Sequence record: PQ850614.1
DNA length: 64,000 bases
Direction: 5' to 3' (one strand)
Source: Escherichia phage LorandFenyves_Bas91
Part shown: positions 1 to 64,000 of the stretch, one piece after another
Numbering within the stretch: the stretch's first letter is position 1
Layout of the letters: each line of letters starts with the position of its first letter
The notes under the pieces: generated by a model
The model's database searches: none
Told to the model about the DNA's origin: nothing
Seen by the model: the letters and a program-made list of their open reading frames with translations, nothing else
Translations under genes and position numbers: made by a program

Positions 1-1542
1 ATGTCATTAGATAAACAAATTTATGAAGCTCTAACTGGTAACAACCTTAGTGTAGAGGAAAAGAAAGCACTATTGAATATGTTGAAAGAGCGTGACCAAT
101 GGAGGAAGTATAATAAGATTTTGTCTTTCAAGGCGTATGACTTCCAAAAGAAATTTTATGCAGCAGGATTGAAGCATCGCTTTAGATTCTTGTGTGCAGC
201 GAACCGTGTTGGTAAATCTTACAGCGAGGCATACGAGTTTGCTTGTCATGTCACAGGTCGCTACCCAACTTGGTGGACAGGATATAAATTTAAAAGACCT
301 ATCTTAGCATGGGCAGTTGGTATTACAGGGGATTCCACAAGGAAAGTATTGCAAAAGGAATTGTTTGGTACACCTATCGGAAAGGATACAAATTTATTGG
401 GGACAGGTGTCATTCCTCGTGATGCTATCGTCATTGACACGATAGAACGAGATGGTAACAAACTTCAAATCGTACAAATCAAACATCAAAACGAAAGAGG
501 AGAGTTTGACGGTTTAAGTACATTAGAATTCCGTTCAACCCAACAGGGTGAACACACATTGATGGGTGCAACAGTTGACTACATTTGGTTAGACGAAGAA
601 GATCCATATGAGTCTATGGCTATATTCGCACAGTGCGTCACACGTACACTCACAACTAAAGGTCTAGTTACAATTACAGCTACACCAGAGAACGGTTTAA
701 CTGAACTGGTAGATAAATTCATGAAAGGTGAAGGGGATGAGAGCACAGGTTCTCTATATTTCCAGAATGCTTCTTGGTGGGATGCTCATGTAGACTTAGG
801 TGGACATATCACTGACCAAGATATAAAAGATATGACTGAAGGTATTCCAGCGTGGCAGTTAGAGATGCGTTCGAAAGGTATGCCATTGTTAGGAAGTGGT
901 TTGATTTATGATGTATCGGATGACACAATTAAATGTGAACCATTCGAAATTCCTGATACGTGGAAACGTGTCTGTGCAATTGATATTGGTATTGATCACC
1001 CAACTGCTGCTGTTTGGACAGCTTATGATGCAAACACGGATACTATCTATGTTTACGACTCATATAAAGAAGGTGGCTTTACTCCAGTGTATCATGCTCC
1101 AGCTATTAATGGTCGTGGTCAGTGGATTCCTGTCATCCTGCCGCACGATGCGGACAATATTGAGAAAGGTAGTGGATCATCTGTTGCTCAATTCTATAAG
1201 AATGCAGGAGTTAACGTGCAGAGTGAGACCTTCTACAACAAAATTGGAATGGATGGTAAAAAGAACTTCTTTGTAGAACCGGGAATCACAGATATCCGAG
1301 AAAGAATGATGAGTGGACGCTTTAAAATCTTTAACACAGCCGCTAACGCTAAGCTATTCGAAGAGAAAGCTAGATATCACCGTAAGGTTGGTAAGATTAT
1401 TAAAGAACATGATGACTTAATGGATGCAATGCGCTATTCAGCGTGCTCTGTTACACATCGTGGTCGCTCTAAACATGACGTTAGCTACGGAAGTGCTTCT
1501 CTGTATGAGGCAAACGTAAGCAGATGGAATCAGAGTTACTAA
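1..1542 (+). CDS. terminase large subunit
   Basis: Walker A-like CAANRVGKS and Walker B-like DYIWLDEE in the N-terminal ATPase part; C-terminal nuclease-type region; sits directly upstream of portal. Window begins at its ATG. Confidence 0.88.
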   Translation: MSLDKQIYEALTGNNLSVEEKKALLNMLKERDQWRKYNKILSFKAYDFQKKFYAAGLKHRFRFLCAANRVGKSYSEAYEFACHVTGRYPTWWTGYKFKRPILAWAVGITGDSTRKVLQKELFGTPIGKDTNLLGTGVIPRDAIVIDTIERDGNKLQIVQIKHQNERGEFDGLSTLEFRSTQQGEHTLMGATVDYIWLDEEDPYESMAIFAQCVTRTLTTKGLVTITATPENGLTELVDKFMKGEGDESTGSLYFQNASWWDAHVDLGGHITDQDIKDMTEGIPAWQLEMRSKGMPLLGSGLIYDVSDDTIKCEPFEIPDTWKRVCAIDIGIDHPTAAVWTAYDANTDTIYVYDSYKEGGFTPVYHAPAINGRGQWIPVILPHDADNIEKGSGSSVAQFYKNAGVNVQSETFYNKIGMDGKKNFFVEPGITDIRERMMSGRFKIFNTAANAKLFEEKARYHRKVGKIIKEHDDLMDAMRYSACSVTHRGRSKHDVSYGSASLYEANVSRWNQSY

Positions 1543-1547
1543 AGTAA

Positions 1548-1577
1548 GGGGGAGGTTTGTCCTCCCTTCTTTTATTT
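1548..1577 (+). terminator. hairpin plus T-tract after terminase gene
   Basis: GGGAGG-TTTGT-CCTCCC stem-loop followed by TTCTTTTATTT. Confidence 0.5.
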
Positions 1578-1603
1578 AAGCTATCAACCGAGGGAGAGAA
1601 TCG

Positions 1604-3847
1604 ATGGCTAAGCAAAAATATAGTGAAGAGGTGTTGGACGAGTTACGTGTTGACCTTCAACGTCGTTTTAATTATGCTCAAGGCTACGTGGACATGGCTG
1701 TTAAGGGCTATGCTCGTGAAGCTTGGGAATATTTCTATGGTAACTTACCTGCACCAGTAACTGCTGGCAGCTCTAGTTGGGTAGATCGTACTGTTTGGGA
1801 ATCTGTTAACGGTACATTGCAAGATATTATTAACGTATTCTGCTCTGGTGATGAAGCAGTTACTTTCGTAGCTGACAACCAACAGGATTCTGATGCTGCT
1901 GATGTAGCAACTAAATTAGTTAACCAAATTCTTCTGCGTGACAATCCGGGATACAATATTATCTCTTCTGCTGCACAAGAATGTCTGGTTACTCGTAACT
2001 CTTTTATCAAGTATTATTGGGATGAACAAACTTCTACTCAAACTGAAGAAGCTGAAGGTGTACCACCGGAAGCATTGGCTGCATATGTTCAGGGATTAGA
2101 AGCTGGTGGACTCAAGAATCTGGAAGTCTTCACTGAAGAAAATGAAGACGGTACAGTCGATGTTAAAGTTACTTACGAACAAACTGTTAAACGTGTGAAA
2201 GTTGAATATGTTCCTTCAGAGCAAATCTTTGTTGATGAACATGCTACCTCTTTTGCAGATGCACAATACTTCTGTCATCGTGTACGTCGTTCTAAAGAAG
2301 ATCTGGTTGCTATGGGCTTCCCTAAAGATGAGATTGAAGCATTCAACGACTGGACAGACACGATGGATACCACTCAATCTACGGTTGCTTGGTCTCGTAC
2401 TGACTGGCGTCAGGATATTGATGCTGATATTGGTACAGATACCGAAGATATCGCTTCTATGGTTTGGGTTTATGAGCACTATATTCGTACTGGTGTTCTA
2501 GATAAGAATAAAGAGTCTAAACTCTATCAGGTTATTCAAGCTGGTGAGCATATCCTTCACACTGAAGAAGTAACTCACATTCCGTTTGTAACCTTCTGTC
2601 CGTATCCGATTCCGGGTTCCTTCTATGGTCAATCGGTCTATGACATTACGAAAGATATTCAAGATTTACGTACCGCGTTAGTTCGTGGTTATATTGATAA
2701 CGTCAACAATGCTAACTATGGTCGATACAAAGCTCTTGTTGGTGCATACGACCGTCGCTCTCTGCTTGATAACCGTCCCGGTGGAGTGGTTGAAATGGAA
2801 CGTCAGGACGCTATTGACCTGTTCCCATACCATAACCTACCTCAAGGTATTGACGGCCTTCTAGGCATGTCTGAGGAGCTTAAAGAGACACGTACCGGTG
2901 TAACCAAACTAGGCATGGGTATCAACCCTGATGTGTTTAAGAATGATAACGCTTATGCAACCGTAGGCTTGATGATGAATGCTGCACAGAACCGCCTCCG
3001 TATGGTATGTCGTAACATTGCTCACAACGGTATGGTTGAACTGATGCGTGGTATTTACAATCTTATCAGAGAAAATGGTGAAGTTCCTATTGAGGTACAA
3101 ACCCCTCGTGGTATGATTCAGGTAAATCCGAAACAATTACCAGCTCGTCACAATCTTCAAGTTGTTGTAGCTATCTCCCCTAATGAGAAAGCAGAACGTG
3201 CACAGAAACTGATTAGCTTGAAACAGCTGATTGCAGCAGATGCACAGTTAGCACCTCTCTTTGGTTTGGAGCAAGACCGTTACATGACTGCACAGATCTT
3301 TGAGTTGATGGGTATTAAAGATACACATAAATACCTTCTGCCTCTGGAACAGTATCAGCCTCCAGAACCTTCTCCGATGGAAATCCTCCAGCTCGAGATG
3401 ACTAAAGCTCAGGTTGAGAACGTACAGGCTTCTTCTCAGAAGATGATTGCTGATGCATTCGACCAACGTGAACGTACTACATTCGAACAGCAGAAAGCTG
3501 CGGATGAATTAAGTCTGCGTCAGGAAGAGTTGCAGTTCAAGCAAGAAAATGCAGCAGATGCAATGACTCTGGAAAACCGTAAAGAAGATAACAATGCTAC
3601 TCTGGAACAAGCTAAGCACAAGTTAGCTCTTATGCAACAGCAGGTCCGTCAGTATGAATCTGTACTGAAAGAATTGCAGATGGTTATGTCTCATCAGGTA
3701 GACCAAGAGAAGATTGTTCAGCAAGCTCGTGTTCAGGACAAAACTTTGGAACTCCAAAAGAAAGAAGCTAATGTAACTAAGAAAGAGCAACAAGCTTCTC
3801 TCAAAGATTCACGGATTCCAGGCAAACGTCTTGGAAGTAAAAAGTAA
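1604..3847 (+). CDS. portal protein
   Basis: 747 aa, immediately after terminase, long coiled-coil acidic C-terminus; RBS GGGAGAG upstream. Confidence 0.75.
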   Translation: MAKQKYSEEVLDELRVDLQRRFNYAQGYVDMAVKGYAREAWEYFYGNLPAPVTAGSSSWVDRTVWESVNGTLQDIINVFCSGDEAVTFVADNQQDSDAADVATKLVNQILLRDNPGYNIISSAAQECLVTRNSFIKYYWDEQTSTQTEEAEGVPPEALAAYVQGLEAGGLKNLEVFTEENEDGTVDVKVTYEQTVKRVKVEYVPSEQIFVDEHATSFADAQYFCHRVRRSKEDLVAMGFPKDEIEAFNDWTDTMDTTQSTVAWSRTDWRQDIDADIGTDTEDIASMVWVYEHYIRTGVLDKNKESKLYQVIQAGEHILHTEEVTHIPFVTFCPYPIPGSFYGQSVYDITKDIQDLRTALVRGYIDNVNNANYGRYKALVGAYDRRSLLDNRPGGVVEMERQDAIDLFPYHNLPQGIDGLLGMSEELKETRTGVTKLGMGINPDVFKNDNAYATVGLMMNAAQNRLRMVCRNIAHNGMVELMRGIYNLIRENGEVPIEVQTPRGMIQVNPKQLPARHNLQVVVAISPNEKAERAQKLISLKQLIAADAQLAPLFGLEQDRYMTAQIFELMGIKDTHKYLLPLEQYQPPEPSPMEILQLEMTKAQVENVQASSQKMIADAFDQRERTTFEQQKAADELSLRQEELQFKQENAADAMTLENRKEDNNATLEQAKHKLALMQQQVRQYESVLKELQMVMSHQVDQEKIVQQARVQDKTLELQKKEANVTKKEQQASLKDSRIPGKRLGSKK

Positions 3848-3856
3848 GGACGTCGA

Positions 3857-4093
3857 ATGAACATTAGGCATCAATTCAATAAAGAGCACGCCGCCGCTTT
3901 GGCGGCTCTCAATCTTAACGGCAGTCTTGACGCAGCATTAGAGGCATTGAAAGAAAGACTCATGACAGAGATAGTTCAAACCGAACCTCATGAGAATAAG
4001 AAACGCGAAGATTGTTATCAAAAGTATAAAATGGTGGGTAGCTTAAAAGAGGTCATAAAAGCTGCTATCAATAGTGCAGGAGATGTTTCATAA
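3857..4093 (+). CDS. hypothetical head-morphogenesis protein
   Basis: 78 aa ORF with AAGGA RBS; stop overlaps next start (TAATG). Confidence 0.45.
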   Translation: MNIRHQFNKEHAAALAALNLNGSLDAALEALKERLMTEIVQTEPHENKKREDCYQKYKMVGSLKEVIKAAINSAGDVS

Positions 4094-5169
4094 TGCCACA
4101 AGATAATTATATTGACCCGAACGATTTTAAATCTTTCCTCCAACTGGATGACCTGAAAGGTTCTTTCAAAGAAGAACTCGGTCGATTAGAATCTGAACAA
4201 GAACCAGAAGTGGACATTGACGATGAGTTCCCGGAAAAAGACGGTGACGATTTCGACTTTGATCCCGACCTTCTCGGTGAAAGCGATGAGCTTAAGTTCG
4301 AAGATGAAGATGGTTGGGAAGATCGTGAAGAGGAAGGCGAAGTCGAAGAAGATGAAGATGAATCCTCTGAAGCAGAAGAACAAGAGGAAGAAGATTCAAG
4401 CGATGCAGAGTATGAAGATGATTCTGCTGACGGTGAAGGTGAAGTCTTTGATGTAGACTACGAAACCGTTATCACCCTTCCTGATGGACGTGAGATGACT
4501 ATTGAAGAACTTTCTAATGGCTATCTTACTGGTGCTGATATGACAGAACGAGAATCAACTCTTCAGCGTCATATGGAAGCATTCGAGGAACGTGTAGTAG
4601 GTTTGAAGGATGTATTAGAACTAGCGTCTTTAGAAGCAGACCGAGTAATTGAAGATTATAACGGTTTTGATTGGGACAAGCTTGCAGTAGAAGATCCTCA
4701 AGCATATGTTGAAAACAAACGTTTCCTAGAGAAGTACACAGCTCGCCGTCAACAGCTTGAACAGGCTCAGGTCCGTATTAAGCAGGAAGCAGCAGCTAAA
4801 GAGCAGGAAGCTTTCCAAGCCAAGAGTATTGAATGTGTTAATATTCTGAAACGTGAGATTCCAAATTGGGATGAAAACTTATATCAAAACTTAATGCAAT
4901 ACGCAATTGACTTAGGTGCTACTGAAGAAGAGGTATTGAAGGAAAACCGTCCGTCTATTTTCCTAGCTCTCCATAAAGCATACCAATTTGATAAAGGTAA
5001 GCAACAGGTGATGGCTAAGATTAAACGTCCCGGTGCTCCACGCAAGGTTGTGAAGTCTGATGCTGCAAAGTCTCGCACTTCCAATAAGCCCGACAACGCT
5101 AAGGTTGCCAAGGCATTCGCAGAGGGTCGCGTTAGTCACGAAGACGCATTCAAATTCCTCGTAGATTAA
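4093..5169 (+). CDS. putative scaffolding protein
   Basis: Strongly acidic D/E-rich N-terminal half, helical coiled-coil C-terminal half; lies between portal and major capsid. Confidence 0.55.
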   Translation: MPQDNYIDPNDFKSFLQLDDLKGSFKEELGRLESEQEPEVDIDDEFPEKDGDDFDFDPDLLGESDELKFEDEDGWEDREEEGEVEEDEDESSEAEEQEEEDSSDAEYEDDSADGEGEVFDVDYETVITLPDGREMTIEELSNGYLTGADMTERESTLQRHMEAFEERVVGLKDVLELASLEADRVIEDYNGFDWDKLAVEDPQAYVENKRFLEKYTARRQQLEQAQVRIKQEAAAKEQEAFQAKSIECVNILKREIPNWDENLYQNLMQYAIDLGATEEEVLKENRPSIFLALHKAYQFDKGKQQVMAKIKRPGAPRKVVKSDAAKSRTSNKPDNAKVAKAFAEGRVSHEDAFKFLVD

Positions 5170-5210
5170 TCGACAAATTAAATTATTAATAGTATAGGAG
5201 CTAACATAAC

Positions 5211-6269
5211 ATGGCTAATCCAACTTTATTTGTATCGTATGACCAGAATGGTAAAAAACTTTCTTTTGCTAACTGGATTTCTGTTCTGTCCCCTCAGGAT
5301 ACCCCGTTCGTATCTATGACCGGTAAAGAGTCTATCAACCAGACTATCTTTAGCTGGCAGACCGATGCACTGGCAAGCGTTGACGGTAATAACGCACACG
5401 TCGAAGGCTCTCGTGCTGAAGACGGCGAAATGAAACCGACTGTTATCAAATCTAACGTTACTCAGATTCTGCGTAAGGTTGTTCGCGTTTCTGATACTGC
5501 TAACACCACCGCTAACTACGGTCGTGGTCGTGAACTGATGTATCAGCTGGAGAAGAAAGGTAAAGAGATCAAGCGTGACCTCGAGAAAATCCTTCTGTCC
5601 GGTCAGGCTCGTACCGATGTTCTGGCTGACCAGTATCTGACTAACTCCGCAGCTGATCCTGCTGTTGCTGGTCTGAATGACACCCATGCAGCTCGTAAGA
5701 CTGGTGCATTCCAGTTCCTGTGTGCTCACGGTGGTCTGGCTGGTGGCGTTGTTGACAAGACCAAGAATGGTCCTGCTGACCCGGATACTGGTGCAGTAAC
5801 TGTTAAAGTTGCACAGAATGCTTCTAACCCGACCACTAACATCGGTTTTGATGAAGCTGATATCTTTGATATGACTCTGCAACTGTACACCGCTGGTTCT
5901 GAAGCAGATATCATCATGATTAACCCGGCTCATGCTAAGATCTTCGCTGGTCTGCAAGAAAATACTCAGGGTTCACGTAAGCGTATCTTTGAGAACACCA
6001 AGCAGTTCATCTACGAAGTTAACAGCATCACTGACCCGCTGGGCCAGAGCTACAAAATCATCGTTAACCGTTGGATGCCTACCGATGCAGTTTACTTCTT
6101 CCGTAGCGCTGACTGGACTCAGATGGTTCTGCGTGCTCCGAAACGTACTGAACTGGCGAAAGATGGTTCTTACGAGAAGTGGATGATTGAAATGGAAGTT
6201 GGTCTGCGTCACCGCAACCCGTATGCTTCCGGCGTTCTGTTCACTGCTGCGGGAAAGGTGGCGGCGTAA
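5211..6269 (+). CDS. major capsid protein
   Basis: 352 aa; position after scaffold; strong terminator downstream; HK97-fold is expected from position, not verified. Confidence 0.75.
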   Translation: MANPTLFVSYDQNGKKLSFANWISVLSPQDTPFVSMTGKESINQTIFSWQTDALASVDGNNAHVEGSRAEDGEMKPTVIKSNVTQILRKVVRVSDTANTTANYGRGRELMYQLEKKGKEIKRDLEKILLSGQARTDVLADQYLTNSAADPAVAGLNDTHAARKTGAFQFLCAHGGLAGGVVDKTKNGPADPDTGAVTVKVAQNASNPTTNIGFDEADIFDMTLQLYTAGSEADIIMINPAHAKIFAGLQENTQGSRKRIFENTKQFIYEVNSITDPLGQSYKIIVNRWMPTDAVYFFRSADWTQMVLRAPKRTELAKDGSYEKWMIEMEVGLRHRNPYASGVLFTAAGKVAA

Positions 6270-6793
6270 CAGTAGACAGTGTGACTGTTAGCCCTGCGTC
6301 TTTAGCTAGTCTAGAGACAGGGGCTACTCGGCAGTTCACTGCAAGCGCGGAGAAAAGTGATGGTTCTACCGAAACAACTGGCTTTACTTGGTCAGTGACA
6401 GGAGGTGGTTCTATCACTCAGTCGGGTTTGTATGCTGCTCCGAGTGCGTCTCAATCCACTGATGTATCCATTACTGCAACTTTAGAAGGTGTTTCTGGAA
6501 CAGCAACCATTTCTGAAATTGTTGCTCCTGCTCCTACTATTGTAGCTAAGGGTCCAATTACGGGTAAAACTGGTGGTTCCTCCACTAATTTCACTACCAT
6601 GTTTACTGTAACTAATTCTGCTGCTGCGGATTACACGTTTGTTGTAACTCCTACAGAAGCTGGTACAGTAAGCGCAGCTGGTGCGTTAACCTTAGATGCT
6701 GCTGCAAGTGGCGAAGTTACTGTTCAAGCAAGTTTGACAGCTGATCCGTCCATCAATGCAACATGCACTTTTACTGGTGTAACACCTGCTTAA
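5211..6793 (+). CDS. major capsid protein with C-terminal Ig-like (BIG2-type) extension made by -1 frameshift
   Basis: The -1 frame is open from 6191 to 6793 and overlaps the capsid 3' end; slippery heptamer G GGA AAG lies 10 nt before the capsid stop; downstream frame encodes a Thr/Ser/Gly-rich Ig-like domain. Confidence 0.5.
6251..6257 (+). other. -1 programmed frameshift slippery heptamer GGGAAAG
   Basis: X XXY YYZ pattern in the capsid reading frame, same heptamer as the lambda G-T shift site; a short possible hairpin ACAGT...ACTGT follows at about 6269-6288. Confidence 0.5.
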
Positions 6794-6800
6794 AACTAGA

Positions 6801-6830
6801 CCCTGCCTTCGGGCGGGGTTTTTTCGTTTT
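6801..6830 (+). terminator. rho-independent terminator after capsid gene
   Basis: CCCTGCC-TTCG-GGCGGGG stem-loop followed by TTTTTTCGTTTT. Confidence 0.8.
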
Positions 6831-6852
6831 AAGACCTATACAAGCAAGTGTG

Positions 6853-6861
6853 TAATGTATA
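6853..6861 (+). promoter_or_regulatory. TAATGTATA element, candidate phage-sigma promoter
   Basis: Exact 9-mer 34 nt upstream of the ATG at 6895, directly after the capsid terminator; same 9-mer recurs at 23765 and twice in the 33.5-33.9 kb intergenic region. Confidence 0.45.
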
Positions 6862-6894
6862 TTCTTTGTCTACATATAACAAGGAGGACAACCT

Positions 6895-7647
6895 ATGGCA
6901 ATGCCAGATGTTCAATACCCCATCAATACCTATGGGTGGCTAAAGAAGGCCGTGGCCCTCTGGGCAGATAGGGACGACGATGAATTTGTTAATCAAATTC
7001 CAAACTTTATTAACTTTGCAGAGAAAGAGATTTATCGTAACTTACGTATCCCCCCTCTGGAAAAAGAAGTGTATTTAGATATTAAAGATGGAGTAGCTTA
7101 TATTCCTCCTGATTACCTAGAAGCTCAATGGATGATGAGAGCCAAAGATGGTACAATCTTCCAAGTAACATCTCCTGAAGAGATTAGCTATCGTAGACAG
7201 CATGGAACAATTAATCCATCTCACTGGAACAACCAACCTGTTAACTTTGCTCGTTTCGGTAGTCGTTTCATTTTCTATCCTAGCATTGAAGCAGATACTC
7301 CGTACTACCCTGATGATGGAAGCCCTTTGATTCCAGCAGAAAACTCAGTGATTCTTAGCTATTATGCAGACCCACCGGAATTCCATGAAGATACAGATAC
7401 TAGTACTATTCTTACTATAGCACCAGAACTTCTTCTGTACTTCACCCTACGTCATGCTTGTCTCTTTGTTCAAGATGATAATGGTGTTCAGAAATGGTCA
7501 GCATTAGGAAAAGCTATCCTTGATGAAATGGTAGAACAGAATAAGAAACAAGAGTACTCAGGTTCACCTATCGCAATTCCGAATAACATGACTCGACTTC
7601 AGAGCAGCCTGCCTGATATTTATGGTATTCGTACTTCTCGTGTATAA
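6895..7647 (+). CDS. hypothetical virion protein (possible adaptor or tail tube)
   Basis: 250 aa ORF with AAGGAGGA RBS, first gene after capsid terminator and promoter-like element. Confidence 0.5.
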   Translation: MAMPDVQYPINTYGWLKKAVALWADRDDDEFVNQIPNFINFAEKEIYRNLRIPPLEKEVYLDIKDGVAYIPPDYLEAQWMMRAKDGTIFQVTSPEEISYRRQHGTINPSHWNNQPVNFARFGSRFIFYPSIEADTPYYPDDGSPLIPAENSVILSYYADPPEFHEDTDTSTILTIAPELLLYFTLRHACLFVQDDNGVQKWSALGKAILDEMVEQNKKQEYSGSPIAIPNNMTRLQSSLPDIYGIRTSRV

Positions 7648-7656
7648 GGAGATAAT

Positions 7657-10299
7657 ATGATCGTTTATAATAACCAAGCACCTGATGCAGTGAATAACGT
7701 TGGGCAGTTTGGTGCTACTGAAGGCTCTATCGGGGCTTATAAGCAAGCAGCAGAATATGCAGCTGACTCCAAATATTGGGCACTGTTAGCAGAATCTAAG
7801 TTTGGTACAATTGATGATTTGATCGCTGAAGTAGAACGTTTATATCAGCAAGGTGTTCTGATGAAGCAGGATATCGAAGATCTTAAGCAGGACTTTAAAG
7901 ATCAAGATGCTCGTCTGATGAGTTTGATTGCTCAAACTAACGCAGCGGTATCAGATGCGAATAATGCTGTAGCTCTAATTAATCAGAAACTTATTGAAGT
8001 CCAGAACCAGCTTGACGTTCTGTTAGGAATGTCCGTTGATGTAACCACACTTCCTCCGGGAACTCCGGCTACTGGTTCTTTTAATCCTAACACTGGTGTA
8101 ATTTCTTTAGGTATCCCAGAAGGCGAACCCGGAAAGGATGGTTCTGTTAAGGATTTAGACACAGCTCCTACTGGTGTTCCAGAGCTAGGTGACTTGGGTT
8201 TCTATGTTGATAAAGATGACAATACCGTCCATAAAACTACTCTAGAGAATATTGCTAACTTAATCCCATCTGTTCGTTCTGTTTCTGTTAATGGGGGACC
8301 AGCTCTTGATGGAGAGGTTGCTCTAACAATCAACAAAGAGACAGTAGGTTTAGGAAATGTTCTGAATGTTGCTCAGTACAGTCGTCAAGAGATTAATGAC
8401 AAATTTGACAAGACTACCAAGACATACCAATCAAAAGCAGAAGCTGATGCTGATGCTCAGTATCGTCAAGTAGGTGAGAAAGTTTTAGTTTGGGAAGCTA
8501 CTAAGTATGAATTCTATACTGTTGCTGCTAACAAAACATTGACTCCAGTTAAAACTGAAGGTAGAATTCTTACCGTTAACTCCCGTTCTCCAGATTCCAG
8601 TGGTAACATTGACATTACCATTCCAACAGGAAACCCTTCTCTGTATCTTGGTGAGATGGTGATGTTCCCTTACGACCCATCTAAGAATATCTCCTACCCA
8701 GGAGTTCTTCCTGCTGATGGTCGTCTGGTATCAAAAGAATCTGCTTCAGATTTAGGCCCATCCCTTGTCAGCGGACAGCTCCCTGTTGTTTCAGAAACTG
8801 AATGGCAATCGGGGGCTAAACAGTACTTCTCTTGGGGCAAGTTAGCAGACGGTATTACCGATGCGGATTCTACTAATTTTATCAACATTCGACTCCCTGA
8901 TTGGACTGGAGGGGAGGCAATAAGAGCACCAGATTCTGATAAAGACTCTCAGTACAATGGGTCTGTACAGGCTCAGAAACCTTATGTTGTTACTGTAAAT
9001 AACCAAGCTCCTGATGAGATTACTGGTAATGTGAACATCTCCAGATCAATTTTAGGTGCTGCTTCTTCTGGAGCAAACTCTGACATTACATCTTTATCTG
9101 GACTCACAACACCGCTATCCATCTCTCAAGGTGGTACTGGAGCTAAAGATGCTGCTGGTGCTCGTTCTAATTTAGGTCTAGGCTCAACAGCTACCCTCAA
9201 CACAATACCTGTAGCCAATGGTGGCACAGGAGCAACTACTGTTGATGTTGCTCGTTCCAATTTATCCATAGACCGAATAGATCAAGCCTCCGGGGAGAGT
9301 AAATTATTATCCCCTAACAAAGAAACCTACCTCTTTGTGGATAACAATGGGTGGGGCTGTTATAGTACCTCAGCTGGAAGGGTTGGTGATGTGGCTCTTT
9401 CTGTTGAAAGAGGCGGTACTGGAGCTAAAAATGCTGCTAGTGCCCGATCTAACTTGGGGTTGGGGAGTGTTTCCACTCTAGATAACGTCCCTATCGCTAG
9501 TGGTGGGACAGGGGCTGGAGATGCTGCTGGTGCAAGGTTTAATCTTGGGTTAGGTAACTCAGCCACGATGAATACCGGAACTAACAGTGATAATGTTCTT
9601 AAGGTTGGTGATTTTGGAATTGGAAGACCTGACGGCGCTCTTGTTTTTGATACTACTTCACAAGACCAACTTCTTGCTGGACTTGACACTTATGGGCTGT
9701 GTGTGTTTAGGAATAACCAACAAATAGCAGCACCTTGGGACATATGGAACTACTCCTCAAACCTTTTCTTTAGGGCGGGTGACACATACAGTATGATAAG
9801 TATTCCGTTTGAGTCTGCTGGTAAGATAAAAGTTTTTGGTGGTGCATCAGGCAGTGGGTGGAAAACCTCAAGGACGGTATATGATACTGTAAATACAACT
9901 GTTGACGTCAATGGCTTTATCAAAGCAGCGTCACCAATAGTTAAGGTATTCCATGACGGAAGTTTTGAAACAAACGAACAATCTGATGGAGTTAGTGTTA
10001 AGAAAATCTCCACCGGGGTTTATTTAATTTCAGGGTGTCTTGGTCTTAATTCTGATGCAGGATGGGGTGGTGTAGATGGAGGTTTTGAAATCCCAATAGA
10101 CCGAAACAAACAACCTAGAGTTTGGCTTGACTATGAGGTTAAAGAGGATGGTTCTCTTTTAATTAAAACTTATCATAGAACCCATTCAACATCCCCAGCT
10201 TTTGCTAGAAACGAGTTGGAAGGTTTTTCTGACGGAGACCCTGTTGACATTCCTAAGGATGCGTTCATTTCGGTTCGTGTTGAAATGCCTTCTAAGTAA
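7657..10299 (+). CDS. tail fibre protein with GGTGA...AR.NLGLG repeats
   Basis: Three or more repeats (SQGGTGAKDAAGARSNLGLGS, ERGGTGAKNAASARSNLGLGS, SGGTGAGDAAGARFNLGLGN) typical of phage tail-fibre repeats. Confidence 0.7.
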   Translation: MIVYNNQAPDAVNNVGQFGATEGSIGAYKQAAEYAADSKYWALLAESKFGTIDDLIAEVERLYQQGVLMKQDIEDLKQDFKDQDARLMSLIAQTNAAVSDANNAVALINQKLIEVQNQLDVLLGMSVDVTTLPPGTPATGSFNPNTGVISLGIPEGEPGKDGSVKDLDTAPTGVPELGDLGFYVDKDDNTVHKTTLENIANLIPSVRSVSVNGGPALDGEVALTINKETVGLGNVLNVAQYSRQEINDKFDKTTKTYQSKAEADADAQYRQVGEKVLVWEATKYEFYTVAANKTLTPVKTEGRILTVNSRSPDSSGNIDITIPTGNPSLYLGEMVMFPYDPSKNISYPGVLPADGRLVSKESASDLGPSLVSGQLPVVSETEWQSGAKQYFSWGKLADGITDADSTNFINIRLPDWTGGEAIRAPDSDKDSQYNGSVQAQKPYVVTVNNQAPDEITGNVNISRSILGAASSGANSDITSLSGLTTPLSISQGGTGAKDAAGARSNLGLGSTATLNTIPVANGGTGATTVDVARSNLSIDRIDQASGESKLLSPNKETYLFVDNNGWGCYSTSAGRVGDVALSVERGGTGAKNAASARSNLGLGSVSTLDNVPIASGGTGAGDAAGARFNLGLGNSATMNTGTNSDNVLKVGDFGIGRPDGALVFDTTSQDQLLAGLDTYGLCVFRNNQQIAAPWDIWNYSSNLFFRAGDTYSMISIPFESAGKIKVFGGASGSGWKTSRTVYDTVNTTVDVNGFIKAASPIVKVFHDGSFETNEQSDGVSVKKISTGVYLISGCLGLNSDAGWGGVDGGFEIPIDRNKQPRVWLDYEVKEDGSLLIKTYHRTHSTSPAFARNELEGFSDGDPVDIPKDAFISVRVEMPSK

Positions 10300-10308
10300 A
10301 TTAACAAT

Positions 10309-10324
10309 GCTCCCTTCGGGGAGC
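10309..10324 (+). terminator. intercistronic hairpin (weak terminator)
   Basis: GCTCCC-TTCG-GGGAGC followed by TTTAAGGAG; the T-tract is short and merges with the next RBS. Confidence 0.4.
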
Positions 10325-10339
10325 TTTAAGGAGATTTAA

Positions 10340-12511
10340 ATGTCTAGAGAATTAATGCCCAAATCTGGCATAATGATGCCTCACGTAGTTGTGACTAGAG
10401 ATGCGGCAGTTGTTGGTGTTTCTACAGTAGACGGTCAGGCAGGAGCTGTGAACCTGACTGATAAGTATTTACAGAAGACCGATGCGGCTGCTACATATCA
10501 GACTAAAACAGAAGGTGCATCTAAGGATTATGTTTTAGATTCAATACAGCCTATCATGGAGGGTGCTTTATTCAAAGCAGACCCTTTTGTAGATAATAAC
10601 ATCCCTTTCCGTTCTGCTGGGGCTAATGGTGTAGAGTCTGTGGATATGATGAAGGTTACTCCTGATAACTCAATCAAGATTGGTAGCTATGCTTCTTCCG
10701 TTCAGGGGGTAGAGATTCACTCTGCTGGTCATCTTCAAGTAGTAGACCAGAATGATTCTGGAGTAGAAACTAAGTATCCAGTTTATTCTAAACGGTATCG
10801 TCCAGAGATTGAGGATTTGCCTTTCGCTGCAATTGGTTCTTATGTCAAAGATTCTAAGGGACGTACTGTTGGGGTTACTCGTACAGGGATTAACTCTGAT
10901 ATCAAACAGCTGACTCAGAAGGTAACGTTTACTCAACCTGTTACTGTAGCAGATGCTGTAGGCGATTATGATGCAGTGACACTGAGGCAACTTCGTAATA
11001 GTGGTGGCGGTTCTGGTGGTCCTACCATGAGTGGTATCTCAAACTTTGGTATCGGTGATTTCCATCTTCGTGACAGTCGTGCTTTCATCCCCGCCTTCGA
11101 GGTTGTGTCGGATGGGCAGCTTTTGAATCGTGCTGACTACCCAGATTTATGGGCTTATGCACAACTGCTATCCCCAATTGAAGACTCTCTTTGGTTGTCT
11201 AATATCTATCAGAGGGGTAGGTATTCTACCGGAAACGGTACAACAACTTTCCGTGTTCCTGACCGAAATGGCATCCAAGAGGGGTCACTGAGAGCTTTAT
11301 ATGGCCGTGGTGATGGTGGTAATTCTGCTGCAAACGGTCAAGTGTTTGATTCTGCTGCACCGAACATCACATATGCGTCCCCTCACACAATGGTAACACT
11401 AGCCTCCGCTCCTGGGCAGGTGGCGACTAACGGGGCAATTCAATCAATCACCTCTACAGACGATGTGGCTCCAGTGGGGGCTGGAGGTAAATACATATCC
11501 ACAAACTTTGACGCATCACGTTCCAGTCCTATTTATGGTCGCTCCACTGAGGAGATTCTGACCCGTAACTTTGTTGGTGTTTGGACTATCCGTGCTCATG
11601 GTGGTTTTGTAGCAGCTAATACTTCTTGGTCTGTTATCAACAGGGACAGCGCAGCTCCGGCTTTAAACACTTCTGTAGTTGGTGGTAAGGTGGAATCTAA
11701 ATACACTAACCCAACCTCCTCTCAATATGCTCGTATGTATATTTCCTCTTCTTGGGGGAGTGTTTGTTCTGCCGTGATTGAAGCACAAGGTACAAGTACT
11801 CACGCTTATAAGTTTTATGAGGATGGCACTGTTGATTTTAGGCAGTCTGGTAAGACAAACCCATTCCGCATGTACACACCAACTGGAATTTGGTCTGGAC
11901 TGACGGATGCGGGGCCAAACAATTTAACCACCGATGGAATGGACAGGGTGGCGATTTCTGGTGGCTCTGACACAGTGGTGCGTGGGTACTCTATTGGAGG
12001 ATCTAAACCTAATGGTTATCCAACCAAGGTTGGGTATCATATGTATTTGCCGGGAAATGACGCCTTCGGTATCGCCTGTACAACTATTGGAGGAGACAAC
12101 GGAAGGTTCTGTCGATATTTTTACGACATAGACGGGCAGATATATGGCTCAACTGATTATGGAAACTTTAGCTATACAAAGAGTGGTGTCTCGGATGAAA
12201 ACCTGAAACATAACATTGTTGATATTGATGCAGAAAGAGCTATTGAAGTAATAAAAGGACTGAAGTTCAAATCCTTTGTTTACAACGATGATGAGAAGAA
12301 TCGATCTCGTCGTGGTATCATTGCACAGCAGGCAGAGACGGTAGAACCTCTGTATGTCAAGACTCGTAAGTATCCCGGAACTGGAAACGGCGATTCTATG
12401 AAAGAGCAGAAAGAGTTAGACACAACTCCTATGCTACTTGACACTATGCAGGTTGTTCAGAATTTGCTGAAGCGTGTAGAAGAGTTAGAAGCTCAACTGG
12501 CTGCTAAGTAA
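10340..12511 (+). CDS. tail fibre or spike with C-terminal intramolecular chaperone (peptidase S74-like) domain
   Basis: C-terminus GVSDENLKHNIVDIDAERAIEVIKGLKFKSFVYNDD...GIIAQQAETVEPLYV matches the self-cleaving chaperone domain of endosialidases and T5-type fibres. Confidence 0.7.
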   Translation: MSRELMPKSGIMMPHVVVTRDAAVVGVSTVDGQAGAVNLTDKYLQKTDAAATYQTKTEGASKDYVLDSIQPIMEGALFKADPFVDNNIPFRSAGANGVESVDMMKVTPDNSIKIGSYASSVQGVEIHSAGHLQVVDQNDSGVETKYPVYSKRYRPEIEDLPFAAIGSYVKDSKGRTVGVTRTGINSDIKQLTQKVTFTQPVTVADAVGDYDAVTLRQLRNSGGGSGGPTMSGISNFGIGDFHLRDSRAFIPAFEVVSDGQLLNRADYPDLWAYAQLLSPIEDSLWLSNIYQRGRYSTGNGTTTFRVPDRNGIQEGSLRALYGRGDGGNSAANGQVFDSAAPNITYASPHTMVTLASAPGQVATNGAIQSITSTDDVAPVGAGGKYISTNFDASRSSPIYGRSTEEILTRNFVGVWTIRAHGGFVAANTSWSVINRDSAAPALNTSVVGGKVESKYTNPTSSQYARMYISSSWGSVCSAVIEAQGTSTHAYKFYEDGTVDFRQSGKTNPFRMYTPTGIWSGLTDAGPNNLTTDGMDRVAISGGSDTVVRGYSIGGSKPNGYPTKVGYHMYLPGNDAFGIACTTIGGDNGRFCRYFYDIDGQIYGSTDYGNFSYTKSGVSDENLKHNIVDIDAERAIEVIKGLKFKSFVYNDDEKNRSRRGIIAQQAETVEPLYVKTRKYPGTGNGDSMKEQKELDTTPMLLDTMQVVQNLLKRVEELEAQLAAK

Positions 12512-12517
12512 AGGATT

Positions 12518-12537
12518 GCCCCTTCGGGGGCTTTTAG
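12518..12537 (+). terminator. hairpin plus T-tract after fibre gene
   Basis: GCCCC-TTCG-GGGGC followed by TTTTAG. Confidence 0.5.
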
Positions 12538-12605
12538 AAGTTAAACTAGTGAATAGGTAATGAAACTAATATATCCCAAGAGGTTAATATATAGGAGACA
12601 CTCAA

Positions 12606-12824
12606 ATGAAAATGATGAAACAAGCTGCATATGGTTTAATCTGTTTAGGTGCAGGTGTTGTGGTGTCAACCGCAGTTCCTGTAAGCGCAGTTCATCCACT
12701 AGTAACTGTCCCTGCTCCAGTAGAGAAGCTTAGCTCTCAATGCAAGCAGAGAACAATTCAAAATAACCTAGTTGTTATTTGTCCTGATGCTGAATCTAAC
12801 GCTCTAAGAAAGATACTACCTTAA
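12606..12824 (+). CDS. small secreted or membrane-anchored protein (lysis-associated?)
   Basis: 72 aa; N-terminal hydrophobic signal-like segment LICLGAGVVVSTAVPVSA; immediately upstream of lysozyme. Confidence 0.45.
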   Translation: MKMMKQAAYGLICLGAGVVVSTAVPVSAVHPLVTVPAPVEKLSSQCKQRTIQNNLVVICPDAESNALRKILP

Positions 12825-12853
12825 TTTAAAGGGACCACAAAAGGAGGTTAGAA

Positions 12854-13345
12854 ATGGATAACGTCGCATTGCCACCTGTACAATTAAACTTAAGCCCAGC
12901 TGGAATGGAATTCATCATGAAGCATGAGGGTATGAGAACAAAGGCTTATAAAGATTCCGCAGGTATCTGGACTATATGTGTAGGGGCTACGCGCGATATG
13001 AATGGTTATCCGGTTAGACAAGGATTAACGTATTCTATAGAGGATTGTCTAGCTCTGCTAGATAGAGACACACAAGACTCTGTTCGTGCTACTCAGAAGA
13101 ACATAAAGGTTCCTTTACTAGTTCATGAGTTTGATGCACTCACTTCTTTCAACTTCAACGTTGGCAGTGGTGCTTTGAGCACATCTAAGTTAAGGAAAGT
13201 AATCAATGGAGATGTTAAGGGAGACGTTTATTCCGAATTTCTTCGTTGGGATAAAATAACGGTCAAGGGAGAGAAGCAGAGAAGTCAGGGTCTTCATAAT
13301 AGAAGAGTTGCAGAAGCTAATCTTTACACCGAAGGTAAATATTAA
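12854..13345 (+). CDS. phage lysozyme (GH24-like endolysin or virion lysozyme)
   Basis: HEGMRTKAYKDSAGIWTICVGAT matches the lambda/T4-type lysozyme catalytic region. Confidence 0.75.
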   Translation: MDNVALPPVQLNLSPAGMEFIMKHEGMRTKAYKDSAGIWTICVGATRDMNGYPVRQGLTYSIEDCLALLDRDTQDSVRATQKNIKVPLLVHEFDALTSFNFNVGSGALSTSKLRKVINGDVKGDVYSEFLRWDKITVKGEKQRSQGLHNRRVAEANLYTEGKY

Positions 13346-13357
13346 TGGAGGTGCCTT

Positions 13358-14161
13358 TTGGCTATCGAAACTAATGCGGTAGTTATTACCGATTTAAACC
13401 CACTCTATCCTAGAGACAGGGATTACATCTACGAGGGGGCGGCTCAAATCCGCCTCATTAAACAAACATTACAGAATACATTCCCCAATGTTACAGAACC
13501 AGTTGATATTGATTCTGACACCTTTAAGATTATGTCAGAGAAGCTCAAGTTTACTGGTGATGCAATGGATGTTGGTGGTCTTATGATCAAGAACGTTACT
13601 CCTGGAACTGGCGACAAGGACGTTGTTACTAAAGGCCAGATGGAAGCGTTCATGAAGAACTGGATGGAGAATAAGCTCTATCGAATTGGTTCTTACTACA
13701 TCACTGAAGAAGATATTAACCCCGGTGATTCTATCTCCTTAGGGTTTGGTTCTTGGGCTAAAGTGACTGGTGTCATTATGGGTACTGGTGTAGTAAACCC
13801 TGATGGTTCTGTCCCTAATGCTCAGAGAGTTGAGTTCCAAGCAGGTGGTACTGGTGGTCGTGTCTTCAACACCATTCGAACAGAGAACGTACCTTTGATG
13901 ACAGTTAATGGCTCCAGCTTCTCCTTATCCAGTAACACCCACAGCCACAATATGGTATTTGGTCGTGGAGATGCTAGTGGTCATAACAGCTCGCCAAACT
14001 GGTATAGCCCGGGTGGTGGTTACAGCCAGAGAACTGATAATGACACACATACTCATACAATCTCTGGTAGTGTAAGTCTTGGTCGTGATGATATCTCTCG
14101 TCAACCTATTAACACTTTGCCACCATTCAGAGCAGCTCACATTTGGAGACGTATTAGCTAA
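13358..14161 (+). CDS. tail fibre or tail collar-like protein
   Basis: 267 aa, Gly/Ser/Thr-rich, sits within the tail gene block. Confidence 0.4.
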   Translation: MAIETNAVVITDLNPLYPRDRDYIYEGAAQIRLIKQTLQNTFPNVTEPVDIDSDTFKIMSEKLKFTGDAMDVGGLMIKNVTPGTGDKDVVTKGQMEAFMKNWMENKLYRIGSYYITEEDINPGDSISLGFGSWAKVTGVIMGTGVVNPDGSVPNAQRVEFQAGGTGGRVFNTIRTENVPLMTVNGSSFSLSSNTHSHNMVFGRGDASGHNSSPNWYSPGGGYSQRTDNDTHTHTISGSVSLGRDDISRQPINTLPPFRAAHIWRRIS

Positions 14162-14170
14162 GGAGGAATT

Positions 14171-17100
14171 ATGGCGCTGTATCCAATAAAGTCGCTAGGT
14201 GCTGTAGGCGTTATCGCTGATCAGGCTCCGACAGACTTAGCTCCTAATGCTTTCACTAATGCTATAAATGCTCGATTTGTTGAGCAGAGAGTATTTAAGA
14301 CGGGGGGCAATGCCCCTCTTTCTTATGTAGACGAAGATAAGGATTTAACCCCTCTGTCTTTCGTTTCTATGCCTTTCGATTATTATAGCGCAGGTAATAG
14401 CTTTCTTGTTGTAGGTACAGATAAGAAGTTATATAAACTGACAGATGAAAGCTTGACTGATATTAGCCGTAAGGTTGCTACAGTCACCAAGAAGGCTTCT
14501 GCCTCAATTAAGATTTATCCAGTTGTTTCTCAGATCGTTCCTAAAGAATCAACTATCTCAATGAACTTCAATCAGACCAAGAATCTAGAGGTTTCTCTTC
14601 TCCCTGCCGATGCTAACAATACTGATCTTATTTGGGAGGTTAGTAATTCATCCTATGGAAGTGTTACGGTAGACCCTAGTGACTCCAAACTTGCTACTCT
14701 AACATCTTTTGAGAAAGAGGGTAATCTTGTAGTAACTATCTCTACTGCCAATGAATCCGTAGTGGCTCAGATTGCTGTTAATATCATCGATGGTGATTCA
14801 GGCATCTTCTTGAGTCAAGATACTGTTACAATTCGTAAAGGAGGGACTACTACTCTCACGGCTGTTACTGGCAAAACCCCTGTAACTTGGTCCAGCAATA
14901 ACGCTTCTATTGTATCTGTAACCCCTAACGCCAACTCTTTAACTGCTGTCATTACAGCGAATGGAGAAGGTAATGTAACAATCACTGCTGATAACGGGAC
15001 TAAGACTGCTTCTTGTGAGATTGTTTCTATCCCTCAGATTGATAGTATCTCTTTAAGCCAGTCAGATGTTACTGTGAGTAGAGGTTCTCAGTATATTTTA
15101 ACTGCCACCCTTTCTCCTGCTAACGCCCCTAATCAAAACATTACTTGGACCTCTTCTAACCCAAATATTGCAACAGTATCAGGGACTAGCACACAAGGGA
15201 CAGTAAATGCTTTACTTGCTGGCTTTACTGAGATTACAGCTACCACTGAAGAAGGTAATAGAGTTGCTGTCTGTACTGTACGTGTAGATTTAGCTGGAAG
15301 GACAATGAGAACAAGTGCTATGGCATTTGCTGCTCCTGTATCAGAGTCGGTAGAAACTCAAGATGAGGAAGTAGTAACTCCTCCTGAAAGTGAGGAAGTT
15401 GTTTATTTTGCTGAGCCTACATCTGGTATAGATACGTCAGGGATGTATGAAGGTAATAACTTCTATGACTACTCTAACGTGAATGATATTGAAGGTTTTG
15501 CAAGAGCTTCTTTACTGGCAACCCCTTTGTCATCTGTAACCTTAGATATTGTCAGCGCTTCTCTTGATGTTGGTGAAGAGATTGTCATTACAGCCACAGC
15601 TTCTCCAGAAGGTGAGTACTCTTATCAGTGGTCTGTTGATAAAACTGGTTATGTTTCTACAACTTCAGTTACTGGTAAATCTATCAAACTGGTTGCTCTT
15701 CGTAAAGGAGATATTAACGTAACATGTACTGTCAGTCAGATGACTCAGAAAGATTACGATGCTTTTGATGACTATCCTTGGTATCACGCTGTTATCTCTA
15801 ACTGTGCAGTTGCTACAACTCACTATGAAACTCCTCAGGTAAAAGAATTCGAATCAGAATACTTTGTAGACCTTCCGGGGTGGGGTGAGCAAACAGTTGT
15901 TGATAATGATGGAAACCCTTCAGTCAAGAAGTTTAACTGGAAATGTGAGAGAGTGAGATCTTTTAACAACCGTCTTTTTGCCCTGAATATGAGAGAGGCT
16001 AATGCTTCTGGTGTTACCACTAACTACCCGCTTCGTCTTCGTTGGTCTAACTTTGCCAATGAGAACAAGGCTCCTACACTGTGGGATGATTTTGCTTACG
16101 ATCGTGTTGTGTCTTCGGACTTAGCTTCTAACATCGTAGGGCAGACTCAGGCTCTAGAGAATGGATATGCTGGTTACATTGATTTAGCTGACTCTAACGG
16201 CAGCTTGATTGATATCCTACCTCTTAAAGATTACTTGTTCGTTTATACAGAGTTTGAAACGTATATAGGTTCTCCGACTAATAACACGTACCAACCTCTA
16301 ATGTTCAAGAAGCTCTTTAATGACTCTGGTATCCTTGCTCCTGAGTGTGTGGTTGAAGTAGAAGGTAGTCACTTCGTAGTTACTCAGAACGATGTAATCT
16401 TACACAATGGTGCAACCAAGAAGTCAATTGCATCTAACCGTGTCAAGAACATGTTGATTAACGAGGTGTGTCTGGTTAACCCTCTAGCAACTCGAGTACA
16501 CTTGCATCAGGATAAGAAAGAAGTTTGGGTTCTGTACGTAGGTCCGGGAGAACCAAAAGAAAGCTTCGCTTGTACTAAAGCTGCTGTATGGAATTATGAG
16601 TTTGATACTTGGTCTTTCCGTACTATTCCATATGCTCAGTGTATCGGTCTTGTTGATCCTCCTGTTTTAGAAAGAGGTCCAATCTGGTCTGACTTCCAAG
16701 AAATCACTTGGGATGACCCATCTATTAAAGAACTTGTTTGGAGAAAGGATGCAACAAACTTCAGACAGAGGGTTACGATAGTAGGTTCGTTCTTGAGGGG
16801 ATTCTATCAGGTGGATGTAGGTGCTCTTGACTATTTCTATGACAGGCTAAACGATGTTGTTATAGAGAAGCCTCTGGAAATGAGGTTGGAGAGGACTGGT
16901 ATAGATTTTGATAATGTGACTAATGAGTGGAATCAGAAGCATATTAACAGGTTCCGGCCTCAGACAACCGGTTCAGGTATTTACATATTTGAAGCTGGTG
17001 GTAGTCAATTCTCAAATGAATATGGACACCCACACACATCGAAGACTTATACAATTGGTGTTGACAGGCATGTCTCGGTGAGACTGAACCATCCATACCT

Positions 17101-17188
17101 TTTCTATAATGTTATAGATAATGATGTTAACAGTAATGCTGCTATCAATGGTTTAACGATAGAGTTTGCTGTTGGCGGGCGGAGATAA
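14171..17188 (+). CDS. large tail protein with tandem Ig-like (BIG2) domains
   Basis: 1005 aa; several roughly 80-aa segments with Ig-like group-2 character (TVTIRKGGTTTLTAVTGKTPVTWSSNNASIVSV and others). Confidence 0.6.
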   Translation: MALYPIKSLGAVGVIADQAPTDLAPNAFTNAINARFVEQRVFKTGGNAPLSYVDEDKDLTPLSFVSMPFDYYSAGNSFLVVGTDKKLYKLTDESLTDISRKVATVTKKASASIKIYPVVSQIVPKESTISMNFNQTKNLEVSLLPADANNTDLIWEVSNSSYGSVTVDPSDSKLATLTSFEKEGNLVVTISTANESVVAQIAVNIIDGDSGIFLSQDTVTIRKGGTTTLTAVTGKTPVTWSSNNASIVSVTPNANSLTAVITANGEGNVTITADNGTKTASCEIVSIPQIDSISLSQSDVTVSRGSQYILTATLSPANAPNQNITWTSSNPNIATVSGTSTQGTVNALLAGFTEITATTEEGNRVAVCTVRVDLAGRTMRTSAMAFAAPVSESVETQDEEVVTPPESEEVVYFAEPTSGIDTSGMYEGNNFYDYSNVNDIEGFARASLLATPLSSVTLDIVSASLDVGEEIVITATASPEGEYSYQWSVDKTGYVSTTSVTGKSIKLVALRKGDINVTCTVSQMTQKDYDAFDDYPWYHAVISNCAVATTHYETPQVKEFESEYFVDLPGWGEQTVVDNDGNPSVKKFNWKCERVRSFNNRLFALNMREANASGVTTNYPLRLRWSNFANENKAPTLWDDFAYDRVVSSDLASNIVGQTQALENGYAGYIDLADSNGSLIDILPLKDYLFVYTEFETYIGSPTNNTYQPLMFKKLFNDSGILAPECVVEVEGSHFVVTQNDVILHNGATKKSIASNRVKNMLINEVCLVNPLATRVHLHQDKKEVWVLYVGPGEPKESFACTKAAVWNYEFDTWSFRTIPYAQCIGLVDPPVLERGPIWSDFQEITWDDPSIKELVWRKDATNFRQRVTIVGSFLRGFYQVDVGALDYFYDRLNDVVIEKPLEMRLERTGIDFDNVTNEWNQKHINRFRPQTTGSGIYIFEAGGSQFSNEYGHPHTSKTYTIGVDRHVSVRLNHPYLFYNVIDNDVNSNAAINGLTIEFAVGGRR

Positions 17189-17193
17189 CAACA

Positions 17194-17220
17194 AGGGGCT
17201 TCGTGCCCCTTTTATTGTTT
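17194..17220 (+). terminator. rho-independent terminator
   Basis: AGGGGC-TTCGT-GCCCCT followed by TTTATTGTTTT; the next RBS GGAGGA follows immediately. Confidence 0.7.
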
Positions 17221-17231
17221 TGGAGGAACTT

Positions 17232-18200
17232 ATGGGTGCAGGTGGTTTTCGTAAGAATACTGGTCGCAACAACACCACACTCCCGTACAACGTTGGGTTT
17301 CTCAATAATGTACAGGACACAGAAACATATAACGTAGCCGTGTATGATGAATTACAAAAAGTTAGCACAGCTACTAACCAAATGTTCCAAGCTATAGATG
17401 AAATTCACGAAGAGATTGATGTTCGTATTAAAGCTCTTAATGCAATGAATCTACAATTTGATGAGCTTGAGAATAGAATTACTACAGAGATAGAAACAGC
17501 TATTGCAGATATCCAAACACAGATGGGGAATCTCTCCACTGAAGATATTTGGGATAATTCTGTTCAACCTCCTGTAAAATTAGAAAGCACTGTATCTGGC
17601 TTTAAAACAAGTATTGAGGGTAACACAACTAAGATTCAAACGGTAGAAGGTATTGTCAATGACCAAGGTCAAGAGATTGCTTTAGTTCAGACAGAGATTC
17701 AAAATATTAATGGAAGCCTATCTCAGTATATGAAGCTCTCTGAGTATGAAGCTACGTGGGGTGTTAACTCTACAGTAAACGGAAGATATGCTGGGGTCAA
17801 GTTAACTAACAACGGAACAAACAGTCAATTCCAAGTAACAGCTAACAAGTTTATTGTTGGTGATGGCAGCTCTGGTAACACACCTTTTGTGTTTGAGGGT
17901 GGTAGGGCTAGAATGGAATTCGCTGACATAAAGAACGTCAATATCACAACAGCTCAGATTGCTAACGCTAGAATCCAATGGGCACAGATCGATAACGTAT
18001 CCATCTCCAATGCTCAGATTCAGAACTTGTCAGCGGATAAGATTACTGCTGGCTCTATGTGGGGTTCTAACTGGAGACTTACTGTTGGTGGGGACTTTGT
18101 TATGGGTGGCACAGGTGGGGCACAATTGTGGATGAATGGTAACAGAATAGACTTCTACGATGGAAGTGGTGCTCTGAGAATCAGGATAGGGAGTTGGTAA
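17232..18200 (+). CDS. tail fibre-like protein with coiled coil
   Basis: Trimmed from track ORF 17166..18200 to the ATG at 17232, which has a GGAGGA RBS and follows the terminator. Confidence 0.5.
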   Translation: MGAGGFRKNTGRNNTTLPYNVGFLNNVQDTETYNVAVYDELQKVSTATNQMFQAIDEIHEEIDVRIKALNAMNLQFDELENRITTEIETAIADIQTQMGNLSTEDIWDNSVQPPVKLESTVSGFKTSIEGNTTKIQTVEGIVNDQGQEIALVQTEIQNINGSLSQYMKLSEYEATWGVNSTVNGRYAGVKLTNNGTNSQFQVTANKFIVGDGSSGNTPFVFEGGRARMEFADIKNVNITTAQIANARIQWAQIDNVSISNAQIQNLSADKITAGSMWGSNWRLTVGGDFVMGGTGGAQLWMNGNRIDFYDGSGALRIRIGSW

Positions 18201-18201
18201 T

Positions 18202-19233
18202 ATGGCATACGGAATATGGACACAACCAGTAGGGCCGGGGCCAGCAACCCCCGCTCCCTTATTTATTGATAGCGGAAGCACTTTCCCTCAGTTCAAGAAT
18301 AGTATAAGAGGGAGTTTTAACTTTAATGGGGCTGGGAGATCTTTCCCTATTAGTGGATGGGATGGCAGTGGTCAGATAGTTATTGTTCCTACCGGTTCTT
18401 TATGCTGGCAATGGGAAGTCCCTCCTAACCTAGTTCCTGATGTTTATTGTGTGAATAATATCTACGTAGAAAACAGTTCCTCTTTTAGAGTTACTCTGAA
18501 TCAGAACCCCGGCAGTAACCCCTTATTTGACTGTGGGTTCAACGTATATCAAATATGGCCTAGAGCGGATAGGAATTACGGAATTACCTTTTCTAACACA
18601 GCAGACTACTTCTCGATATCTGATAGTGGGGTCGTCGGTCAATGTATTTGGGCTTGGCAGGGGACCATAAACAATGCCCTTCAGATACCAAATATCGGTG
18701 GGTTCAATATGACCAATGCTGTTGTGTTTGCTAATTGGTCTGATGGAGGGATAGGACTATCTTATACCTCTGATGACAGGGTTATTCGTGTTTATCAGAA
18801 CAGACCTTACATAAACGGCAACACTAACGAGGGTGGTTCTGTGTTTGCTAGAGTTGCAGTATTCTGCAATGGAGCAGGAGTTCCGGAACATAATGGAGGT
18901 TTGAATATTTATTCTCCGGGTACCACGCAATGTGTCTTCTCTACTAACAGAACACCTTTCACTGTGGATACTTTTATAGGCTCAGGAGGCGGTAACACTG
19001 GAATGGCATACCCTATGATACCTCTTACCTCTGGAATAGGTGCGATAAAAGGCCAAGGCAGTGGATGGAGATATCAGCAAATGAGATCTCACACCATGAG
19101 TGGTTCTACGATAGGAACGGGCTATGGAAGGTATTTATTTCAGTGGGATCAGAATTACGACCTAGGAGCTGATACTGTAGTTAATTTATCAGTTCCTGTA
19201 ATAAATGCAGCTAAGGTTTTTGCTGGACTATAA
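18202..19233 (+). CDS. hypothetical virion or tail protein
   Basis: 343 aa ORF coupled to the previous gene by a 1-nt gap. Confidence 0.45.
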   Translation: MAYGIWTQPVGPGPATPAPLFIDSGSTFPQFKNSIRGSFNFNGAGRSFPISGWDGSGQIVIVPTGSLCWQWEVPPNLVPDVYCVNNIYVENSSSFRVTLNQNPGSNPLFDCGFNVYQIWPRADRNYGITFSNTADYFSISDSGVVGQCIWAWQGTINNALQIPNIGGFNMTNAVVFANWSDGGIGLSYTSDDRVIRVYQNRPYINGNTNEGGSVFARVAVFCNGAGVPEHNGGLNIYSPGTTQCVFSTNRTPFTVDTFIGSGGGNTGMAYPMIPLTSGIGAIKGQGSGWRYQQMRSHTMSGSTIGTGYGRYLFQWDQNYDLGADTVVNLSVPVINAAKVFAGL

Positions 19234-19245
19234 CAAGGAGATATT

Positions 19246-20028
19246 ATGGCAATTAAGATGGGTATTGAAGAACTAGACCCAATGGTTCAACAGGCTTCAA
19301 AGAAGTATGGGATTCCTGCTGCTTTGATTCATGCTGTAATCCAAAGAGAGTCTAGTGGTCGTCCTACAGTAGCCTCTGGAACTGGTCCTGTAGGCTTAAT
19401 GCAGATCAGTAAAGGGTTGGCTAAAGACTACGGTTACAAACTAGAAGACAGACTTGACCCAGCAAAGAATATTGATATGGGTGCTCGTTATATTCGAGAT
19501 AACTTAAAGGCTTTTAATGGTGATGTTAAGAAAGCAATGGTTGGTTATTCAGAAGGTATTGGTGGAGCTAAGCAAATGTTCGCTGGTAAAAAGGGATTTA
19601 CACCTCAAGCCCTTGACTCAATGAACAACAAACACTTTCTTCCTTTCTATGGTGATGCAGCTTCTCAGATTGCTAACCCTATCGGAGCTTTGCAAGCTGT
19701 TCAACCAGTTAACCAATTTAGTCCGGATATTCTTGATAGAGAGAAGGCTTCTCAAGCTCCAACTCAGGCAGAAATTGCTGCTTCTAAGACTGGTGCTTTA
19801 GGTGGTAATCCAGTAGAGTTTTACTCTGATGGGGCACAAGAAGGGGAAGATCAGAAGCCTCAGCAGAACTTTGGTAATGCAGTATTAGGGGTAGCTGCTA
19901 TGCTTGCTGGTAAACCTCCCACCTCTCAAACAGTTCAGAGGGCAAGTGCACCACATGCAGCAGGTTCTCAGTACAGCCCACAAACACAAGCAGTGCTCCG
20001 ACGTCTGGCTAGCATTGGTATAAAGTAA
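19246..20028 (+). CDS. virion-associated lytic transglycosylase (SLT domain)
   Basis: AVIQRESSGRPTVASGTGPVGLMQI matches the family-1 lytic transglycosylase ES...GLMQ motif. Confidence 0.75.
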   Translation: MAIKMGIEELDPMVQQASKKYGIPAALIHAVIQRESSGRPTVASGTGPVGLMQISKGLAKDYGYKLEDRLDPAKNIDMGARYIRDNLKAFNGDVKKAMVGYSEGIGGAKQMFAGKKGFTPQALDSMNNKHFLPFYGDAASQIANPIGALQAVQPVNQFSPDILDREKASQAPTQAEIAASKTGALGGNPVEFYSDGAQEGEDQKPQQNFGNAVLGVAAMLAGKPPTSQTVQRASAPHAAGSQYSPQTQAVLRRLASIGIK

Positions 20029-20047
20029 TAATCTTTAAGGAGGACTT

Positions 20048-21100
20048 ATGTCTTTATTTGGAAAATCAGCTTCTAGCAAAACCACAGTGGCCCCTTCCTC
20101 TCAGGTTGATGCCCTGCTGAAGCAGATTGTTGCTAATGCTCAGAATATGCAGAACAACGATCCGGGATTCATCTCCCAACAGCTGGCTGGGTTTAATGGC
20201 AATCAACAAGGCGCTCTGAACAACTTAGCAGCTTCTACTACTCAGAAGCAATTGGCTGATATGTACACGCCTCGTACACAGCAAGGGTTGGACCAATTAA
20301 ACTCTCTTGCACAGCAGTATCAGAATATTGTCAACGGTGGTGGTCTAACTGCTGATGGTGTTAATAACTTCAGTAAAGGATTGAATAACTCAGCTCTTGC
20401 TCAAGCGACTAGTAAGGCAGCTTCCAATGTATCTCTAGGAAATGGTTCTGATTCAGGCTCTCTCCGTAGAGCTGCTGCTCAAGGTGCTGCTCTGAACAGT
20501 GCTAACACTAACCTAGCTCGTACTATTAGTGGCAAGAATATGGGAATCAGTGCTCTTCAACAAGACCAAAACTTCCAGAGGGGATTGCTTGGTGCTCAGT
20601 CAGGATTGGCTGGACAGAATCTCAACCTTGGTGCTCAAGGTGTTCAGGCAACCCAACAAGCTATCCAGAATCAACTCATGGCTGGTAATCTACAACAGCA
20701 ACAAGCCCAAGCTCAAGCTGATATTAATTGGCAGAATGCTATTGGCTCTCAACAGTATGGGTGGAATCAGCTTAACAACCAACTTAATGTATTAAATAGT
20801 GTAAGCCCAATGGCTGGGTACACGATTAAGAATGCTGCTCCGGGGGTTAATACTGGACAACAGCTCCTAGGTGCTGGTATCACTGGATTAGGTATTGCAG
20901 GGCGTATGGGTGCTTTCTCTCCTAATCAACAGACTCAGAATGCTTGGAGTTCCTATAACAACTCAGGTGGGCAATCTGGAATGGCTGGCCCTATGATTGG
21001 AGGTTCTAATCTTTCTCAACAGAGAGGTCAGTCTAACTGGTTATCCACAGCAGGTAGTAATATCTTAGGTGGTGTTTTAGGGGCATTTGGAGCAAACTAA
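20048..21100 (+). CDS. Q/N/G/A-rich low-complexity internal virion protein
   Basis: 350 aa, extreme Gln/Asn/Gly/Ala/Ser bias. Confidence 0.5.
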   Translation: MSLFGKSASSKTTVAPSSQVDALLKQIVANAQNMQNNDPGFISQQLAGFNGNQQGALNNLAASTTQKQLADMYTPRTQQGLDQLNSLAQQYQNIVNGGGLTADGVNNFSKGLNNSALAQATSKAASNVSLGNGSDSGSLRRAAAQGAALNSANTNLARTISGKNMGISALQQDQNFQRGLLGAQSGLAGQNLNLGAQGVQATQQAIQNQLMAGNLQQQQAQAQADINWQNAIGSQQYGWNQLNNQLNVLNSVSPMAGYTIKNAAPGVNTGQQLLGAGITGLGIAGRMGAFSPNQQTQNAWSSYNNSGGQSGMAGPMIGGSNLSQQRGQSNWLSTAGSNILGGVLGAFGAN

Positions 21101-21112
21101 AGGAGATTTGAT

Positions 21113-22081
21113 ATGGGACTTTTCGGAGGAGGGGGTAGTAAAACTACTTCCCAAATGATTCGCCCTGAATACATTCAACAGTATATTGACCAGCTTAACC
21201 AGCAGATCGGTAATACTAGTTCAGGAGATTATGTTTATCGAGATAATGTAGGGTTTAATAATAATCAGACAGAGGCACTTAATAACCTAGCACAATCTGG
21301 CGCTTTGGGCACGCTCTCACAGCAATATATGGATGCAGCAGGTCAAGGCTTGGGCTATCTAGATAATGCCTATAAAGGCTATCAGAGCCTCTCTGGACAA
21401 GGTGGGATTACTGGAGAACAGATTGGTGCTCTCGCTGGTCAACTGTATGATGATGACGCTGTGCAAGCAGCCATTACAGCTAATAATGAACAGGTTCAAC
21501 AAAACTTGGCACGTAATGCTCTTCCTCAGTTAGCTCAACAGTTTGCTGGTCAACAAGGTTCAGGTGCTCGTATGGCTAAGTCTTTTGCCCAAGGCGATGC
21601 TCTGAATCAGATGCAGGGCCAAGCAACAGATATCACCAATAGTGCCTATAACTCGGCTATTAGCCAAGCTGAAAGCATCCTCTCTGGTAATAGACAGAAT
21701 CAGGCAGCTGCTCTCTCTGGTCTTTCTAATATTGGTTCTAACCTTTCTAACCTAGGTCAGCAGGGTGCTAATTTGTCTCAACAGCAAATAATGAATCAAT
21801 GGAATGCAGGGTTGCAGCAACAACAGCAACAACAGAATGAATATGATAATGCCTACCAGAATGCTCAGAACGCAGCTAATTGGGGATGGCAAGATATCAA
21901 TAACCAACTCGGTGCAGCAGGTGTACTTAACGGTGCTCTCGGACAAACTACAACTACTAAAACATCTGGTGGCAAAGGTGGTTTCCTTGGTGGAGCTATG
22001 AGTGGTGCAGCAGCTGGCTCTTCCTTTGGACCTTGGGGTGCATTAGCTGGGGGTGTAATCGGTGGGTTGGCTAGTACTTAA
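21113..22081 (+). CDS. Q/N/G/A-rich low-complexity internal virion protein (paralogue-like)
   Basis: 322 aa, same compositional bias as the preceding gene, poly-Q stretch. Confidence 0.5.
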   Translation: MGLFGGGGSKTTSQMIRPEYIQQYIDQLNQQIGNTSSGDYVYRDNVGFNNNQTEALNNLAQSGALGTLSQQYMDAAGQGLGYLDNAYKGYQSLSGQGGITGEQIGALAGQLYDDDAVQAAITANNEQVQQNLARNALPQLAQQFAGQQGSGARMAKSFAQGDALNQMQGQATDITNSAYNSAISQAESILSGNRQNQAAALSGLSNIGSNLSNLGQQGANLSQQQIMNQWNAGLQQQQQQQNEYDNAYQNAQNAANWGWQDINNQLGAAGVLNGALGQTTTTKTSGGKGGFLGGAMSGAAAGSSFGPWGALAGGVIGGLAST

Positions 22082-22094
22082 TTAGGAGATAAAT

Positions 22095-23744
22095 ATGCAA
22101 CAGACAACTTACGCTCAGGTCAGAAGTCGTGACCCGAGAAATACTTTCTATGGTGTTAATCCGGGAGCGGCTTCGGCCTCTCCTTATATGGCTAGACCAA
22201 CTCAGACAGCAGATATTTCTATGTATCAACGTCCTGCTGTACCTGCTGGGATTTCCTCTCTTGTAGGTCAAACTTCAGTAGATTATCAGAATATGTTGAA
22301 TCCCGTTCAGAGTAATGGTCTTCCTTCTGATATCCCAAATGATGTACAACCTCAAGCACAACAGGCTGTAACTCTTCCTGAGTTTGAGAATCAAGAAACC
22401 ATGCAAGCTGCTGGACTTTCTCCTTCTTCTATTCCTCCAGAATCAGAACCTCTTCCGGTAACACCTCCTACTAAACCGTTAGAAGCTGGTCCTATGGAGT
22501 TTACTCCTTCTCAGGTGGAACAGGCACAAGGTGTGATTAATACTCTTGCTCAAGGACAAGACGCTGGTGATGGAATGACTGCTGCTACTCGTGCTAAAGA
22601 TCAGGAACGCGTCAACAACGATATCTTGCAAGTTGCGAAAGCTAAAGACCCTTCGGAAGCTTGGAACAAACTACAGAAAGAACCATTCTATCAGAACTCT
22701 AGTTTCTACACAGGTTTGATGGGTGTAGGTCTTTCCATTATGTCAGGTAAGTCTCCTATTGAAGCTTTCCAGATTGGTCAGGGAATGGCTAATCAAGATG
22801 AGACTAAGAAGCAACTGGAAGCTAACCGTGATGCTCTGATTGAACAAGGCTTCTCTCAAGACTCGATCGCAGCTGCTATTGCTAACGGAGACCCATCTCT
22901 ACTGAAGATGAGAGCTGTAGACCCTGCTCAGAAAGAAGCGCTGTATGCTGCTCGTGAAGAACGACAAAATGCTGAATGGGATAGACGTCAACAGATTCAA
23001 GAGCAAACTATGCGTGAGCGTGCTGATGAAACTCGTCGTGCCGCTGAAGAAAGAGCTAACATGAACTTTGAACGTCAGAAAGAGTTGATTGGTTATCGTG
23101 ATAAGGTTAAGGCTGAACGTGCTGAACAAGCTGCTCAGAGTTTTAACTTTAACCCGAAAGAAGTTCGTCTTGCTCAGAATACAGCTGAAGGTACGGTTGC
23201 TAAGCAGTGGGCAGAGAAAGGTGGCCTGTTTAACCAGTCTAACAAAGACTTGGATTTGGCTGACAAGGCTGTTAAGGATAAAGACTATCAGACAGCTCGT
23301 TCTGCTTACATGCAGGCTATCATGAACTCCGCAAGGGCTGAAATCGGTGCTACTCGTTCTCTTACCGAAGAAGACTTGGGGCACTTTGCAGAAGACCCAT
23401 CAATCTTCGTTCGTGTTGGCAACAAGTTTGCACTGAAATCTGGATGGCGTCCTACTGATTCTGCTCTTGCTTATGCTCGTAAGCAAGCTAACGTTGGTCA
23501 CACCTCTGCAATGAAAGGTGTTGCTGATGCTAAGAGAGCTACGATTGAAGCTTACATCGGTTCTGGTATGGATAAGAAGAGAGCTACTGCATTGGTTAAC
23601 CGTGCAATCCCTTCTGGTGGTTTCTATGACCCTCTAGGTGTTTTCTCTGAACAAGCAGAAGAAGCAGTTGGTGGTGCAGCAACCAATCCTAAGCTTAATG
23701 GTGCTTTATCAGCTGTCGAAGACACTAGCTGGTTTACTCAATAA
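22095..23744 (+). CDS. hypothetical internal virion protein
   Basis: 549 aa, Pro/Gln-rich N-terminus, charged helical C-terminus. Confidence 0.5.
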   Translation: MQQTTYAQVRSRDPRNTFYGVNPGAASASPYMARPTQTADISMYQRPAVPAGISSLVGQTSVDYQNMLNPVQSNGLPSDIPNDVQPQAQQAVTLPEFENQETMQAAGLSPSSIPPESEPLPVTPPTKPLEAGPMEFTPSQVEQAQGVINTLAQGQDAGDGMTAATRAKDQERVNNDILQVAKAKDPSEAWNKLQKEPFYQNSSFYTGLMGVGLSIMSGKSPIEAFQIGQGMANQDETKKQLEANRDALIEQGFSQDSIAAAIANGDPSLLKMRAVDPAQKEALYAAREERQNAEWDRRQQIQEQTMRERADETRRAAEERANMNFERQKELIGYRDKVKAERAEQAAQSFNFNPKEVRLAQNTAEGTVAKQWAEKGGLFNQSNKDLDLADKAVKDKDYQTARSAYMQAIMNSARAEIGATRSLTEEDLGHFAEDPSIFVRVGNKFALKSGWRPTDSALAYARKQANVGHTSAMKGVADAKRATIEAYIGSGMDKKRATALVNRAIPSGGFYDPLGVFSEQAEEAVGGAATNPKLNGALSAVEDTSWFTQ

Positions 23745-23764
23745 GACCTAAGTCCTGCCTTCTA

Positions 23765-23773
23765 TAATGTATA
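23765..23773 (+). promoter_or_regulatory. TAATGTATA element, candidate phage-sigma promoter
   Basis: Exact 9-mer 39 nt upstream of the ATG at 23812. Confidence 0.45.
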
Positions 23774-23811
23774 TAGGGGGTAGGACATTTTTATTTATAA
23801 AAGGAGACGTT

Positions 23812-26800
23812 ATGGCTAACATTAAACCGTGGGAAGAAGCTTCCAAAGCTCCTGCGTATCTGAATGCCTCTCCGGAGCAACAAGCTCAAATGAGAGAACA
23901 ATATAAGGCAGCAGGTGGCTCTATTCCTGAGGAACAACCAGTAGCACAACCACAACAAGAAGAACGTGGTGCTATAGGTGAGTTTGCTCAAGGTGTGTCA
24001 AATGCTCTTCAATCTGGTGGTGCAAATATTGCAGCTAGTGCTGCTAAAGGTATTGGTGGTTTAGTTGAGATTGGTGAGAATCTAGCTGGAGCACAAACTA
24101 GTTATGGTAAGCGTATCCAAGAGAACTCTCAGAATCTTCTGAAAGAACGTATGGATAAGATTGAGGATGGGATTGGTAAAACTGTAGGTCAGTATGCTGG
24201 CGTTGCTGGTGATATTGGTATGACTGTTGCTAACCCATTGGCTGCTGCTGCTATCATCGCAGGTCGTGAGACAGGTCGTGCATATGCAGACCAAACCCCT
24301 GAAGAGGGAGAAGATAAGTCTATTCTAGATGCAGCCTTAGTTGGTGGTGCTAACTATGCGGCTCAGAGAATCCTTCCGGGTGCTGTCGGTACAGCTGAGT
24401 CCACACTTGGACGTATTGTTCAGAACGTTGCTAGTAACGCAGTGGCTGGTGCTAAAGGTGGTGCTCTTGTGGGTGCTGCTGAAGCTCAGAATAAGCACGG
24501 AGATGACACAACCTTTGCTAATGTATTAGAAGGTGCTATCGAAGAAGGTGCTATGGGTGCTGCATTCGGTGGTGCAGTTGGTGGGGTTCATGGTTTGATT
24601 AGCCGTCCGGATTCTGCTGTCTTCAAGAATACTCCAGAGTATGCGAAGACTGATATTGCTGCTGATGATGAACTAATTCGTAGTGCTAAGAATATTGATG
24701 AACTGAAAGAAGCTTACTCTAAAGCTGAAACTGCTAACGCTGCTTCTGCTCTTAACCTTCTGGATGAGAATGGATTCCGTATTACAGATGCTGTTGCTGT
24801 AGATTCTCCTGCTGCTCAGCGTATTCTTAATACTGACCAAGCTCGTGCTGAGAAAGCTGCTTCTGTTCAGAAAGAACATTCCAACATTCCGGGCCTTAAT
24901 CCTTTAGCTTCTCCTGCTAAGACTCGTGGTAAAGCATTTGCTGATAATGAGCACAACCAGAAGCAGGCTGTTGCTATGAAGGATGCAATGGCTGACTACA
25001 CCAAAGACAACACGAAAGCTCTTACAGATGTTCTAGATAACCTAGACCGTGAATTAACTTCTCTCCGAGCTTCTGGTGATTTTACTGGTAGTCCGATTGA
25101 TATTAAGAATCGTACACAAGCTGACCGTGATTTCATTGATGCTTACAAGACTTTCTACAATGAAGCAAATCGATTCAAAGCTCGTGATGGTGAAGACTTT
25201 AATAACTTTGTAGAGAAAGCTGCTGAACTACAGAAGATGGCTGATAATGTTTCTCCAGAGATGAAGAAAGCTATTGGTGGGTTGAAGAAACTGAAAGGTA
25301 TGCCTGAAGGTTTTAATCCTATTCAAGATGCTTATACTCTGAACAATACAGCTAAATTCATGAGCAACCAAGATCGTGGTTGGACTTCCTTGACTGATGA
25401 TGGATTCCGTGAAGCTTCTTCACCTAGTCTGGTAATGAACACTCTTGGTGCTGCTAAGTATGCTCTGAATCGCTTCTCTTCTCAGCGTGCTCGTTCTCAA
25501 CGTGTTAAGCAACAAGAATCTAACAGTGAAACTATCCGCTCTCTTGCTCGTGGTGATTTGGAAGTTGCTCGTGCTAAATCTACTGCTGATGAAGCTCGTG
25601 CTAAGATGGAAGAAGAACCAGTTGTTGATGACATTAAATTTAAGACGCAAAATGACGTGGAAACCGAACCGGTTCGGGAGCCTTCTTCTAGTACTGTGAC
25701 GGAAGAAAATCTTCCTTCTTCTACTCCTCAAGAAACCCCTCTCACAGCTCGTGATTTAGTTGCGCAAAGACGCGCTATCCGTCAGGCTGAACAGCGTCGC
25801 GCTGAAGAAGAGGCATTGGCTGCTCAAGAAGCTCCGGTCGAACAAGCTCCACAGGCTGAACCTCTCCCTGCTCGTAATCCTCTAGAGGAGCGTCGTGCAA
25901 TGGAACAGCAACGTGCTCAAGAAGAGGCCGCACAGGCTCCAGAACCAACCGTAGAGGAACCAACAGTCAAAGCTGAGCCATTACCTGCTCGTGCTCCTAA
26001 AGCTCCTAAGGAAGCTGTACAGGACGTTAAACCGGCAAGTGGTGTAGAACGTTTAGCTGCTATGTCTAGTGCTGCTCGTCAGGCTACTAAAGATCGTGCA
26101 GAACGCTTTGCTCGTTCTCTGTACTCTAAGGCTGCTAAAGCTAAAGCTACTGCTGAAAACTTCTTGGCTTATAAAGGCGATCCTAAGGAACTGATGCGTC
26201 GTATTCGTCAGGAAGATAATGCTATCAACACTGAACGTCATGAAGAAATGGCTCGTAACCAGCTGGCCTCTCAGCAAGGTATTGCTACTGCTAAGAACAA
26301 CACTGTACGAACTAATTTTGCTGAATGGGTTAAAGAACGTGGTCTGCCAGAAGACATTGCTACTAAGGCATTACGTGCTGAAGAGAAAGGTTTAGGTGGG
26401 AACGTAACTAACTTGGATAGTCTGAAACGTCGTGCTGAAAGGTTGTATCAGAAGCAGCGTGAGGATGAGTTTGATAGACTGTACCAACAAGCTCTAGAAG
26501 AGAACAAAGCTTTCGATAAGAAAGATGCTCCTAAACTGGTTGATCAGAAGAAAGAGCTTCAGTCTGAGATTGATGCTTTGATTGATTCAGAACCTTTACG
26601 TCCTGCTCAGAAAGATGCTATGCGTAAGCTGATGAATGACTTTGTAGATGGGAAGTTTAAATCTTCAGAGAAGGCTGGTAGGGAAGAGGCTTTGGAAGTT
26701 GGTCAGATGAAGGATATTTGGGATGGGTTTATTAACACCTACAACAGAGAAGTGAATGCCTTCAACAAAGCTAACAAGAACTCTCAGTACGAAGCTGCTG

Positions 26801-28233
26801 CTAAGCACTTACAGGCTCGTGAAGAACGTCTTGCTACCCTCAGGAAAAAGGCTCAGGCTCGTTCAGATGCTAAGGCTGCTGTTGAGAATGAACGTAAAAC
26901 TTTAGAGGCTATTGCAGCTCAGAAGAGTGAGATTGAGAAGATGATGGAAGGTTTACCTAAACCTGTTCGTGAGGCTCAGGAATCTCGTACATTGAAACAG
27001 TTGGCTGCTCACCATGATAAGAACTCTCCAGTTCCTCCAGAGAAGTTCCGTAGTTACATTGAACGTATCCACAACGCCGAGTCAGATTACCTTGATCGTC
27101 AGCGTCGTTTAACTGACGCAGAGGAAGATGCTCGTCAGGCCAAGTGGAACAAGATGTACGAGCAAGCGGAAGAGATGAACCGTAAGTTTGATGTGGACAA
27201 GAGAGTTAAGCGCAGTGAAGAGCTTAAAGCGGCCCAAGAGCGTGAGAATGACCTTATGGCAGTACAACGTCAACGTGATGACATTCATCGCCGCCTGATG
27301 CGTACTATGGAAGATAAGGGCATATCTAGAGAGGATGCTGAAGCATTTGCTGGTTCCTATATGGACAACCGTTATGCACTTCTTGAGAAGCCTATGACTC
27401 CCACTGAACATCAGAATGCTCGTTCTCGTATCGAAGCTGATGTTGAGAAGTTTGCTAAGAAGTACGAATCAATGACTCCTATCGAGAAAGAGATTGTTAA
27501 GGTTACTGGAGATACTGAAGGTAAGCTTGATAACTTGGATGCGGATACTAGGAAGGCTATTGAGGAGGCTCAGAAGGTTGACTCTGATATTAAGAAACTG
27601 CAAGAGGAGGAGTTGGAGATGGAGAAGATTCGTTCTGCTCTGCCTGATGATGAAAGATCTCAAGCAAATTCTGATATCTTGGAAAGCATTAAACAACAGG
27701 AAGAGGTCTTTGCTGATAAAGTAGAGAAAGCTTTCTTGAGTGGGAAGAGCTTGGATGAGTTGGCTAGTGTGGCTGAAGTTTTAGACAGGGTTCATGGTGC
27801 AGATAAGGCTGGTAACAACCGTCGCTTTGTACGTGCATTGCAGACTGCTGCTGAAAACAAGAAGAAGTATGGTGATAATCCAGTAGCTTGGTTTAGTGCT
27901 GATGATTACTCTGCCATTGCTAAACTTGGTGCTTCTTCCGCAGGTGGTAACAAATCCAGAGCACTGGAGAAGATCTTTGGTTCTACAGCTGAACAGGCTA
28001 AGAGTAAGTTGCTTGGTAGGGATGATGTAGCGAAGATGAGACGTGTAATTGAAGAGAACCCTGATATTAAGATTCCTTCTTACAAGACAACGAATCGTAC
28101 TGAGTACTTGCAGTTCTTGGAGAAGTTTAATGACGAAGGGAAGCCTAAGATTAAACGTGGCTCATTGTCAGAGAAGCTTGAACGCAGTAAGCGTCAATCG
28201 AGACTCCGTGTAAGAGTTCGACCTAAGGAGTGA
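23812..28233 (+). CDS. very large charged coiled-coil virion protein (putative ejection or internal protein)
   Basis: Trimmed to the ATG at 23812 with AAGGAG RBS; about 1473 aa, Glu/Lys/Ala/Arg-rich with short internal repeats (AEPLPAR occurs twice). Confidence 0.55.
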   Translation: MANIKPWEEASKAPAYLNASPEQQAQMREQYKAAGGSIPEEQPVAQPQQEERGAIGEFAQGVSNALQSGGANIAASAAKGIGGLVEIGENLAGAQTSYGKRIQENSQNLLKERMDKIEDGIGKTVGQYAGVAGDIGMTVANPLAAAAIIAGRETGRAYADQTPEEGEDKSILDAALVGGANYAAQRILPGAVGTAESTLGRIVQNVASNAVAGAKGGALVGAAEAQNKHGDDTTFANVLEGAIEEGAMGAAFGGAVGGVHGLISRPDSAVFKNTPEYAKTDIAADDELIRSAKNIDELKEAYSKAETANAASALNLLDENGFRITDAVAVDSPAAQRILNTDQARAEKAASVQKEHSNIPGLNPLASPAKTRGKAFADNEHNQKQAVAMKDAMADYTKDNTKALTDVLDNLDRELTSLRASGDFTGSPIDIKNRTQADRDFIDAYKTFYNEANRFKARDGEDFNNFVEKAAELQKMADNVSPEMKKAIGGLKKLKGMPEGFNPIQDAYTLNNTAKFMSNQDRGWTSLTDDGFREASSPSLVMNTLGAAKYALNRFSSQRARSQRVKQQESNSETIRSLARGDLEVARAKSTADEARAKMEEEPVVDDIKFKTQNDVETEPVREPSSSTVTEENLPSSTPQETPLTARDLVAQRRAIRQAEQRRAEEEALAAQEAPVEQAPQAEPLPARNPLEERRAMEQQRAQEEAAQAPEPTVEEPTVKAEPLPARAPKAPKEAVQDVKPASGVERLAAMSSAARQATKDRAERFARSLYSKAAKAKATAENFLAYKGDPKELMRRIRQEDNAINTERHEEMARNQLASQQGIATAKNNTVRTNFAEWVKERGLPEDIATKALRAEEKGLGGNVTNLDSLKRRAERLYQKQREDEFDRLYQQALEENKAFDKKDAPKLVDQKKELQSEIDALIDSEPLRPAQKDAMRKLMNDFVDGKFKSSEKAGREEALEVGQMKDIWDGFINTYNREVNAFNKANKNSQYEAAAKHLQAREERLATLRKKAQARSDAKAAVENERKTLEAIAAQKSEIEKMMEGLPKPVREAQESRTLKQLAAHHDKNSPVPPEKFRSYIERIHNAESDYLDRQRRLTDAEEDARQAKWNKMYEQAEEMNRKFDVDKRVKRSEELKAAQERENDLMAVQRQRDDIHRRLMRTMEDKGISREDAEAFAGSYMDNRYALLEKPMTPTEHQNARSRIEADVEKFAKKYESMTPIEKEIVKVTGDTEGKLDNLDADTRKAIEEAQKVDSDIKKLQEEELEMEKIRSALPDDERSQANSDILESIKQQEEVFADKVEKAFLSGKSLDELASVAEVLDRVHGADKAGNNRRFVRALQTAAENKKKYGDNPVAWFSADDYSAIAKLGASSAGGNKSRALEKIFGSTAEQAKSKLLGRDDVAKMRRVIEENPDIKIPSYKTTNRTEYLQFLEKFNDEGKPKIKRGSLSEKLERSKRQSRLRVRVRPKE

Positions 28234-28235
28234 TA

Positions 28236-28277
28236 AAAGAAAAGCCCCAACCGAAAGGAAGGGGCTTTATTTGTTTC
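28236..28277. terminator. bidirectional terminator between convergent gene blocks
   Basis: AGCCCC...GGGGCT stem with an A-tract on the left and TTATTTGTTT on the right; the rightward block ends at 28233 and the leftward block ends just downstream. Confidence 0.6.
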
Positions 28278-28422
28278 TAAGTTTTAAAAACCATCAAATT
28301 CGTCATACATCCCAATTCTCTTCAGAAGTCTGGATGTTCATCTTTAAAGCATCCTGAGATACCCCCATAGAACCAATCTGATTTACTTCCAAGGATAACA
28401 ACTTCTTCATTCATATACCCTC

Positions 28423-28584
28423 CTAGATTGTGTTTATAAAATTAGTAAGTTTCTCTTCACTTTCATCAAAAGCTTTTCCAGCTGCTTCCATCTCCCAAGT
28501 ATCGGCATTGTCAATAAAGCTCTGAGCTTCTAATAGGTCGTGGATTAAGTCGAAGAGTTTATTTTTATCTGCTTGTGTGATCAT
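28423..28584 (-). CDS. small hypothetical protein (53 aa)
   Basis: Not in the ORF track (under 60 aa); AGGAA RBS 6 nt upstream of ATG; starts 9 nt after the stop of the upstream gene. Confidence 0.35.
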   Translation of the reverse strand: MITQADKNKLFDLIHDLLEAQSFIDNADTWEMEAAGKAFDESEEKLTNFINTI

Positions 28585-28592
28585 GTCAGTTC

Positions 28593-28820
28593 CTAGATTA
28601 AATCGTAATACTGAATAATGTCAGAGAGTTTGAACTCTCGAATCTCATCTTTCTCTACATCTATCGCTGTCATAATCCAACAAGGTTTACCACCATTATG
28701 AAAACGGGAGCTAGCAACGGAGGTTCGGAGTGGAATAACGGACCGGTCAGCAACCTCGCCTCTCCAATTGCGATAGCGAAAGCGAAGCACTTGTTGCGTA
28801 GATTTTTGATCATCACTCAT
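28593..28820 (-). CDS. hypothetical protein
   Basis: Trimmed from 28593..28955 to the internal ATG (MSDDQK...) at 28820, which overlaps the upstream stop and has an AAGGAA RBS. Confidence 0.4.
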   Translation of the reverse strand: MSDDQKSTQQVLRFRYRNWRGEVADRSVIPLRTSVASSRFHNGGKPCWIMTAIDVEKDEIREFKLSDIIQYYDLI

Positions 28821-29214
28821 TTCCTTTTTTGAATTGTTTTCTTGCATCATTCTCTTCTTTTGTTTTAATCTTATGACAAGGGTCTTTACACAGAACCTGA
28901 AAACCTTCTTTCTCACACAGAGCACGAGAGATGATTTCATCCCAAGTTGCTTCATGATCTAAGGGAACTATAGGCTCTATGTGGTCAATAGCCATATCCT
29001 TTACAGGGTGGTCAGAACCACACATGGCACACTTAAAGTGCATTGCCAGTCTGCCTGTCTTTGGATTAATCTTCTGCTCTGTCTTGGCGTCTGCTAGTGC
29101 ATCGAACATGGGCTTCCACTTTCTAGTCAGAGAACGAATCCCTGACTTGATGAAAGAGTTGTAACGAGCTTCAGTCCACATTCCACTACAGCGAGTCTTC
29201 TCAGACTTCGCCAT
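28813..29214 (-). CDS. HNH endonuclease
   Basis: KCAMCGSDHPVKDMAIDHIEPI matches the HNH C..C/H-H metal-binding motif. Confidence 0.65.
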   Translation of the reverse strand: MAKSEKTRCSGMWTEARYNSFIKSGIRSLTRKWKPMFDALADAKTEQKINPKTGRLAMHFKCAMCGSDHPVKDMAIDHIEPIVPLDHEATWDEIISRALCEKEGFQVLCKDPCHKIKTKEENDARKQFKKGNE

Positions 29215-29380
29215 AATCAGCTTCTTCCCAAACTCGTTTGTTTACACGATGGCTTACTTTACCCTCACGAGGAATACGACCAGTCCGCTGATCAAACAGT
29301 TGATGTTTAATCTTTTGGTCTTTACGAGATTCACGATTGGAGGAGTTTTCATCATATGAACGATAATCAAATTTACCCAT
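29201..29380 (-). CDS. small basic hypothetical protein (59 aa)
   Basis: Not in the ORF track; ATG with AAGGA RBS; stop overlaps the HNH start. Confidence 0.35.
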   Translation of the reverse strand: MGKFDYRSYDENSSNRESRKDQKIKHQLFDQRTGRIPREGKVSHRVNKRVWEEADYGEV

Positions 29381-29393
29381 TATAATATCCTTA

Positions 29394-30212
29394 TTACCAA
29401 GATTTATCTAACCATGTCCAGTCGAACAGGTCTTCCGGAGTCTGACCAACAAAGAGAAGCCGAGCATTCTCGAGCATCTTCTCTTCATCTTCAGTATCGA
29501 ACTTCTTATAATATTCCATTCGTACTATATGATACATGGTCCACTTATCTGTAACACCAGCCAACAGTTTAGCTGCTGCTTTCTTCCCTATTCCTTGACG
29601 TCGAAGCTGGAGCTTACCACCCCACATAACTTCTTTACGTTCTCCGCATCCGGGGATATTATCTGTACCGTCTCCAACCAGCATCTGATAGAAGAAATTT
29701 TGCCATGAAACTAAATCAGACACGTAGTGAGGGGGAACCTCTTTCTGTCTTTCTCCACAAGCCCAACGATAATGCCATCCGGGAGTTATCAACAAATCTT
29801 TGTCTCTAGTACAGATGATAGTGTTCTTATCTCTGCGTTGCCTTTCAGCTAGTGCATCATCAGCCTCTCTCCCAAATACGTCTATGTATTCATATTTACC
29901 TTTAATGTAATCACCAACGTTTTGCCAGTGAAAAGGTCTTTCTCCGGGAGGTCTATTTGCTTTGTAGTCTTGCTGCTTAGCAACATCAAAACGGAAGTTA
30001 CCACCTTCGCTGAAGTAGAACACAACCTTACTACAACCTGAGCGAGCTATGATTGTATCAATCTTGTACTGAAGTCGTTCAATCATGAAATTGTAGTCAA
30101 CTGGAACACGTCCTGTGTCAAGGAAGGGATGCTCCTGAGTAAGAGCACCCACTTCATATCGAAGAACGTCAGCATCCACTATAGCTACTTCAGGGAGCTT
30201 AACGTCTTCCAT
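29394..30212 (-). CDS. 5'-3' exonuclease / flap endonuclease
   Basis: GREADD, TRDKDLL and GDGTDNIPG motifs of the Pol I 5'-nuclease / FEN family. Confidence 0.85.
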   Translation of the reverse strand: MEDVKLPEVAIVDADVLRYEVGALTQEHPFLDTGRVPVDYNFMIERLQYKIDTIIARSGCSKVVFYFSEGGNFRFDVAKQQDYKANRPPGERPFHWQNVGDYIKGKYEYIDVFGREADDALAERQRRDKNTIICTRDKDLLITPGWHYRWACGERQKEVPPHYVSDLVSWQNFFYQMLVGDGTDNIPGCGERKEVMWGGKLQLRRQGIGKKAAAKLLAGVTDKWTMYHIVRMEYYKKFDTEDEEKMLENARLLFVGQTPEDLFDWTWLDKSW

Positions 30213-30213
30213 A

Positions 30214-30740
30214 TTATTCTCCTAACAGCTTACGGATTTCATTACGGAAGTTATCATACTCTTCAGGGTATTCAAACCCACATTCGAGAAGAGCGTAGTG
30301 AACAACCTTCAACAAATCCTGAGCCTTATTCTTATCCTTGTGTCGATAAGCATATTTGATCATGTTGGTTTGTTGGAAGTTCAACTGAGGGTTTGCATGG
30401 TAAAACTCAACAGGTTGAATGATTTTAGATTCAGGGTTATAATGTGCACCACCAACCATAGTGTCTAAAGCTGGACTCCTTTTGCTGGTTTGTTCAGTTG
30501 TAGCTTTAAAGCTGACTACAGGAACAGAGGAATAAATTGGATACGCTTCACCTACTGGTGGTTTTACTATCAATCTTTTCATTGCAAATCGAATTTCTGT
30601 ATCAGCGGAACATGAAGAGATTTCTTCAACAGATTTACGATAACTGTCAATAACTGCACGTAGCATAGAGACTGTCTTAGTCTTCTCTTTTAATTTCTCT
30701 GTTAGTACAATAACTTCTGCTTTTTTGGATTCAAACTCGT

Positions 30741-30750
<10 letters not shown>
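30214..30750 (-). CDS. hypothetical protein with DUF3310-like C-terminal domain
   Basis: C-terminal HYNP...NMIKYAYRHKDKNKAQDLLKVVHYALLE resembles a conserved phage domain of unknown function. Confidence 0.45.
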
Positions 30751-32236
<1,486 letters not shown>

Positions 32237-32237
<1 letters not shown>

Positions 32238-32497
32238 TATTTTATTCCACGTTCTTTCAGAGCTTCTAACAATCCATTGTGATTGGCAGCACATTCTGTG
32301 TACTGGTCCTGATACCACTCCAACGTAGTGGCTAGTGCTTTTCCTTGAGCACTTTCTAAAAGAGGTAGGTCAACCCTACATTCAGCTTTTAGGTTTGTTG
32401 GTAAGGGCATTGATTGCCTGCTGTTGTCGCTCATTGAACAAGCTGACAAACTCATCGCTAGCGCAGACATTATAAAAAACTGGTTTAGTTTTCTCAT
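32237..32497 (-). CDS. o-spanin (Rz1-like outer-membrane lipoprotein)
   Basis: Start at internal ATG of track ORF 32237..32596; signal peptide with lipobox LSAC; embedded in the +1 frame of the i-spanin gene. Confidence 0.6.
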
Positions 32498-32732
32498 AAT
32501 GCATCTCTTTATAAATAGTTTCCGTGTTCTTCTTCCAGTTAGATAAACCGGTAAGAACCCTCTGAGCAACTTCATCAGCTGCCCTACTTCTTTCAATCTC
32601 TAACTCTTGCTGGTGCTTCTCTTTGTCCAGATTACTGCTGTCTGTTTGGTACTCGTTAAACTTCATACCACCAAAGAATACAAGAGCTGAGAAAACGATA
32701 AACCCTAAGTTATCACTTAATGTGTTTTGCAT
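32382..32732 (-). CDS. i-spanin (Rz-like)
   Basis: Start at MQNTLSD with GGAGA RBS; N-terminal transmembrane segment LGFIVFSALVFFGG then periplasmic coiled coil; o-spanin gene overlaps its 3' half. Confidence 0.6.
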   Translation of the reverse strand: MQNTLSDNLGFIVFSALVFFGGMKFNEYQTDSSNLDKEKHQQELEIERSRAADEVAQRVLTGLSNWKKNTETIYKEMHYEKTKPVFYNVCASDEFVSLFNERQQQAINALTNKPKS

Positions 32733-32744
32733 GTTGTCTCCAAC

Positions 32745-32768
32745 GAAAAAAGCCACCCGGAGGTGGCT
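32745..32768 (-). terminator. hairpin plus U-tract after SSB gene, immediately before spanin RBS
   Basis: On the minus strand AGCCACC-TCCG-GGTGGCT followed by TTTTTTCG. Confidence 0.5.
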
Positions 32769-32789
32769 AAGCTATAACAAGGAGAGTTA

Positions 32790-33536
32790 TTAGAACGGGC
32801 TAGAGTCGTCATCTTCATAAGTAGAAGCTGGTTCTTTGTCAATCGTAGGGATTGAAGGAGTAGCTTCTTTCTGCTCTGTTTCAGAAGCACGAGTAATTTC
32901 ACGACCAGCCAGAGGCATGTTCTTAGCGTCATTAGCTTGAGTAAGCAGGTTGCGCTGGAACGGGAACATCAGTTGATAGGATGCTACGTTCTCATCGGTT
33001 TCAGCATACGGTTCGAAAAATACCAGAGGGCTACGAGCTTCACCAACTGCTGCACGATATTTGGTTGGGATTGGAGAAATGGTTTTGATGGAGTTTTTAA
33101 CTTCACCAGCTTTGTTAGTGTAAGAGTTAACCAGAATGTTAACAGGCTGACCTAACAGCACATCCTTGAACCAAGACAGATCACCTTTCAGTGCTTGAAT
33201 ACTTGGGTCAATCATCTTGCAAAGATCAAGAATACCAGAGTTCTTAGCTCGTGGGTTTACATCATAACTCTTGAACTGGCAAGCCGGACGTGGTTCTAAT
33301 GCCTTACCATCGGAATCTTTACCAGTAGCATCAACACCAATCAGCTCGAAAGCCAAATCCATACGGAAAGCCGGATTCTTAGGAGTTACTGCTTTGGTCT
33401 TCGGGTCAATCCAAGGGTCACGATTGTGAACACCCAAACCTACTACACGAACGATACGTGCTTCGTATTCACCATCAGGGATTACATCGTAGTTGGATTT
33501 ACGGGAAGCAGTTGCGATAGTTGGAATCATAGACAT
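32790..33536 (-). CDS. single-stranded DNA-binding protein
   Basis: Acidic C-terminal tail ending YEDDDSSPF, compare E. coli SSB DDDIPF; position in the replication module. Confidence 0.65.
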   Translation of the reverse strand: MSMIPTIATASRKSNYDVIPDGEYEARIVRVVGLGVHNRDPWIDPKTKAVTPKNPAFRMDLAFELIGVDATGKDSDGKALEPRPACQFKSYDVNPRAKNSGILDLCKMIDPSIQALKGDLSWFKDVLLGQPVNILVNSYTNKAGEVKNSIKTISPIPTKYRAAVGEARSPLVFFEPYAETDENVASYQLMFPFQRNLLTQANDAKNMPLAGREITRASETEQKEATPSIPTIDKEPASTYEDDDSSPF

Positions 33537-33595
33537 ATTTTAATTTCCTTATTTAATTTGAAAGATTGTTGCTCTCTTTGAGCGGTTATGTATAG

Positions 33596-33604
33596 TATAC
33601 ATTA
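33596..33604 (-). promoter_or_regulatory. TAATGTATA element on minus strand, candidate promoter for SSB and spanin operon
   Basis: Plus strand reads TATACATTA; lies about 60 nt upstream of the SSB start in a 416-bp AT-rich intergenic region. Confidence 0.4.
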
Positions 33605-33667
33605 CGCTTATACCGATAAGAGTACTATATAATATAAGTATCTTTGGTAGTAGATATAACACACTAG

Positions 33668-33676
33668 TAATGTATA
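33668..33676 (+). promoter_or_regulatory. TAATGTATA element on plus strand in the intergenic hub
   Basis: Exact 9-mer pointing rightward, antisense to the leftward genes; function unclear. Confidence 0.3.
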
Positions 33677-33952
33677 TATTGTATAGCTGATAAAGTTATT
33701 GCAGGCTTGTATATTGGGCAATTCACAGAATCCCTTGCAAGTACCGAAGGGCAGGAGCCACCTGCGAGATAAAAATAGAGAATTAAGGAATCCTTGATTT
33801 AGGTTGTAGGGACTCCTAGGGACTTTGATTCTCTATTTAAAAGAATATTAATTACTTATTACCTAAATAATTAACTAACTTACTTAAACCAAATTCAAGA
33901 ATAATAGATAAAAAGATTATTCCTAAGAAAGCTAAAAAGTAAAGGATATAAG

Positions 33953-34135
33953 TTACCATTCAAGTAAACCTTTAAAGTTAGTTTGTTCTACTATCCTCTG
34001 ATAATGAAGATTAGAATCAGCTTGTTTCTTTAACATCTCATTATATTGATCTCTGATAGAGTCTTTATAAACTACAGGTTCTTTAAATACTGAGATCTTC
34101 TTTTTCTCAGAGTTCAGAGGTATATTTTCTTTCAT
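33953..34135 (-). CDS. hypothetical protein
   Basis: 60 aa ORF at the start of the leftward block after the intergenic hub. Confidence 0.35.
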   Translation of the reverse strand: MKENIPLNSEKKKISVFKEPVVYKDSIRDQYNEMLKKQADSNLHYQRIVEQTNFKGLLEW

Positions 34136-34589
34136 ATTCCACTCTATTTTTAGTTGCTTCTTCTAAAGTATCAAAAGACCCTAAGTACTTAGTTCTACCC
34201 TTAATTGAGATGTTTGATATGTATTTACCCTTTCTGTTTAGATAAACACCTTTTACACCAGAGGTGTTATTAATGTTCAACCCTTTATTCCAAGAGTTTA
34301 CTTCATTATTAACTTCCCTTAGATTAGAGATAGAGTCATTTGAAGGGTTTCTATCAATATGGTCTATCTGATCTTCAGGTAAATAACCCTTAGCAGAGTA
34401 CCAAATCACATGATACCTGTACACTTGATGGCCTTTAATCCTTATCAGGCATCTTCCGTCTTTTCTGATAGACCCTACTTCCATTCCTTTCCTACATTTT
34501 GTCCCGTTATGAACCTTCCAGAAAACTTTCCCAGAAGATAAATCACAATCAAAATATTTGTCAAGGAGTTCCTCTATCATATCAAACAT
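34107..34589 (-). CDS. HNH homing endonuclease with AP2-type DNA-binding domain
   Basis: HNH core QIDHIDRNPSNDSISNLREV plus C-terminal GVKGVYLNRKGKYISNISIKGRTKYLGSFDTLEEA (AP2-like). Confidence 0.7.
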   Translation of the reverse strand: MFDMIEELLDKYFDCDLSSGKVFWKVHNGTKCRKGMEVGSIRKDGRCLIRIKGHQVYRYHVIWYSAKGYLPEDQIDHIDRNPSNDSISNLREVNNEVNSWNKGLNINNTSGVKGVYLNRKGKYISNISIKGRTKYLGSFDTLEEATKNRVEYERKYTSEL

Positions 34590-34792
34590 CCATCACAGGT
34601 AAGATCTCCGAGAAGGGACAGTGATAACAAACGAGACTGCTCATCGCTATACAGTTGATCAATCTCTTCTTTAAGTTTTGCCAACTCAATGAAATTGATA
34701 AGTTGACCATGTTCAAGACAGTCTGTTTTTAGTATAAATAAAACTTCAGCGTCTGTTGAATCTTCACTTGAATATTTATCAATGTATTCCAT
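34577..34792 (-). CDS. hypothetical protein
   Basis: 71 aa acidic ORF. Confidence 0.4.
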   Translation of the reverse strand: MEYIDKYSSEDSTDAEVLFILKTDCLEHGQLINFIELAKLKEEIDQLYSDEQSRLLSLSLLGDLTCDGCLI

Positions 34793-34794
34793 TT

Positions 34795-35016
34795 TTATGC
34801 CACATCTCCTTGTTTGTTGTTAATAACATCCAGTGCTGTATACGCTTTACCTGTTCCTAAGTATTCTAGAACTGGAGGACTCTTCTTTTCTTCAGCGACT
34901 ACATAAGGTGTGATCTTCCCTTTCAGTACAGCCTGAGATGCTTTAGCACTGTCTTCAGATATGTGAATAGTAGTAAGCCCTTTCTTTCCAATTCTATAAG
35001 TGTGAACCCAAATCAT
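34795..35016 (-). CDS. hypothetical protein
   Basis: 73 aa ORF; 2-nt gap to the upstream gene. Confidence 0.4.
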   Translation of the reverse strand: MIWVHTYRIGKKGLTTIHISEDSAKASQAVLKGKITPYVVAEEKKSPPVLEYLGTGKAYTALDVINNKQGDVA

Positions 35017-35180
35017 ACTTCTTCCTTATATTCCCAATTTCTTTCATAATACCCAGAGTTGTAGTTTAGGGCGCACCTCTCGGCCTCTTCTATGTCGTCA
35101 GTGTTTAGGATATTTACCCATCCTCCAACTTCATCAAAACCTTCTTCTACTTCGTTAACCCATACACTATACTTTTTCAT
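35013..35180 (-). CDS. hypothetical protein
   Basis: Trimmed from 35013..35213 to the ATG (MKKYSVW...) with GGGGAAG RBS that overlaps the upstream stop (ATGA). Confidence 0.4.
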   Translation of the reverse strand: MKKYSVWVNEVEEGFDEVGGWVNILNTDDIEEAERCALNYNSGYYERNWEYKEEV

Positions 35181-35353
35181 CGAGAAGTTCTTCCCCAATC
35201 TTTTACATAGCATCGACCGTTAACCCACTTTGTCTCTGACTTAAATTCTTGAGACAATCTCACTTCACAGTCTTCTCTACTGGCATCTCCTCCGATATCA
35301 ATCAGATACAGGAATAGAGCTATACCTAAAGCCCAAAGAATTATCTTCTTCAT
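35177..35353 (-). CDS. small membrane-anchored protein (58 aa)
   Basis: Not in the ORF track; N-terminal hydrophobic segment IILWALGIALFLYLI; start overlaps the upstream stop. Confidence 0.4.
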   Translation of the reverse strand: MKKIILWALGIALFLYLIDIGGDASREDCEVRLSQEFKSETKWVNGRCYVKDWGRTSR

Positions 35354-35742
35354 CGAATCACCAAAGGCTCTTCAGAGTACACAGGAGCGGCTATTTCTAC
35401 AGGAGGTGCTGCCCTAAGGTCATTAAGTCTTACGCCCTTCAGCATACCGTCTAGGTGGTCCTTTTTGGGGATTCCAACAGGGAAGTCGTCAATCCAGATA
35501 TCTACAAAGAAACCTAGCTGTCGGCATACCTCATCCTTCTGGACACCATTACAAAAGATGATAGGAATCTGCAAACACTCTGCATCAATCTTGATGTCAT
35601 GATTATCGTACCCATTAGGCTCTGCAAAGCGATAAGTTACAAAGCGTACATCATAGCCCTTTTCTTGCATTAATGCCACCACAGAGCGCCACAGCTTTTT
35701 ATCTGAGGTGTAAGTGTCATCGTAATCTAAACCAATATTCAT
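35350..35742 (-). CDS. HAD-superfamily phosphatase-like protein
   Basis: N-terminal DxDxT motif (LDYDDT); real start probably the ATG at 35742 with AAAGGA RBS rather than the TTG at 35760. Confidence 0.5.
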   Translation of the reverse strand: MNIGLDYDDTYTSDKKLWRSVVALMQEKGYDVRFVTYRFAEPNGYDNHDIKIDAECLQIPIIFCNGVQKDEVCRQLGFFVDIWIDDFPVGIPKKDHLDGMLKGVRLNDLRAAPPVEIAAPVYSEEPLVIR

Positions 35743-35761
35743 GTCAAATCCTTTAGACAAG

Positions 35762-35790
35762 AAAAGCCGCCCGAAGGCAGCTTCTTATTT
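35762..35790 (-). terminator. hairpin plus U-tract immediately upstream of HAD gene RBS
   Basis: Minus strand AAGCTGCC-TTCG-GGCGGCTT followed by TTCTTG. Confidence 0.5.
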
Positions 35791-35965
35791 AACTGTTCAC
35801 TTTAGCTTCAAGTGTTTCGTTTTCAATACTCAAGTCAATCACTACACCAGTAAGCTCAACGACTGCTTGGCGAAGGGCATCTTTACCCATAGAGTGTACT
35901 TGAGATAAGAAGAAAGCTTTACCTTCTTCAGTGGATAGGGTTTCTTTTAATTCAGAAGCAGTCAT
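35789..35965 (-). CDS. small hypothetical protein (58 aa)
   Basis: Not in the ORF track; ATG with AAGGAA RBS at 6-nt spacing; stop abuts the terminator. Confidence 0.4.
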   Translation of the reverse strand: MTASELKETLSTEEGKAFFLSQVHSMGKDALRQAVVELTGVVIDLSIENETLEAKVNS

Positions 35966-35974
35966 TGATATTCC

Positions 35975-36169
35975 TTATGTTATGTTATAAATTCGCATGA
36001 TTGTACCACCATTGGCTTCAATAGCAGCAACCATTTGGTTTCGTTCTTCATCCGTGTAAACTAACACACTTCTAAACTCACCTGTTGCATCAGTATAAAG
36101 GATGTTATATTTCGGAGGTGGCTTACGGTAAATACCTTCCATCACTCTTTCTCCTCTCGCTCTTTCCAC
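35975..36169 (-). CDS. hypothetical protein
   Basis: 64 aa ORF. Confidence 0.35.
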   Translation of the reverse strand: MERARGERVMEGIYRKPPPKYNILYTDATGEFRSVLVYTDEERNQMVAAIEANGGTIMRIYNIT

Positions 36170-36325
36170 AGTTCGGCTAGCTCTAGATAGAACTCAGCCT
36201 CATCAGGACGACCTTGTTCATTACAGATGGCGCTCTGACGATAACACCAATCCGATGGCATCTCTTCCACTTCAATCTCCTTGTTACGAACCAATCAATA
36301 AGAATAGTTCATTCGTCTTATTTAT

Positions 36326-36520
36326 TCACTCTACCAATGCAGGTACTTCTATCCTTTTAACTGTGAATGTCTTGTTTGGAAACTTTCGAACTAGCTCTGC
36401 TGCTTTGGTTATTGCTAAGTTCTCTGTCTCAAAGATACACAGTTGACCATTTAATGCTACGAGAGTGGAGCCACCGCTGAAGACGGCCCAAGATTCATAA
36501 TAACCACGAACACTCATCAC
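36326..36520 (-). CDS. hypothetical protein
   Basis: 64 aa ORF; 4-nt overlap with the upstream gene. Confidence 0.4.
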   Translation of the reverse strand: MMSVRGYYESWAVFSGGSTLVALNGQLCIFETENLAITKAAELVRKFPNKTFTVKRIEVPALVE

Positions 36521-36885
36521 TCAACCTCGATACTATATAGAGTTTTCAGTGTATCTTTAATCCAAGCCCGTCGTTTTGGATTCTTATGATGTGCCCCGTT
36601 TTCCCTATCTCTAAAATACTGATCACATCCGAATGGGTATGTTGGGTCCAAAAACTTTTCTTGATTAAACATATTCTTCATGTCGTCAATATCTAAATGC
36701 TTTGTGAAATAGTAATACCTCTTATAACAGCGAAAGTTGAAGCATAATCCGTGATCTTCACTAAACCATTTTGGATAAATTCCAGTCTTAGTTATTTCAT
36801 AATATTGGAGGAGGAAATCCTCCATCCCCCTCTCTTTAGCTAAACATCTCAATGTTCTGTAGATGATATTGGTTTCTTTCATCAC
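36517..36885 (-). CDS. hypothetical protein
   Basis: 122 aa ORF immediately downstream of the polymerase gene. Confidence 0.45.
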   Translation of the reverse strand: MMKETNIIYRTLRCLAKERGMEDFLLQYYEITKTGIYPKWFSEDHGLCFNFRCYKRYYYFTKHLDIDDMKNMFNQEKFLDPTYPFGCDQYFRDRENGAHHKNPKRRAWIKDTLKTLYSIEVE

Positions 36886-36890
36886 TCACC

Positions 36891-38735
36891 TTAGTGTGTA
36901 TGCATCCAGTTAAGTCCAATCTGACAATCAGATGCCAGAGGACATTCCATATTCAGATACTCGCCAGCTTTCTTAACACAAAGCTCGGTGTGCTCTTTGA
37001 GTTTCTGTACATCATTACGGTTTACTGAGAATTGACCTTCATCGTGCATATCAATTACCTTAGCACAACGAACCTTATCTTTCTCAATCCACTTGTTAAG
37101 GAACATCATAGCATATTTCATAACAACAGCACCAGCACATTGCAGGAGTGTGTTAAGGGCTTTATGAACCATAACCTTACCAGTGGCATCCCGTCTCATT
37201 GTAATCTTACGACCATCAACTCCAATCAAGTATCCTTGAGCAGCTTTCTCTGTCATACGATCAATGAGGATTGCAATACATGGATTCTCTGCCAAGAAAC
37301 GTGCTCGCATCACTGAACCTTCGTCAGCCCCACCACCTACAATTGAACCAAGCTTAGCGTCGCCAGCACCATAGTTAAATGCATAGATAAACGTCTTAGC
37401 GTTGTCACGAGTAGGAAGACCAGCAAGTTTCTGGTTGTGGGAGTGGATATCACCTTCAAGGAGAATATCACGATACATAATAGCAGAAGCTAAACCACGT
37501 TCTGCCAGAGCTTTCTTAGCTGGGTTGTTCTCTTCGATTGCCTCAGCAAGCATATCCCTACACTCTTTAATGAGGTAGTGAGCGAGCATACGAAGTTCAA
37601 GTCCAGAACCATCATACCCTAAGAATACTTCTTTACCAGCGGGTATGTAATATTTGTAAGCGCCTACAGGTTTGTCTTTCTTCCCCGGCTTACCTTTCTC
37701 GTAAATTACGTTAGTACCTTTTCGTATATAACAACCATCAGGAACAACGTTAGTAATAACGAAAGGACGAGAGTGATCACTGTCTGAGTTATAGTCAGAC
37801 TCAAACAAACTGCGACACTCGTGACCAAACAGACCACGGGAGGGAATATTAACCACGATACGATGTTTGAATCGAAAAGTCGGCGTAGCGCAGCTGTTAG
37901 CTTCTGCCGAAAGTTTACCATCTTCGCGTTCCTTTGCTATGAGTCCACTGATAAGACCTAGCCTGTGAGCCGCTACAACGCGTCTCTTAAGCAAACTTCC
38001 GACACTCCCTAGCTCACCCCCTAACCCTTCTTCAAGAGTCTCCTCGAGGTTTGTAGGAGCTGTAGGCCACTTGTTTGATGTGGCTAGTGCTTTCTTAATC
38101 TCATCAAACGTTACAGGATTACGGCGATTAGGGTTCAACCCCAAACCAAATACGTAAGCCTTCATGTAATTCTTAGTCTTAAACCTGAAATGCTTTTCTA
38201 AGAACTTCTTAATATCAGCGTCAACCATCTCGGCTGTCTGCTTCTGCTTAGCATTGCCTCGCATCCAAGCAGTATACCATGCTTGGTATGTTCCATACTT
38301 TCTCATATCTTTCTTAATTTCGAAAGTATTCCAAGGCTTCTTAGATACGTTAAACTCTGGAGGAAGAAAGCCCTCATCCATAAGAGCTTCTTTAACTCGT
38401 GCATCTTTCGATGGGTCAAAGTCTACGTATTCGACACAGGTGAAAGCTCCACCAATATCTTCTCTCTTCAGCCCAACCCTATCACAATAGGCTTGAGGCC
38501 ACTTCTGTAAAGCTCCAGACTTCTTAAATGGCTTCATGTAAGTAGAGCCATCTAATCTCATCTTAGGTAAGAGAGGAATCAACTCTCTGTCAATATTAAC
38601 AATAATCTCTTTAAGGAGGTGAACATACCACCGAGCATTTCTTCGGTTGAAACTCACTCCGTGCTTTGCTTGCTTAGAGATTATATCAGCGACAGTCATC
38701 TCTGTCAAAAATGGAAGAGCGTCCGGGTTGCTCAC
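36891..38735 (-). CDS. family A DNA polymerase, polymerase domain only
   Basis: Motif A YDGSGLELRMLAHY, motif B RDNAKTFIYAFNYGAG, motif C IDMHDEG; no 3'-5' exonuclease motifs in this ORF. Confidence 0.85.
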   Translation of the reverse strand: MSNPDALPFLTEMTVADIISKQAKHGVSFNRRNARWYVHLLKEIIVNIDRELIPLLPKMRLDGSTYMKPFKKSGALQKWPQAYCDRVGLKREDIGGAFTCVEYVDFDPSKDARVKEALMDEGFLPPEFNVSKKPWNTFEIKKDMRKYGTYQAWYTAWMRGNAKQKQTAEMVDADIKKFLEKHFRFKTKNYMKAYVFGLGLNPNRRNPVTFDEIKKALATSNKWPTAPTNLEETLEEGLGGELGSVGSLLKRRVVAAHRLGLISGLIAKEREDGKLSAEANSCATPTFRFKHRIVVNIPSRGLFGHECRSLFESDYNSDSDHSRPFVITNVVPDGCYIRKGTNVIYEKGKPGKKDKPVGAYKYYIPAGKEVFLGYDGSGLELRMLAHYLIKECRDMLAEAIEENNPAKKALAERGLASAIMYRDILLEGDIHSHNQKLAGLPTRDNAKTFIYAFNYGAGDAKLGSIVGGGADEGSVMRARFLAENPCIAILIDRMTEKAAQGYLIGVDGRKITMRRDATGKVMVHKALNTLLQCAGAVVMKYAMMFLNKWIEKDKVRCAKVIDMHDEGQFSVNRNDVQKLKEHTELCVKKAGEYLNMECPLASDCQIGLNWMHTH

Positions 38736-38751
38736 TTTATACTCCTTTAAA

Positions 38752-39174
38752 TTATTGGTAAAGTAAATCTGTAAATGCTTGGTTATCTTCTACTACATTC
38801 AACATGGTAGCTTCATCACTATAAGCCCTAACCGTCCCGTTGACAACTGTCCAAGGAGGAGGTGGAGGTGGTGTATGGTTAGCCCTAGCTTCACGAGGTT
38901 GCTCTCGTACTAAATGAGCCACAACCCTTTGGTTAGCGACTTCTTCTCTTTCTCTAATAGCTCTCTGGATATAGGCCAGCTTCATGCCCCAAGCTTCTTC
39001 AAACTCTTGAGGATGCTTATCACTGATAACCACATACTGACGTTCAGAAATACCAGAGCGAATCTCTGATAATAATTCATGGAACAAATCTAGTTCGTGC
39101 TCAGTGAGATTCATTTCAATATCATCCCACTTTAGAACTAGGAAACGGTTTTGGTGTCTAGCTGGTAATGGCAT
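38752..39174 (-). CDS. hypothetical protein
   Basis: 140 aa ORF upstream of and coupled to the polymerase gene; poly-Pro stretch. Confidence 0.45.
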   Translation of the reverse strand: MPLPARHQNRFLVLKWDDIEMNLTEHELDLFHELLSEIRSGISERQYVVISDKHPQEFEEAWGMKLAYIQRAIREREEVANQRVVAHLVREQPREARANHTPPPPPPWTVVNGTVRAYSDEATMLNVVEDNQAFTDLLYQ

Positions 39175-39177
39175 AAC

Positions 39178-39462
39178 TCAACCTCTTGGGAATGGCATCA
39201 AAAATTCCACAGCAGATTTAATTTCACTATTGATTCTTGAATCACGATAAGAGATAAACTTACCTTTGCTATCACGTAACATCACATGAGTTCTGGCTGT
39301 TTTGTGAGGGAGTAGTGTGACACTAGTTGGGATAGTATCAATCCCTACAGCGTATTTGTCAATAGTCTTACTTTCAGCCAACAGATAAGACCAAGTACGC
39401 GGTTTCTTCTCCGGGCGGTTGGGGTATGTGTCTCGAATCTGTACCATAGCTAACTTATTCAT
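39178..39462 (-). CDS. hypothetical protein, tandem paralogue A
   Basis: C-terminal half PHKTARTHVMLRDSKGKFISYRDS...FLMPFPRG is closely similar to the adjacent gene. Confidence 0.5.
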   Translation of the reverse strand: MNKLAMVQIRDTYPNRPEKKPRTWSYLLAESKTIDKYAVGIDTIPTSVTLLPHKTARTHVMLRDSKGKFISYRDSRINSEIKSAVEFLMPFPRG

Positions 39463-39463
39463 A

Positions 39464-39718
39464 TTAAACTCCTTTAGGGAATGGAATGAGATTTTCTACT
39501 GCAACACGGAAAGATTTTTCTACGTTCTTATTCTTATAAGAGATAAATTTTCCATCAGCTCCGCGAAGGAGTACGTTAGTGCGAGCTGTTTTTGGGTTAA
39601 TCTCAATCATCCGTTCGATGATCTTGTTTGATTTGTTGTGGTGGTTAGTGAAAGTCCACTTAACAACCTTGCCATCTCTGGTTACATCAAAAATATTTAC
39701 GATTTTTACAATAGACAT
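39464..39718 (-). CDS. hypothetical protein, tandem paralogue B
   Basis: C-terminal half NPKTARTNVLLRGADGKFISYKNK...NLIPFPKG is closely similar to the adjacent gene. Confidence 0.5.
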   Translation of the reverse strand: MSIVKIVNIFDVTRDGKVVKWTFTNHHNKSNKIIERMIEINPKTARTNVLLRGADGKFISYKNKNVEKSFRVAVENLIPFPKGV

Positions 39719-39786
39719 ACTTATTACCTAGGAAGTTTAGTTTGGTTTATATAAAAGAAAAGGCCACCCATTTGGGTAGCCTTATA

Positions 39787-40104
39787 TTACGATGAGCTTA
39801 AAGCTCCTTTGCGTGCTCCAGCTGCTTTTCCAGCTCGATCACCACTTTTGCCGCCGTTTGAACGGTTTGAGCTGACTGATTCAACACGTAAGTTGCTTGA
39901 CGCATTAGAGCCTCCAGACTTGACAGCTCGTTTGTGTCCAACGTCTTTACCTCTGACAGCAGCTTTTCCATCGCGCTTTTCAACGATGCGACGTGCACGG
40001 TGGCGCTGAGCATCTCCGCTCTTGCTCCCAACGCCTGTCTCACCACGGGCAATTGCGGTACGTCTTTCTTGTGCATAATCTCTCTTTCCTACATGGTCTG
40101 CCAT
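39787..40104 (-). CDS. basic low-complexity protein, possibly KGG-repeat stress-protein-like
   Basis: Strong AAGGAG RBS; G-rich first codon positions support this frame over the overlapping 39798..40076 ORF; N-terminus MADHVGKRDYAQERR resembles YciG/YmdF-type proteins (low certainty). Confidence 0.45.
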   Translation of the reverse strand: MADHVGKRDYAQERRTAIARGETGVGSKSGDAQRHRARRIVEKRDGKAAVRGKDVGHKRAVKSGGSNASSNLRVESVSSNRSNGGKSGDRAGKAAGARKGALSSS

Positions 40105-40160
40105 TTAGAACTCCTTAATATATCAGTGTACACTAAGGAGTATACATTATAAGTTACTGT

Positions 40161-40898
40161 TTAAGCTTTCTTTTCCATTGCTTTAACAATCGCCTTACAG
40201 AAACCAGAACGAACAATATCATCCGATTCACCGTCTACAATCTCAGCAAACTCATACAGATCATGTTCATCAATAAAGTTGGTAGCCCAAGTAAGACCAC
40301 TCTCACGACCACGCATATCATGCTGGTTAGTATCACCCATGCAGAACAGCTGAGAGGTTTCTCCCAATCGAGTCATGATTGAGAAGGCTTCATCTTTAGT
40401 GGTGTTCTGGAACTCATCAACAATAACAATAGCATCATTGAAAGAACGACCACGGAGATATTCCAGAGGTACGAACTCAATGTTGCTATTACCAAGTTGG
40501 CATTCATAGAACCCCTTACCATATCGCTGAGTGATAACATCAATGATAGGCATCAGGTATGGTTCAAACTTCTCACGCATTCCTCCCGGAAGTAACCCAA
40601 GAGAGTTGCCCATGCCAACCGAAGGGCGACTCAGAATGATCTTCTGAATCTTACCACTCTTCAGTGCATCAATAACCGTGGAAGTGATTACAAAGGTCTT
40701 ACCACAGCCCGCAGGAGCGTCTGTGAACACAACTTGTTTAGTCTTAATAGCATTGAGTAGCTCAGACTGAAACTGGTTCTGAGGGACTACAGGCTTTGCT
40801 AAAAGCACCTCTTCATACTCTCGCTTACCTTTACGAGTAACAAGTGCTTCCCGACGAAGGTCTTTCCGTGATTCTTTCCGTGATTGACGACGACTCAT
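40161..40898 (-). CDS. phoH: PhoH-like ATPase
   Basis: Walker A GCGKT and conserved PhoH core FVPLEYLRGRSFNDAIVIVDEFQN. Confidence 0.85.
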   Translation of the reverse strand: MSRRQSRKESRKDLRREALVTRKGKREYEEVLLAKPVVPQNQFQSELLNAIKTKQVVFTDAPAGCGKTFVITSTVIDALKSGKIQKIILSRPSVGMGNSLGLLPGGMREKFEPYLMPIIDVITQRYGKGFYECQLGNSNIEFVPLEYLRGRSFNDAIVIVDEFQNTTKDEAFSIMTRLGETSQLFCMGDTNQHDMRGRESGLTWATNFIDEHDLYEFAEIVDGESDDIVRSGFCKAIVKAMEKKA

Positions 40899-41080
40899 TT
40901 ACGCTCTCCAATTTCTTCGTAATGACACTCAGTAGTTAAGCAGTCTTTACAGATTGCTGTATAAACCCTGACGTTAGTAAATCGTTTATTCTTCCCTTTG
41001 GTTGGAGAGCCTTTGGCAAGCTCTCTGATAACCTTGTTACTTAAATGAAGGTTTGTTCCTTCACATCTAGAGCACTTCAT
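40895..41080 (-). CDS. small zinc-ribbon protein
   Basis: 61 aa with CxxC...CxxC (CSRC, CKDC); overlaps both neighbours. Confidence 0.45.
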   Translation of the reverse strand: MKCSRCEGTNLHLSNKVIRELAKGSPTKGKNKRFTNVRVYTAICKDCLTTECHYEEIGERK

Positions 41081-41396
41081 GGTTCATATCTTTATGAATC
41101 CTGTAAACAGCTGTCGCCATACAAGCAACAGCCTCATTATGTGGGAGGTGCATTCCTGTAGAACCATCCCAATCTTTGAACTCAGCGTCAAAGACTCCGG
41201 TAGGCTCTGGATACAGAGCTTGCAGCTCCACTAGATCATTAGCAACTTGTTGCCATTTATCATCAGACCAGATAGGGTCATCCAACCAGTAATACAAATA
41301 GGAATGGATGATCAATTGCCTTCTATACCGATTGATTACTTCAGCTGGACTTATCTCACTTCCATTTGAAGTCCTAAATGTATTACCGTCGATCAT
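41067..41396 (-). CDS. small protein resembling NAD-dependent DNA ligase N-terminal domain Ia
   Basis: INRYRRQLIIHSYLYYWLDDPIWSDDKWQQVANDLVELQALYPEP parallels the LigA N-terminal pattern L..LR..L..H.YLY..D.P.I.D.EYD.L..EL..LE..PE. Confidence 0.4.
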   Translation of the reverse strand: MIDGNTFRTSNGSEISPAEVINRYRRQLIIHSYLYYWLDDPIWSDDKWQQVANDLVELQALYPEPTGVFDAEFKDWDGSTGMHLPHNEAVACMATAVYRIHKDMNHEVL

Positions 41397-50502: not shown

Positions 50503-51705
50503 TTAGTAGTTTACAACAGTGCCGTCATTCAAGGTAAGGCTATTAATCTGCAACACACGACCAAGCTGACGATCACTAATTGGTGCGTTCCAGCCAGATC
50601 GGTAGAAGTTACGACCGCAGAAGAAAACGATTACATTACTTGCTACAGTTGAACCGTTTTCAGGGTGCTTGATGTTAGCGATGTAATAACCACGACGCAG
50701 ATTACGACGGGTGATCGGGGTGATCTCTAACCCTTGTTCTTCAACTTGCATTGTTTCAGGAACAGGTTCCGATGATTCTTCAACAACCGGCTCAGAGCTT
50801 TCCGCTGATAGTGCGAAATTCTCATCATCTGCTGATTCAGCAAACTCTTCCACTTCTTCAATAGGCAGTTCGTAAGCAACGCGGTAGTCAGGATCAACAC
50901 CAGAGAAACTCTTAACAAACTCAACGATGTTGTGAGTGTAAGTTTCCAGAGTTGTTCCAGTCAGGCCCGGAGCTGTATTAACTTCCAGAACCCAAGCGTT
51001 AGTACCTTTGCTAATCAGGTCAACAGCACCGAAGTTCAAACCCAGAGCAGATACAGCTTTGTGAGCTTGAATCAGAACCTGATCAGGCGGCGCATCTTGG
51101 AAGTTTGAAGAATAAACCCAACCAGTATGATGGTTTCGAACGTCTTCACGATAGGAAGGATCTTCACGATAACCATTACGGCGAATCTTTTTCTGAACAT
51201 AGGTGATAACACCTTCAAACACATGAACACGCCATTCACGACGTGGGCCTAGAATGCCACGGGTATAGAGAGGGGCGGGAGCTACACCTTCACCCTGAAG
51301 ACGAACAGTGATACCTTCTCCAGAATGACCATTCAGAATAGCACGTTCATAAACAACACTATCCAGAGTCCACTCTGAAGCCTGAGCAGCACTGTCTGTG
51401 TATTCTACAGTATGTACCCCAGCAGCTTCCAAAGTTTGAAATGCTGTCATTTTGTTAGCGGCTCGGTTCAAGGCAACCACAGAGTTCAATACAGTTGCAC
51501 CGCCAAAGAAAGCATCATTATATCGACGGTTTCCATAGTTGACAACAATATCACCAACTCGAGAACGATAACGAGAGCCTTCTGATACCAGAGACATTAC
51601 GTTAGCATTTAAGCGAAGTTCCTGAATCTTAGTGTTAATTGCAGAAGTAAGTTCACGAACTGAATCAGAAGGGCCATAAGGAAGAACACGGATACGAGTA
51701 GTCAT
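50503..51705 (-). CDS. ATP-grasp superfamily ligase (RimK-like) with acidic C-terminal extension
   Basis: REWRVHVFEGVITYVQKK and GAVDLISKGTNAWVLEVNTAPGL match the ATP-grasp core including the terminal E.N..PG motif. Confidence 0.7.
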   Translation of the reverse strand: MTTRIRVLPYGPSDSVRELTSAINTKIQELRLNANVMSLVSEGSRYRSRVGDIVVNYGNRRYNDAFFGGATVLNSVVALNRAANKMTAFQTLEAAGVHTVEYTDSAAQASEWTLDSVVYERAILNGHSGEGITVRLQGEGVAPAPLYTRGILGPRREWRVHVFEGVITYVQKKIRRNGYREDPSYREDVRNHHTGWVYSSNFQDAPPDQVLIQAHKAVSALGLNFGAVDLISKGTNAWVLEVNTAPGLTGTTLETYTHNIVEFVKSFSGVDPDYRVAYELPIEEVEEFAESADDENFALSAESSEPVVEESSEPVPETMQVEEQGLEITPITRRNLRRGYYIANIKHPENGSTVASNVIVFFCGRNFYRSGWNAPISDRQLGRVLQINSLTLNDGTVVNY

Positions 51706-51707
51706 TG

Positions 51708-51932
51708 TTAGATACCTTTAAGTTTAAGAATTTCGTTACGAGTTTTTTGAATCTGAGCTTCAATTTCGAAGTAGTCATTGAACGCATCGTTCTCTACTTC
51801 ATCGGATGGTGCATCAATCAGACCGAAAGCGAACGGATACAGCTTTCGCTGCTCCGTTACTAGTTCGATATGAACTCCTATGTAATACTGTAGGAGAGTA
51901 ATCTTCGGTTTCTTAGGAACCAGATTTGACAT
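51708..51932 (-). CDS. hypothetical protein
   Basis: 74 aa ORF between the ATP-grasp and amidotransferase genes. Confidence 0.4.
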   Translation of the reverse strand: MSNLVPKKPKITLLQYYIGVHIELVTEQRKLYPFAFGLIDAPSDEVENDAFNDYFEIEAQIQKTRNEILKLKGI

Positions 51933-52146
51933 GAGGTTCTACCTTAATGCCTTTGATTTTTACATAATCAGCAAGTACGTTGTTGATCACCGTTGGGAAA
52001 GGAACCTCAACCTGTGTTTCAAGTACTTGACCAATACCAGCTTGCATCCACTTTTGGATTGCACGAAGGTTATCACATCCTGTGCTCGTCATCGGGATAC
52101 GTCGAGTAGTTACAACGTTATCCAGCATCATCTTACGAATTTCCAT
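51913..52146 (-). CDS. hypothetical protein
   Basis: 77 aa ORF coupled to neighbours. Confidence 0.4.
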   Translation of the reverse strand: MEIRKMMLDNVVTTRRIPMTSTGCDNLRAIQKWMQAGIGQVLETQVEVPFPTVINNVLADYVKIKGIKVEPHVKSGS

Positions 52147-52148
52147 AC

Positions 52149-54179
52149 TTAACCTCTATTCAATGAACATTTAGGGGAATTACAATAAACTTGATTCATA
52201 GAACCAAGCGTACAACTTTCAGCATCGCGCCACGGAATCTGCTTAAAACACTCTGAGCAGTATCCGAGGGTTGACCACATGGCTTTGGTGAAGTCAGTGC
52301 TTCGGTTTCCGTCGAAGCTGACAACAGTTTTGCGGAGAGCTGTTCGTGATTCAGGAAACACACCTGCTTTCTCAGCAGGTTCCTCCTTTTTTGGCTTAGT
52401 TGAGATTGCAAAAATACTGTTGCTACGTTTCTCAACATAAGCATCAACAACATCCTCCAGAGTGATGCCTGTCTGTTTCGCTGAGGAAGGTAATACAGTC
52501 ATACGACCAATCATTTCTTCAGTTACACGTAAAGCAAATTCAGGACGACGGGCGTTTGTTGTATCTGTTGCTTTAATCCATACATAACCATCTTTGATCG
52601 TAGCATTAGATACTTTCTTCTTTACTTCTACAGCGCAGACTTTACAGATATCTTCTCCACGAAGACGACTAAGCTCATCATCGAACTCATTCTCTGTTTT
52701 AACTTCACCACAGATTTCACAAACACCAATAGGAGTCTCCTCCTCTTCTTCCTCTTTAGGTTTAGTCAAACCTTCCAGACATTCAGGATGCCAGTAGCAC
52801 TGATATGCGAAGACTGCTTTAGGTGCATCCTTCCAGTCAATGTGCTTGTCACAACCACCACAATCACCATGAGAGTGTGCTTCCCAGAATTTACGAGTGA
52901 TAGTAACGCCATTCTTGTTGACGAAACTATCATTCATATCAAAAGGGATATCATCATCGAAGTCAGCAGTAGTTGACTCAGGCTCCTTTTTCTCCAGAGA
53001 CGGGTCAACAAAACGACCTGCTGTGATCACTAAACGAACCATAGCATTAACTTCGGAGATGCAGGATACTGTCCCACGGTAAACAATTTTAGGGTCTTTC
53101 AGTGCGTCCTGATAAGCCTTAATGTCTACGTTATGAACATCACCTTCGATGTATTCTTGAGATTTCTCATCGTAGATATAGCCAATCATCTTACCACGAG
53201 AAGGAACAGCACCAGCAGTCGCATAAGGAACAAACTCATGTGGTGTGATTTCCACAGTCATATCGCGGCGGATATCAATGTTTCGATCGCTTGCGATTTT
53301 GTTTTGACTTACCACTGCGTTTCTTCGACGAACGTCTGCCGCTGTCACACCCGGCTTCGTGTCGTAAGGATTGCTTGTATTGCTTTTTGAGGAACTTTGA
53401 TAGTTGCTTTGGCTGTAGTTGTTCGAGTAATAACTGCCCCAACGATTGGCTACCGTAAAAACCGGAAGCTCGTGGGCGACCTCTTCAACCAGAGTCATGC
53501 TGTTGTTTGACATATCAAAGATATATTCTGTACCAACTTTACATTCAAAATGCTCGTCAATACGGTTCTTATGGGACTTAGAACGCTTCAGAATCCACAT
53601 CAACATATCTTCTTCAGAAGCACCAAACCAATCTCTGTTACAACGTGCGAGATGGAAAGGACGCTCTTCGTTACGAATGATATGAAGGCGGTTATCAGAA
53701 GCATCATGCCAGATTAAGGTGAAAGCACCATCCAGCTTTTGAATAGTCTCTGCTGCACCAATAGTGTTAATAGAGTGGCAGATGTTCTCACTGTCTACCT
53801 CGAAGTTTTTGCTGTCAGGTAACAGATCTTGGTCCATCAAGGTTCCATTATGAACCAGAGTGATGTTACCATGTTGGAAAGGATGGGCGTTCTTGGCGTT
53901 AACTGCACCTTTCGTTGCATGACGACTGTGACCAACAATCCATGAAGGTGCTACAGTGTAAGCTGTTTCACCAGTGGTGTGCTTCTTGTACTCATCTTGT
54001 AGGATGAATGCGAAAGAAGGAAGAGCTTCTTTATAAGTGAAGACTTCCTTAGTACTTTTACGCTGACCAAAGATACCGGAGGAATGTTGTCCTCGGAATA
54101 CTCCAGCATAAAAGAGTTGGTTAAATACGTCTAAATCAGTGCTTGACAGATTACCGCCAGCTAATACGATGCCACAAAT
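52149..54179 (-). CDS. class-II (Ntn) glutamine amidotransferase domain protein with three C-terminal Cys4 zinc ribbons; apparent AUU start
   Basis: Track ORF 52149..53840 extends in frame upstream to ...CGIVLAGG...RGQHSSGI...GHSRHATKG...HPF...LVHNGTL, a PurF/GlmS-type Ntn domain. The only codon before the catalytic Cys is ATT, preceded by AAA and TAG; AGGTGG lies 8 nt upstream of ATT. C-terminal motifs CGGCDKH...CYWHPEC, CEICGE...CKVC, CSEC...CNSPKC. Confidence 0.6.
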   Translation of the reverse strand: MCGIVLAGGNLSSTDLDVFNQLFYAGVFRGQHSSGIFGQRKSTKEVFTYKEALPSFAFILQDEYKKHTTGETAYTVAPSWIVGHSRHATKGAVNAKNAHPFQHGNITLVHNGTLMDQDLLPDSKNFEVDSENICHSINTIGAAETIQKLDGAFTLIWHDASDNRLHIIRNEERPFHLARCNRDWFGASEEDMLMWILKRSKSHKNRIDEHFECKVGTEYIFDMSNNSMTLVEEVAHELPVFTVANRWGSYYSNNYSQSNYQSSSKSNTSNPYDTKPGVTAADVRRRNAVVSQNKIASDRNIDIRRDMTVEITPHEFVPYATAGAVPSRGKMIGYIYDEKSQEYIEGDVHNVDIKAYQDALKDPKIVYRGTVSCISEVNAMVRLVITAGRFVDPSLEKKEPESTTADFDDDIPFDMNDSFVNKNGVTITRKFWEAHSHGDCGGCDKHIDWKDAPKAVFAYQCYWHPECLEGLTKPKEEEEEETPIGVCEICGEVKTENEFDDELSRLRGEDICKVCAVEVKKKVSNATIKDGYVWIKATDTTNARRPEFALRVTEEMIGRMTVLPSSAKQTGITLEDVVDAYVEKRSNSIFAISTKPKKEEPAEKAGVFPESRTALRKTVVSFDGNRSTDFTKAMWSTLGYCSECFKQIPWRDAESCTLGSMNQVYCNSPKCSLNRG

Positions 54180-54182
54180 TTT

Positions 54183-54212
54183 CTAATCCACCTGAAGGGT
54201 AAACCCTTTCAT
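54183..54212 (-). other. 9-codon upstream mini-ORF in frame with the amidotransferase, ending in TAG
   Basis: ATG AAA GGG TTT ACC CTT CAG GTG GAT TAG, then AAA ATT TGT; own AAGG Shine-Dalgarno 8 nt upstream. Confidence 0.35.
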
Positions 54213-54258
54213 CTAATTAACCTTTAAATTGTGCCCCTTTATCAGAGGCACCCATTGA

Positions 54259-55362
54259 TTACAGCGCTTGCTCTAACTGATTTTCCAGATGGTCTGGAAT
54301 GTACCCTGTGATATTGCTATCACTGTGACCAGACTCACGTAGTAAGTCAAAAATAGCACGAATACGTTGTTCTGGAGCGTGTCTTACTTGAGATAGGTCT
54401 GCTGTACGAAGCATAACCAAAATCTCTTGATACAAGTTGTTAGCGTTCCCTCGAACATATCCAAGGAATCCATAGAAGTCTGACATAAGACGTAAGTCAA
54501 CAAGAACCTCTCCGTTGGAGTTGGTTCGACGTAAACGAATACGACCAGACTGTTCTACTTCATGAGAACGGCAATACAAAACATCACGGGCCATACAATA
54601 CCCTGAATGCAAATCAGATTCATCCAGATTGTAATCCAGAGGAAGGTAAGGAAGCATTGGGGCAAATCGTACAGTATTTAAGTGCTCAATAAACTGATCA
54701 TTGCTCATATCTGCGTTATCTAAAGCCAGCTTCTTCAACATCAAGAAGCGGTTAACCAGATTGAGAAGTTGACCACGTTTCCACTTAGGCTCACTGATAC
54801 GGAACTCAATTGAACCGTATTGGGCAAGTGGCAGAAGGTTCAGAGATGTATATTTATCCCATGAACGAACCAGACGGTTGAAGAATTCTTCACCATCGTA
54901 GTTAAATGCGTCAGAGGCATTCATTACCTGTGCTTGTACCACTGCAAACGCAGGGCAGAAATTGCTACGGTAACGATGGTAGCCTGAACACTTGAACAGC
55001 ATCTTTTCATAGAAGGTCCAAGCAAGGATGGTCTTCTTGAGGATATTACTATCAGCATCCCTCATATCCATATGAACGTGAGTAGAGCAACGCCAAGTCC
55101 CCTCGGCGTGCGATTCAGCTACTGCTTCACTCAGGTTGTTGATAGCGTCTAACAACTCCTGTCCGTTGTAAGGTCGTGAACATACCATTTCACAACCGTT
55201 ACGCAGGGAACCATCCTCTGTGCAATCCCACATATCTGCTTCGATATGTTCAGAACCTTCGAGTTCAAGCTCAATACCGACACCGCACTGAAGTGCAATT
55301 GAACTATGCGCCTCAGTTAAACGACCTTCTCGATATCCAAAAGTTTGCGCTACAGTTGTCAT
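54259..55362 (-). CDS. glutamine-synthetase-like amidoligase (Amidoligase_2 / GCS2-like)
   Basis: GVGIELELEGSEH, EDGSLRNGCEMV and STHVHMDM match the G.E.E...EDGS...E...HvH pattern of COOH-NH2 ligases. Confidence 0.55.
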   Translation of the reverse strand: MTTVAQTFGYREGRLTEAHSSIALQCGVGIELELEGSEHIEADMWDCTEDGSLRNGCEMVCSRPYNGQELLDAINNLSEAVAESHAEGTWRCSTHVHMDMRDADSNILKKTILAWTFYEKMLFKCSGYHRYRSNFCPAFAVVQAQVMNASDAFNYDGEEFFNRLVRSWDKYTSLNLLPLAQYGSIEFRISEPKWKRGQLLNLVNRFLMLKKLALDNADMSNDQFIEHLNTVRFAPMLPYLPLDYNLDESDLHSGYCMARDVLYCRSHEVEQSGRIRLRRTNSNGEVLVDLRLMSDFYGFLGYVRGNANNLYQEILVMLRTADLSQVRHAPEQRIRAIFDLLRESGHSDSNITGYIPDHLENQLEQAL

Positions 55363-55976
55363 AACGAATCCACCAACGTAATATTATAATTGCTAAGGTT
55401 TTCAGAAATGTGATGAAAGTGTTCCAGAAGTCGCATCGGTTGCTGACCGTAAGAGTCACGAGGTGCTTCCAGATCTACTTGTCCTACCAGTGCACCTTTA
55501 TAATGCACTTTACCATCTGTAGGATTGATGTAAATATAACGAGTAACCAATCCATCAAATTCAGGATTGAACAGACTGTAAACCATTTCACCAGAGATCG
55601 AACGACCAATCCCCGGAGCGTTTCGAATCTTGTTACCCATCAAACCCTTCGCTCTCTGACGAACAGGATTGATATGAGTCCAGCTTACAGTGTTACCGTT
55701 ATGGAACAGATAACCAACATCAGGTGATTCAAGAATCAAGGTTGGGTCGAACACTGGAATATTCATCGTAGTGTTTCGGAGATTCCCATGCTCGTTCTTG
55801 TACCACTGCTCTACAACAAAATACAGAGCCTGTTCTGCTTCATGCGAGAAGTCATCGCTGCGGAAGTTACCGCTCTGCTCAACACCAATCACAAAACACG
55901 GAAGGTTGATATTGCCTGCTCGTTTAGCAATCCATGTACCATTATAGTAATGAGAAAAATCAGCTACTAAGCTCAC
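55359..55976 (-). CDS. hypothetical protein in the amidoligase cluster (possible peptidase or amidotransferase-like partner)
   Basis: 205 aa; translationally coupled between the two amidoligase-like genes; no confident motif. Confidence 0.45.
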   Translation of the reverse strand: MSLVADFSHYYNGTWIAKRAGNINLPCFVIGVEQSGNFRSDDFSHEAEQALYFVVEQWYKNEHGNLRNTTMNIPVFDPTLILESPDVGYLFHNGNTVSWTHINPVRQRAKGLMGNKIRNAPGIGRSISGEMVYSLFNPEFDGLVTRYIYINPTDGKVHYKGALVGQVDLEAPRDSYGQQPMRLLEHFHHISENLSNYNITLVDSL

Positions 55977-55985
55977 GATAACCTC

Positions 55986-56792
55986 TTATGCTACCTGAAG
56001 GAGTTTGATCTGCTGGTCAGCTTCTTTAACGTTGTTCCCGTTAATGATTTCATGAAGCTTCTCAATCGGAAGGCGAGAGTGCAATGCCATCAGAGTGGAC
56101 ATATCACACTGCTGAACAACCTTGTCAACCTGATCGTAAACAAACTTACGGTTTTCACGATCACTAATCCAGAAGTTAGACAGAGAACGGTATTCAATAC
56201 CATAGTCTTTATAACGGATTGCAGATGCTTTACCGTAGAGTTCTTTACGGCGAGTATCTTTGTCCATAATTACTGCTGGGAGAGACAGGAAGTAGTCACA
56301 CAGCACACCCAGCATCATCTGAGTTTGCAGAGTGATATCCAAAGCACCAACTACGCCAAGATGTACGTGACCACCGGCAGTACGAAGTCCCTTATTCTGA
56401 GAAGTCGGGGATGGGTTTTTCTGACCAGTGAAGGCGTTGAAATCAGGAGTGCACCCGAAGATGAACGCTGATTCATTAAAGGTCTTCATCTCTTCTTCAG
56501 TGAAGATGTGAGAGCTAACACCCGGAGCTGTTTCCATGTCCAGTTTGTTCAGGACATTATTGGTGAGATCAATACCACGTTGCATGTTATCGTTAAACGC
56601 TTCAAAACCGCTCTGTGGGTCAATATCAAACTCAGCCAGTACGTTGTCCTCTTGGAGACGAACATCCTTAGCCAGAGCGATCTTATCGTCCTTAGAGCAG
56701 CCTAATAAACCGGCTACAGAAGTGATGATACCATTGCTAGTACGAACAAACATTTCAGGGTCAGAGCCGATAAGGAATTTGCGCTTAGTCAT
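55986..56792 (-). CDS. second glutamine-synthetase-like amidoligase paralogue
   Basis: LIGSDPEMF, LAEFDIDP and RTAGGHVHLGV show the same E-rich early motifs and HVH motif. Confidence 0.45.
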   Translation of the reverse strand: MTKRKFLIGSDPEMFVRTSNGIITSVAGLLGCSKDDKIALAKDVRLQEDNVLAEFDIDPQSGFEAFNDNMQRGIDLTNNVLNKLDMETAPGVSSHIFTEEEMKTFNESAFIFGCTPDFNAFTGQKNPSPTSQNKGLRTAGGHVHLGVVGALDITLQTQMMLGVLCDYFLSLPAVIMDKDTRRKELYGKASAIRYKDYGIEYRSLSNFWISDRENRKFVYDQVDKVVQQCDMSTLMALHSRLPIEKLHEIINGNNVKEADQQIKLLQVA

Positions 56793-57756
56793 TATAATAC
56801 TCCACTAGTTCAGAAAAGAGAGATGAGATTGTGTTACCAACTTCTTCAAGAGTAAGACCGGAATCTGCTCCAGTTCTTTGAATCAGTCGGGCTGTAAAGT
56901 TTTGTACTGTAATGTTTCCCAACTTGTCGTCTATTGCTTCACGTTTGTGACCATAACAGTTGGACCAGAGTCTTAACCACTCTGACATTGTTTCATACTC
57001 GTCCGGGTCTTGATCTTTAGCACGAGCAAATCTTCGTAAGGCATCTTGGTTATGGTTACGAACATAACCATTCTCGTTGTCGCCAACACCGAAGGGGTTT
57101 TGAACCCATACTTGCTTCGTGTATTCATCAGAGTCTACAACCAAAGGAAGGAATGCTGCTGCTGACATATTGTTGTTAATAACAATAGAGGTGCTCTCGC
57201 TACTCCCATTGGCTCTTCCTCGTTGAGACCATCCACCGAAGAAGTCACGACCCAACCCAGCTAACACTAGAGCGATGCCGATGCGTTTACGCTTCAGCCA
57301 CTCTTCCCTGTCTTCAATTCCTTCTGCTAGGAAATCCATTCCACGATATTGCCCTTCCAGAATACTACGAAAGAGCATAAGTCCTGTGAAGATCTGATCT
57401 GCTGGATGCTCACGAAGGTTGACAGCAACACTATTCGCTGAAGTGATCGTAAATACGTCACGATAGCAAGACATGGAGTTCATAATGTCTGCTGTTTCAA
57501 CCAAGTTCTTTTCAATATCAGATGCAACATGACCGTGAAAAGAGTGAGTCCAGTAATTCAACATCTCCAGTTGCAAGTTGATATCACGGTTGAAGCGACG
57601 ATAACGCCCTTCTTCCGAGATAACTTCACCATTAATGTCATTTACACACTGGCCTTGCATGTAGTTGTGGATACCGAAGCACCCACGACCTAAGAACTTC
57701 TGTTCCCCTAAATCCTGTTGAAGATTAAGAGGTACGATCGTTGTGGAGATTGACAT
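56785..57756 (-). CDS. hypothetical protein in the amidoligase cluster
   Basis: 323 aa, overlaps the upstream gene by 8 nt. Confidence 0.45.
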   Translation of the reverse strand: MSISTTIVPLNLQQDLGEQKFLGRGCFGIHNYMQGQCVNDINGEVISEEGRYRRFNRDINLQLEMLNYWTHSFHGHVASDIEKNLVETADIMNSMSCYRDVFTITSANSVAVNLREHPADQIFTGLMLFRSILEGQYRGMDFLAEGIEDREEWLKRKRIGIALVLAGLGRDFFGGWSQRGRANGSSESTSIVINNNMSAAAFLPLVVDSDEYTKQVWVQNPFGVGDNENGYVRNHNQDALRRFARAKDQDPDEYETMSEWLRLWSNCYGHKREAIDDKLGNITVQNFTARLIQRTGADSGLTLEEVGNTISSLFSELVEYYND

Positions 57757-57766
57757 AACTAACCTT

Positions 57767-58963
57767 TTATTTTCCTAAAAATAATCCGCTCATAATACCA
57801 TCCCACTCAGAGGACGGAATCACTGAATACTCCGAACTTTGGTCCAGAGTTCCGCTACTGAATCGCTGAACAATATTATAAATATTGAACATATCTTTAG
57901 TCTCAGCGCGATAAGCGTAGACTAATCTGTCAGCTGTTCTTTCATCTTTAGATACCCGACGAGCAAAGGTAACCAGAAGGTTGTCACCTTTGAGTATTTC
58001 TGACTCATCTTTTACTAGATCAGGGTGCATAACCGGCAAGAACATTGAGTTGTTCACTCGTAACTCTGCTGTTTCATCATTCTCATAATGAATCCATTTA
58101 AAATCTTCATCACGAAAGTGACCGCATCCATCTCTGTATGACTGTTGACGCCAAGGCACTTGAAATGCTTCAGCGTATTTATCAGCCATGCCAACCGTAA
58201 ATAGTGACGCTGGGAAAATACAAGCATCCCAATCGTTACCAACCAGAGTTGCTTTCTTTTCGCTCAAGAGGTTAGTGTAAGTGCTAACCATTCGTGAGTA
58301 AACATAAGCCTGAAGGATTGTCCAGCCTTCAACCAACCATTTATGGAGGAAGGTTTCAACTTGACTCTCTTCATCTTCACAATAGAAGGTTCGGTCTAAC
58401 ATCAAATAGAACAGACAACGATCAGCAGGGATATTCTCAGTTGCTACCCCCATAAAACCTTTATCGTGCCAGCGTAAACAGGAGGGACGATCTTTGTCCA
58501 CAAATGCTTCCATAGCTTCCAGTACAGCACGAGGTGTGGTTCGGTGTTCAGGGTTTTTGTCGTTCCAACGTTCGATGTTATTTTTAGGAGGTGTGTCTTC
58601 ATCTTCATATGAACACCAACTCAAAGCTTCAGCTACGTGCTTTTCATCACGCCAACGTCTAAAGCCTAACATCTTCATATGAGTTCCAGAGTTCCAGATA
58701 TGCTTAATACTGCTCATATCCATCTCTCGACTTAATAAGAACTCTTCCCCATCAGCACTACGAACGTTAGCATCTTCATGCCACACTCGAACGTGCATGT
58801 TCCATCCATGAGTTGCCTCATACATGTTAGGGTCGAAGTAGTCATCATCTTCGTCGTCTTCATCAACGCCACCATTATAGTTGCGAAGCTGAAGGAACCC
58901 ATAACAAGGAGGGTTGACCGTTAAAACATTACCTTCAGTATCTTCTAATGTTACTGGAAACAT
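57767..58963 (-). CDS. hypothetical protein in the amidoligase cluster
   Basis: 398 aa, acidic N-terminal stretch, several Cys and His residues. Confidence 0.45.
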   Translation of the reverse strand: MFPVTLEDTEGNVLTVNPPCYGFLQLRNYNGGVDEDDEDDDYFDPNMYEATHGWNMHVRVWHEDANVRSADGEEFLLSREMDMSSIKHIWNSGTHMKMLGFRRWRDEKHVAEALSWCSYEDEDTPPKNNIERWNDKNPEHRTTPRAVLEAMEAFVDKDRPSCLRWHDKGFMGVATENIPADRCLFYLMLDRTFYCEDEESQVETFLHKWLVEGWTILQAYVYSRMVSTYTNLLSEKKATLVGNDWDACIFPASLFTVGMADKYAEAFQVPWRQQSYRDGCGHFRDEDFKWIHYENDETAELRVNNSMFLPVMHPDLVKDESEILKGDNLLVTFARRVSKDERTADRLVYAYRAETKDMFNIYNIVQRFSSGTLDQSSEYSVIPSSEWDGIMSGLFLGK

Positions 58964-58974
58964 TATACCAACCT

Positions 58975-59337
58975 CTATTGGTTTTTAATCAACTCAATCG
59001 ACTTACGGATATAAAGAATATCTCGGAAGTTTCGATAGTTGTTCATAAATTGGTGCTTCTGGAAAGTAGCTTCTTCCAGCGCTTTCTTTGCTTCTGCGTA
59101 GCTTTTACGGGCAAGATGTACAACCCGTTCTGGTAACATGTTTGCATGACGGATGACATACTTGTGAGCTTTCATGTTGCTTTGCTCACGAGCAATCTTA
59201 CCTTTAGCAACTTTGATACCATTTGCAATCCAAGCAAGTTCTTGCTCAAGCTCATCGTTGGACATTCCACCGAGGTTTGATGCAACCTTGTTCAGAGTTT
59301 CAATATTAACGTTGCCCTTGATGGGACGTGTATTCAT
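58975..59337 (-). CDS. hypothetical protein
   Basis: 120 aa helical ORF. Confidence 0.45.
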   Translation of the reverse strand: MNTRPIKGNVNIETLNKVASNLGGMSNDELEQELAWIANGIKVAKGKIAREQSNMKAHKYVIRHANMLPERVVHLARKSYAEAKKALEEATFQKHQFMNNYRNFRDILYIRKSIELIKNQ

Positions 59338-59339
59338 AC

Positions 59340-59492
59340 TTACTCCTGTTGTTTACACTCGTCAATAACCCACTGATAAGTGGATTGCCCAGAAAAGAAA
59401 CACTGAATAAATCCAGATGTTCTCTGCGTTACCAGTGCTAGTGCACAAATCACTATCGCTGCTGCTAGCAGTTTTAAATCTAATTTAGACAT
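59340..59492 (-). CDS. small membrane protein (50 aa)
   Basis: Not in the ORF track; MSKLDLKLLAAAIVICALALVTQ...; GAGAGGG RBS-like sequence; stop abuts the next start. Confidence 0.4.
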   Translation of the reverse strand: MSKLDLKLLAAAIVICALALVTQRTSGFIQCFFSGQSTYQWVIDECKQQE

Positions 59493-59511
59493 ATTCCCTC
59501 TCGTTGAATTT

Positions 59512-59536
59512 AAAAAAGGACTCTCCGAAAAGAGTC
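59512..59536 (-). terminator. hairpin plus U-tract immediately upstream of a gene start
   Basis: Minus strand GACTCT-TTTCGG-AGAGTC followed by CTTTTTT. Confidence 0.55.
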
Positions 59537-59718
59537 AAGCTTTAAATACAAAAAGATATTACCCAATATCTGTGGATAACCTGCTCTTAAAATATCTATC
59601 CGACGGATGTTCGAGGGATGTTCCTCTCCCTAGCATCGGCCCCATACGGGAAATATATTAAGATTAGGTTAGTTGAGTCAGAATAACTCATATAGCCCTC
59701 CGAAGAAGGCTATAGATG

Positions 59719-60186
59719 TTACTCTATCTTAACTGAAGGACAATACTTCTCTTTCTTGCTGCGATACATAACAACAATCCAGTTTGAATCACGACGCTCT
59801 TTCTTACGTCGTTTCTTTTCAGCACGAGTTTCATATGTGCTAGTTCGGTGGTCACGGTATATTCCACGAAGTTCATAAAATGCCCAACCACCACCAAACA
59901 CTACACCAGCCAAAGCAGCCAAAGATGAGGCACCAAGAGCAGGGGCAGCGAACCATGTCCACCAGTCAAAGGTTGACACGTCGTTGTGCCCGAGGAGTGT
60001 CCCACCTACTCCAGTAAGTGCCGCACATATAACAGATAAGAATCCAGACAGTATAACAAAACGCAAAACTGTTCGCCAGAAGTATTCACAAAAGTTAGTC
60101 ATGTTGTCCCAATAGGAATCAGAGAGACTTGACGTAGCTTTGTTGAATCTGTGCAACCATCCGTTCTTATTAACCTTAATCATCAT
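59719..60186 (-). CDS. membrane protein
   Basis: Two or three hydrophobic helices and a basic C-terminal tail. Confidence 0.5.
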   Translation of the reverse strand: MMIKVNKNGWLHRFNKATSSLSDSYWDNMTNFCEYFWRTVLRFVILSGFLSVICAALTGVGGTLLGHNDVSTFDWWTWFAAPALGASSLAALAGVVFGGGWAFYELRGIYRDHRTSTYETRAEKKRRKKERRDSNWIVVMYRSKKEKYCPSVKIE

Positions 60187-60416
60187 TCGCCTTTCTTAGC
60201 ACGATCTTTGGCAGTTTTACCGGTGCGAATGCGATGGGAAACGTTAACCAGAGTGCCACCATCAACTACGGTAACGCTCTTGTTTTTAGCCAGATCGAAC
60301 ACAGTTTTCTCCGTGCCACCCAAGCGAATTTGCTTAGGCTCACTGAAGGTTTGGGTTGATTTGGATTGGAACTGGAACGGTTGACGGATTGCATCAATTG
60401 CACTTACTTTAGACAT
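60183..60416 (-). CDS. hypothetical protein
   Basis: 77 aa ORF with AAGGAA RBS. Confidence 0.45.
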   Translation of the reverse strand: MSKVSAIDAIRQPFQFQSKSTQTFSEPKQIRLGGTEKTVFDLAKNKSVTVVDGGTLVNVSHRIRTGKTAKDRAKKGE

Positions 60417-60430
60417 AGGGGAAATTCCTT

Positions 60431-60466
60431 AAAAAGTCATGGCTGCGTAGAGGGAATTCCCTACGC
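60431..60466 (-). terminator. hairpin plus U-tract immediately upstream of a gene RBS
   Basis: Minus strand GCGTAGGG-AATT-CCCTCTACGC (about 8 bp stem with one bulge) followed by CTTTTT. Confidence 0.45.
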
Positions 60467-60635
60467 AAATTGGGCCGCCCACAGAGAGGCGTCATAGTAC
60501 TAAAAGGAGGAGAGAAGAGGGCTTATTTAGCTACCTTTTTCTGTCCGTTTACGAACCAGATAATTGAACCGTCAGGCTGTCGTTGACCGAAGCCTTTCTG
60601 GTTAATCATATCGTCATAAGAATATGCTTTACGTC

Positions 60636-60896
60636 TCATTTGTTTTCCTGTGGAGTTAAGATAATTTCAGCTTTACTAAACTTCTCACCAACAACCATAT
60701 CACCAGAGATGACACGCAGTTCTCCAGTGCCTAAGTTAACAGCTCCAGCAGGTTGACAGCCCCTGCTCTTAGCTGTAAGCATATAAATCTTTTGATCCTT
60801 ACATTCTTGGAGTGTGAATACGTCAGCCATGCTTAGGTCTTTAACATGGAGGATTATTTCCTCCTTGCTTTTAACTTTAATGTGAATAGTGCTCAT
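60636..60896 (-). CDS. hypothetical early protein
   Basis: 86 aa ORF. Confidence 0.45.
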   Translation of the reverse strand: MSTIHIKVKSKEEIILHVKDLSMADVFTLQECKDQKIYMLTAKSRGCQPAGAVNLGTGELRVISGDMVVGEKFSKAEIILTPQENK

Positions 60897-60898
60897 GA

Positions 60899-61144
60899 TT
60901 ACTCCTGAACCACTGACATACGAATCACTTCAACTGGGGCATCACTTTTCATAACACCTAATACACCAGTAAGAAGATTAACTGTCGTAATCCAACCATC
61001 TTCTACAGAGATTTTGTTGGACACATTATTGACACGGATGTAATACTGAGGGGATGCCGTTCCTCTCTGAACTACGAAAGGGTTTCCGGGAATAATTGTA
61101 GCCAGTGAAACCGTGTTATCTTTAATCTTTGGGATGATCTTCAT
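60899..61144 (-). CDS. hypothetical early protein
   Basis: 81 aa ORF. Confidence 0.45.
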   Translation of the reverse strand: MKIIPKIKDNTVSLATIIPGNPFVVQRGTASPQYYIRVNNVSNKISVEDGWITTVNLLTGVLGVMKSDAPVEVIRMSVVQE

Positions 61145-61395
61145 TTAGAGTCCTTAATAACGTTAGCTTCAACCTTAACAGGAATAACAGAGATACCCTC
61201 TACCGGAGCACTTAGGAATCCATCTTCTAGATTGACACACACAACTCGATCTCGTGCAACTTCTACCCAATCAGTGCATTCCGCAGTACAAACCATATGC
61301 ACTACACCGTCTTCTTTCAATCTAAAGGTATCACCCTTCTTCAGAGTGCGGAGCTTTGCCGTCTTGATGGTTTTGTTCAACTCGTTAACTTTCAT
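61141..61395 (-). CDS. hypothetical early protein
   Basis: 84 aa ORF. Confidence 0.45.
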   Translation of the reverse strand: MKVNELNKTIKTAKLRTLKKGDTFRLKEDGVVHMVCTAECTDWVEVARDRVVCVNLEDGFLSAPVEGISVIPVKVEANVIKDSK

Positions 61396-61403
61396 ATTGA
61401 TTC

Positions 61404-61715
61404 CTATTTAAGTTTGAGGCTAATATTAAGGTGCATACATGCCCTGTTCTGTACAGCAGCATAACTTCTACCGAGCATGTCAGCCATTCTCTGAATAGAC
61501 ATGAACCCAGCATTACGGATAAGGAACTGGTCTTCTTCTTCAGACCACTTAACTCGGATTGAAGCTCTTGATATTCCGAACTTAGTGCAAGCTGTGTTAA
61601 CAGCATTCTCCGTTACATTCATAATCTGAGCAACTTCTTGAACCGAGTACTCTTTGATCAATCTCCGAAGATTTTCAATCTGCATCGGAGTCCATATAGT
61701 TCTTCGTGCTTTCAT
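61404..61715 (-). CDS. tandem helix-turn-helix DNA-binding protein (putative transcription regulator)
   Basis: Trimmed to the internal ATG (MKARRTIW) with GGAGGA RBS; two related repeats W(T/S)..E...L......S..E.A..M..T..AV. Confidence 0.5.
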   Translation of the reverse strand: MKARRTIWTPMQIENLRRLIKEYSVQEVAQIMNVTENAVNTACTKFGISRASIRVKWSEEEDQFLIRNAGFMSIQRMADMLGRSYAAVQNRACMHLNISLKLK

Positions 61716-62005
61716 ACATCCTCCAATTAAACATTTATATAAGACTTGCTTAGATAAAGATTCAATAAAATAGGGGGAGGGGACGAATCCTCCCATATCC
61801 TATTAATTAAGTTTGCATGTAAGATCTAACAATCGGTTGCCTTTGTAGGAATAGGTGTAAAGCCAATCCAGCACTAAACTCCCGCCCCCTTAGTGGGCTG
61901 GGTTATTAAAGGGTAACGCCCTTATGGGCTAGTTACATGAATGTTAGTTTGATAGGAGATCTGAAGTCCTATCTCAAAGGACTCTCGTAAGAATCCTTCA
62001 CGATA

Positions 62006-62137
62006 TTACTTATTCATTTTTCGTCGGCTATCTCTCCAAGCCAACCAAGTGTAGGTTTTCAACTCTTCTAAACTTTCTGGAGTGAATAGGTATTCTTTGA
62101 AGGTGTCACTAAACCACTCTAAAAATTCTTCAGTCAT
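62006..62137 (-). CDS. small hypothetical protein (43 aa)
   Basis: Not in the ORF track; weak RBS. Confidence 0.25.
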   Translation of the reverse strand: MTEEFLEWFSDTFKEYLFTPESLEELKTYTWLAWRDSRRKMNK

Positions 62138-62146
62138 AATAACATC

Positions 62147-62392
62147 TCATTTCTTAGGTAGAATAATATCCCACAGCCATGCCCACAAAATAAGTGATAT
62201 AAAAATCACAGCAATGATGGGCCATAGAAAAACTATAATTGCTATCTTTGATAAGTTTGGTTCGTTATCCCACCCTCTGAACTCGATACTGCCCTTTACA
62301 TCAAGATATCTTACCAGAGCTGAAACTATCACAATACCTATCAGGTAAACAATCAAGACACTAACAGGACTGATCACAAGGTTGATCTCCAC
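62147..62392 (-). CDS. small membrane protein
   Basis: Two hydrophobic helices; start codon uncertain. Confidence 0.45.
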   Translation of the reverse strand: MEINLVISPVSVLIVYLIGIVIVSALVRYLDVKGSIEFRGWDNEPNLSKIAIIVFLWPIIAVIFISLILWAWLWDIILPKK

Positions 62393-62534
62393 ATGTTTTA
62401 CAAATCACTGGTGAATAACTACAGGCAGGATATACTGACACACCATCAAACGTTTCACACCTACAATCAGGGCACTCACCATTGGATTCCATGTCATCAT
62501 CATCATACACTTCTCCACCACCATAACAGCTCAT
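62361..62534 (-). CDS. small Cys-rich acidic protein (57 aa)
   Basis: Not in the ORF track; GGAG RBS 5 nt upstream of ATG; CPDCRC...CKTCGDQPCDQSC. Confidence 0.4.
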   Translation of the reverse strand: MSCYGGGEVYDDDDMESNGECPDCRCETFDGVSVYPACSYSPVICKTCGDQPCDQSC

Positions 62535-62543
62535 ATGAACTCC

Positions 62544-62765
62544 TTAGTAAACTAAACCTATAGCCTTTGCATCAGGCTGAGGGACTACTTTTGCACTAGG
62601 GCGATAGCCATCCACTGAGCCATTCCAAAGATTGACACAGGTGATATACCCATCGTTCAAGTAGTCTGTTTTAATCCAGAAGTGTTTATCATGACCAAAA
62701 ATACTTCCGTTTGGCAGAGTGGACAGCTCAACGGTTTTAAGCGACTGCTTAGAGTCTAGTTTCAT
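62544..62765 (-). CDS. hypothetical early protein
   Basis: 73 aa ORF. Confidence 0.45.
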   Translation of the reverse strand: MKLDSKQSLKTVELSTLPNGSIFGHDKHFWIKTDYLNDGYITCVNLWNGSVDGYRPSAKVVPQPDAKAIGLVY

Positions 62766-62772
62766 AATAACC

Positions 62773-63021
62773 TCAATTATCGTAGCATGTATTCCAATAC
62801 ATGTAGTTAACGTACGTTCTCGGTTTGATTCCGTACATGATGAAGTGAGTCTTCTTAATCCTTTCCTTCAGCGTGTAATAAAGGCCATCACTGAAGTTAC
62901 CAATCTTTACTTGGAAGCGTAAGGAGCGAGCATCCATTCGAAGCATAGAGATTAGCTGTACCCTACTACCTCCAGCCATCTCTTCAAGAAGCTTCTTTGT
63001 ATTCCAATAATGAGCTGTCAT
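62773..63021 (-). CDS. hypothetical early protein
   Basis: 82 aa ORF. Confidence 0.45.
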   Translation of the reverse strand: MTAHYWNTKKLLEEMAGGSRVQLISMLRMDARSLRFQVKIGNFSDGLYYTLKERIKKTHFIMYGIKPRTYVNYMYWNTCYDN

Positions 63022-63022
63022 A

Positions 63023-63304
63023 TTACCACTCCTTACCGGTTGTTGTTACAGAACCACCACACCACTGCGCATCGGATAAGGTTTTAGTCTCCTCATCTAC
63101 TGCTGCACCATTCAGGCATGAGATACCACTGTAACGCATATCAATTTCACCAGAAGGAACCTTCTCGCCCTTATGCCAGCGAGAAACACAAACACCTTCC
63201 ACTGCTACTGCACACCATCCATCAGGACGGCTCTGTACGCAGCCTGTAAGGGCCACACAGACAAGGAAGATACAGATTAAGGATATTACACCACCCCAAC
63301 TCAT
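63023..63304 (-). CDS. small lipoprotein (possible superinfection-exclusion or receptor-masking protein)
   Basis: Signal peptide with lipobox LTGC; AGGAGG RBS; 93 aa Cys-rich mature part. Confidence 0.55.
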   Translation of the reverse strand: MSWGGVISLICIFLVCVALTGCVQSRPDGWCAVAVEGVCVSRWHKGEKVPSGEIDMRYSGISCLNGAAVDEETKTLSDAQWCGGSVTTTGKEW

Positions 63305-63449
63305 AACTACCTCCTATTTGATTTGGTGGACTATCTGGAATCGAACCAGAAGCTCACTAAGAAAGTAATTCCCACTGTTATAAAAGCACTTGCCTCAACA
63401 GGGATACACTAACTCTGGTGCCGTACCCATACTAGCCCTTGTTTAAAAT

Positions 63450-63525
63450 TGGTCGGGACGGAAGGATTCGAACCCTCGTAAGGCGAGTTAGAAGCTCGCT
63501 GCCTGTTCCACTAGACTACGCCCCG
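63450..63525 (-). tRNA. tRNA-Arg (anticodon UCU), CCA encoded
   Basis: Hand-folded cloverleaf: acceptor CGGGGCG/CGTCCCG, D-arm GTCT-AGTGGAAC-AGGC, anticodon arm GCGAG-CTTCTAA-CTCGC, variable CTTAC, T-arm GAGGG-TTCGAAT-CCTTC, discriminator A, CCA. Confidence 0.8.
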
Positions 63526-63938
63526 ATAGATTTGAAACCGTTATACTTACCTGCACATGATCTGTTACAAAAAGAATTTGCATATTTAACATTTCGCTTT
63601 TCTTTTTCAAAAGATCTTCCACAATAAGAGCAAACAACTGAAATCATTGTTCTTCCAGTAGTTGCTTCTAATGTTGACTTCTTTCTGTGATTTTCTATGG
63701 AAAGTATCTGAAGATTAGATATGTCATCATTAGTTTTATTTCTGTCAATATGATCAACCTCCTCGTCTTCAGTTAGGTACCTGCCTATGTGACAAGACAT
63801 TAAATATCTTGCGTAAGAAATGGTTGTCCTCTCCGTGTCGGTATTATACAAATCAACACGCTTCCTACCATCTCTGCTTGTTCTTAAGTAGCCCAATCGC
63901 CAGTCATTAACGAAGGGGTATTCTAACTCTATCTTCAA
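63516..63938 (-). CDS. HNH homing endonuclease
   Basis: EVDHIDRNKTNDDISNLQIL HNH core plus C-terminal Cys-rich zinc-binding region; its last codons overlap the tRNA 5' end. Confidence 0.65.
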   Translation of the reverse strand: MKIELEYPFVNDWRLGYLRTSRDGRKRVDLYNTDTERTTISYARYLMSCHIGRYLTEDEEVDHIDRNKTNDDISNLQILSIENHRKKSTLEATTGRTMISVVCSYCGRSFEKEKRNVKYANSFCNRSCAGKYNGFKSIGA

Positions 63939-64000
63939 AACCCCTCCATTGAGCTAAGGGTGCTGAGTTTGTTTAACTAAAGATACGCAAGGCCACATCG

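Follow-up and report, generated by a model that had tools for sequence, protein, structure and literature searches.

The class II (Ntn) glutamine amidotransferase gene of Escherichia phage LorandFenyves_Bas91 has no canonical start codon in front of its catalytic cysteine codon, and comparison with related phages strongly supports initiation at the AUU codon that directly precedes it. In the account that we consider very probable, the initiating methionine would be removed to leave the cysteine as residue 1, ribosomes would be recruited by a module of a hairpin and a Shine-Dalgarno (SD) sequence, an in-frame TAG and the mini-ORF that it closes would be by-products of this leader, and enzyme output would be low. 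The analysis covered a stretch of 64,000 nucleotides, referred to below as the window, from a phiEco32-like Kuravirus with 99.7% identity to SU10. The features discussed are listed in Table 1.

Table 1. Features of the amidotransferase gene, its leader and its surroundings (window positions).
Feature	Position	Strand	Description
Class II (Ntn) glutamine amidotransferase gene	52149..54179	-	676 codons and stop, counted from ATT; orthologue of phiEco32 gp83 and SU10 gp85 (translation, Pfam, GenBank/RefSeq CDS coordinates)
TGT, catalytic N-terminal Cys codon	54174..54176	-	CGIV...RGQ spacing as in PurF/GlmS; residue kept in all homologues
ATT, proposed initiation codon	54177..54179	-	Directly 5' of the Cys codon; start-codon position of 16 canonical-start relatives; invariant in 99 phage records
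Spacer TTAGAAA	54180..54186	-	Contains the in-frame TAG, 54185-54183
Shine-Dalgarno AGGTGGA	54187..54193	-	GGTGGA variant of the GGAGGA family consensus, located 7-8 nt 5' of ATT; anti-SD pairing energy -7.0 to -7.2 kcal/mol
Hairpin A, UG(A)AAGGG-UUUA-CCCUUCA	54193..54211	-	3' end abuts the SD; 5' arm holds UG of the mini-ORF AUG
Mini-ORF (MKGFTLQVD*)	54183..54212	-	9 codons, in frame with the amidotransferase; ATG 54212-54210
Invariant 56-nt run	54172..54227	-	100% identical in Kuravirus, Nieuwekanaalvirus and Suseptimavirus
Inter-cistronic G+C-rich hairpin	54231..54251	-	After the amidoligase stop; terminator-like or stability element, by fold
Upstream amidoligase gene (Amidoligase_2)	54259..55362	-	Same cluster, by Pfam; stop TAA 54261-54259

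The translated gene matches the Pfam models GATase_6 (E=1.1e-14; 55 bits, cutoff 27) and GATase_7 (27.4 bits, cutoff 25). The motifs RGQ (C1...R28-G-Q), GHSRHAT, VHNG and EVDSE align with those of PurF and GlmS chains, and their distances from residue 1 match. With a domain-model match and catalytic motifs at the canonical spacing from Cys1, the protein is by its sequence a class II (Ntn) glutamine amidotransferase, for which a mature N-terminal cysteine is predicted.

The gene lies on the minus strand, a location that the preliminary description had not stated. Read on that strand, the leader and gene start run ...TTAG ATG AAA GGG TTT ACC CTT CAG GTG GAT TAG AAA ATT TGT GGC ATC GTA..., with the translation MKGFTLQVD*KICGIVLAGG... 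This reading confirmed the earlier claim that ATT stands directly before TGT and is preceded by AAA and an in-frame TAG: the TAG is two codons upstream of ATT, and no ATG, GTG or TTG occurs in frame between it and the Cys codon. Downstream, the nearest canonical start in this frame is a TTG at 53840, 113 codons away, and a start there would remove Cys1 and half of the amidotransferase domain. Among open frames of at least 150 codons, this is the only one in the 64-kb window whose 5' end runs for more than 30 codons without a start. A base-call error, which had been raised as a concern, is not the cause, as 99 phage records have the same leader, with at least 99% identity over 61 nt in 94 of these, and so do independent metagenome contigs. 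The ATT start itself is not a new discovery. GenBank coding sequences have been annotated from ATT since 2008, and both phiEco32 gp83 and SU10 gp85 begin there. No paper discussing this start was found in the literature that was searched.

A comparison of orthologous starts had been proposed beforehand. In it, the start codons of 16 canonical-start relatives (15 with ATG, 1 with TTG) fall exactly at the position of the ATT. Every member of the subfamily has ATT, and ATT-TGT, or once ATC-TGT, is found in at least 15 other lineages of the phage amidotransferase family; the ATT-TGT junction was found in phage BUCT695 and in lineages L052, L054-L058, L062, L063, L065, L067, L069, L071 and L074. 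In L054-L058 and L061 the stretch from the upstream in-frame stop to the Cys codon has no ATG, GTG or TTG, which leaves AUU or AUC as the sole possible start. Most of the ATT/ATC lineages carry no in-frame upstream start; only in L052, with an in-frame GTG three codons upstream, and L071, with an in-frame ATG seven codons upstream, could the sequence in principle encode a short propeptide. ATT or ATC was used by 7 of 25 homologues recovered in an unbiased protein search, and Fitch parsimony on a neighbour-joining tree gave about 7 start-codon switches, of which the well-resolved part accounts for 3 or more. Screening of IMG/VR with the pattern GGAGGA-N7-ATT-TGTGG returned 9 true amidotransferase loci, and the ATG version of the pattern returned 2. 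The preliminary description had offered AUU initiation as one of three options, and it is this option that the comparison strongly supports, with ATT at the ATG position of the orthologues, throughout the subfamily, and recurrent with a strong SD at the same spacing. The absence of a canonical in-frame start, the homologous and conserved AUU position and an SD at functional spacing together class this as an AUU-initiated gene at the level of sequence, decoding at AUU being predicted.

The SD was described earlier as AGGTGG, 8 nt upstream and ideal for AUU initiation. Position and spacing bear this out (54193-54188, with an 8-nt spacer to ATT). Its strength does not: GGAGGA is what other AUU lineages carry at this spacing, and the GGTGGA variant, with its central mismatch, is one of the two weakest among them, at -7.0 kcal/mol against a mean of -9.5 kcal/mol. 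The same GGAGGATTAGAAAATTTGTGG spacer, including the TAG, is present in L055, which has no in-frame upstream start, and in L065, which in place of an ATG mini-ORF has no more than a TTG in frame, four codons ahead of the stop. The TAG thus belongs to the spacer and need not be a functional terminator.

The AUU/AUC leaders share a layout in which a hairpin of 5-7 bp, with its end at -14 to -16, is followed by GGAGGA, 7-8 nt and AUU-UGU. In the following comparisons leaders were treated without phylogenetic correction, and 7 of the 16 AUU leaders came from a pattern search in which SD and spacing were set in advance but the hairpin was left free. A stable hairpin that ends at -14 to -16 was present in 13-14 of 16 AUU/AUC leaders and in none of 16 canonical leaders (Fisher p=3e-6; stem sequences unrelated), and mean SD energy was -9.5 kcal/mol in AUU/AUC leaders against -6.2 kcal/mol in canonical ones (p=0.0008). 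By total minimum free energy of the -46 to -7 region, AUU and ATG leaders could not be told apart (p=0.19); the distinction came out only in the test specific to hairpin position. Hairpin A has a fold energy of about -6.1 kcal/mol and is kept in BUCT695, where the sole change inside it falls in the loop. It is the only predicted leader structure to survive that comparison, and the significance of the leader fold was z=-2.5 in a 133-nt context and z=-0.46 for the 81-nt leader alone. Two further structures predicted for Kuravirus, a hairpin B that would sequester the SD (GGUUUACC/GGUGGAUU) and a long-range helix of GGUUAAU..GAUG with CAUC..AUUAGCU, were rejected, both being broken by BUCT695 substitutions.

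In the mechanism that we propose, initiator fMet-tRNA would read the AUU with a third-position mismatch. Deformylase and methionine aminopeptidase would then strip the methionine, cysteine being a permissive second residue, and Cys1 would be left as the N-terminal nucleophile, as in the MC... orthologues; the predicted product begins with the peptide CGIVLAGGNLSSTDLDVFNQLFYAGVFR, with a free alpha-amine. Ribosomes would be recruited via the recurrent module of a hairpin abutting the SD, GGAGGA (here GGUGGA), 7-8 unstructured A/U-rich nt and AUU-UGU, in which the hairpin may, for example, stack on or insulate the SD helix. The in-frame TAG would be part of the spacer, and the mini-ORF would owe its existence to an AUG that is present by chance in the 5' arm of the hairpin. 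In E. coli, where infC and pcnB are the only confirmed AUU genes, initiation at AUU reaches about 1-2% of the AUG level (bioRxiv 10.1101/063800), and AUU mRNAs are poor competitors, especially under nutrient limitation and ppGpp (PMC5499595). Since AUU works with only a few percent of the efficiency of AUG and is subject to proof-reading by IF3, the enzyme would be made in small amounts that vary with the state of the translation apparatus. Translational control of the amidotransferase through a weak, IF3- and ppGpp-sensitive start is thus plausible.

A simple module of hairpin, SD and AUU does not account for the freezing of all 56 nt of the invariant run. No invariant run in the 3-kb alignment is longer: the runner-up has 21 nt, in an alignment with 58% invariant columns. 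The 56-nt run ties for the fourth-longest exact match of the three genomes across the 64-kb window, and the codons adjoining it have saturated synonymous sites (pS 0.60-0.77). Such invariance hints at overlapping constraints, which would suit termination-reinitiation, the second option of the preliminary description. Here the mini-ORF would be translated up to its UAG, ribosomes tethered by the SD would reinitiate at the AUU, and the supply of ribosomes to the AUU would depend on the mini-ORF. The geometry is that of textbook coupling, with an upstream ORF that has its own start, an SD inside it and a stop 3 nt before the ATT, and BUCT695 keeps the start, frame, length and TAG of the mini-ORF despite two substitutions (there MKGLTLQAD*). 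Both lineages with a mini-ORF are AUU lineages with a degraded SD (GGUGGA, -7.0 kcal/mol, and GGCGGA, -5.8 kcal/mol, against -9.3 to -12.0 kcal/mol elsewhere), a coincidence that makes a compensating device plausible.

The mini-ORF is unneeded to explain the start codon, however, and is confined to Gordonclarkvirinae and Aeromonas phage BUCT695: at least 13 further AUU/AUC lineages lack one, and it has no counterpart in L052, L054-L058 and L061-L074. Nor is it conserved together with a ribosome-binding site. The SD that had been attributed to it is present here as AAAGG and is missing in BUCT695, which reads UGUAAUAUUAGAUG. Moreover, two bases of its AUG, the U and the G, form pairs within the conserved hairpin A, both BUCT695 substitutions are non-synonymous (F to L and V to A), and the ATGAAAGG stretch corresponds to the ordinary SD region of the ATG-type Cronobacter phage A24, which suggests that the AUG is a relic. 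A second upstream mini-ORF, which starts in the terminator hairpin and gave the appearance of a relay of coupled ORFs, was discarded after its ATG was found as ACG in one metagenome relative. We therefore regard dependence of the AUU on the mini-ORF as unlikely. Since the weakened GGUGGA might make AUU initiation alone very inefficient, there is room for some help, and from the sequence a role of the mini-ORF as a local booster in the Kuravirus group is possible.

N-terminal propeptides are known in some Ntn amidotransferases, such as B. subtilis PurF and GltB, and the mini-ORF is in frame with the enzyme. The third option supposed that ribosomes begin at the mini-ORF ATG and pass the TAG by read-through or suppression, and that the resulting propeptide of 12 residues then cleaves itself off, leaving Cys1 exposed. 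TAG is also seldom used as a stop by this phage, closing 1 of 42 long open frames. Several observations effectively refute this proposal, and it is very improbable. The only tRNA in the window is a tRNA-Arg(TCT), not a suppressor; the other genes are intact under the standard code, giving no sign of TAG reassignment in the window; and no Rfam recoding element was found in the leader. No propeptide extension is conserved in relatives: ATG-type orthologues start M-C without one, their ATG exactly at the ATT position, whereas L054-L058 have no in-frame upstream start and stops at varying distances, L055 combining the same TAG spacer with the lack of such a start. Finally, non-suppressor E. coli reads through stops much too rarely to account for an enzyme whose SU10 orthologue, gp85, was found by mass spectrometry with 9 peptides (PMC4281155).

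Several GenBank records (Paul, WFI101126, KBNP1711) annotate the gene from the TTG at 53840, which would yield a product of 563 aa and make the amidotransferase domain an untranslated, decaying relic. The SU10 proteomics table likewise enters the protein at 63.8 kDa, the size of this truncated model, and gives no peptide positions (PMC4281155). Codons 2-114 are, however, under strong purifying selection as judged from the alignments, with pN of 0.12-0.16 against pS of 0.60-0.77 in three genera and dN/dS of about 0.07-0.11 where computable, at saturated synonymous sites. The N-terminal region is free of stops and frameshifts in all three genera, and its catalytic motifs are intact. Together with the gp85 peptides, these findings indicate that the N-terminal domain is translated, and we give the truncated product hardly any chance of being the real one. 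The short annotations can be attributed to gene callers, which disallow ATT starts. As a result, many deposited genomes cut the amidotransferase short and lose the catalytic Cys, and functional predictions for the peptide-ligase/amidotransferase cluster are systematically damaged.

A sequencing or assembly error, or programmed frameshifting or bypassing, that conceals a canonical start has nothing in its favour beyond the oddity itself and a probability close to nil, given an identical sequence in 99 independently sequenced phage genomes and several metagenomes, and neither the +1 nor the -1 frame joining an upstream ORF to the Cys codon. Inspection for a gene-60-type bypass found no match of take-off and landing codons.

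AUU initiation of the amidotransferase may be set beside several known systems. In infC, which encodes IF3, the AUU start serves autoregulation. The phage gene resembles infC and pcnB of E. coli in an AUU start that is conserved among relatives and has an SD upstream, and low, IF3-sensitive translation would be expected. It differs in that its product is not a translation factor, leaving no apparent autoregulatory logic, in the many recurrences of AUU inside a single family of phage enzymes, where close relatives have either AUU or ATG, and in the hairpin that abuts the SD. With enzymes of the B. subtilis PurF/GltB type it shares the superfamily and the need for a free N-terminal Cys, but the phage enzyme needs no propeptide, its orthologues beginning M-C and most AUU lineages having no upstream in-frame start. 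Translational coupling in phages and bacteria is exemplified by MS2 coat and lysis, for which Adhin and van Duin reportedly put forward a scanning model of termination-reinitiation. The likeness lies in a stop 3 nt from the downstream start and an SD embedded in the upstream ORF, whereas the upstream ORF here has only 9 codons, an AUG that is partly base-paired and a lineage-specific distribution among AUU leaders. Structured ribosome-binding sites, with standby-site or SD-presenting hairpins flanking the SD, are also known, and the stable hairpin immediately 5' of an exposed SD is comparable; in contrast to these, sequence comparison ties it to a non-canonical start codon in one gene family.

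Tentatively, and with more doubt than confidence, the hairpin-GGAGGA-N7-AUU-UGU arrangement might be seen as a dedicated translational control module of phage Ntn-amidotransferase genes that has arisen repeatedly or been exchanged horizontally, to which Kuravirus and BUCT695 would have added a sequence-specific partner or mini-ORF coupling. In that case the hairpin and strong SD would hold the 30S subunit long enough for initiation at AUU, and enzyme synthesis would proceed at a low rate, adjusted to IF3, ppGpp or the nutrient state. The natural AUU/AUC leaders of this coliphage enzyme family, at least 16 in number, and their closely related ATG versions form a comparative series for the contributions of SD strength, spacing or a flanking hairpin to the use of a weak start. 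The series also bears on why a glutamine-hydrolysing enzyme should be held at low, state-dependent levels, as the proposed mechanism would have it.

An Rfam scan of both strands at a permissive threshold returned only chance-level matches in the leader and no riboswitch or recoding element. The gp36-type promoter (TAATGTATA) is absent from the leader, and published promoter lists place none near the amidotransferase gene. An antisense sigma-70-like promoter on the plus strand (54143-54170) was discarded for lack of conservation in the other genera. No further copy of the leader was found in the window or in E. coli genomes, and its sole match among genome contigs was a mis-binned Kuravirus contig. 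In the inter-cistronic hairpin, the changes in the stem between genera are compensatory (GGGTGCC.../GGGCGC...), and analogous hairpins are present in ATG-type relatives.

The window belongs to a phiEco32-like podovirus (Kuravirus, Gordonclarkvirinae) with 99.7% identity to vB_EcoP_SU10 across the region. The amidotransferase gene lies on the minus strand, on which the preliminary description was silent. Read 5' to 3' on this strand, the TAA of an Amidoligase_2 gene is followed by a G+C-rich hairpin, AATTTAAAGGTTAATTAG, and then ATG AAA GGG TTT ACC CTT CAG GTG GAT TAG AAA ATT TGT GGC ATC GTA TTA. The frame opened past the TAG specifies 676 residues, and residues 1–200 form a class II (Ntn) glutamine amidotransferase domain (Pfam GATase_6, E=1e-14). 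With the TGT taken as Cys1, the RGQ, GHSRHAT, HNG and Asp motifs show the spacing expected from alignment with PurF and GlmS. No in-frame ATG, GTG or TTG was found between the TAG and this Cys codon, and the first one past it is a TTG 113 codons downstream. The observation first made, a start-less frame with ATT before TGT and an in-frame TAG, is therefore confirmed, and its interpretation is partly supported. The amidotransferase is the sole long open frame in the 64-kb window with such a 5' stretch. Sequencing error, raised earlier as a concern, is excluded because the same leader recurs in 99 phage records and in independent metagenome assemblies. An 8-kb Kuravirus contig (CALKAR010000070.1) that has the identical leader is binned into a 'Peptococcaceae' MAG, which is probably a binning artefact.

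Features of the amidotransferase locus and other elements of the window
Feature	Position	Strand	Remark
Amidoligase_2 gene stop TAA	54261-54259	minus	5' of the amidotransferase leader
G+C-rich hairpin	54251-54231	minus	between the amidoligase stop and AATTTAAAGGTTAATTAG
Invariant leader	54227-54172		56 nt
Hairpin A, UG(A)AAGGG-UUUA-CCCUUCA	54211-54193	minus	counterpart of SD-abutting hairpins
TGT, Cys1	54176-54174	minus
First in-frame start past Cys1, TTG	53840	minus
C-terminal two thirds of the amidotransferase	52149-53500	minus	Cys-x2-Cys repeats
43-aa ORF	62006-62137	minus
Invariant run	61949-62012		64 nt
163-aa ORF	12854-13345	plus
Invariant run	13022-13089		68 nt
Invariant run	40109-40150		42 nt
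tRNA-Arg(TCT)	63450-63525		single tRNA in the window

Long open frames in the window almost never end in TAG (TAA 36, TGA 5, TAG 1). The C-terminal part of the protein gave no Pfam match; it carries repeated Cys-x2-Cys ... (I/L)(D/P)W..(D/E)A motifs, such as GDCGGCDKHIDWKDA and GYCSECFKQIPWRDA, which look like zinc-ribbon-like repeats and are also found in Aeromonas phage BUCT695.

In 16 relatives with a canonical start (15 ATG, 1 TTG), including Salmonella 7-11, Cronobacter A24, Proteus 3H10_20, Vibrio SJSY21, Aeromonas 4_4572, RIO-1, LUZ24, Bjorn and several IMG/VR and metagenome contigs, the start codon occupies the exact position of the ATT. A protein search yielded 25 usable homologues, several with a predicted N-terminus past the Cys, and the DNA of these was read. 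In five of them (L054-L058), ATT adjoins TGT and the frame offers no canonical start between this junction and the stop that precedes it; a further one has an ATC-TGT junction (L061), and another reads TAG GTG ACT AAA ATT TGT (L052). BUCT695 carries a near-identical copy of the Kuravirus leader, ATT included. Scanning IMG/VR for GGAGGA-N7-ATT-TGTGG recovered nine true amidotransferase loci, versus two for the ATG version. On a neighbour-joining tree, Fitch parsimony requires about seven changes of start type (canonical to or from AUU/AUC). Of these, at least three fall in the well-resolved part, where Gordonclarkvirinae pairs with an ATG lineage and BUCT695 with the ATG-type A24 as sister groups. 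These comparisons strongly support AUU initiation and show that orthologues do not all begin with ATG-TGT and that the phenomenon reaches well beyond the subfamily. In three metagenome contigs (L032, L033 and L040) that have AATGTAAATTAG...ATTATGTGGCATAGTG in common, a CGIVFAGG-like frame is cut off by a stop after 13 codons; they may represent a degraded relative or a different frame.

Translation does include the N-terminal domain: codons 2-114, compared in three genera of the subfamily, are free of stops and frameshifts and show pN of 0.12-0.16 against pS of 0.60-0.77 (dN/dS ~0.07-0.11 where computable). Nine peptides of SU10 gp85 were detected by mass spectrometry, in a table that lists the protein at the size of the TTG-truncated model and gives no peptide positions (PMC4281155), so these data leave the N-terminus unfixed. 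The CDSs of phiEco32 gp83 and SU10 gp85 are annotated from ATT in GenBank/RefSeq; the ATT start is thus already in public annotation. Many deposited genomes are annotated from the internal TTG or an ATG, with loss of the catalytic Cys (for example Paul, WFI101126, KBNP1711, EK010 and BUCT695), and other AUU lineages are truncated likewise in metagenome gene calls.

Mean SD duplex energy was -9.5 kcal/mol in AUU/AUC leaders versus -6.2 in canonical ones (p=0.0008), among lineages found without an SD in the search pattern. In an automated test, a perfect 5-7 bp hairpin (-2.7 to -8.4 kcal/mol) ending at -14 to -16 and abutting the SD was present in 13/16 AUU/AUC leaders; seven of these 16 had been retrieved by a pattern that fixed SD and spacing and left the hairpin free. 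L056, whose hairpin is visible in upstream sequence too short for the script, raises the count to 14/16. No canonical leader had one (0/16; Fisher p=3e-6); these statistics, like those on the SD, count lineages as independent, ignoring kinship. Stem sequences are unrelated from lineage to lineage, the pattern expected of a selected structure. Hairpin A is kept in BUCT695, where its sole change is in the loop.

An SD is present upstream of ATT but, contrary to what had been claimed, it is not ideal: GGUGGA in the Kuravirus group has a central mismatch (-7.0 kcal/mol), as does GGCGGA in BUCT695 (-5.8), and no other AUU lineage has one. These two are also the only AUU lineages with the mini-ORF, whose stop lies 3 nt 5' of the start with the SD inside it, the classic geometry for coupling. 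Termination-reinitiation, one of the options proposed earlier, thus has some grounds as an addition to the AUU start in this phage, but it is lineage-specific and we consider it unlikely. Hairpin A holds the mini-ORF AUG in its 5' arm, and the supposed own SD of the mini-ORF, AAAGG, exists in the window but is missing in BUCT695. Because the mini-ORF is absent from all other AUU lineages, lacks its SD in BUCT695, and has in ATGAAAGG a match to the ordinary SD region of A24, it is unnecessary for explaining the start codon. The spacer GGA-TTAGAAA-ATT with its in-frame TAG recurs in L055, which lacks an in-frame upstream start, and in L065, which has no ATG mini-ORF, its one in-frame upstream start being a TTG four codons 5' of the TAG. 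This stop thus belongs to the spacer. Read-through of the TAG with removal of a propeptide fails as a general explanation since most AUU lineages have no upstream in-frame start, which leaves AUU as the only consistent initiation site; the enzyme is not a PurF-type propeptide case. In four ATG-type relatives (L006, L007, L015, L016) and BUCT695, an AUG-UAA 'start-stop', TTTAAATGTAA(A), lies just 3' of the inter-cistronic hairpin; its Gordonclarkvirinae counterpart has become TTTAAAGGTTAA.

Under the best-supported reading, AUU would be decoded as fMet by initiator tRNA. Deformylase and methionine aminopeptidase expose Cys at M-C N-termini, and would do so for Cys1 here. The weak start would give low output, sensitive to IF3 and to nutrient/ppGpp status, and the strong SD and adjacent hairpin may compensate for it or condition it. 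AUU initiation reaches ~1-2% of AUG (bioRxiv 10.1101/063800), and mRNAs with this start are poor competitors when nutrients are limiting (PMC5499595). The closest known cases, infC and pcnB of E. coli, share the start codon and expected IF3 sensitivity; unlike them, the phage gene has no obvious autoregulatory logic, its AUU recurs within one enzyme family, and its leaders have the hairpin-SD architecture. This family-wide recurrence with a specific ribosome-binding architecture is new and open to experiment, as is the frozen leader.

When three genera sharing 71-73% identity are aligned over 3 kb, the 56-nt leader is the longest invariant run (runner-up 21 nt); among exact matches common to all three across the 64-kb window, it shares fourth place in length. 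Of the runs as long or longer, those checked lie in an ORF or another non-coding element. The BUCT695 leader differs from that of the window at only 2 of ~50 positions, even though identity in the amidotransferase domain is down to 54% and BUCT695 clusters with a phage of the ATG type. A hairpin, SD and AUU module should tolerate compensatory change, as in other lineages, so something more freezes the leader: a sequence-specific partner, overlapping constraints from the mini-ORF, or horizontal transfer of a short patch may be responsible. An Rfam scan of the leader returned nothing, and its fold energy alone was unremarkable. In BUCT695 (L050 ~2306-2490), the ligase gene and the AUU leader are separated by a decayed ORF whose N-terminus, GDCWLWTGCINSDGYP and a stop, is HNH-like and whose next part is HTH-like; the presence there of a homing endonuclease in the past could account for horizontal transfer of the leader.

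Among the other runs, the 64-nt run, identical in Kuravirus, KBNP1711 and EK010, is mostly intergenic, downstream of the 43-aa ORF, contains inverted repeats and may be a conserved non-coding RNA or regulatory element. The 68-nt run, the longest three-genome exact match of the window, lies inside the 163-aa ORF, putatively lysozyme-like by synteny with KBNP1711, and its nucleotide conservation is unusually high for coding DNA. Within the shorter 42-nt run, the phiEco32 gp36-sigma promoter element TAATGTATA (PMC8948821) is present as its reverse complement, so the exact-match scan recovers known regulatory sites.

Follow-up and report, generated by a model that had tools for sequence, protein, structure and literature searches.

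A candidate exclusion lipoprotein of the Rtp45 family and a DUF6453 receptor-binding-protein homologue encoded in a kuravirus genome

The window analysed here, a 64,000-nt stretch of Escherichia phage LorandFenyves_Bas91 (PQ850614.1), belongs to a kuravirus, one of the E. coli podophages with prolate heads of the phiEco32/SU10 type. It contains a small lipoprotein gene on the minus strand, which is described by the following features:

63023..63304 (-): lipoprotein gene, encoding a 93-aa precursor with an ATG start and a TAA stop; superinfection-exclusion candidate of the Rtp45 family (Pfam PF24052)
63310..63315 (-): Shine-Dalgarno sequence AGGAGG, 5 nt 5' of the lipoprotein ATG and kept in phiEco32 and SU10
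63242..63304 (-): predicted signal peptide, residues 1-21, MSWGGVISLICIFLVCVALTG, as read from the sequence
63239..63250 (-): lipobox L19-T20-G21-C22 (LTGC), where C22 is the predicted lipidated cysteine and is invariant in the family alignment
63026..63241 (-): mature domain, residues 22-93, delimited by alignment and comparison with Rtp45

The product of the ORF at 63023..63304 (-) is MSWGGVISLICIFLVCVALTGCVQSRPDGWCAVAVEGVCVSRWHKGEKVPSGEIDMRYSGISCLNGAAVDEETKTLSDAQWCGGSVTTTGKEW, the N-terminus of which cannot be longer, since a TAG stop is found in frame four codons before the ATG. The initial annotation had described a 93-aa lipoprotein with an LTGC lipobox, an AGGAGG ribosome-binding site and a Cys-rich mature domain, located among small early genes, and each of these points was upheld by the present analysis. 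Besides C22, the mature protein has four cysteines (C31, C39, C63 and C82), all invariant in 11 close homologues, while the gene is one of a series of closely spaced small ORFs on the minus strand, the ATG that follows being situated 1 nt past its stop codon. A search at the gene revealed no convincing promoter or terminator belonging to it. In SU10, the orthologue gp104 is contained in an early block (CDS 69-125), which was classed via homology to experimentally classed phiEco32 genes (PMC8948821), and an early timing of the present gene would be expected from this homology.

The signal peptide begins with MSWGGV and has no lysine or arginine in its n-region, which is atypical, yet this start is invariant among the kuravirus homologues. 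A basic start (MK or MR) occurs in the Oekolampad homologue and in nearly all divergent representatives of the family outside the kuravirus clade, the exceptions being Rtp45 (MTNLIK) and P0013 (MSGK). The residue following the lipidated cysteine decides the membrane destination of a lipoprotein (the +2 sorting rule); as this residue is valine here, sorting to the outer membrane would be expected. The C-terminus (TTTGKEW) is hydrophilic and there is no C-terminal membrane segment.

Orthologues of the gene are gp106 of phiEco32 ("putative phage lipoprotein") and gp104 of SU10. Its product is identical in protein sequence to phiEco32 gp106, and all six nucleotide differences between the two genes are synonymous and in the third codon position. 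Together with the matches of the protein to Pfam PF24052 and phrog_4281, these all-synonymous differences indicate that the ORF is a real gene and not a chance reading frame. The 2 kb surrounding it are 99.6% identical to SU10, 95.8% (full-length) to CHD5UKE1 and 89% to phiEco32.

Just upstream of the lipoprotein gene, an ORF for an HNH endonuclease (63516..63938, minus strand) overlaps a tRNA-Arg(TCT) gene (63450..63525) by 10 nt. The HNH gene is absent from both SU10 and phiEco32, where the tRNA-Arg is a different sequence variant, and the segment 63450..63938 thus looks like a cassette replacement associated with a homing endonuclease. The tRNA-Arg gene is separated from the lipoprotein gene by a spacer of about 120 nt (63318..63437, minus strand), which is present in SU10, missing in phiEco32, and ends in a sequence resembling the 3' half of a tRNA (GGTTCGATTCCAGATAGTCCACCA). 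This spacer received no call from ARAGORN or Rfam and does not fold better than shuffled sequences (z -0.88); a tRNA remnant is the probable explanation. The ORF 62361..62534 (-), located three genes downstream from that for the lipoprotein, encodes a 57-aa acidic protein with nine cysteines (CPDCRC...C...C..C....C...C), which matches phrog_13157, a group of unknown function.

The sole Pfam match of the lipoprotein is PF24052 ("Phage lipoprotein family"), with an E value of 2.4e-36 and 124 bits against a cut-off of 27, spanning residues 3-93 of the protein and positions 1-80 of the 80-position profile. When a profile of the 11 close homologues was searched against 177,635 PDB sequences at a cut-off of E 10, a single chain was matched, 9RPS chain D (E 3e-17), which is Rtp45, the superinfection-exclusion lipoprotein of siphophage Rtp, resolved by cryo-EM on the periplasmic face of LptDE (PMC12685063). 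The two proteins share 43% identity over 70 aa (BLASTP, E 1e-19), rising to 61% in the core formed by residues 26-61. In a 20-sequence family alignment, the lipidated cysteine (C22, 20 of 20), G29, C31, C39 and G60 are invariant, where C31 and C39 are the counterparts of the Rtp45 C30-C38 disulfide; this disulfide pair is thus conserved throughout the aligned family. The conserved hairpin core follows the pattern G-x-C-x3-W-x2-G-x2-VP-x-GE-x-D-x-RY-x-G. Lipoproteins of the kuravirus clade have an extra segment of approximately 20-28 residues with a second cysteine pair (C63/C82), and these two residues covary perfectly in the alignment, both being found in seven sequences and neither in the other 13, which argues for a second disulfide, C63-C82. 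When 1.84 billion representatives were scanned exhaustively with HMMER, 16 clusters were returned, 15 of which are small lipoproteins of 73-109 aa, while the remaining one, a protein of 3,417 aa, matches only weakly and locally. An AF2 model of the lipoprotein, built from the 11 close homologues, was poor (pLDDT 53) and was kept out of the fold search; AF3 likewise fails on Rtp45 according to the authors of the PNAS study (PMC12685063). NCBIfam has no named model for the lipoprotein or for the DUF6453 protein described below. The annotation of this protein as putative lipoprotein dates from 2008, and the prototype of its family is now structurally explained.

A resistance phenotype of Rtp45 is reported, as described in the PNAS paper. 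In the cryo-EM structure, Rtp45 occupies the periplasmic outer-membrane interface of LptDE in its closed state, wedged between LptE and LptM; a β-sheet joins Rtp45 residues 30-35 to LptD residues 318-323, a C30-C38 disulfide is present, and the Rtp45 hairpin reaches up the LptD lumen (PMC12685063). Extracellular loop 4 of LptD is thereby pushed by up to 20 Å, blocking the open state that is required by the receptor-binding protein, so that exclusion is explained by steric loop displacement rather than long-range allostery, and binding of the receptor-binding protein is structurally precluded (PMC12685063).

Taken alone, a lipoprotein of this family is ordinary, and the interest of the present one comes from its pairing with a second gene. 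Since in both Rtp and Oekolampad the lipoprotein gene directly precedes that of the receptor-binding protein, the window was searched with Rtp44 and RBP-Oekolampad. A single ORF matched both queries (E 1.7e-9 and 3.6e-10, respectively); it is listed here with the gene directly upstream of it:

18202..19233 (+): orthologue of SU10 gp19, a 343-aa DUF6453 protein and proposed partner of the lipoprotein, identified by homology to Rtp44 and RBP-Oekolampad
17232..18200 (+): tail needle, orthologue of SU10 gp18, comprising a coiled coil and a J-like tail-tip domain (PF09327), identified by Pfam and alignment; proposed docking site for the DUF6453 protein

The ORF at 18202..19233 matches nearly the whole Pfam DUF6453 profile (E 1.9e-23, 83.7 bits against a cut-off of 25), a family to which Rtp44 and RBP-Oekolampad belong as well (E 1e-113 and 1e-121, respectively), and also matches PDB 9RPT chain C, which is RBP-Oekolampad on the open LptDE (E 2.8e-9). 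An AF2 model of its product, based on 30 homologues, reached a pLDDT of 85.6 and a pTM of 0.87. When this model was compared with the PDB by Foldseek, 9RPT_C was the single significant match (E 2.8e-13, probability 1.00; next match E 0.1), with TM-scores of 0.62 (query) and 0.82 (solved part). Judging from sequence and predicted fold, the gp19-type protein is homologous to LptD-binding receptor proteins. Its identity to the proven LptD binders is low (approximately 25%), and its specificity could thus have shifted.

The tail needle carries PF09327 with an E value of 4.6e-27. Over its last ~250 residues it can be aligned with the C-termini of the J-like central fibres of T1, Oekolampad and ESP2949-1, and both the needle and the J-like protein of ESP2949-1 end in GSW; the needle of the podophage thus resembles the distal portion of the central fibre of siphophages. 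The distal end of J is thought to be the display site of siphophage receptor-binding proteins of the LptD type (PMC8594841). As gp19 does gp18 here, the DUF6453 gene of ESP2949-1 comes after J on the same strand, and the gene order needle, DUF6453 and SLT transglycosylase is preserved in metagenomic relatives at 45% identity. The infection model of SU10 proposes that the needle touches the outer membrane and sets off the formation of the nozzle, a step that would be compatible with a needle capped by a receptor-binding protein.

The SU10 gp19 is annotated as a "membrane protein" and is otherwise uncharacterised. In the cryo-EM study of SU10, gp16 was assigned as short fibre, gp17 as nozzle, gp18 as tail needle and gp20-24 as ejection proteins, while gp19 is unmentioned. 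Orbitrap mass spectrometry of SU10 preparations detected 34 proteins, among them gp16-18 and gp20-24 but not gp19. In the 2022 study of SU10, only major gel bands were analysed and the needle was resolved to 15 Å with threefold averaging. From its homology and position, the gp19-type protein may be a virion component, presumably located at the tip of the tail needle.

Homologues of the lipoprotein were found by tblastn in 384 phage records and those of the gp19-type protein in 301. Both genes occur in the same groups, namely Gordonclarkvirinae, Drexlerviridae, Dhillonvirus and Klebsiella weberviruses, with about 100 records of Gordonclarkvirinae containing the lipoprotein gene and likewise about 100 containing the gp19 gene. 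For both proteins, the closest relatives outside Gordonclarkvirinae are those of Klebsiella weberviruses, which carry the two genes together. Co-occurrence was further tested on sampled phage records, comprising six siphophage loci from the lipoprotein matches in addition to Rtp, Oekolampad and TR1. The DUF6453 gene is present at all six loci and in the three additional phages. It lies immediately downstream of the lipoprotein gene in five of the six (ESCO41, Shfl1, FP, 12397IV and SU57), and the two genes are adjacent in eight of the nine phages, the exception being Cronobacter phage ESP2949-1. The coordinates in ESP2949-1 are 34364..34657 for the lipoprotein gene and 43658..44632 for the DUF6453 gene, a distance of 9 kb; in Klebsiella phages NJS3 and BHM14 they are likewise separated, by 9-10 kb. 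In the present phage the lipoprotein and gp19 genes are not adjacent; 45 kb lie between them, they are encoded on opposite strands, and they belong to different temporal classes. Such separation is not unique to kuraviruses, since the weberviruses and ESP2949-1 are unlinked too; adjacency is common but not universal. Neither a lipoprotein gene of this family nor a DUF6453 gene was found in T1, which has FhuA as receptor and Cor as exclusion protein, or in TLS, which has TolC as receptor. In the whole genome of Salmonella podophage 7-11, a phiEco32 relative sharing 41 genes with it, homologues of the needle, gp19 and the lipoprotein are all missing together. All seven BASEL siphophages with this type of receptor/exclusion module have been found experimentally to be LptD-dependent (PMC8594841).

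The lipoprotein is therefore probably a receptor-masking exclusion protein of the Rtp45 family, anchored in the outer membrane and directed at LptDE, the binding of which would be expected from the resemblance of its sequence to Rtp45. The initial annotation had proposed that it blocks the phage's own receptor, a suggestion that gains support, by inference, from the homologue of an LptD-type receptor-binding protein encoded in the same genome. As a masking lipoprotein and a gp19-type protein are present together, LptD is implied as the terminal receptor of kuraviruses, a reading that we consider somewhat better than an even bet. We put about the same modest trust in the broader proposal that kuraviruses carry the complete LptD recognition and exclusion module of small siphophages, with LptDE as terminal receptor, and that this module is split in two, one part being a DUF6453 protein at the needle tip and the other an early lipoprotein of the Rtp45 type.

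In the proposed mechanism, expression of the long early operon would supply the lipoprotein shortly after infection; following its export, C22 would be lipidated and the protein would be delivered to the inner leaflet of the outer membrane. Its disulfide-stapled hairpin core would dock on the periplasmic side of the LptDE translocon as in Rtp45, driving extracellular loop 4 of LptD outward and locking the closed state, such that receptor-binding proteins of the DUF6453 type could no longer insert from outside. With LptDE present at approximately 400-600 copies per cell, an early lipoprotein could saturate it. Further infection would thus be excluded, and progeny would be kept from adsorbing to the debris of lysed cells. 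The phage's own gp19-type protein, presumably on the needle tip, would use LptD as terminal receptor after the long fibres have bound the O-antigen.

The published receptors of kuraviruses are the O-antigen and a surface target of the short fibres, and mutants resistant to ES17 had lost their O-antigen. The BASEL extension paper likewise gives the O-antigen and short-fibre targets as receptors and leaves LptD unmentioned for this group. Being an essential gene, lptD would seldom turn up in resistance screens, which would favour loss of the O-antigen.

The alternative that survives best, which we regard as unlikely, is that the lipoprotein binds LptDE in the manner of Rtp45 but excludes only competing LptD-dependent siphophages, the kuravirus itself not using LptD and gp19 having another role. 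This would agree with the lack of gp19 among the proteins detected in SU10 virions, with a literature naming only glycans and short-fibre targets as receptors, and with the unlinked positions and different temporal classes of the two genes. However, the predicted fold of gp19 is that of a receptor-binding protein inserting into LptD and has no other match in the PDB, gp19 directly follows a needle with a J-like tip, which is the position of this protein in siphophages, and needle, gp19 and lipoprotein are jointly missing from 7-11.

Slightly less probable still is a shift in specificity, where gp19 would bind a different outer-membrane protein and the lipoprotein would mask it. The low identity of gp19 to the proven LptD binders would allow for this, as would the extra insert of the lipoprotein with its second, putatively disulfide-forming, cysteine pair, which Rtp45 lacks, and diversification of receptor modules is known from small siphophages (PMC8594841). 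However, the part of Rtp45 that contacts LptD (strand 30-35, the disulfide and the hairpin) is the best conserved, at 61% identity, the host species and hence LptD are the same, and every phage with this module type that was tested experimentally depends on LptD (PMC8594841).

Considerably less probable than either is a role in host takeover, in which early locking of LptDE would keep LPS and O-antigen from being exported and exclusion would be a by-product. Rtp45 does block the movement of loop 4 needed for the open state (PMC12685063), the gene lies among early host-takeover genes (PMC8948821), and the O-antigen is the primary receptor of this phage group. However, LPS already on the surface would outlast a lytic cycle as short as this, and complete modification of the O-antigen during lytic infection is deemed futile by the BASEL authors.

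A lysis function, as outer-membrane spanin subunit or unimolecular spanin, has hardly any credibility and was rejected: spanin subunits may also be small phage lipoproteins, but the window encodes a separate overlapped spanin pair elsewhere (32237..32756, minus strand), a two-component spanin of the overlapped type is listed for phiEco32 (PMC6139136), the lipoprotein ends in the hydrophilic TTTGKEW with no C-terminal membrane segment, its downstream neighbour has no membrane segment either, and its gene is located in the early region and not in the lysis region. The spanin pair consists of:

32382..32756 (-): i-spanin, an Rz-like spanin matching phrog_1152
32237..32497 (-): lipobox ORF of the spanin pair, beginning MRKLNQFFIMSALAMSLSAC..., the only other lipoprotein candidate in the window

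The preferred reading thus remains that of an LptDE-directed exclusion lipoprotein paired with a gp19-type protein that uses LptD. In the literature searched, no paper was found linking Kuravirus, phiEco32 or SU10, or DUF6453 in kuraviruses, to LptD, and both the kuravirus-LptD link and the role of gp19 appear to be new, while the lipoprotein family was already known. If the reading is true, a terminal receptor, the conserved LptDE translocon, is named for a whole subfamily of E. coli podophages (Gordonclarkvirinae, including therapy candidates), use of LptDE would be demonstrated in a podophage group for the first time, and the uncharacterised SU10 gp19 beside the tail needle gains a role. 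Kuraviruses and LptD-dependent siphophages should then exclude each other, which is relevant to cocktail design, and divergent natural ligands would be added for both faces of LptD, an antibiotic target.

Among known systems, the initial annotation had compared the protein with Llp of phage T5. The proposed function of receptor masking and exclusion is supported by the homology to Rtp45, whereas Llp as a relative is not retained. The two would share a class of mechanism, in which an early periplasmic lipoprotein of the outer membrane binds the phage receptor from inside and stops attachment from outside, but the target of Llp is FhuA while LptDE is predicted here. Membership in the Llp family was rejected, as the PDB profile search to E 10 gave 9RPS_D alone and the only Pfam match was PF24052. 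Cor of T1, phi80 and N15 is likewise a small exclusion lipoprotein encoded by a phage genome, but it is found with FhuA-type loci that have no DUF6453 gene. Membership in the Cor family was also rejected, as the alignment is limited to 26 columns covering the signal peptide and lipobox and no homology of the mature domain was detected.

Oekolampad is closer in both components. Its bas18_0026 (SE-Oeko) belongs to the same lipoprotein family, with approximately 33-36% identity, and its bas18_0025 (RBP-Oeko, 9RPT chain C) has the same fold as that predicted for the gp19-type protein (TM 0.82 on the solved part). The receptor-binding proteins differ in that their identity is only 17-25% and that RBP-Oeko caps the J-like central fibre of a siphophage, whereas the present one is encoded after the needle of a podophage.

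The closest counterpart is Rtp45, which shares with the present lipoprotein the lipobox cysteine, a cysteine pair of the C30-C38 type, the hairpin motif, a C-terminal KEW and the host species, each genome also encoding a homologue of the DUF6453 receptor-binding protein. Rtp45 is shorter (76 aa versus 93 aa), and the second covarying cysteine pair (C63/C82) and the signal peptide free of lysine and arginine are found only in the present protein. The rtp45 gene lies immediately upstream of the receptor-binding-protein gene and next to gpJ in a siphophage, whereas its counterpart here is part of an early podophage operon, 45 kb away from the gp19 gene. Of the features that characterise the Rtp45 family, the profile match, the lipobox signal, the disulfide cysteine pair with its hairpin core, and a DUF6453 gene in the same genome were found in this phage, whereas the position next to the receptor-binding-protein gene was not.

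Follow-up and report, generated by a model that had tools for sequence, protein, structure and literature searches.

Organization of the locus

We analysed a window of 64,000 nt from Escherichia phage LorandFenyves_Bas91 (PQ850614.1), a Kuravirus of the phiEco32/SU10-like coliphages. Over its last kilobase the window matches Escherichia phage vB_EcoP-CHD5UKE1 (Kuravirus SU10 species) at 99.8% identity, and approximately 85 records of phiEco32/SU10-like podophages are related to this stretch. The features of interest all lie on the minus strand, and are given here 5' to 3' along that strand:

63945-63963, minus strand: 5' stub of the resident tRNA-Arg(UCU), 19 nt, GCACCCTTAGCTCAATGGA, corresponding to tRNA positions 1-19 (read from the sequence)
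63516-63938, minus strand: free-standing HNH endonuclease gene, 140 aa, TTG start (open reading frame and Pfam HNH_3)
63450-63525, minus strand: canonical tRNA-Arg(UCU), allele C, CGGGGCG...CGUCCCG-A-CCA (ARAGORN and Rfam)
63439-63449, minus strand: AU-rich spacer between tRNA-Arg and TLS, 11 nt, AUUUUAAACAA (right end of the cassette)
63324-63438, minus strand: putative tRNA-like RNA gene (TLS), 115 nt (sequence, conserved boundaries and constrained fold)
63023-63304, minus strand: downstream gene, Pfam Phage_lipoprotein, context outside the element (open reading frame and Pfam)

The tRNA-Arg(UCU) gene and its overlap with the HNH gene

Across the 64,000 nt, the only tRNA that ARAGORN called was tRNA-Arg(tct) (63450-63525, minus strand), which the Rfam tRNA model RF00005 scored at 52.9 bits (cut-off 29 bits, E = 3e-10). 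This confirmed the 76-nt tRNA-Arg(UCU) with encoded CCA proposed in a preliminary description of this DNA. The cloverleaf is complete, with a 7-bp acceptor stem and D, anticodon and T arms as in a canonical elongator tRNA, and the 7-nt anticodon loop CUUCUAA carries U33, the anticodon UCU and a purine at position 37. A20 and C35 are the identity elements recognized by ArgRS in E. coli. Both are present here, and the D-loop, UAGUGGAACA, has an A immediately after GG. The gene is thus predicted to encode a tRNA of a known, ordinary kind. At 93-100% identity its sequence, allele C, was detected only in HNH-bearing kuraviruses. The next-best relatives, approximately 82% identical, are located in the tRNA clusters of large myoviruses (PVP-SE1-like and phiR1-37), and no HNH gene was found near them.

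As the preliminary description had also noticed, the 3' end of the HNH gene runs into the tRNA gene. The two genes share 10 nt (63516-63525): the open reading frame ends ...ATC GGG GCG TAG, and the last base of the Ile codon, GGG, GCG and the TAG stop codon are all part of the tRNA. AGA accounts for 18.9% of Arg codons in the long open reading frames of the window, in agreement with the 20.2% given for phage YF01 (PMC9965538), and for 8 of the 14 Arg codons in the HNH gene, making it plausible that this tRNA supplies decoding of AGA as had been suggested.

Structure of the tRNA-like element

The preliminary description placed a second element at 63326-63400, about 50 nt beyond the tRNA, and described it as a perfect T-arm followed by CCACCA for which no acceptor, D or anticodon stems could be built. 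The T-arm is present as described, followed by UAGUCC-ACCA. However, the element starts 11 nt after the CCA of tRNA-Arg, with its T-arm approximately 100 nt downstream of the tRNA, and both an acceptor stem and a D-like arm can be built; it is only for the anticodon arm that no usable candidate exists. The acceptor stem had been missed because its 5' strand lies outside the range considered. The parts of TLS are as follows:

63433-63438, minus strand: 5' strand of the acceptor stem, GGGCUA
63416-63429, minus strand: D-like arm of 3 bp, UGG-GUACGGCA-CCA
63359-63415, minus strand: long irregular arm with an AAGU cap
63334-63350, minus strand: T-arm, UCUGG-UUCGAUU-CCAGA
63328-63333, minus strand: 3' strand of the acceptor stem, UAGUCC
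63324-63327, minus strand: ACCA end

The acceptor stem consists of 6 bp (G-C, G-C, the G·U pair G3·U70, C-G, U-A and A-U) and is followed by an encoded A73-CCA. Its 5' strand is joined by UA to the UGG/CCA arm, whose 8-nt loop includes GG. The T-loop carries U54, U55, C56 and A58, and the sequence 3' of the T-arm is UAGUCCACCA (within 63324-63350). The chance occurrence of such a motif (a T-arm of 5 bp, its loop UUCRANN, and a CCA 6-8 nt later) was estimated from 100 first-order Markov simulations, which gave an expectation of 0.11 per window; two were observed, adjacent and on the same strand.

When the acceptor stem, D-arm and T-arm were enforced, TLS folded at -31.4 kcal/mol, and the remainder formed one long irregular arm (positions 24-80) with the AAGU cap. 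The unconstrained minimum-free-energy fold, at -35.9 kcal/mol, instead paired UCUGG with an upstream CCAGA (positions 21-25), breaking the T-arm, and the folding z-score was only -2.2. The predicted structure of the interior rests on a constrained single-sequence fold. In this model TLS would be an L-shaped tRNA mimic, with the 6-bp acceptor stem on the 5-bp T-arm (a stack of 11 bp, compared with the canonical 12), a GG-containing D-loop, and a rod of approximately 57 nt in place of the anticodon arm. One weak hairpin, UUAC-UUUCUUA-GUGA, does present UCU in a 7-nt loop, but with U at position 37. As it has no usable anticodon arm, TLS is not a decoder. We detected neither a promoter nor a terminator in the interval from tRNA-Arg to TLS, which suggests that the two are co-transcribed. 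RNase P would then free TLS at G1, and its 3' end would be the encoded ACCA.

We compared TLS with known classes of RNA. ARAGORN with default settings and the Rfam tRNA model (E <= 10) gave no call, and relaxed ARAGORN settings gave only implausible models (a tRNA-Asn with an intron and a 66-nt tRNA-Arg(tct)), which argued against an intron-containing tRNA. A Y RNA or YrlA mimic was rejected since there was no Rfam hit and the termini pair as an acceptor stem carrying ACCA, not as a Ro-binding stem. The resemblance to tmRNA is closer: TLS has a tRNA-Ala-like acceptor with G3·U70 together with a T-arm, and its long helix stands in for the anticodon arm. However, at 115 nt TLS is well short of the approximately 250-400 nt of tmRNA and is without pseudoknots or a tag reading frame; the sole frame that opens with GCA, APELVYPC*, has E in some phages and K in others. 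ARAGORN -m was negative and Rfam tmRNA families scored at most 7.6 bits, so that a tmRNA or mini-tmRNA was also rejected.

The features shared with both tRNA-Ala and tmRNA are the acceptor pairs G1-C, G2-C and G3·U, the A73-CCA end and the T-loop UUCGAUU. The acceptor of E. coli tRNA-Ala(UGC), which we verified by sequence, is GGGGCUA/UAGCUCC-A-CCA, and that of TLS corresponds to it minus one G-C pair, while TLS differs from tRNA-Ala in its 11-bp stack and in having no Ala anticodon arm. G3·U70 and A73 are the established determinants for AlaRS. Their retention makes charging of TLS by AlaRS plausible.

Conservation and distribution of TLS

A blastn search of 50,697 phage records identified TLS in 29 at 95% identity or higher, and it was annotated in none of the 29. 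Alignment of eight phages from three genera showed a conserved block of 115 nt that opens precisely with GGGCUAG and closes precisely with ...UAGUCCACCA, with differing sequences outside these limits. TLS of SU10 is 97.4% identical to that of EP335 (Nieuwekanaalvirus) and 98.3% identical to that of 101114UKE3 (Suseptimavirus), which is comparable to the adjacent tRNA (97.4% and 98.7%, respectively); across Kuravirus, Nieuwekanaalvirus and Suseptimavirus, TLS is 97-99% identical and its flanks 52-72%. Given the divergence of the flanks, the numbers of differences in TLS have probabilities of 6e-16 (three differences, EP335) and 7e-28 (two differences, 101114UKE3). Even with a conservative divergence of 15.4%, derived for the homologous downstream gene (84.6% identity), the probability of at most three differences over 115 nt is 8e-6.

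Only four sites of TLS vary among the eight phages. Sites 15 and 48 lie in loops, while site 24 (G·U to A-U) and site 73 (A-U to G·U) keep pairing in the modelled helices. The 57-nt interior is as conserved as the ends. TLS occurs with or without the HNH gene, and SU10 has the whole of TLS without it. This excluded the idea that the T-arm is a scar of HNH insertion, which an alignment of the phiEco32 tRNA-Arg to the T-arm had raised. Taken together, the pattern appears to be that of a functional RNA and not of neutral decay, although the high identity of the block formed by tRNA and TLS could in part reflect recent lateral exchange rather than selection.

We also searched for more distant relatives. 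TLS had no match in E. coli genomes, two metagenome scans and one genome scan revealed nothing real, and four pattern scans of IMG/VR returned, apart from unrelated matches, a single relative. This 131-nt sequence (L019) is on an unrelated contig, between tRNA-Ala and tRNA-Thr in a cluster of 14 tRNAs, and is called by neither ARAGORN nor Rfam. It keeps GGGCUA...UAGUCC-ACCA and the motifs UAUGG, GGUACG and AGUUUAGUG, and in its T-stem one pair has changed on both sides in a compensatory way (U-A to G-C) and another on one side only (C-G to U·G). Searching with L019 found no further relatives. RNAalifold on TLS and L019 did not recover the T-arm and gave no gain in covariation, the alignment of their interiors being unreliable.

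We considered whether TLS serves purely in cis, as punctuation for processing or stability, with RNase P separating tRNA from mRNA or the RNA ends being protected. There would then be no trans-acting or aminoacylated role, and the identity between phages would largely be due to lateral spread of the tRNA and TLS block. The absence of a promoter or terminator belonging to TLS is in keeping with this, as are the mosaic junctions located at its edges and the constant 10 nt from its CCA to the Shine-Dalgarno of the next gene in every phage of the eight-phage alignment, including that of the Phage_lipoprotein gene here. In addition, the TLS position in ECBP2 is taken by another rod, which is very stable (z = -5.7) and ends in CUACCA. 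However, a minihelix of acceptor stem and T-arm would suffice for such a purpose, yet the interior is equally conserved; the gene downstream varies among TLS-bearing phages; phiEco32-type phages do without TLS; and the tRNA-Ala-type identity set (G3·U70 and A73) would be left unexplained. A purely cis-acting function is therefore, in our view, unlikely. TLS is thus a conserved tRNA-like RNA missing from annotations, and our best guess is that it is processed and possibly charged with alanine as a tRNA mimic.

Probable mobility of the HNH gene

The HNH open reading frame matched Pfam HNH_3, a nuclease motif of homing endonuclease families, at 27.5 bits (cut-off 24.8 bits). The protein has two modules, an N-terminal HNH and a C-terminal CxxC...CxxxC. 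In its HNH_3 motif, its small two-module architecture and its sporadic occurrence among close relatives it resembles I-HmuI-type enzymes, although the gene is not intron-encoded and the best PDB sequence match, I-HmuI itself (1u3e), was not significant (E = 0.38). Among near-identical phages the gene may be present or absent: it is carried at this position by only about 12 of the approximately 85 related records, and SU10, which has no HNH gene, is assigned to one species with CHD5UKE1 and the window, which both carry it. An intact tRNA allele is found at the same site in SU10, whereas tRNA stubs mark the site in carriers, as expected for a homing gene.

The two halves of the HNH protein have distinct histories. 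There are two N-terminal types (a and b, with 71-73% identity between them) and two C-terminal types (alpha and beta, 36-48% identical), and all four combinations occur. The N type goes with the length of the tRNA stub and the C type with the downstream tRNA type: allele C occurs only alongside C-type alpha, as a co-inherited flanking marker would, and in all the HNH-bearing phages examined C-type beta is followed by a tRNA lacking the D-arm, which is found also without HNH in HC-25922 and TH42. These four combinations and two linked tRNA types suggest repeated recombination at this site, and the linkage fits a catalytic module and a DNA-binding module, the latter linked to a tRNA allele that is presumably not cut.

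The tRNA-Arg(UCU) without a D-arm that occupies this locus in sister phages was present in 145 phage records and was missed by ARAGORN, and so represents a widespread form of phage tRNA that escapes standard tRNA finders.

These observations also bear on the possibility that the HNH gene no longer homes, or never did, and that a single illegitimate recombination event brought it in together with its tRNA, with vertical inheritance since then and an overlap that is an accident of compaction. In favour of this, no target site was found, carriers are a small minority of the related records, and GGAGG-type microhomologies, typical of illegitimate joins, occur at the left junctions of the cassette. 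Some homologues in other phages are also located away from tRNA genes. Nevertheless, a homologue in the jumbo phage RaK2 lies between two tRNA genes, and a single arrival is difficult to reconcile with presence and absence inside one species, with the repeated recombination described above, and with an open reading frame that is intact, and an overlap that is kept, in every carrier; furthermore, homing has been demonstrated experimentally for T4 SegB, which has a similar arrangement. We regard a non-homing gene as distinctly unlikely, and the HNH gene as a probable mobile homing endonuclease gene with a putative nuclease activity and target.

A tRNA stub and the probable replacement of the resident tRNA gene

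A stub of a tRNA gene that the preliminary description had overlooked lies 5' of the HNH gene, at 63945-63963. It begins 9 nt past the stop codon of the upstream gene, which is the start point of the intact tRNA in HNH-less relatives, and 19 of its 19 nt match the beginning of an intact tRNA-Arg at an ECBP2-type locus. Its last bases form part of the Shine-Dalgarno of the HNH gene (GGAGGGG, 63941-63947). A 5' tRNA stub immediately before the HNH start was present in the window and in CHD5UKE1, KM01, YF01, O18-011, 1-6af and Bas93, and in every case ran into the HNH Shine-Dalgarno. Its length differs between phages, being 30 nt in YF01 and O18-011 (reaching the 5' strand of the anticodon stem), approximately 27 nt in Bas93 and 19 nt in 1-6af. 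At the other end of the cassette, SU10 has an intact, different allele of tRNA-Arg(UCU) followed by TLS after 6 nt, SU10-type phages having CAUUUA in place of the spacer, and it is exactly at G1 of TLS that phages with and without the cassette become homologous again.

The stubs suggest that the cassette replaced the 3' two-thirds of the resident tRNA-Arg gene and brought its own tRNA. A group I intron within a tRNA does not fit this layout, as what follows the HNH gene is a whole tRNA and not a 3' exon.

The stub appears to be the true tRNA relic of this locus. The view of the preliminary description that the T-arm region is itself a functionless, decaying second tRNA, perhaps a former tRNA-Arg, can draw on the lack of a call for TLS by ARAGORN or Rfam, the implausible relaxed models, the 6-bp acceptor stem and the weak UCU hairpin, but is very improbable given stems and CCA that are intact, conservation in three genera that matches a functional tRNA and stops exactly at G1 and CCA, structure kept at all four variable sites, TLS in HNH-less phages, a diverged relative with the same acceptor stem and T-arm, and the different look of genuine fragments here (5' stubs of 19-30 nt and a 28-nt 3' fragment in HC-25922).

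Discussion

The explanation that best accounts for this locus is a mobile HNH cassette that carries its own tRNA-Arg, next to an older and independent TLS gene; we give this a probability of roughly 0.65. On this explanation, an HNH gene with its own allele of tRNA-Arg(UCU) invaded the resident tRNA-Arg(UCU) gene of an SU10/ECBP2-like kuravirus. The cassette would have replaced everything 3' of tRNA position 19, leaving the 19-nt stub that now appears to contribute to the HNH ribosome-binding site, and its tRNA would have given back the decoding of AGA. Allele C would presumably be the allele spared by the linked endonuclease.

The closest parallel is in phage T4, in which segB (encoding a GIY-YIG homing endonuclease), tRNA-Arg(UCU), RNAD (species 2, 119 nt) and RNAC (species 1, 139 nt) are arranged in this order on one strand. 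SegB drives the inheritance of its own gene and of flanking tRNA genes, as shown experimentally, and its recognition site includes the TψC motif of tRNA. The SegB paper proposed that maturation of tRNA-Arg cuts the segB mRNA between the last codon and the stop codon. The 10-nt overlap seen here suggests the same logic: with the 5' end of the tRNA inside the last HNH codons, maturation by RNase P would sever the HNH mRNA ahead of the stop codon. For each transcript, production of the tRNA and translation of HNH would be mutually exclusive, which would result in low levels of the endonuclease.

RNAC and RNAD are real RNAs, expressed late, and their function is listed as unknown. RNAC has the T-arm CCGGG-UUCGAAU-CCCGG and paired termini. 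Like these RNAs, TLS is directly downstream of tRNA-Arg in a tRNA unit, and like RNAC it has a T-arm and paired termini, so that the kuravirus locus repeats the T4 order of putative homing endonuclease, tRNA-Arg(UCU) and a 115-140-nt RNA with a T-arm, on one strand. There are also clear differences. The nuclease is GIY-YIG in T4 and HNH_3 in the kuravirus; the kuravirus cassette sits inside a destroyed tRNA gene for which it supplies the replacement; and the kuravirus gene and tRNA physically overlap, by 10 nt. RNAC is without the encoded CCA and alanine-type acceptor stem of TLS. Global alignments of TLS with RNAC and RNAD, for which there is no Rfam family, revealed no meaningful similarity, and we rejected homology on this basis. 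We read the arrangement as a convergent variant of the T4 layout, and the HNH cassette as another, new form of the SegB-type homing known from tRNA regions.

A more far-reaching proposal is that TLS acts in trans as an alanine-charged tRNA mimic, and that together with T4 RNAC and L019 it represents a class of phage effector RNAs travelling with tRNA-Arg(UCU) and homing endonucleases. We offer this as a long shot. If it were true, RNAs of this class might serve as decoys against defences that target tRNA, or take part in ribosome or aminoacyl-transfer pathways, and TLS would provide a tractable handle on the unexplained small RNAs of T4. In mirroring the T4 succession of tRNA-Arg and RNAD/RNAC, TLS offers a second, simpler system for asking what such RNAs do.

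The cassette provides a clean natural case of a putative mobile endonuclease that destroys an accessory gene and delivers a substitute for it, wired such that maturation of the tRNA should throttle expression of the endonuclease. These phages are under development for therapy and are represented in the BASEL collection. Kuravirus genomes have been said to have 'a single tRNA' (PMC9965538), a description that overlooks the tRNA hot spot at this locus, where at least six alleles or forms of tRNA-Arg(UCU), tRNA fragments, the HNH cassette and unannotated tRNA-like RNAs swap places.

Missed HNH annotations and an internal promoter candidate

The HNH gene is absent from the public annotations of two related phages, CHD5UKE1 (comparison locus L004, 1591-1969) and KM01 (L008). 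In the CHD5UKE1 record the stretch is covered by three short ORFs on the opposite strand, and the KM01 record lacks an entry for the tRNA as well. Within the HNH ORF of the window we also noted an extended -10-like sequence, TGTATAAT, at 63843-63850 on the minus strand, which is kept in KM01 and not in YF01. It was not listed by our promoter scan, which requires both hexamers. Transcription of the tRNA and the TLS (tRNA-like RNA gene) could start from this element, independent of HNH translation.

Alternative structures at the TLS position

The motif CCAGA occurs twice in the TLS, at positions 21-25 (window 63414-63418, minus strand) and 101-105 (63334-63338, minus strand), and either copy is a possible partner for UCUGG at positions 89-93. 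Unconstrained folding favours the upstream copy, with loss of the T-arm. The duplication may reflect an alternative conformation, or coincidence.

At the place occupied by the TLS in SU10-type phages, ECBP2 (L013, 2251-2347) carries a different rod of 97 nt, which is very stable (-44.4 kcal/mol, z = -5.7) and in which a 12-bp closing helix is followed by CUACCA. This rod was found in ECBP2 alone.

tRNA-like elements on other viral contigs

Further tRNA-like pieces, odd or uncalled, were present on three IMG/VR viral contigs.

Odd or uncalled tRNA-like pieces on IMG/VR contigs
L030, about 7749-7812, minus strand: mini-element of 64 nt, GGGCUU...UAGUCC-ACCA, within a cluster of 37 tRNAs
L019, 2577-2654, minus strand: 'tRNA-Ala' that has an A3-U70 pair and whose anticodon is off-register
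L035, about 551-619, minus strand: element of 69 nt, GGACUA...UAGUCC-ACCA; ARAGORN called no tRNA on this contig

In phage RaK2, a tRNA-like gene that is missing from the annotation and has a CAU anticodon loop (L062, about 1103-1180) lies 24 nt upstream of the HNH homologue; a tRNA-Asn starts 9 nt past the stop codon of that homologue.

Allele turnover at the tRNA-Arg site

Comparison of loci L001, L002 and L009-L013 identified at least five distinct canonical tRNA-Arg(UCU) alleles at one site, upstream of the lipoprotein gene, in otherwise similar phages. These alleles (the phiEco32, SU10, NJ01/KBNP1711, L011 and ECBP2 types) differ in their acceptor and anticodon stems. In sister kuraviruses without a canonical tRNA, the locus holds a family of D-arm-less tRNA-Arg(UCU).

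Copies of the D-arm-less tRNA-Arg(UCU)
L006, 1638-1719: phage 1-6af
L007: Bas93
L063/L064, about 864-945: HC-25922 and TH42
L065, 899-977: phi92-like Antha
L066 and L067-L080: further copies

In this family, found by Blastn in 145 phage records, UAUCUCA links the acceptor to an anticodon arm of normal form (CUUCUAA); next come 23 nt that include a D-loop-like UAAYUGGAGUAU, and then the T-arm. ARAGORN did not call the D-arm-less tRNA, which scored 38.6 bits against the Rfam tRNA model with the D-arm deleted. An 82-nt gapless alignment showed pairing in 98.8% of cells and double-sided changes at 12 of the 20 pairs, and was matched by none of 500 shuffles. The 3' end is NCCA in some copies; others, kuravirus ones among them, have an acceptor stem 6-9 bp longer, without CCA.

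HC-25922 and TH42 (L063 and L064, about 962-1007) retain a 28-nt 3' fragment (GGGTTCGAATCCTTCCGTCCCGACCA plus the spacer) of allele C, the tRNA-Arg(UCU) type carried by the HNH cassette. The fragment is flanked by the D-arm-less tRNA on one side and the TLS on the other, and its junction is a GGAGGG microhomology with a Shine-Dalgarno region. The persistence of this allele C fragment shows that the locus has undergone repeated replacement.
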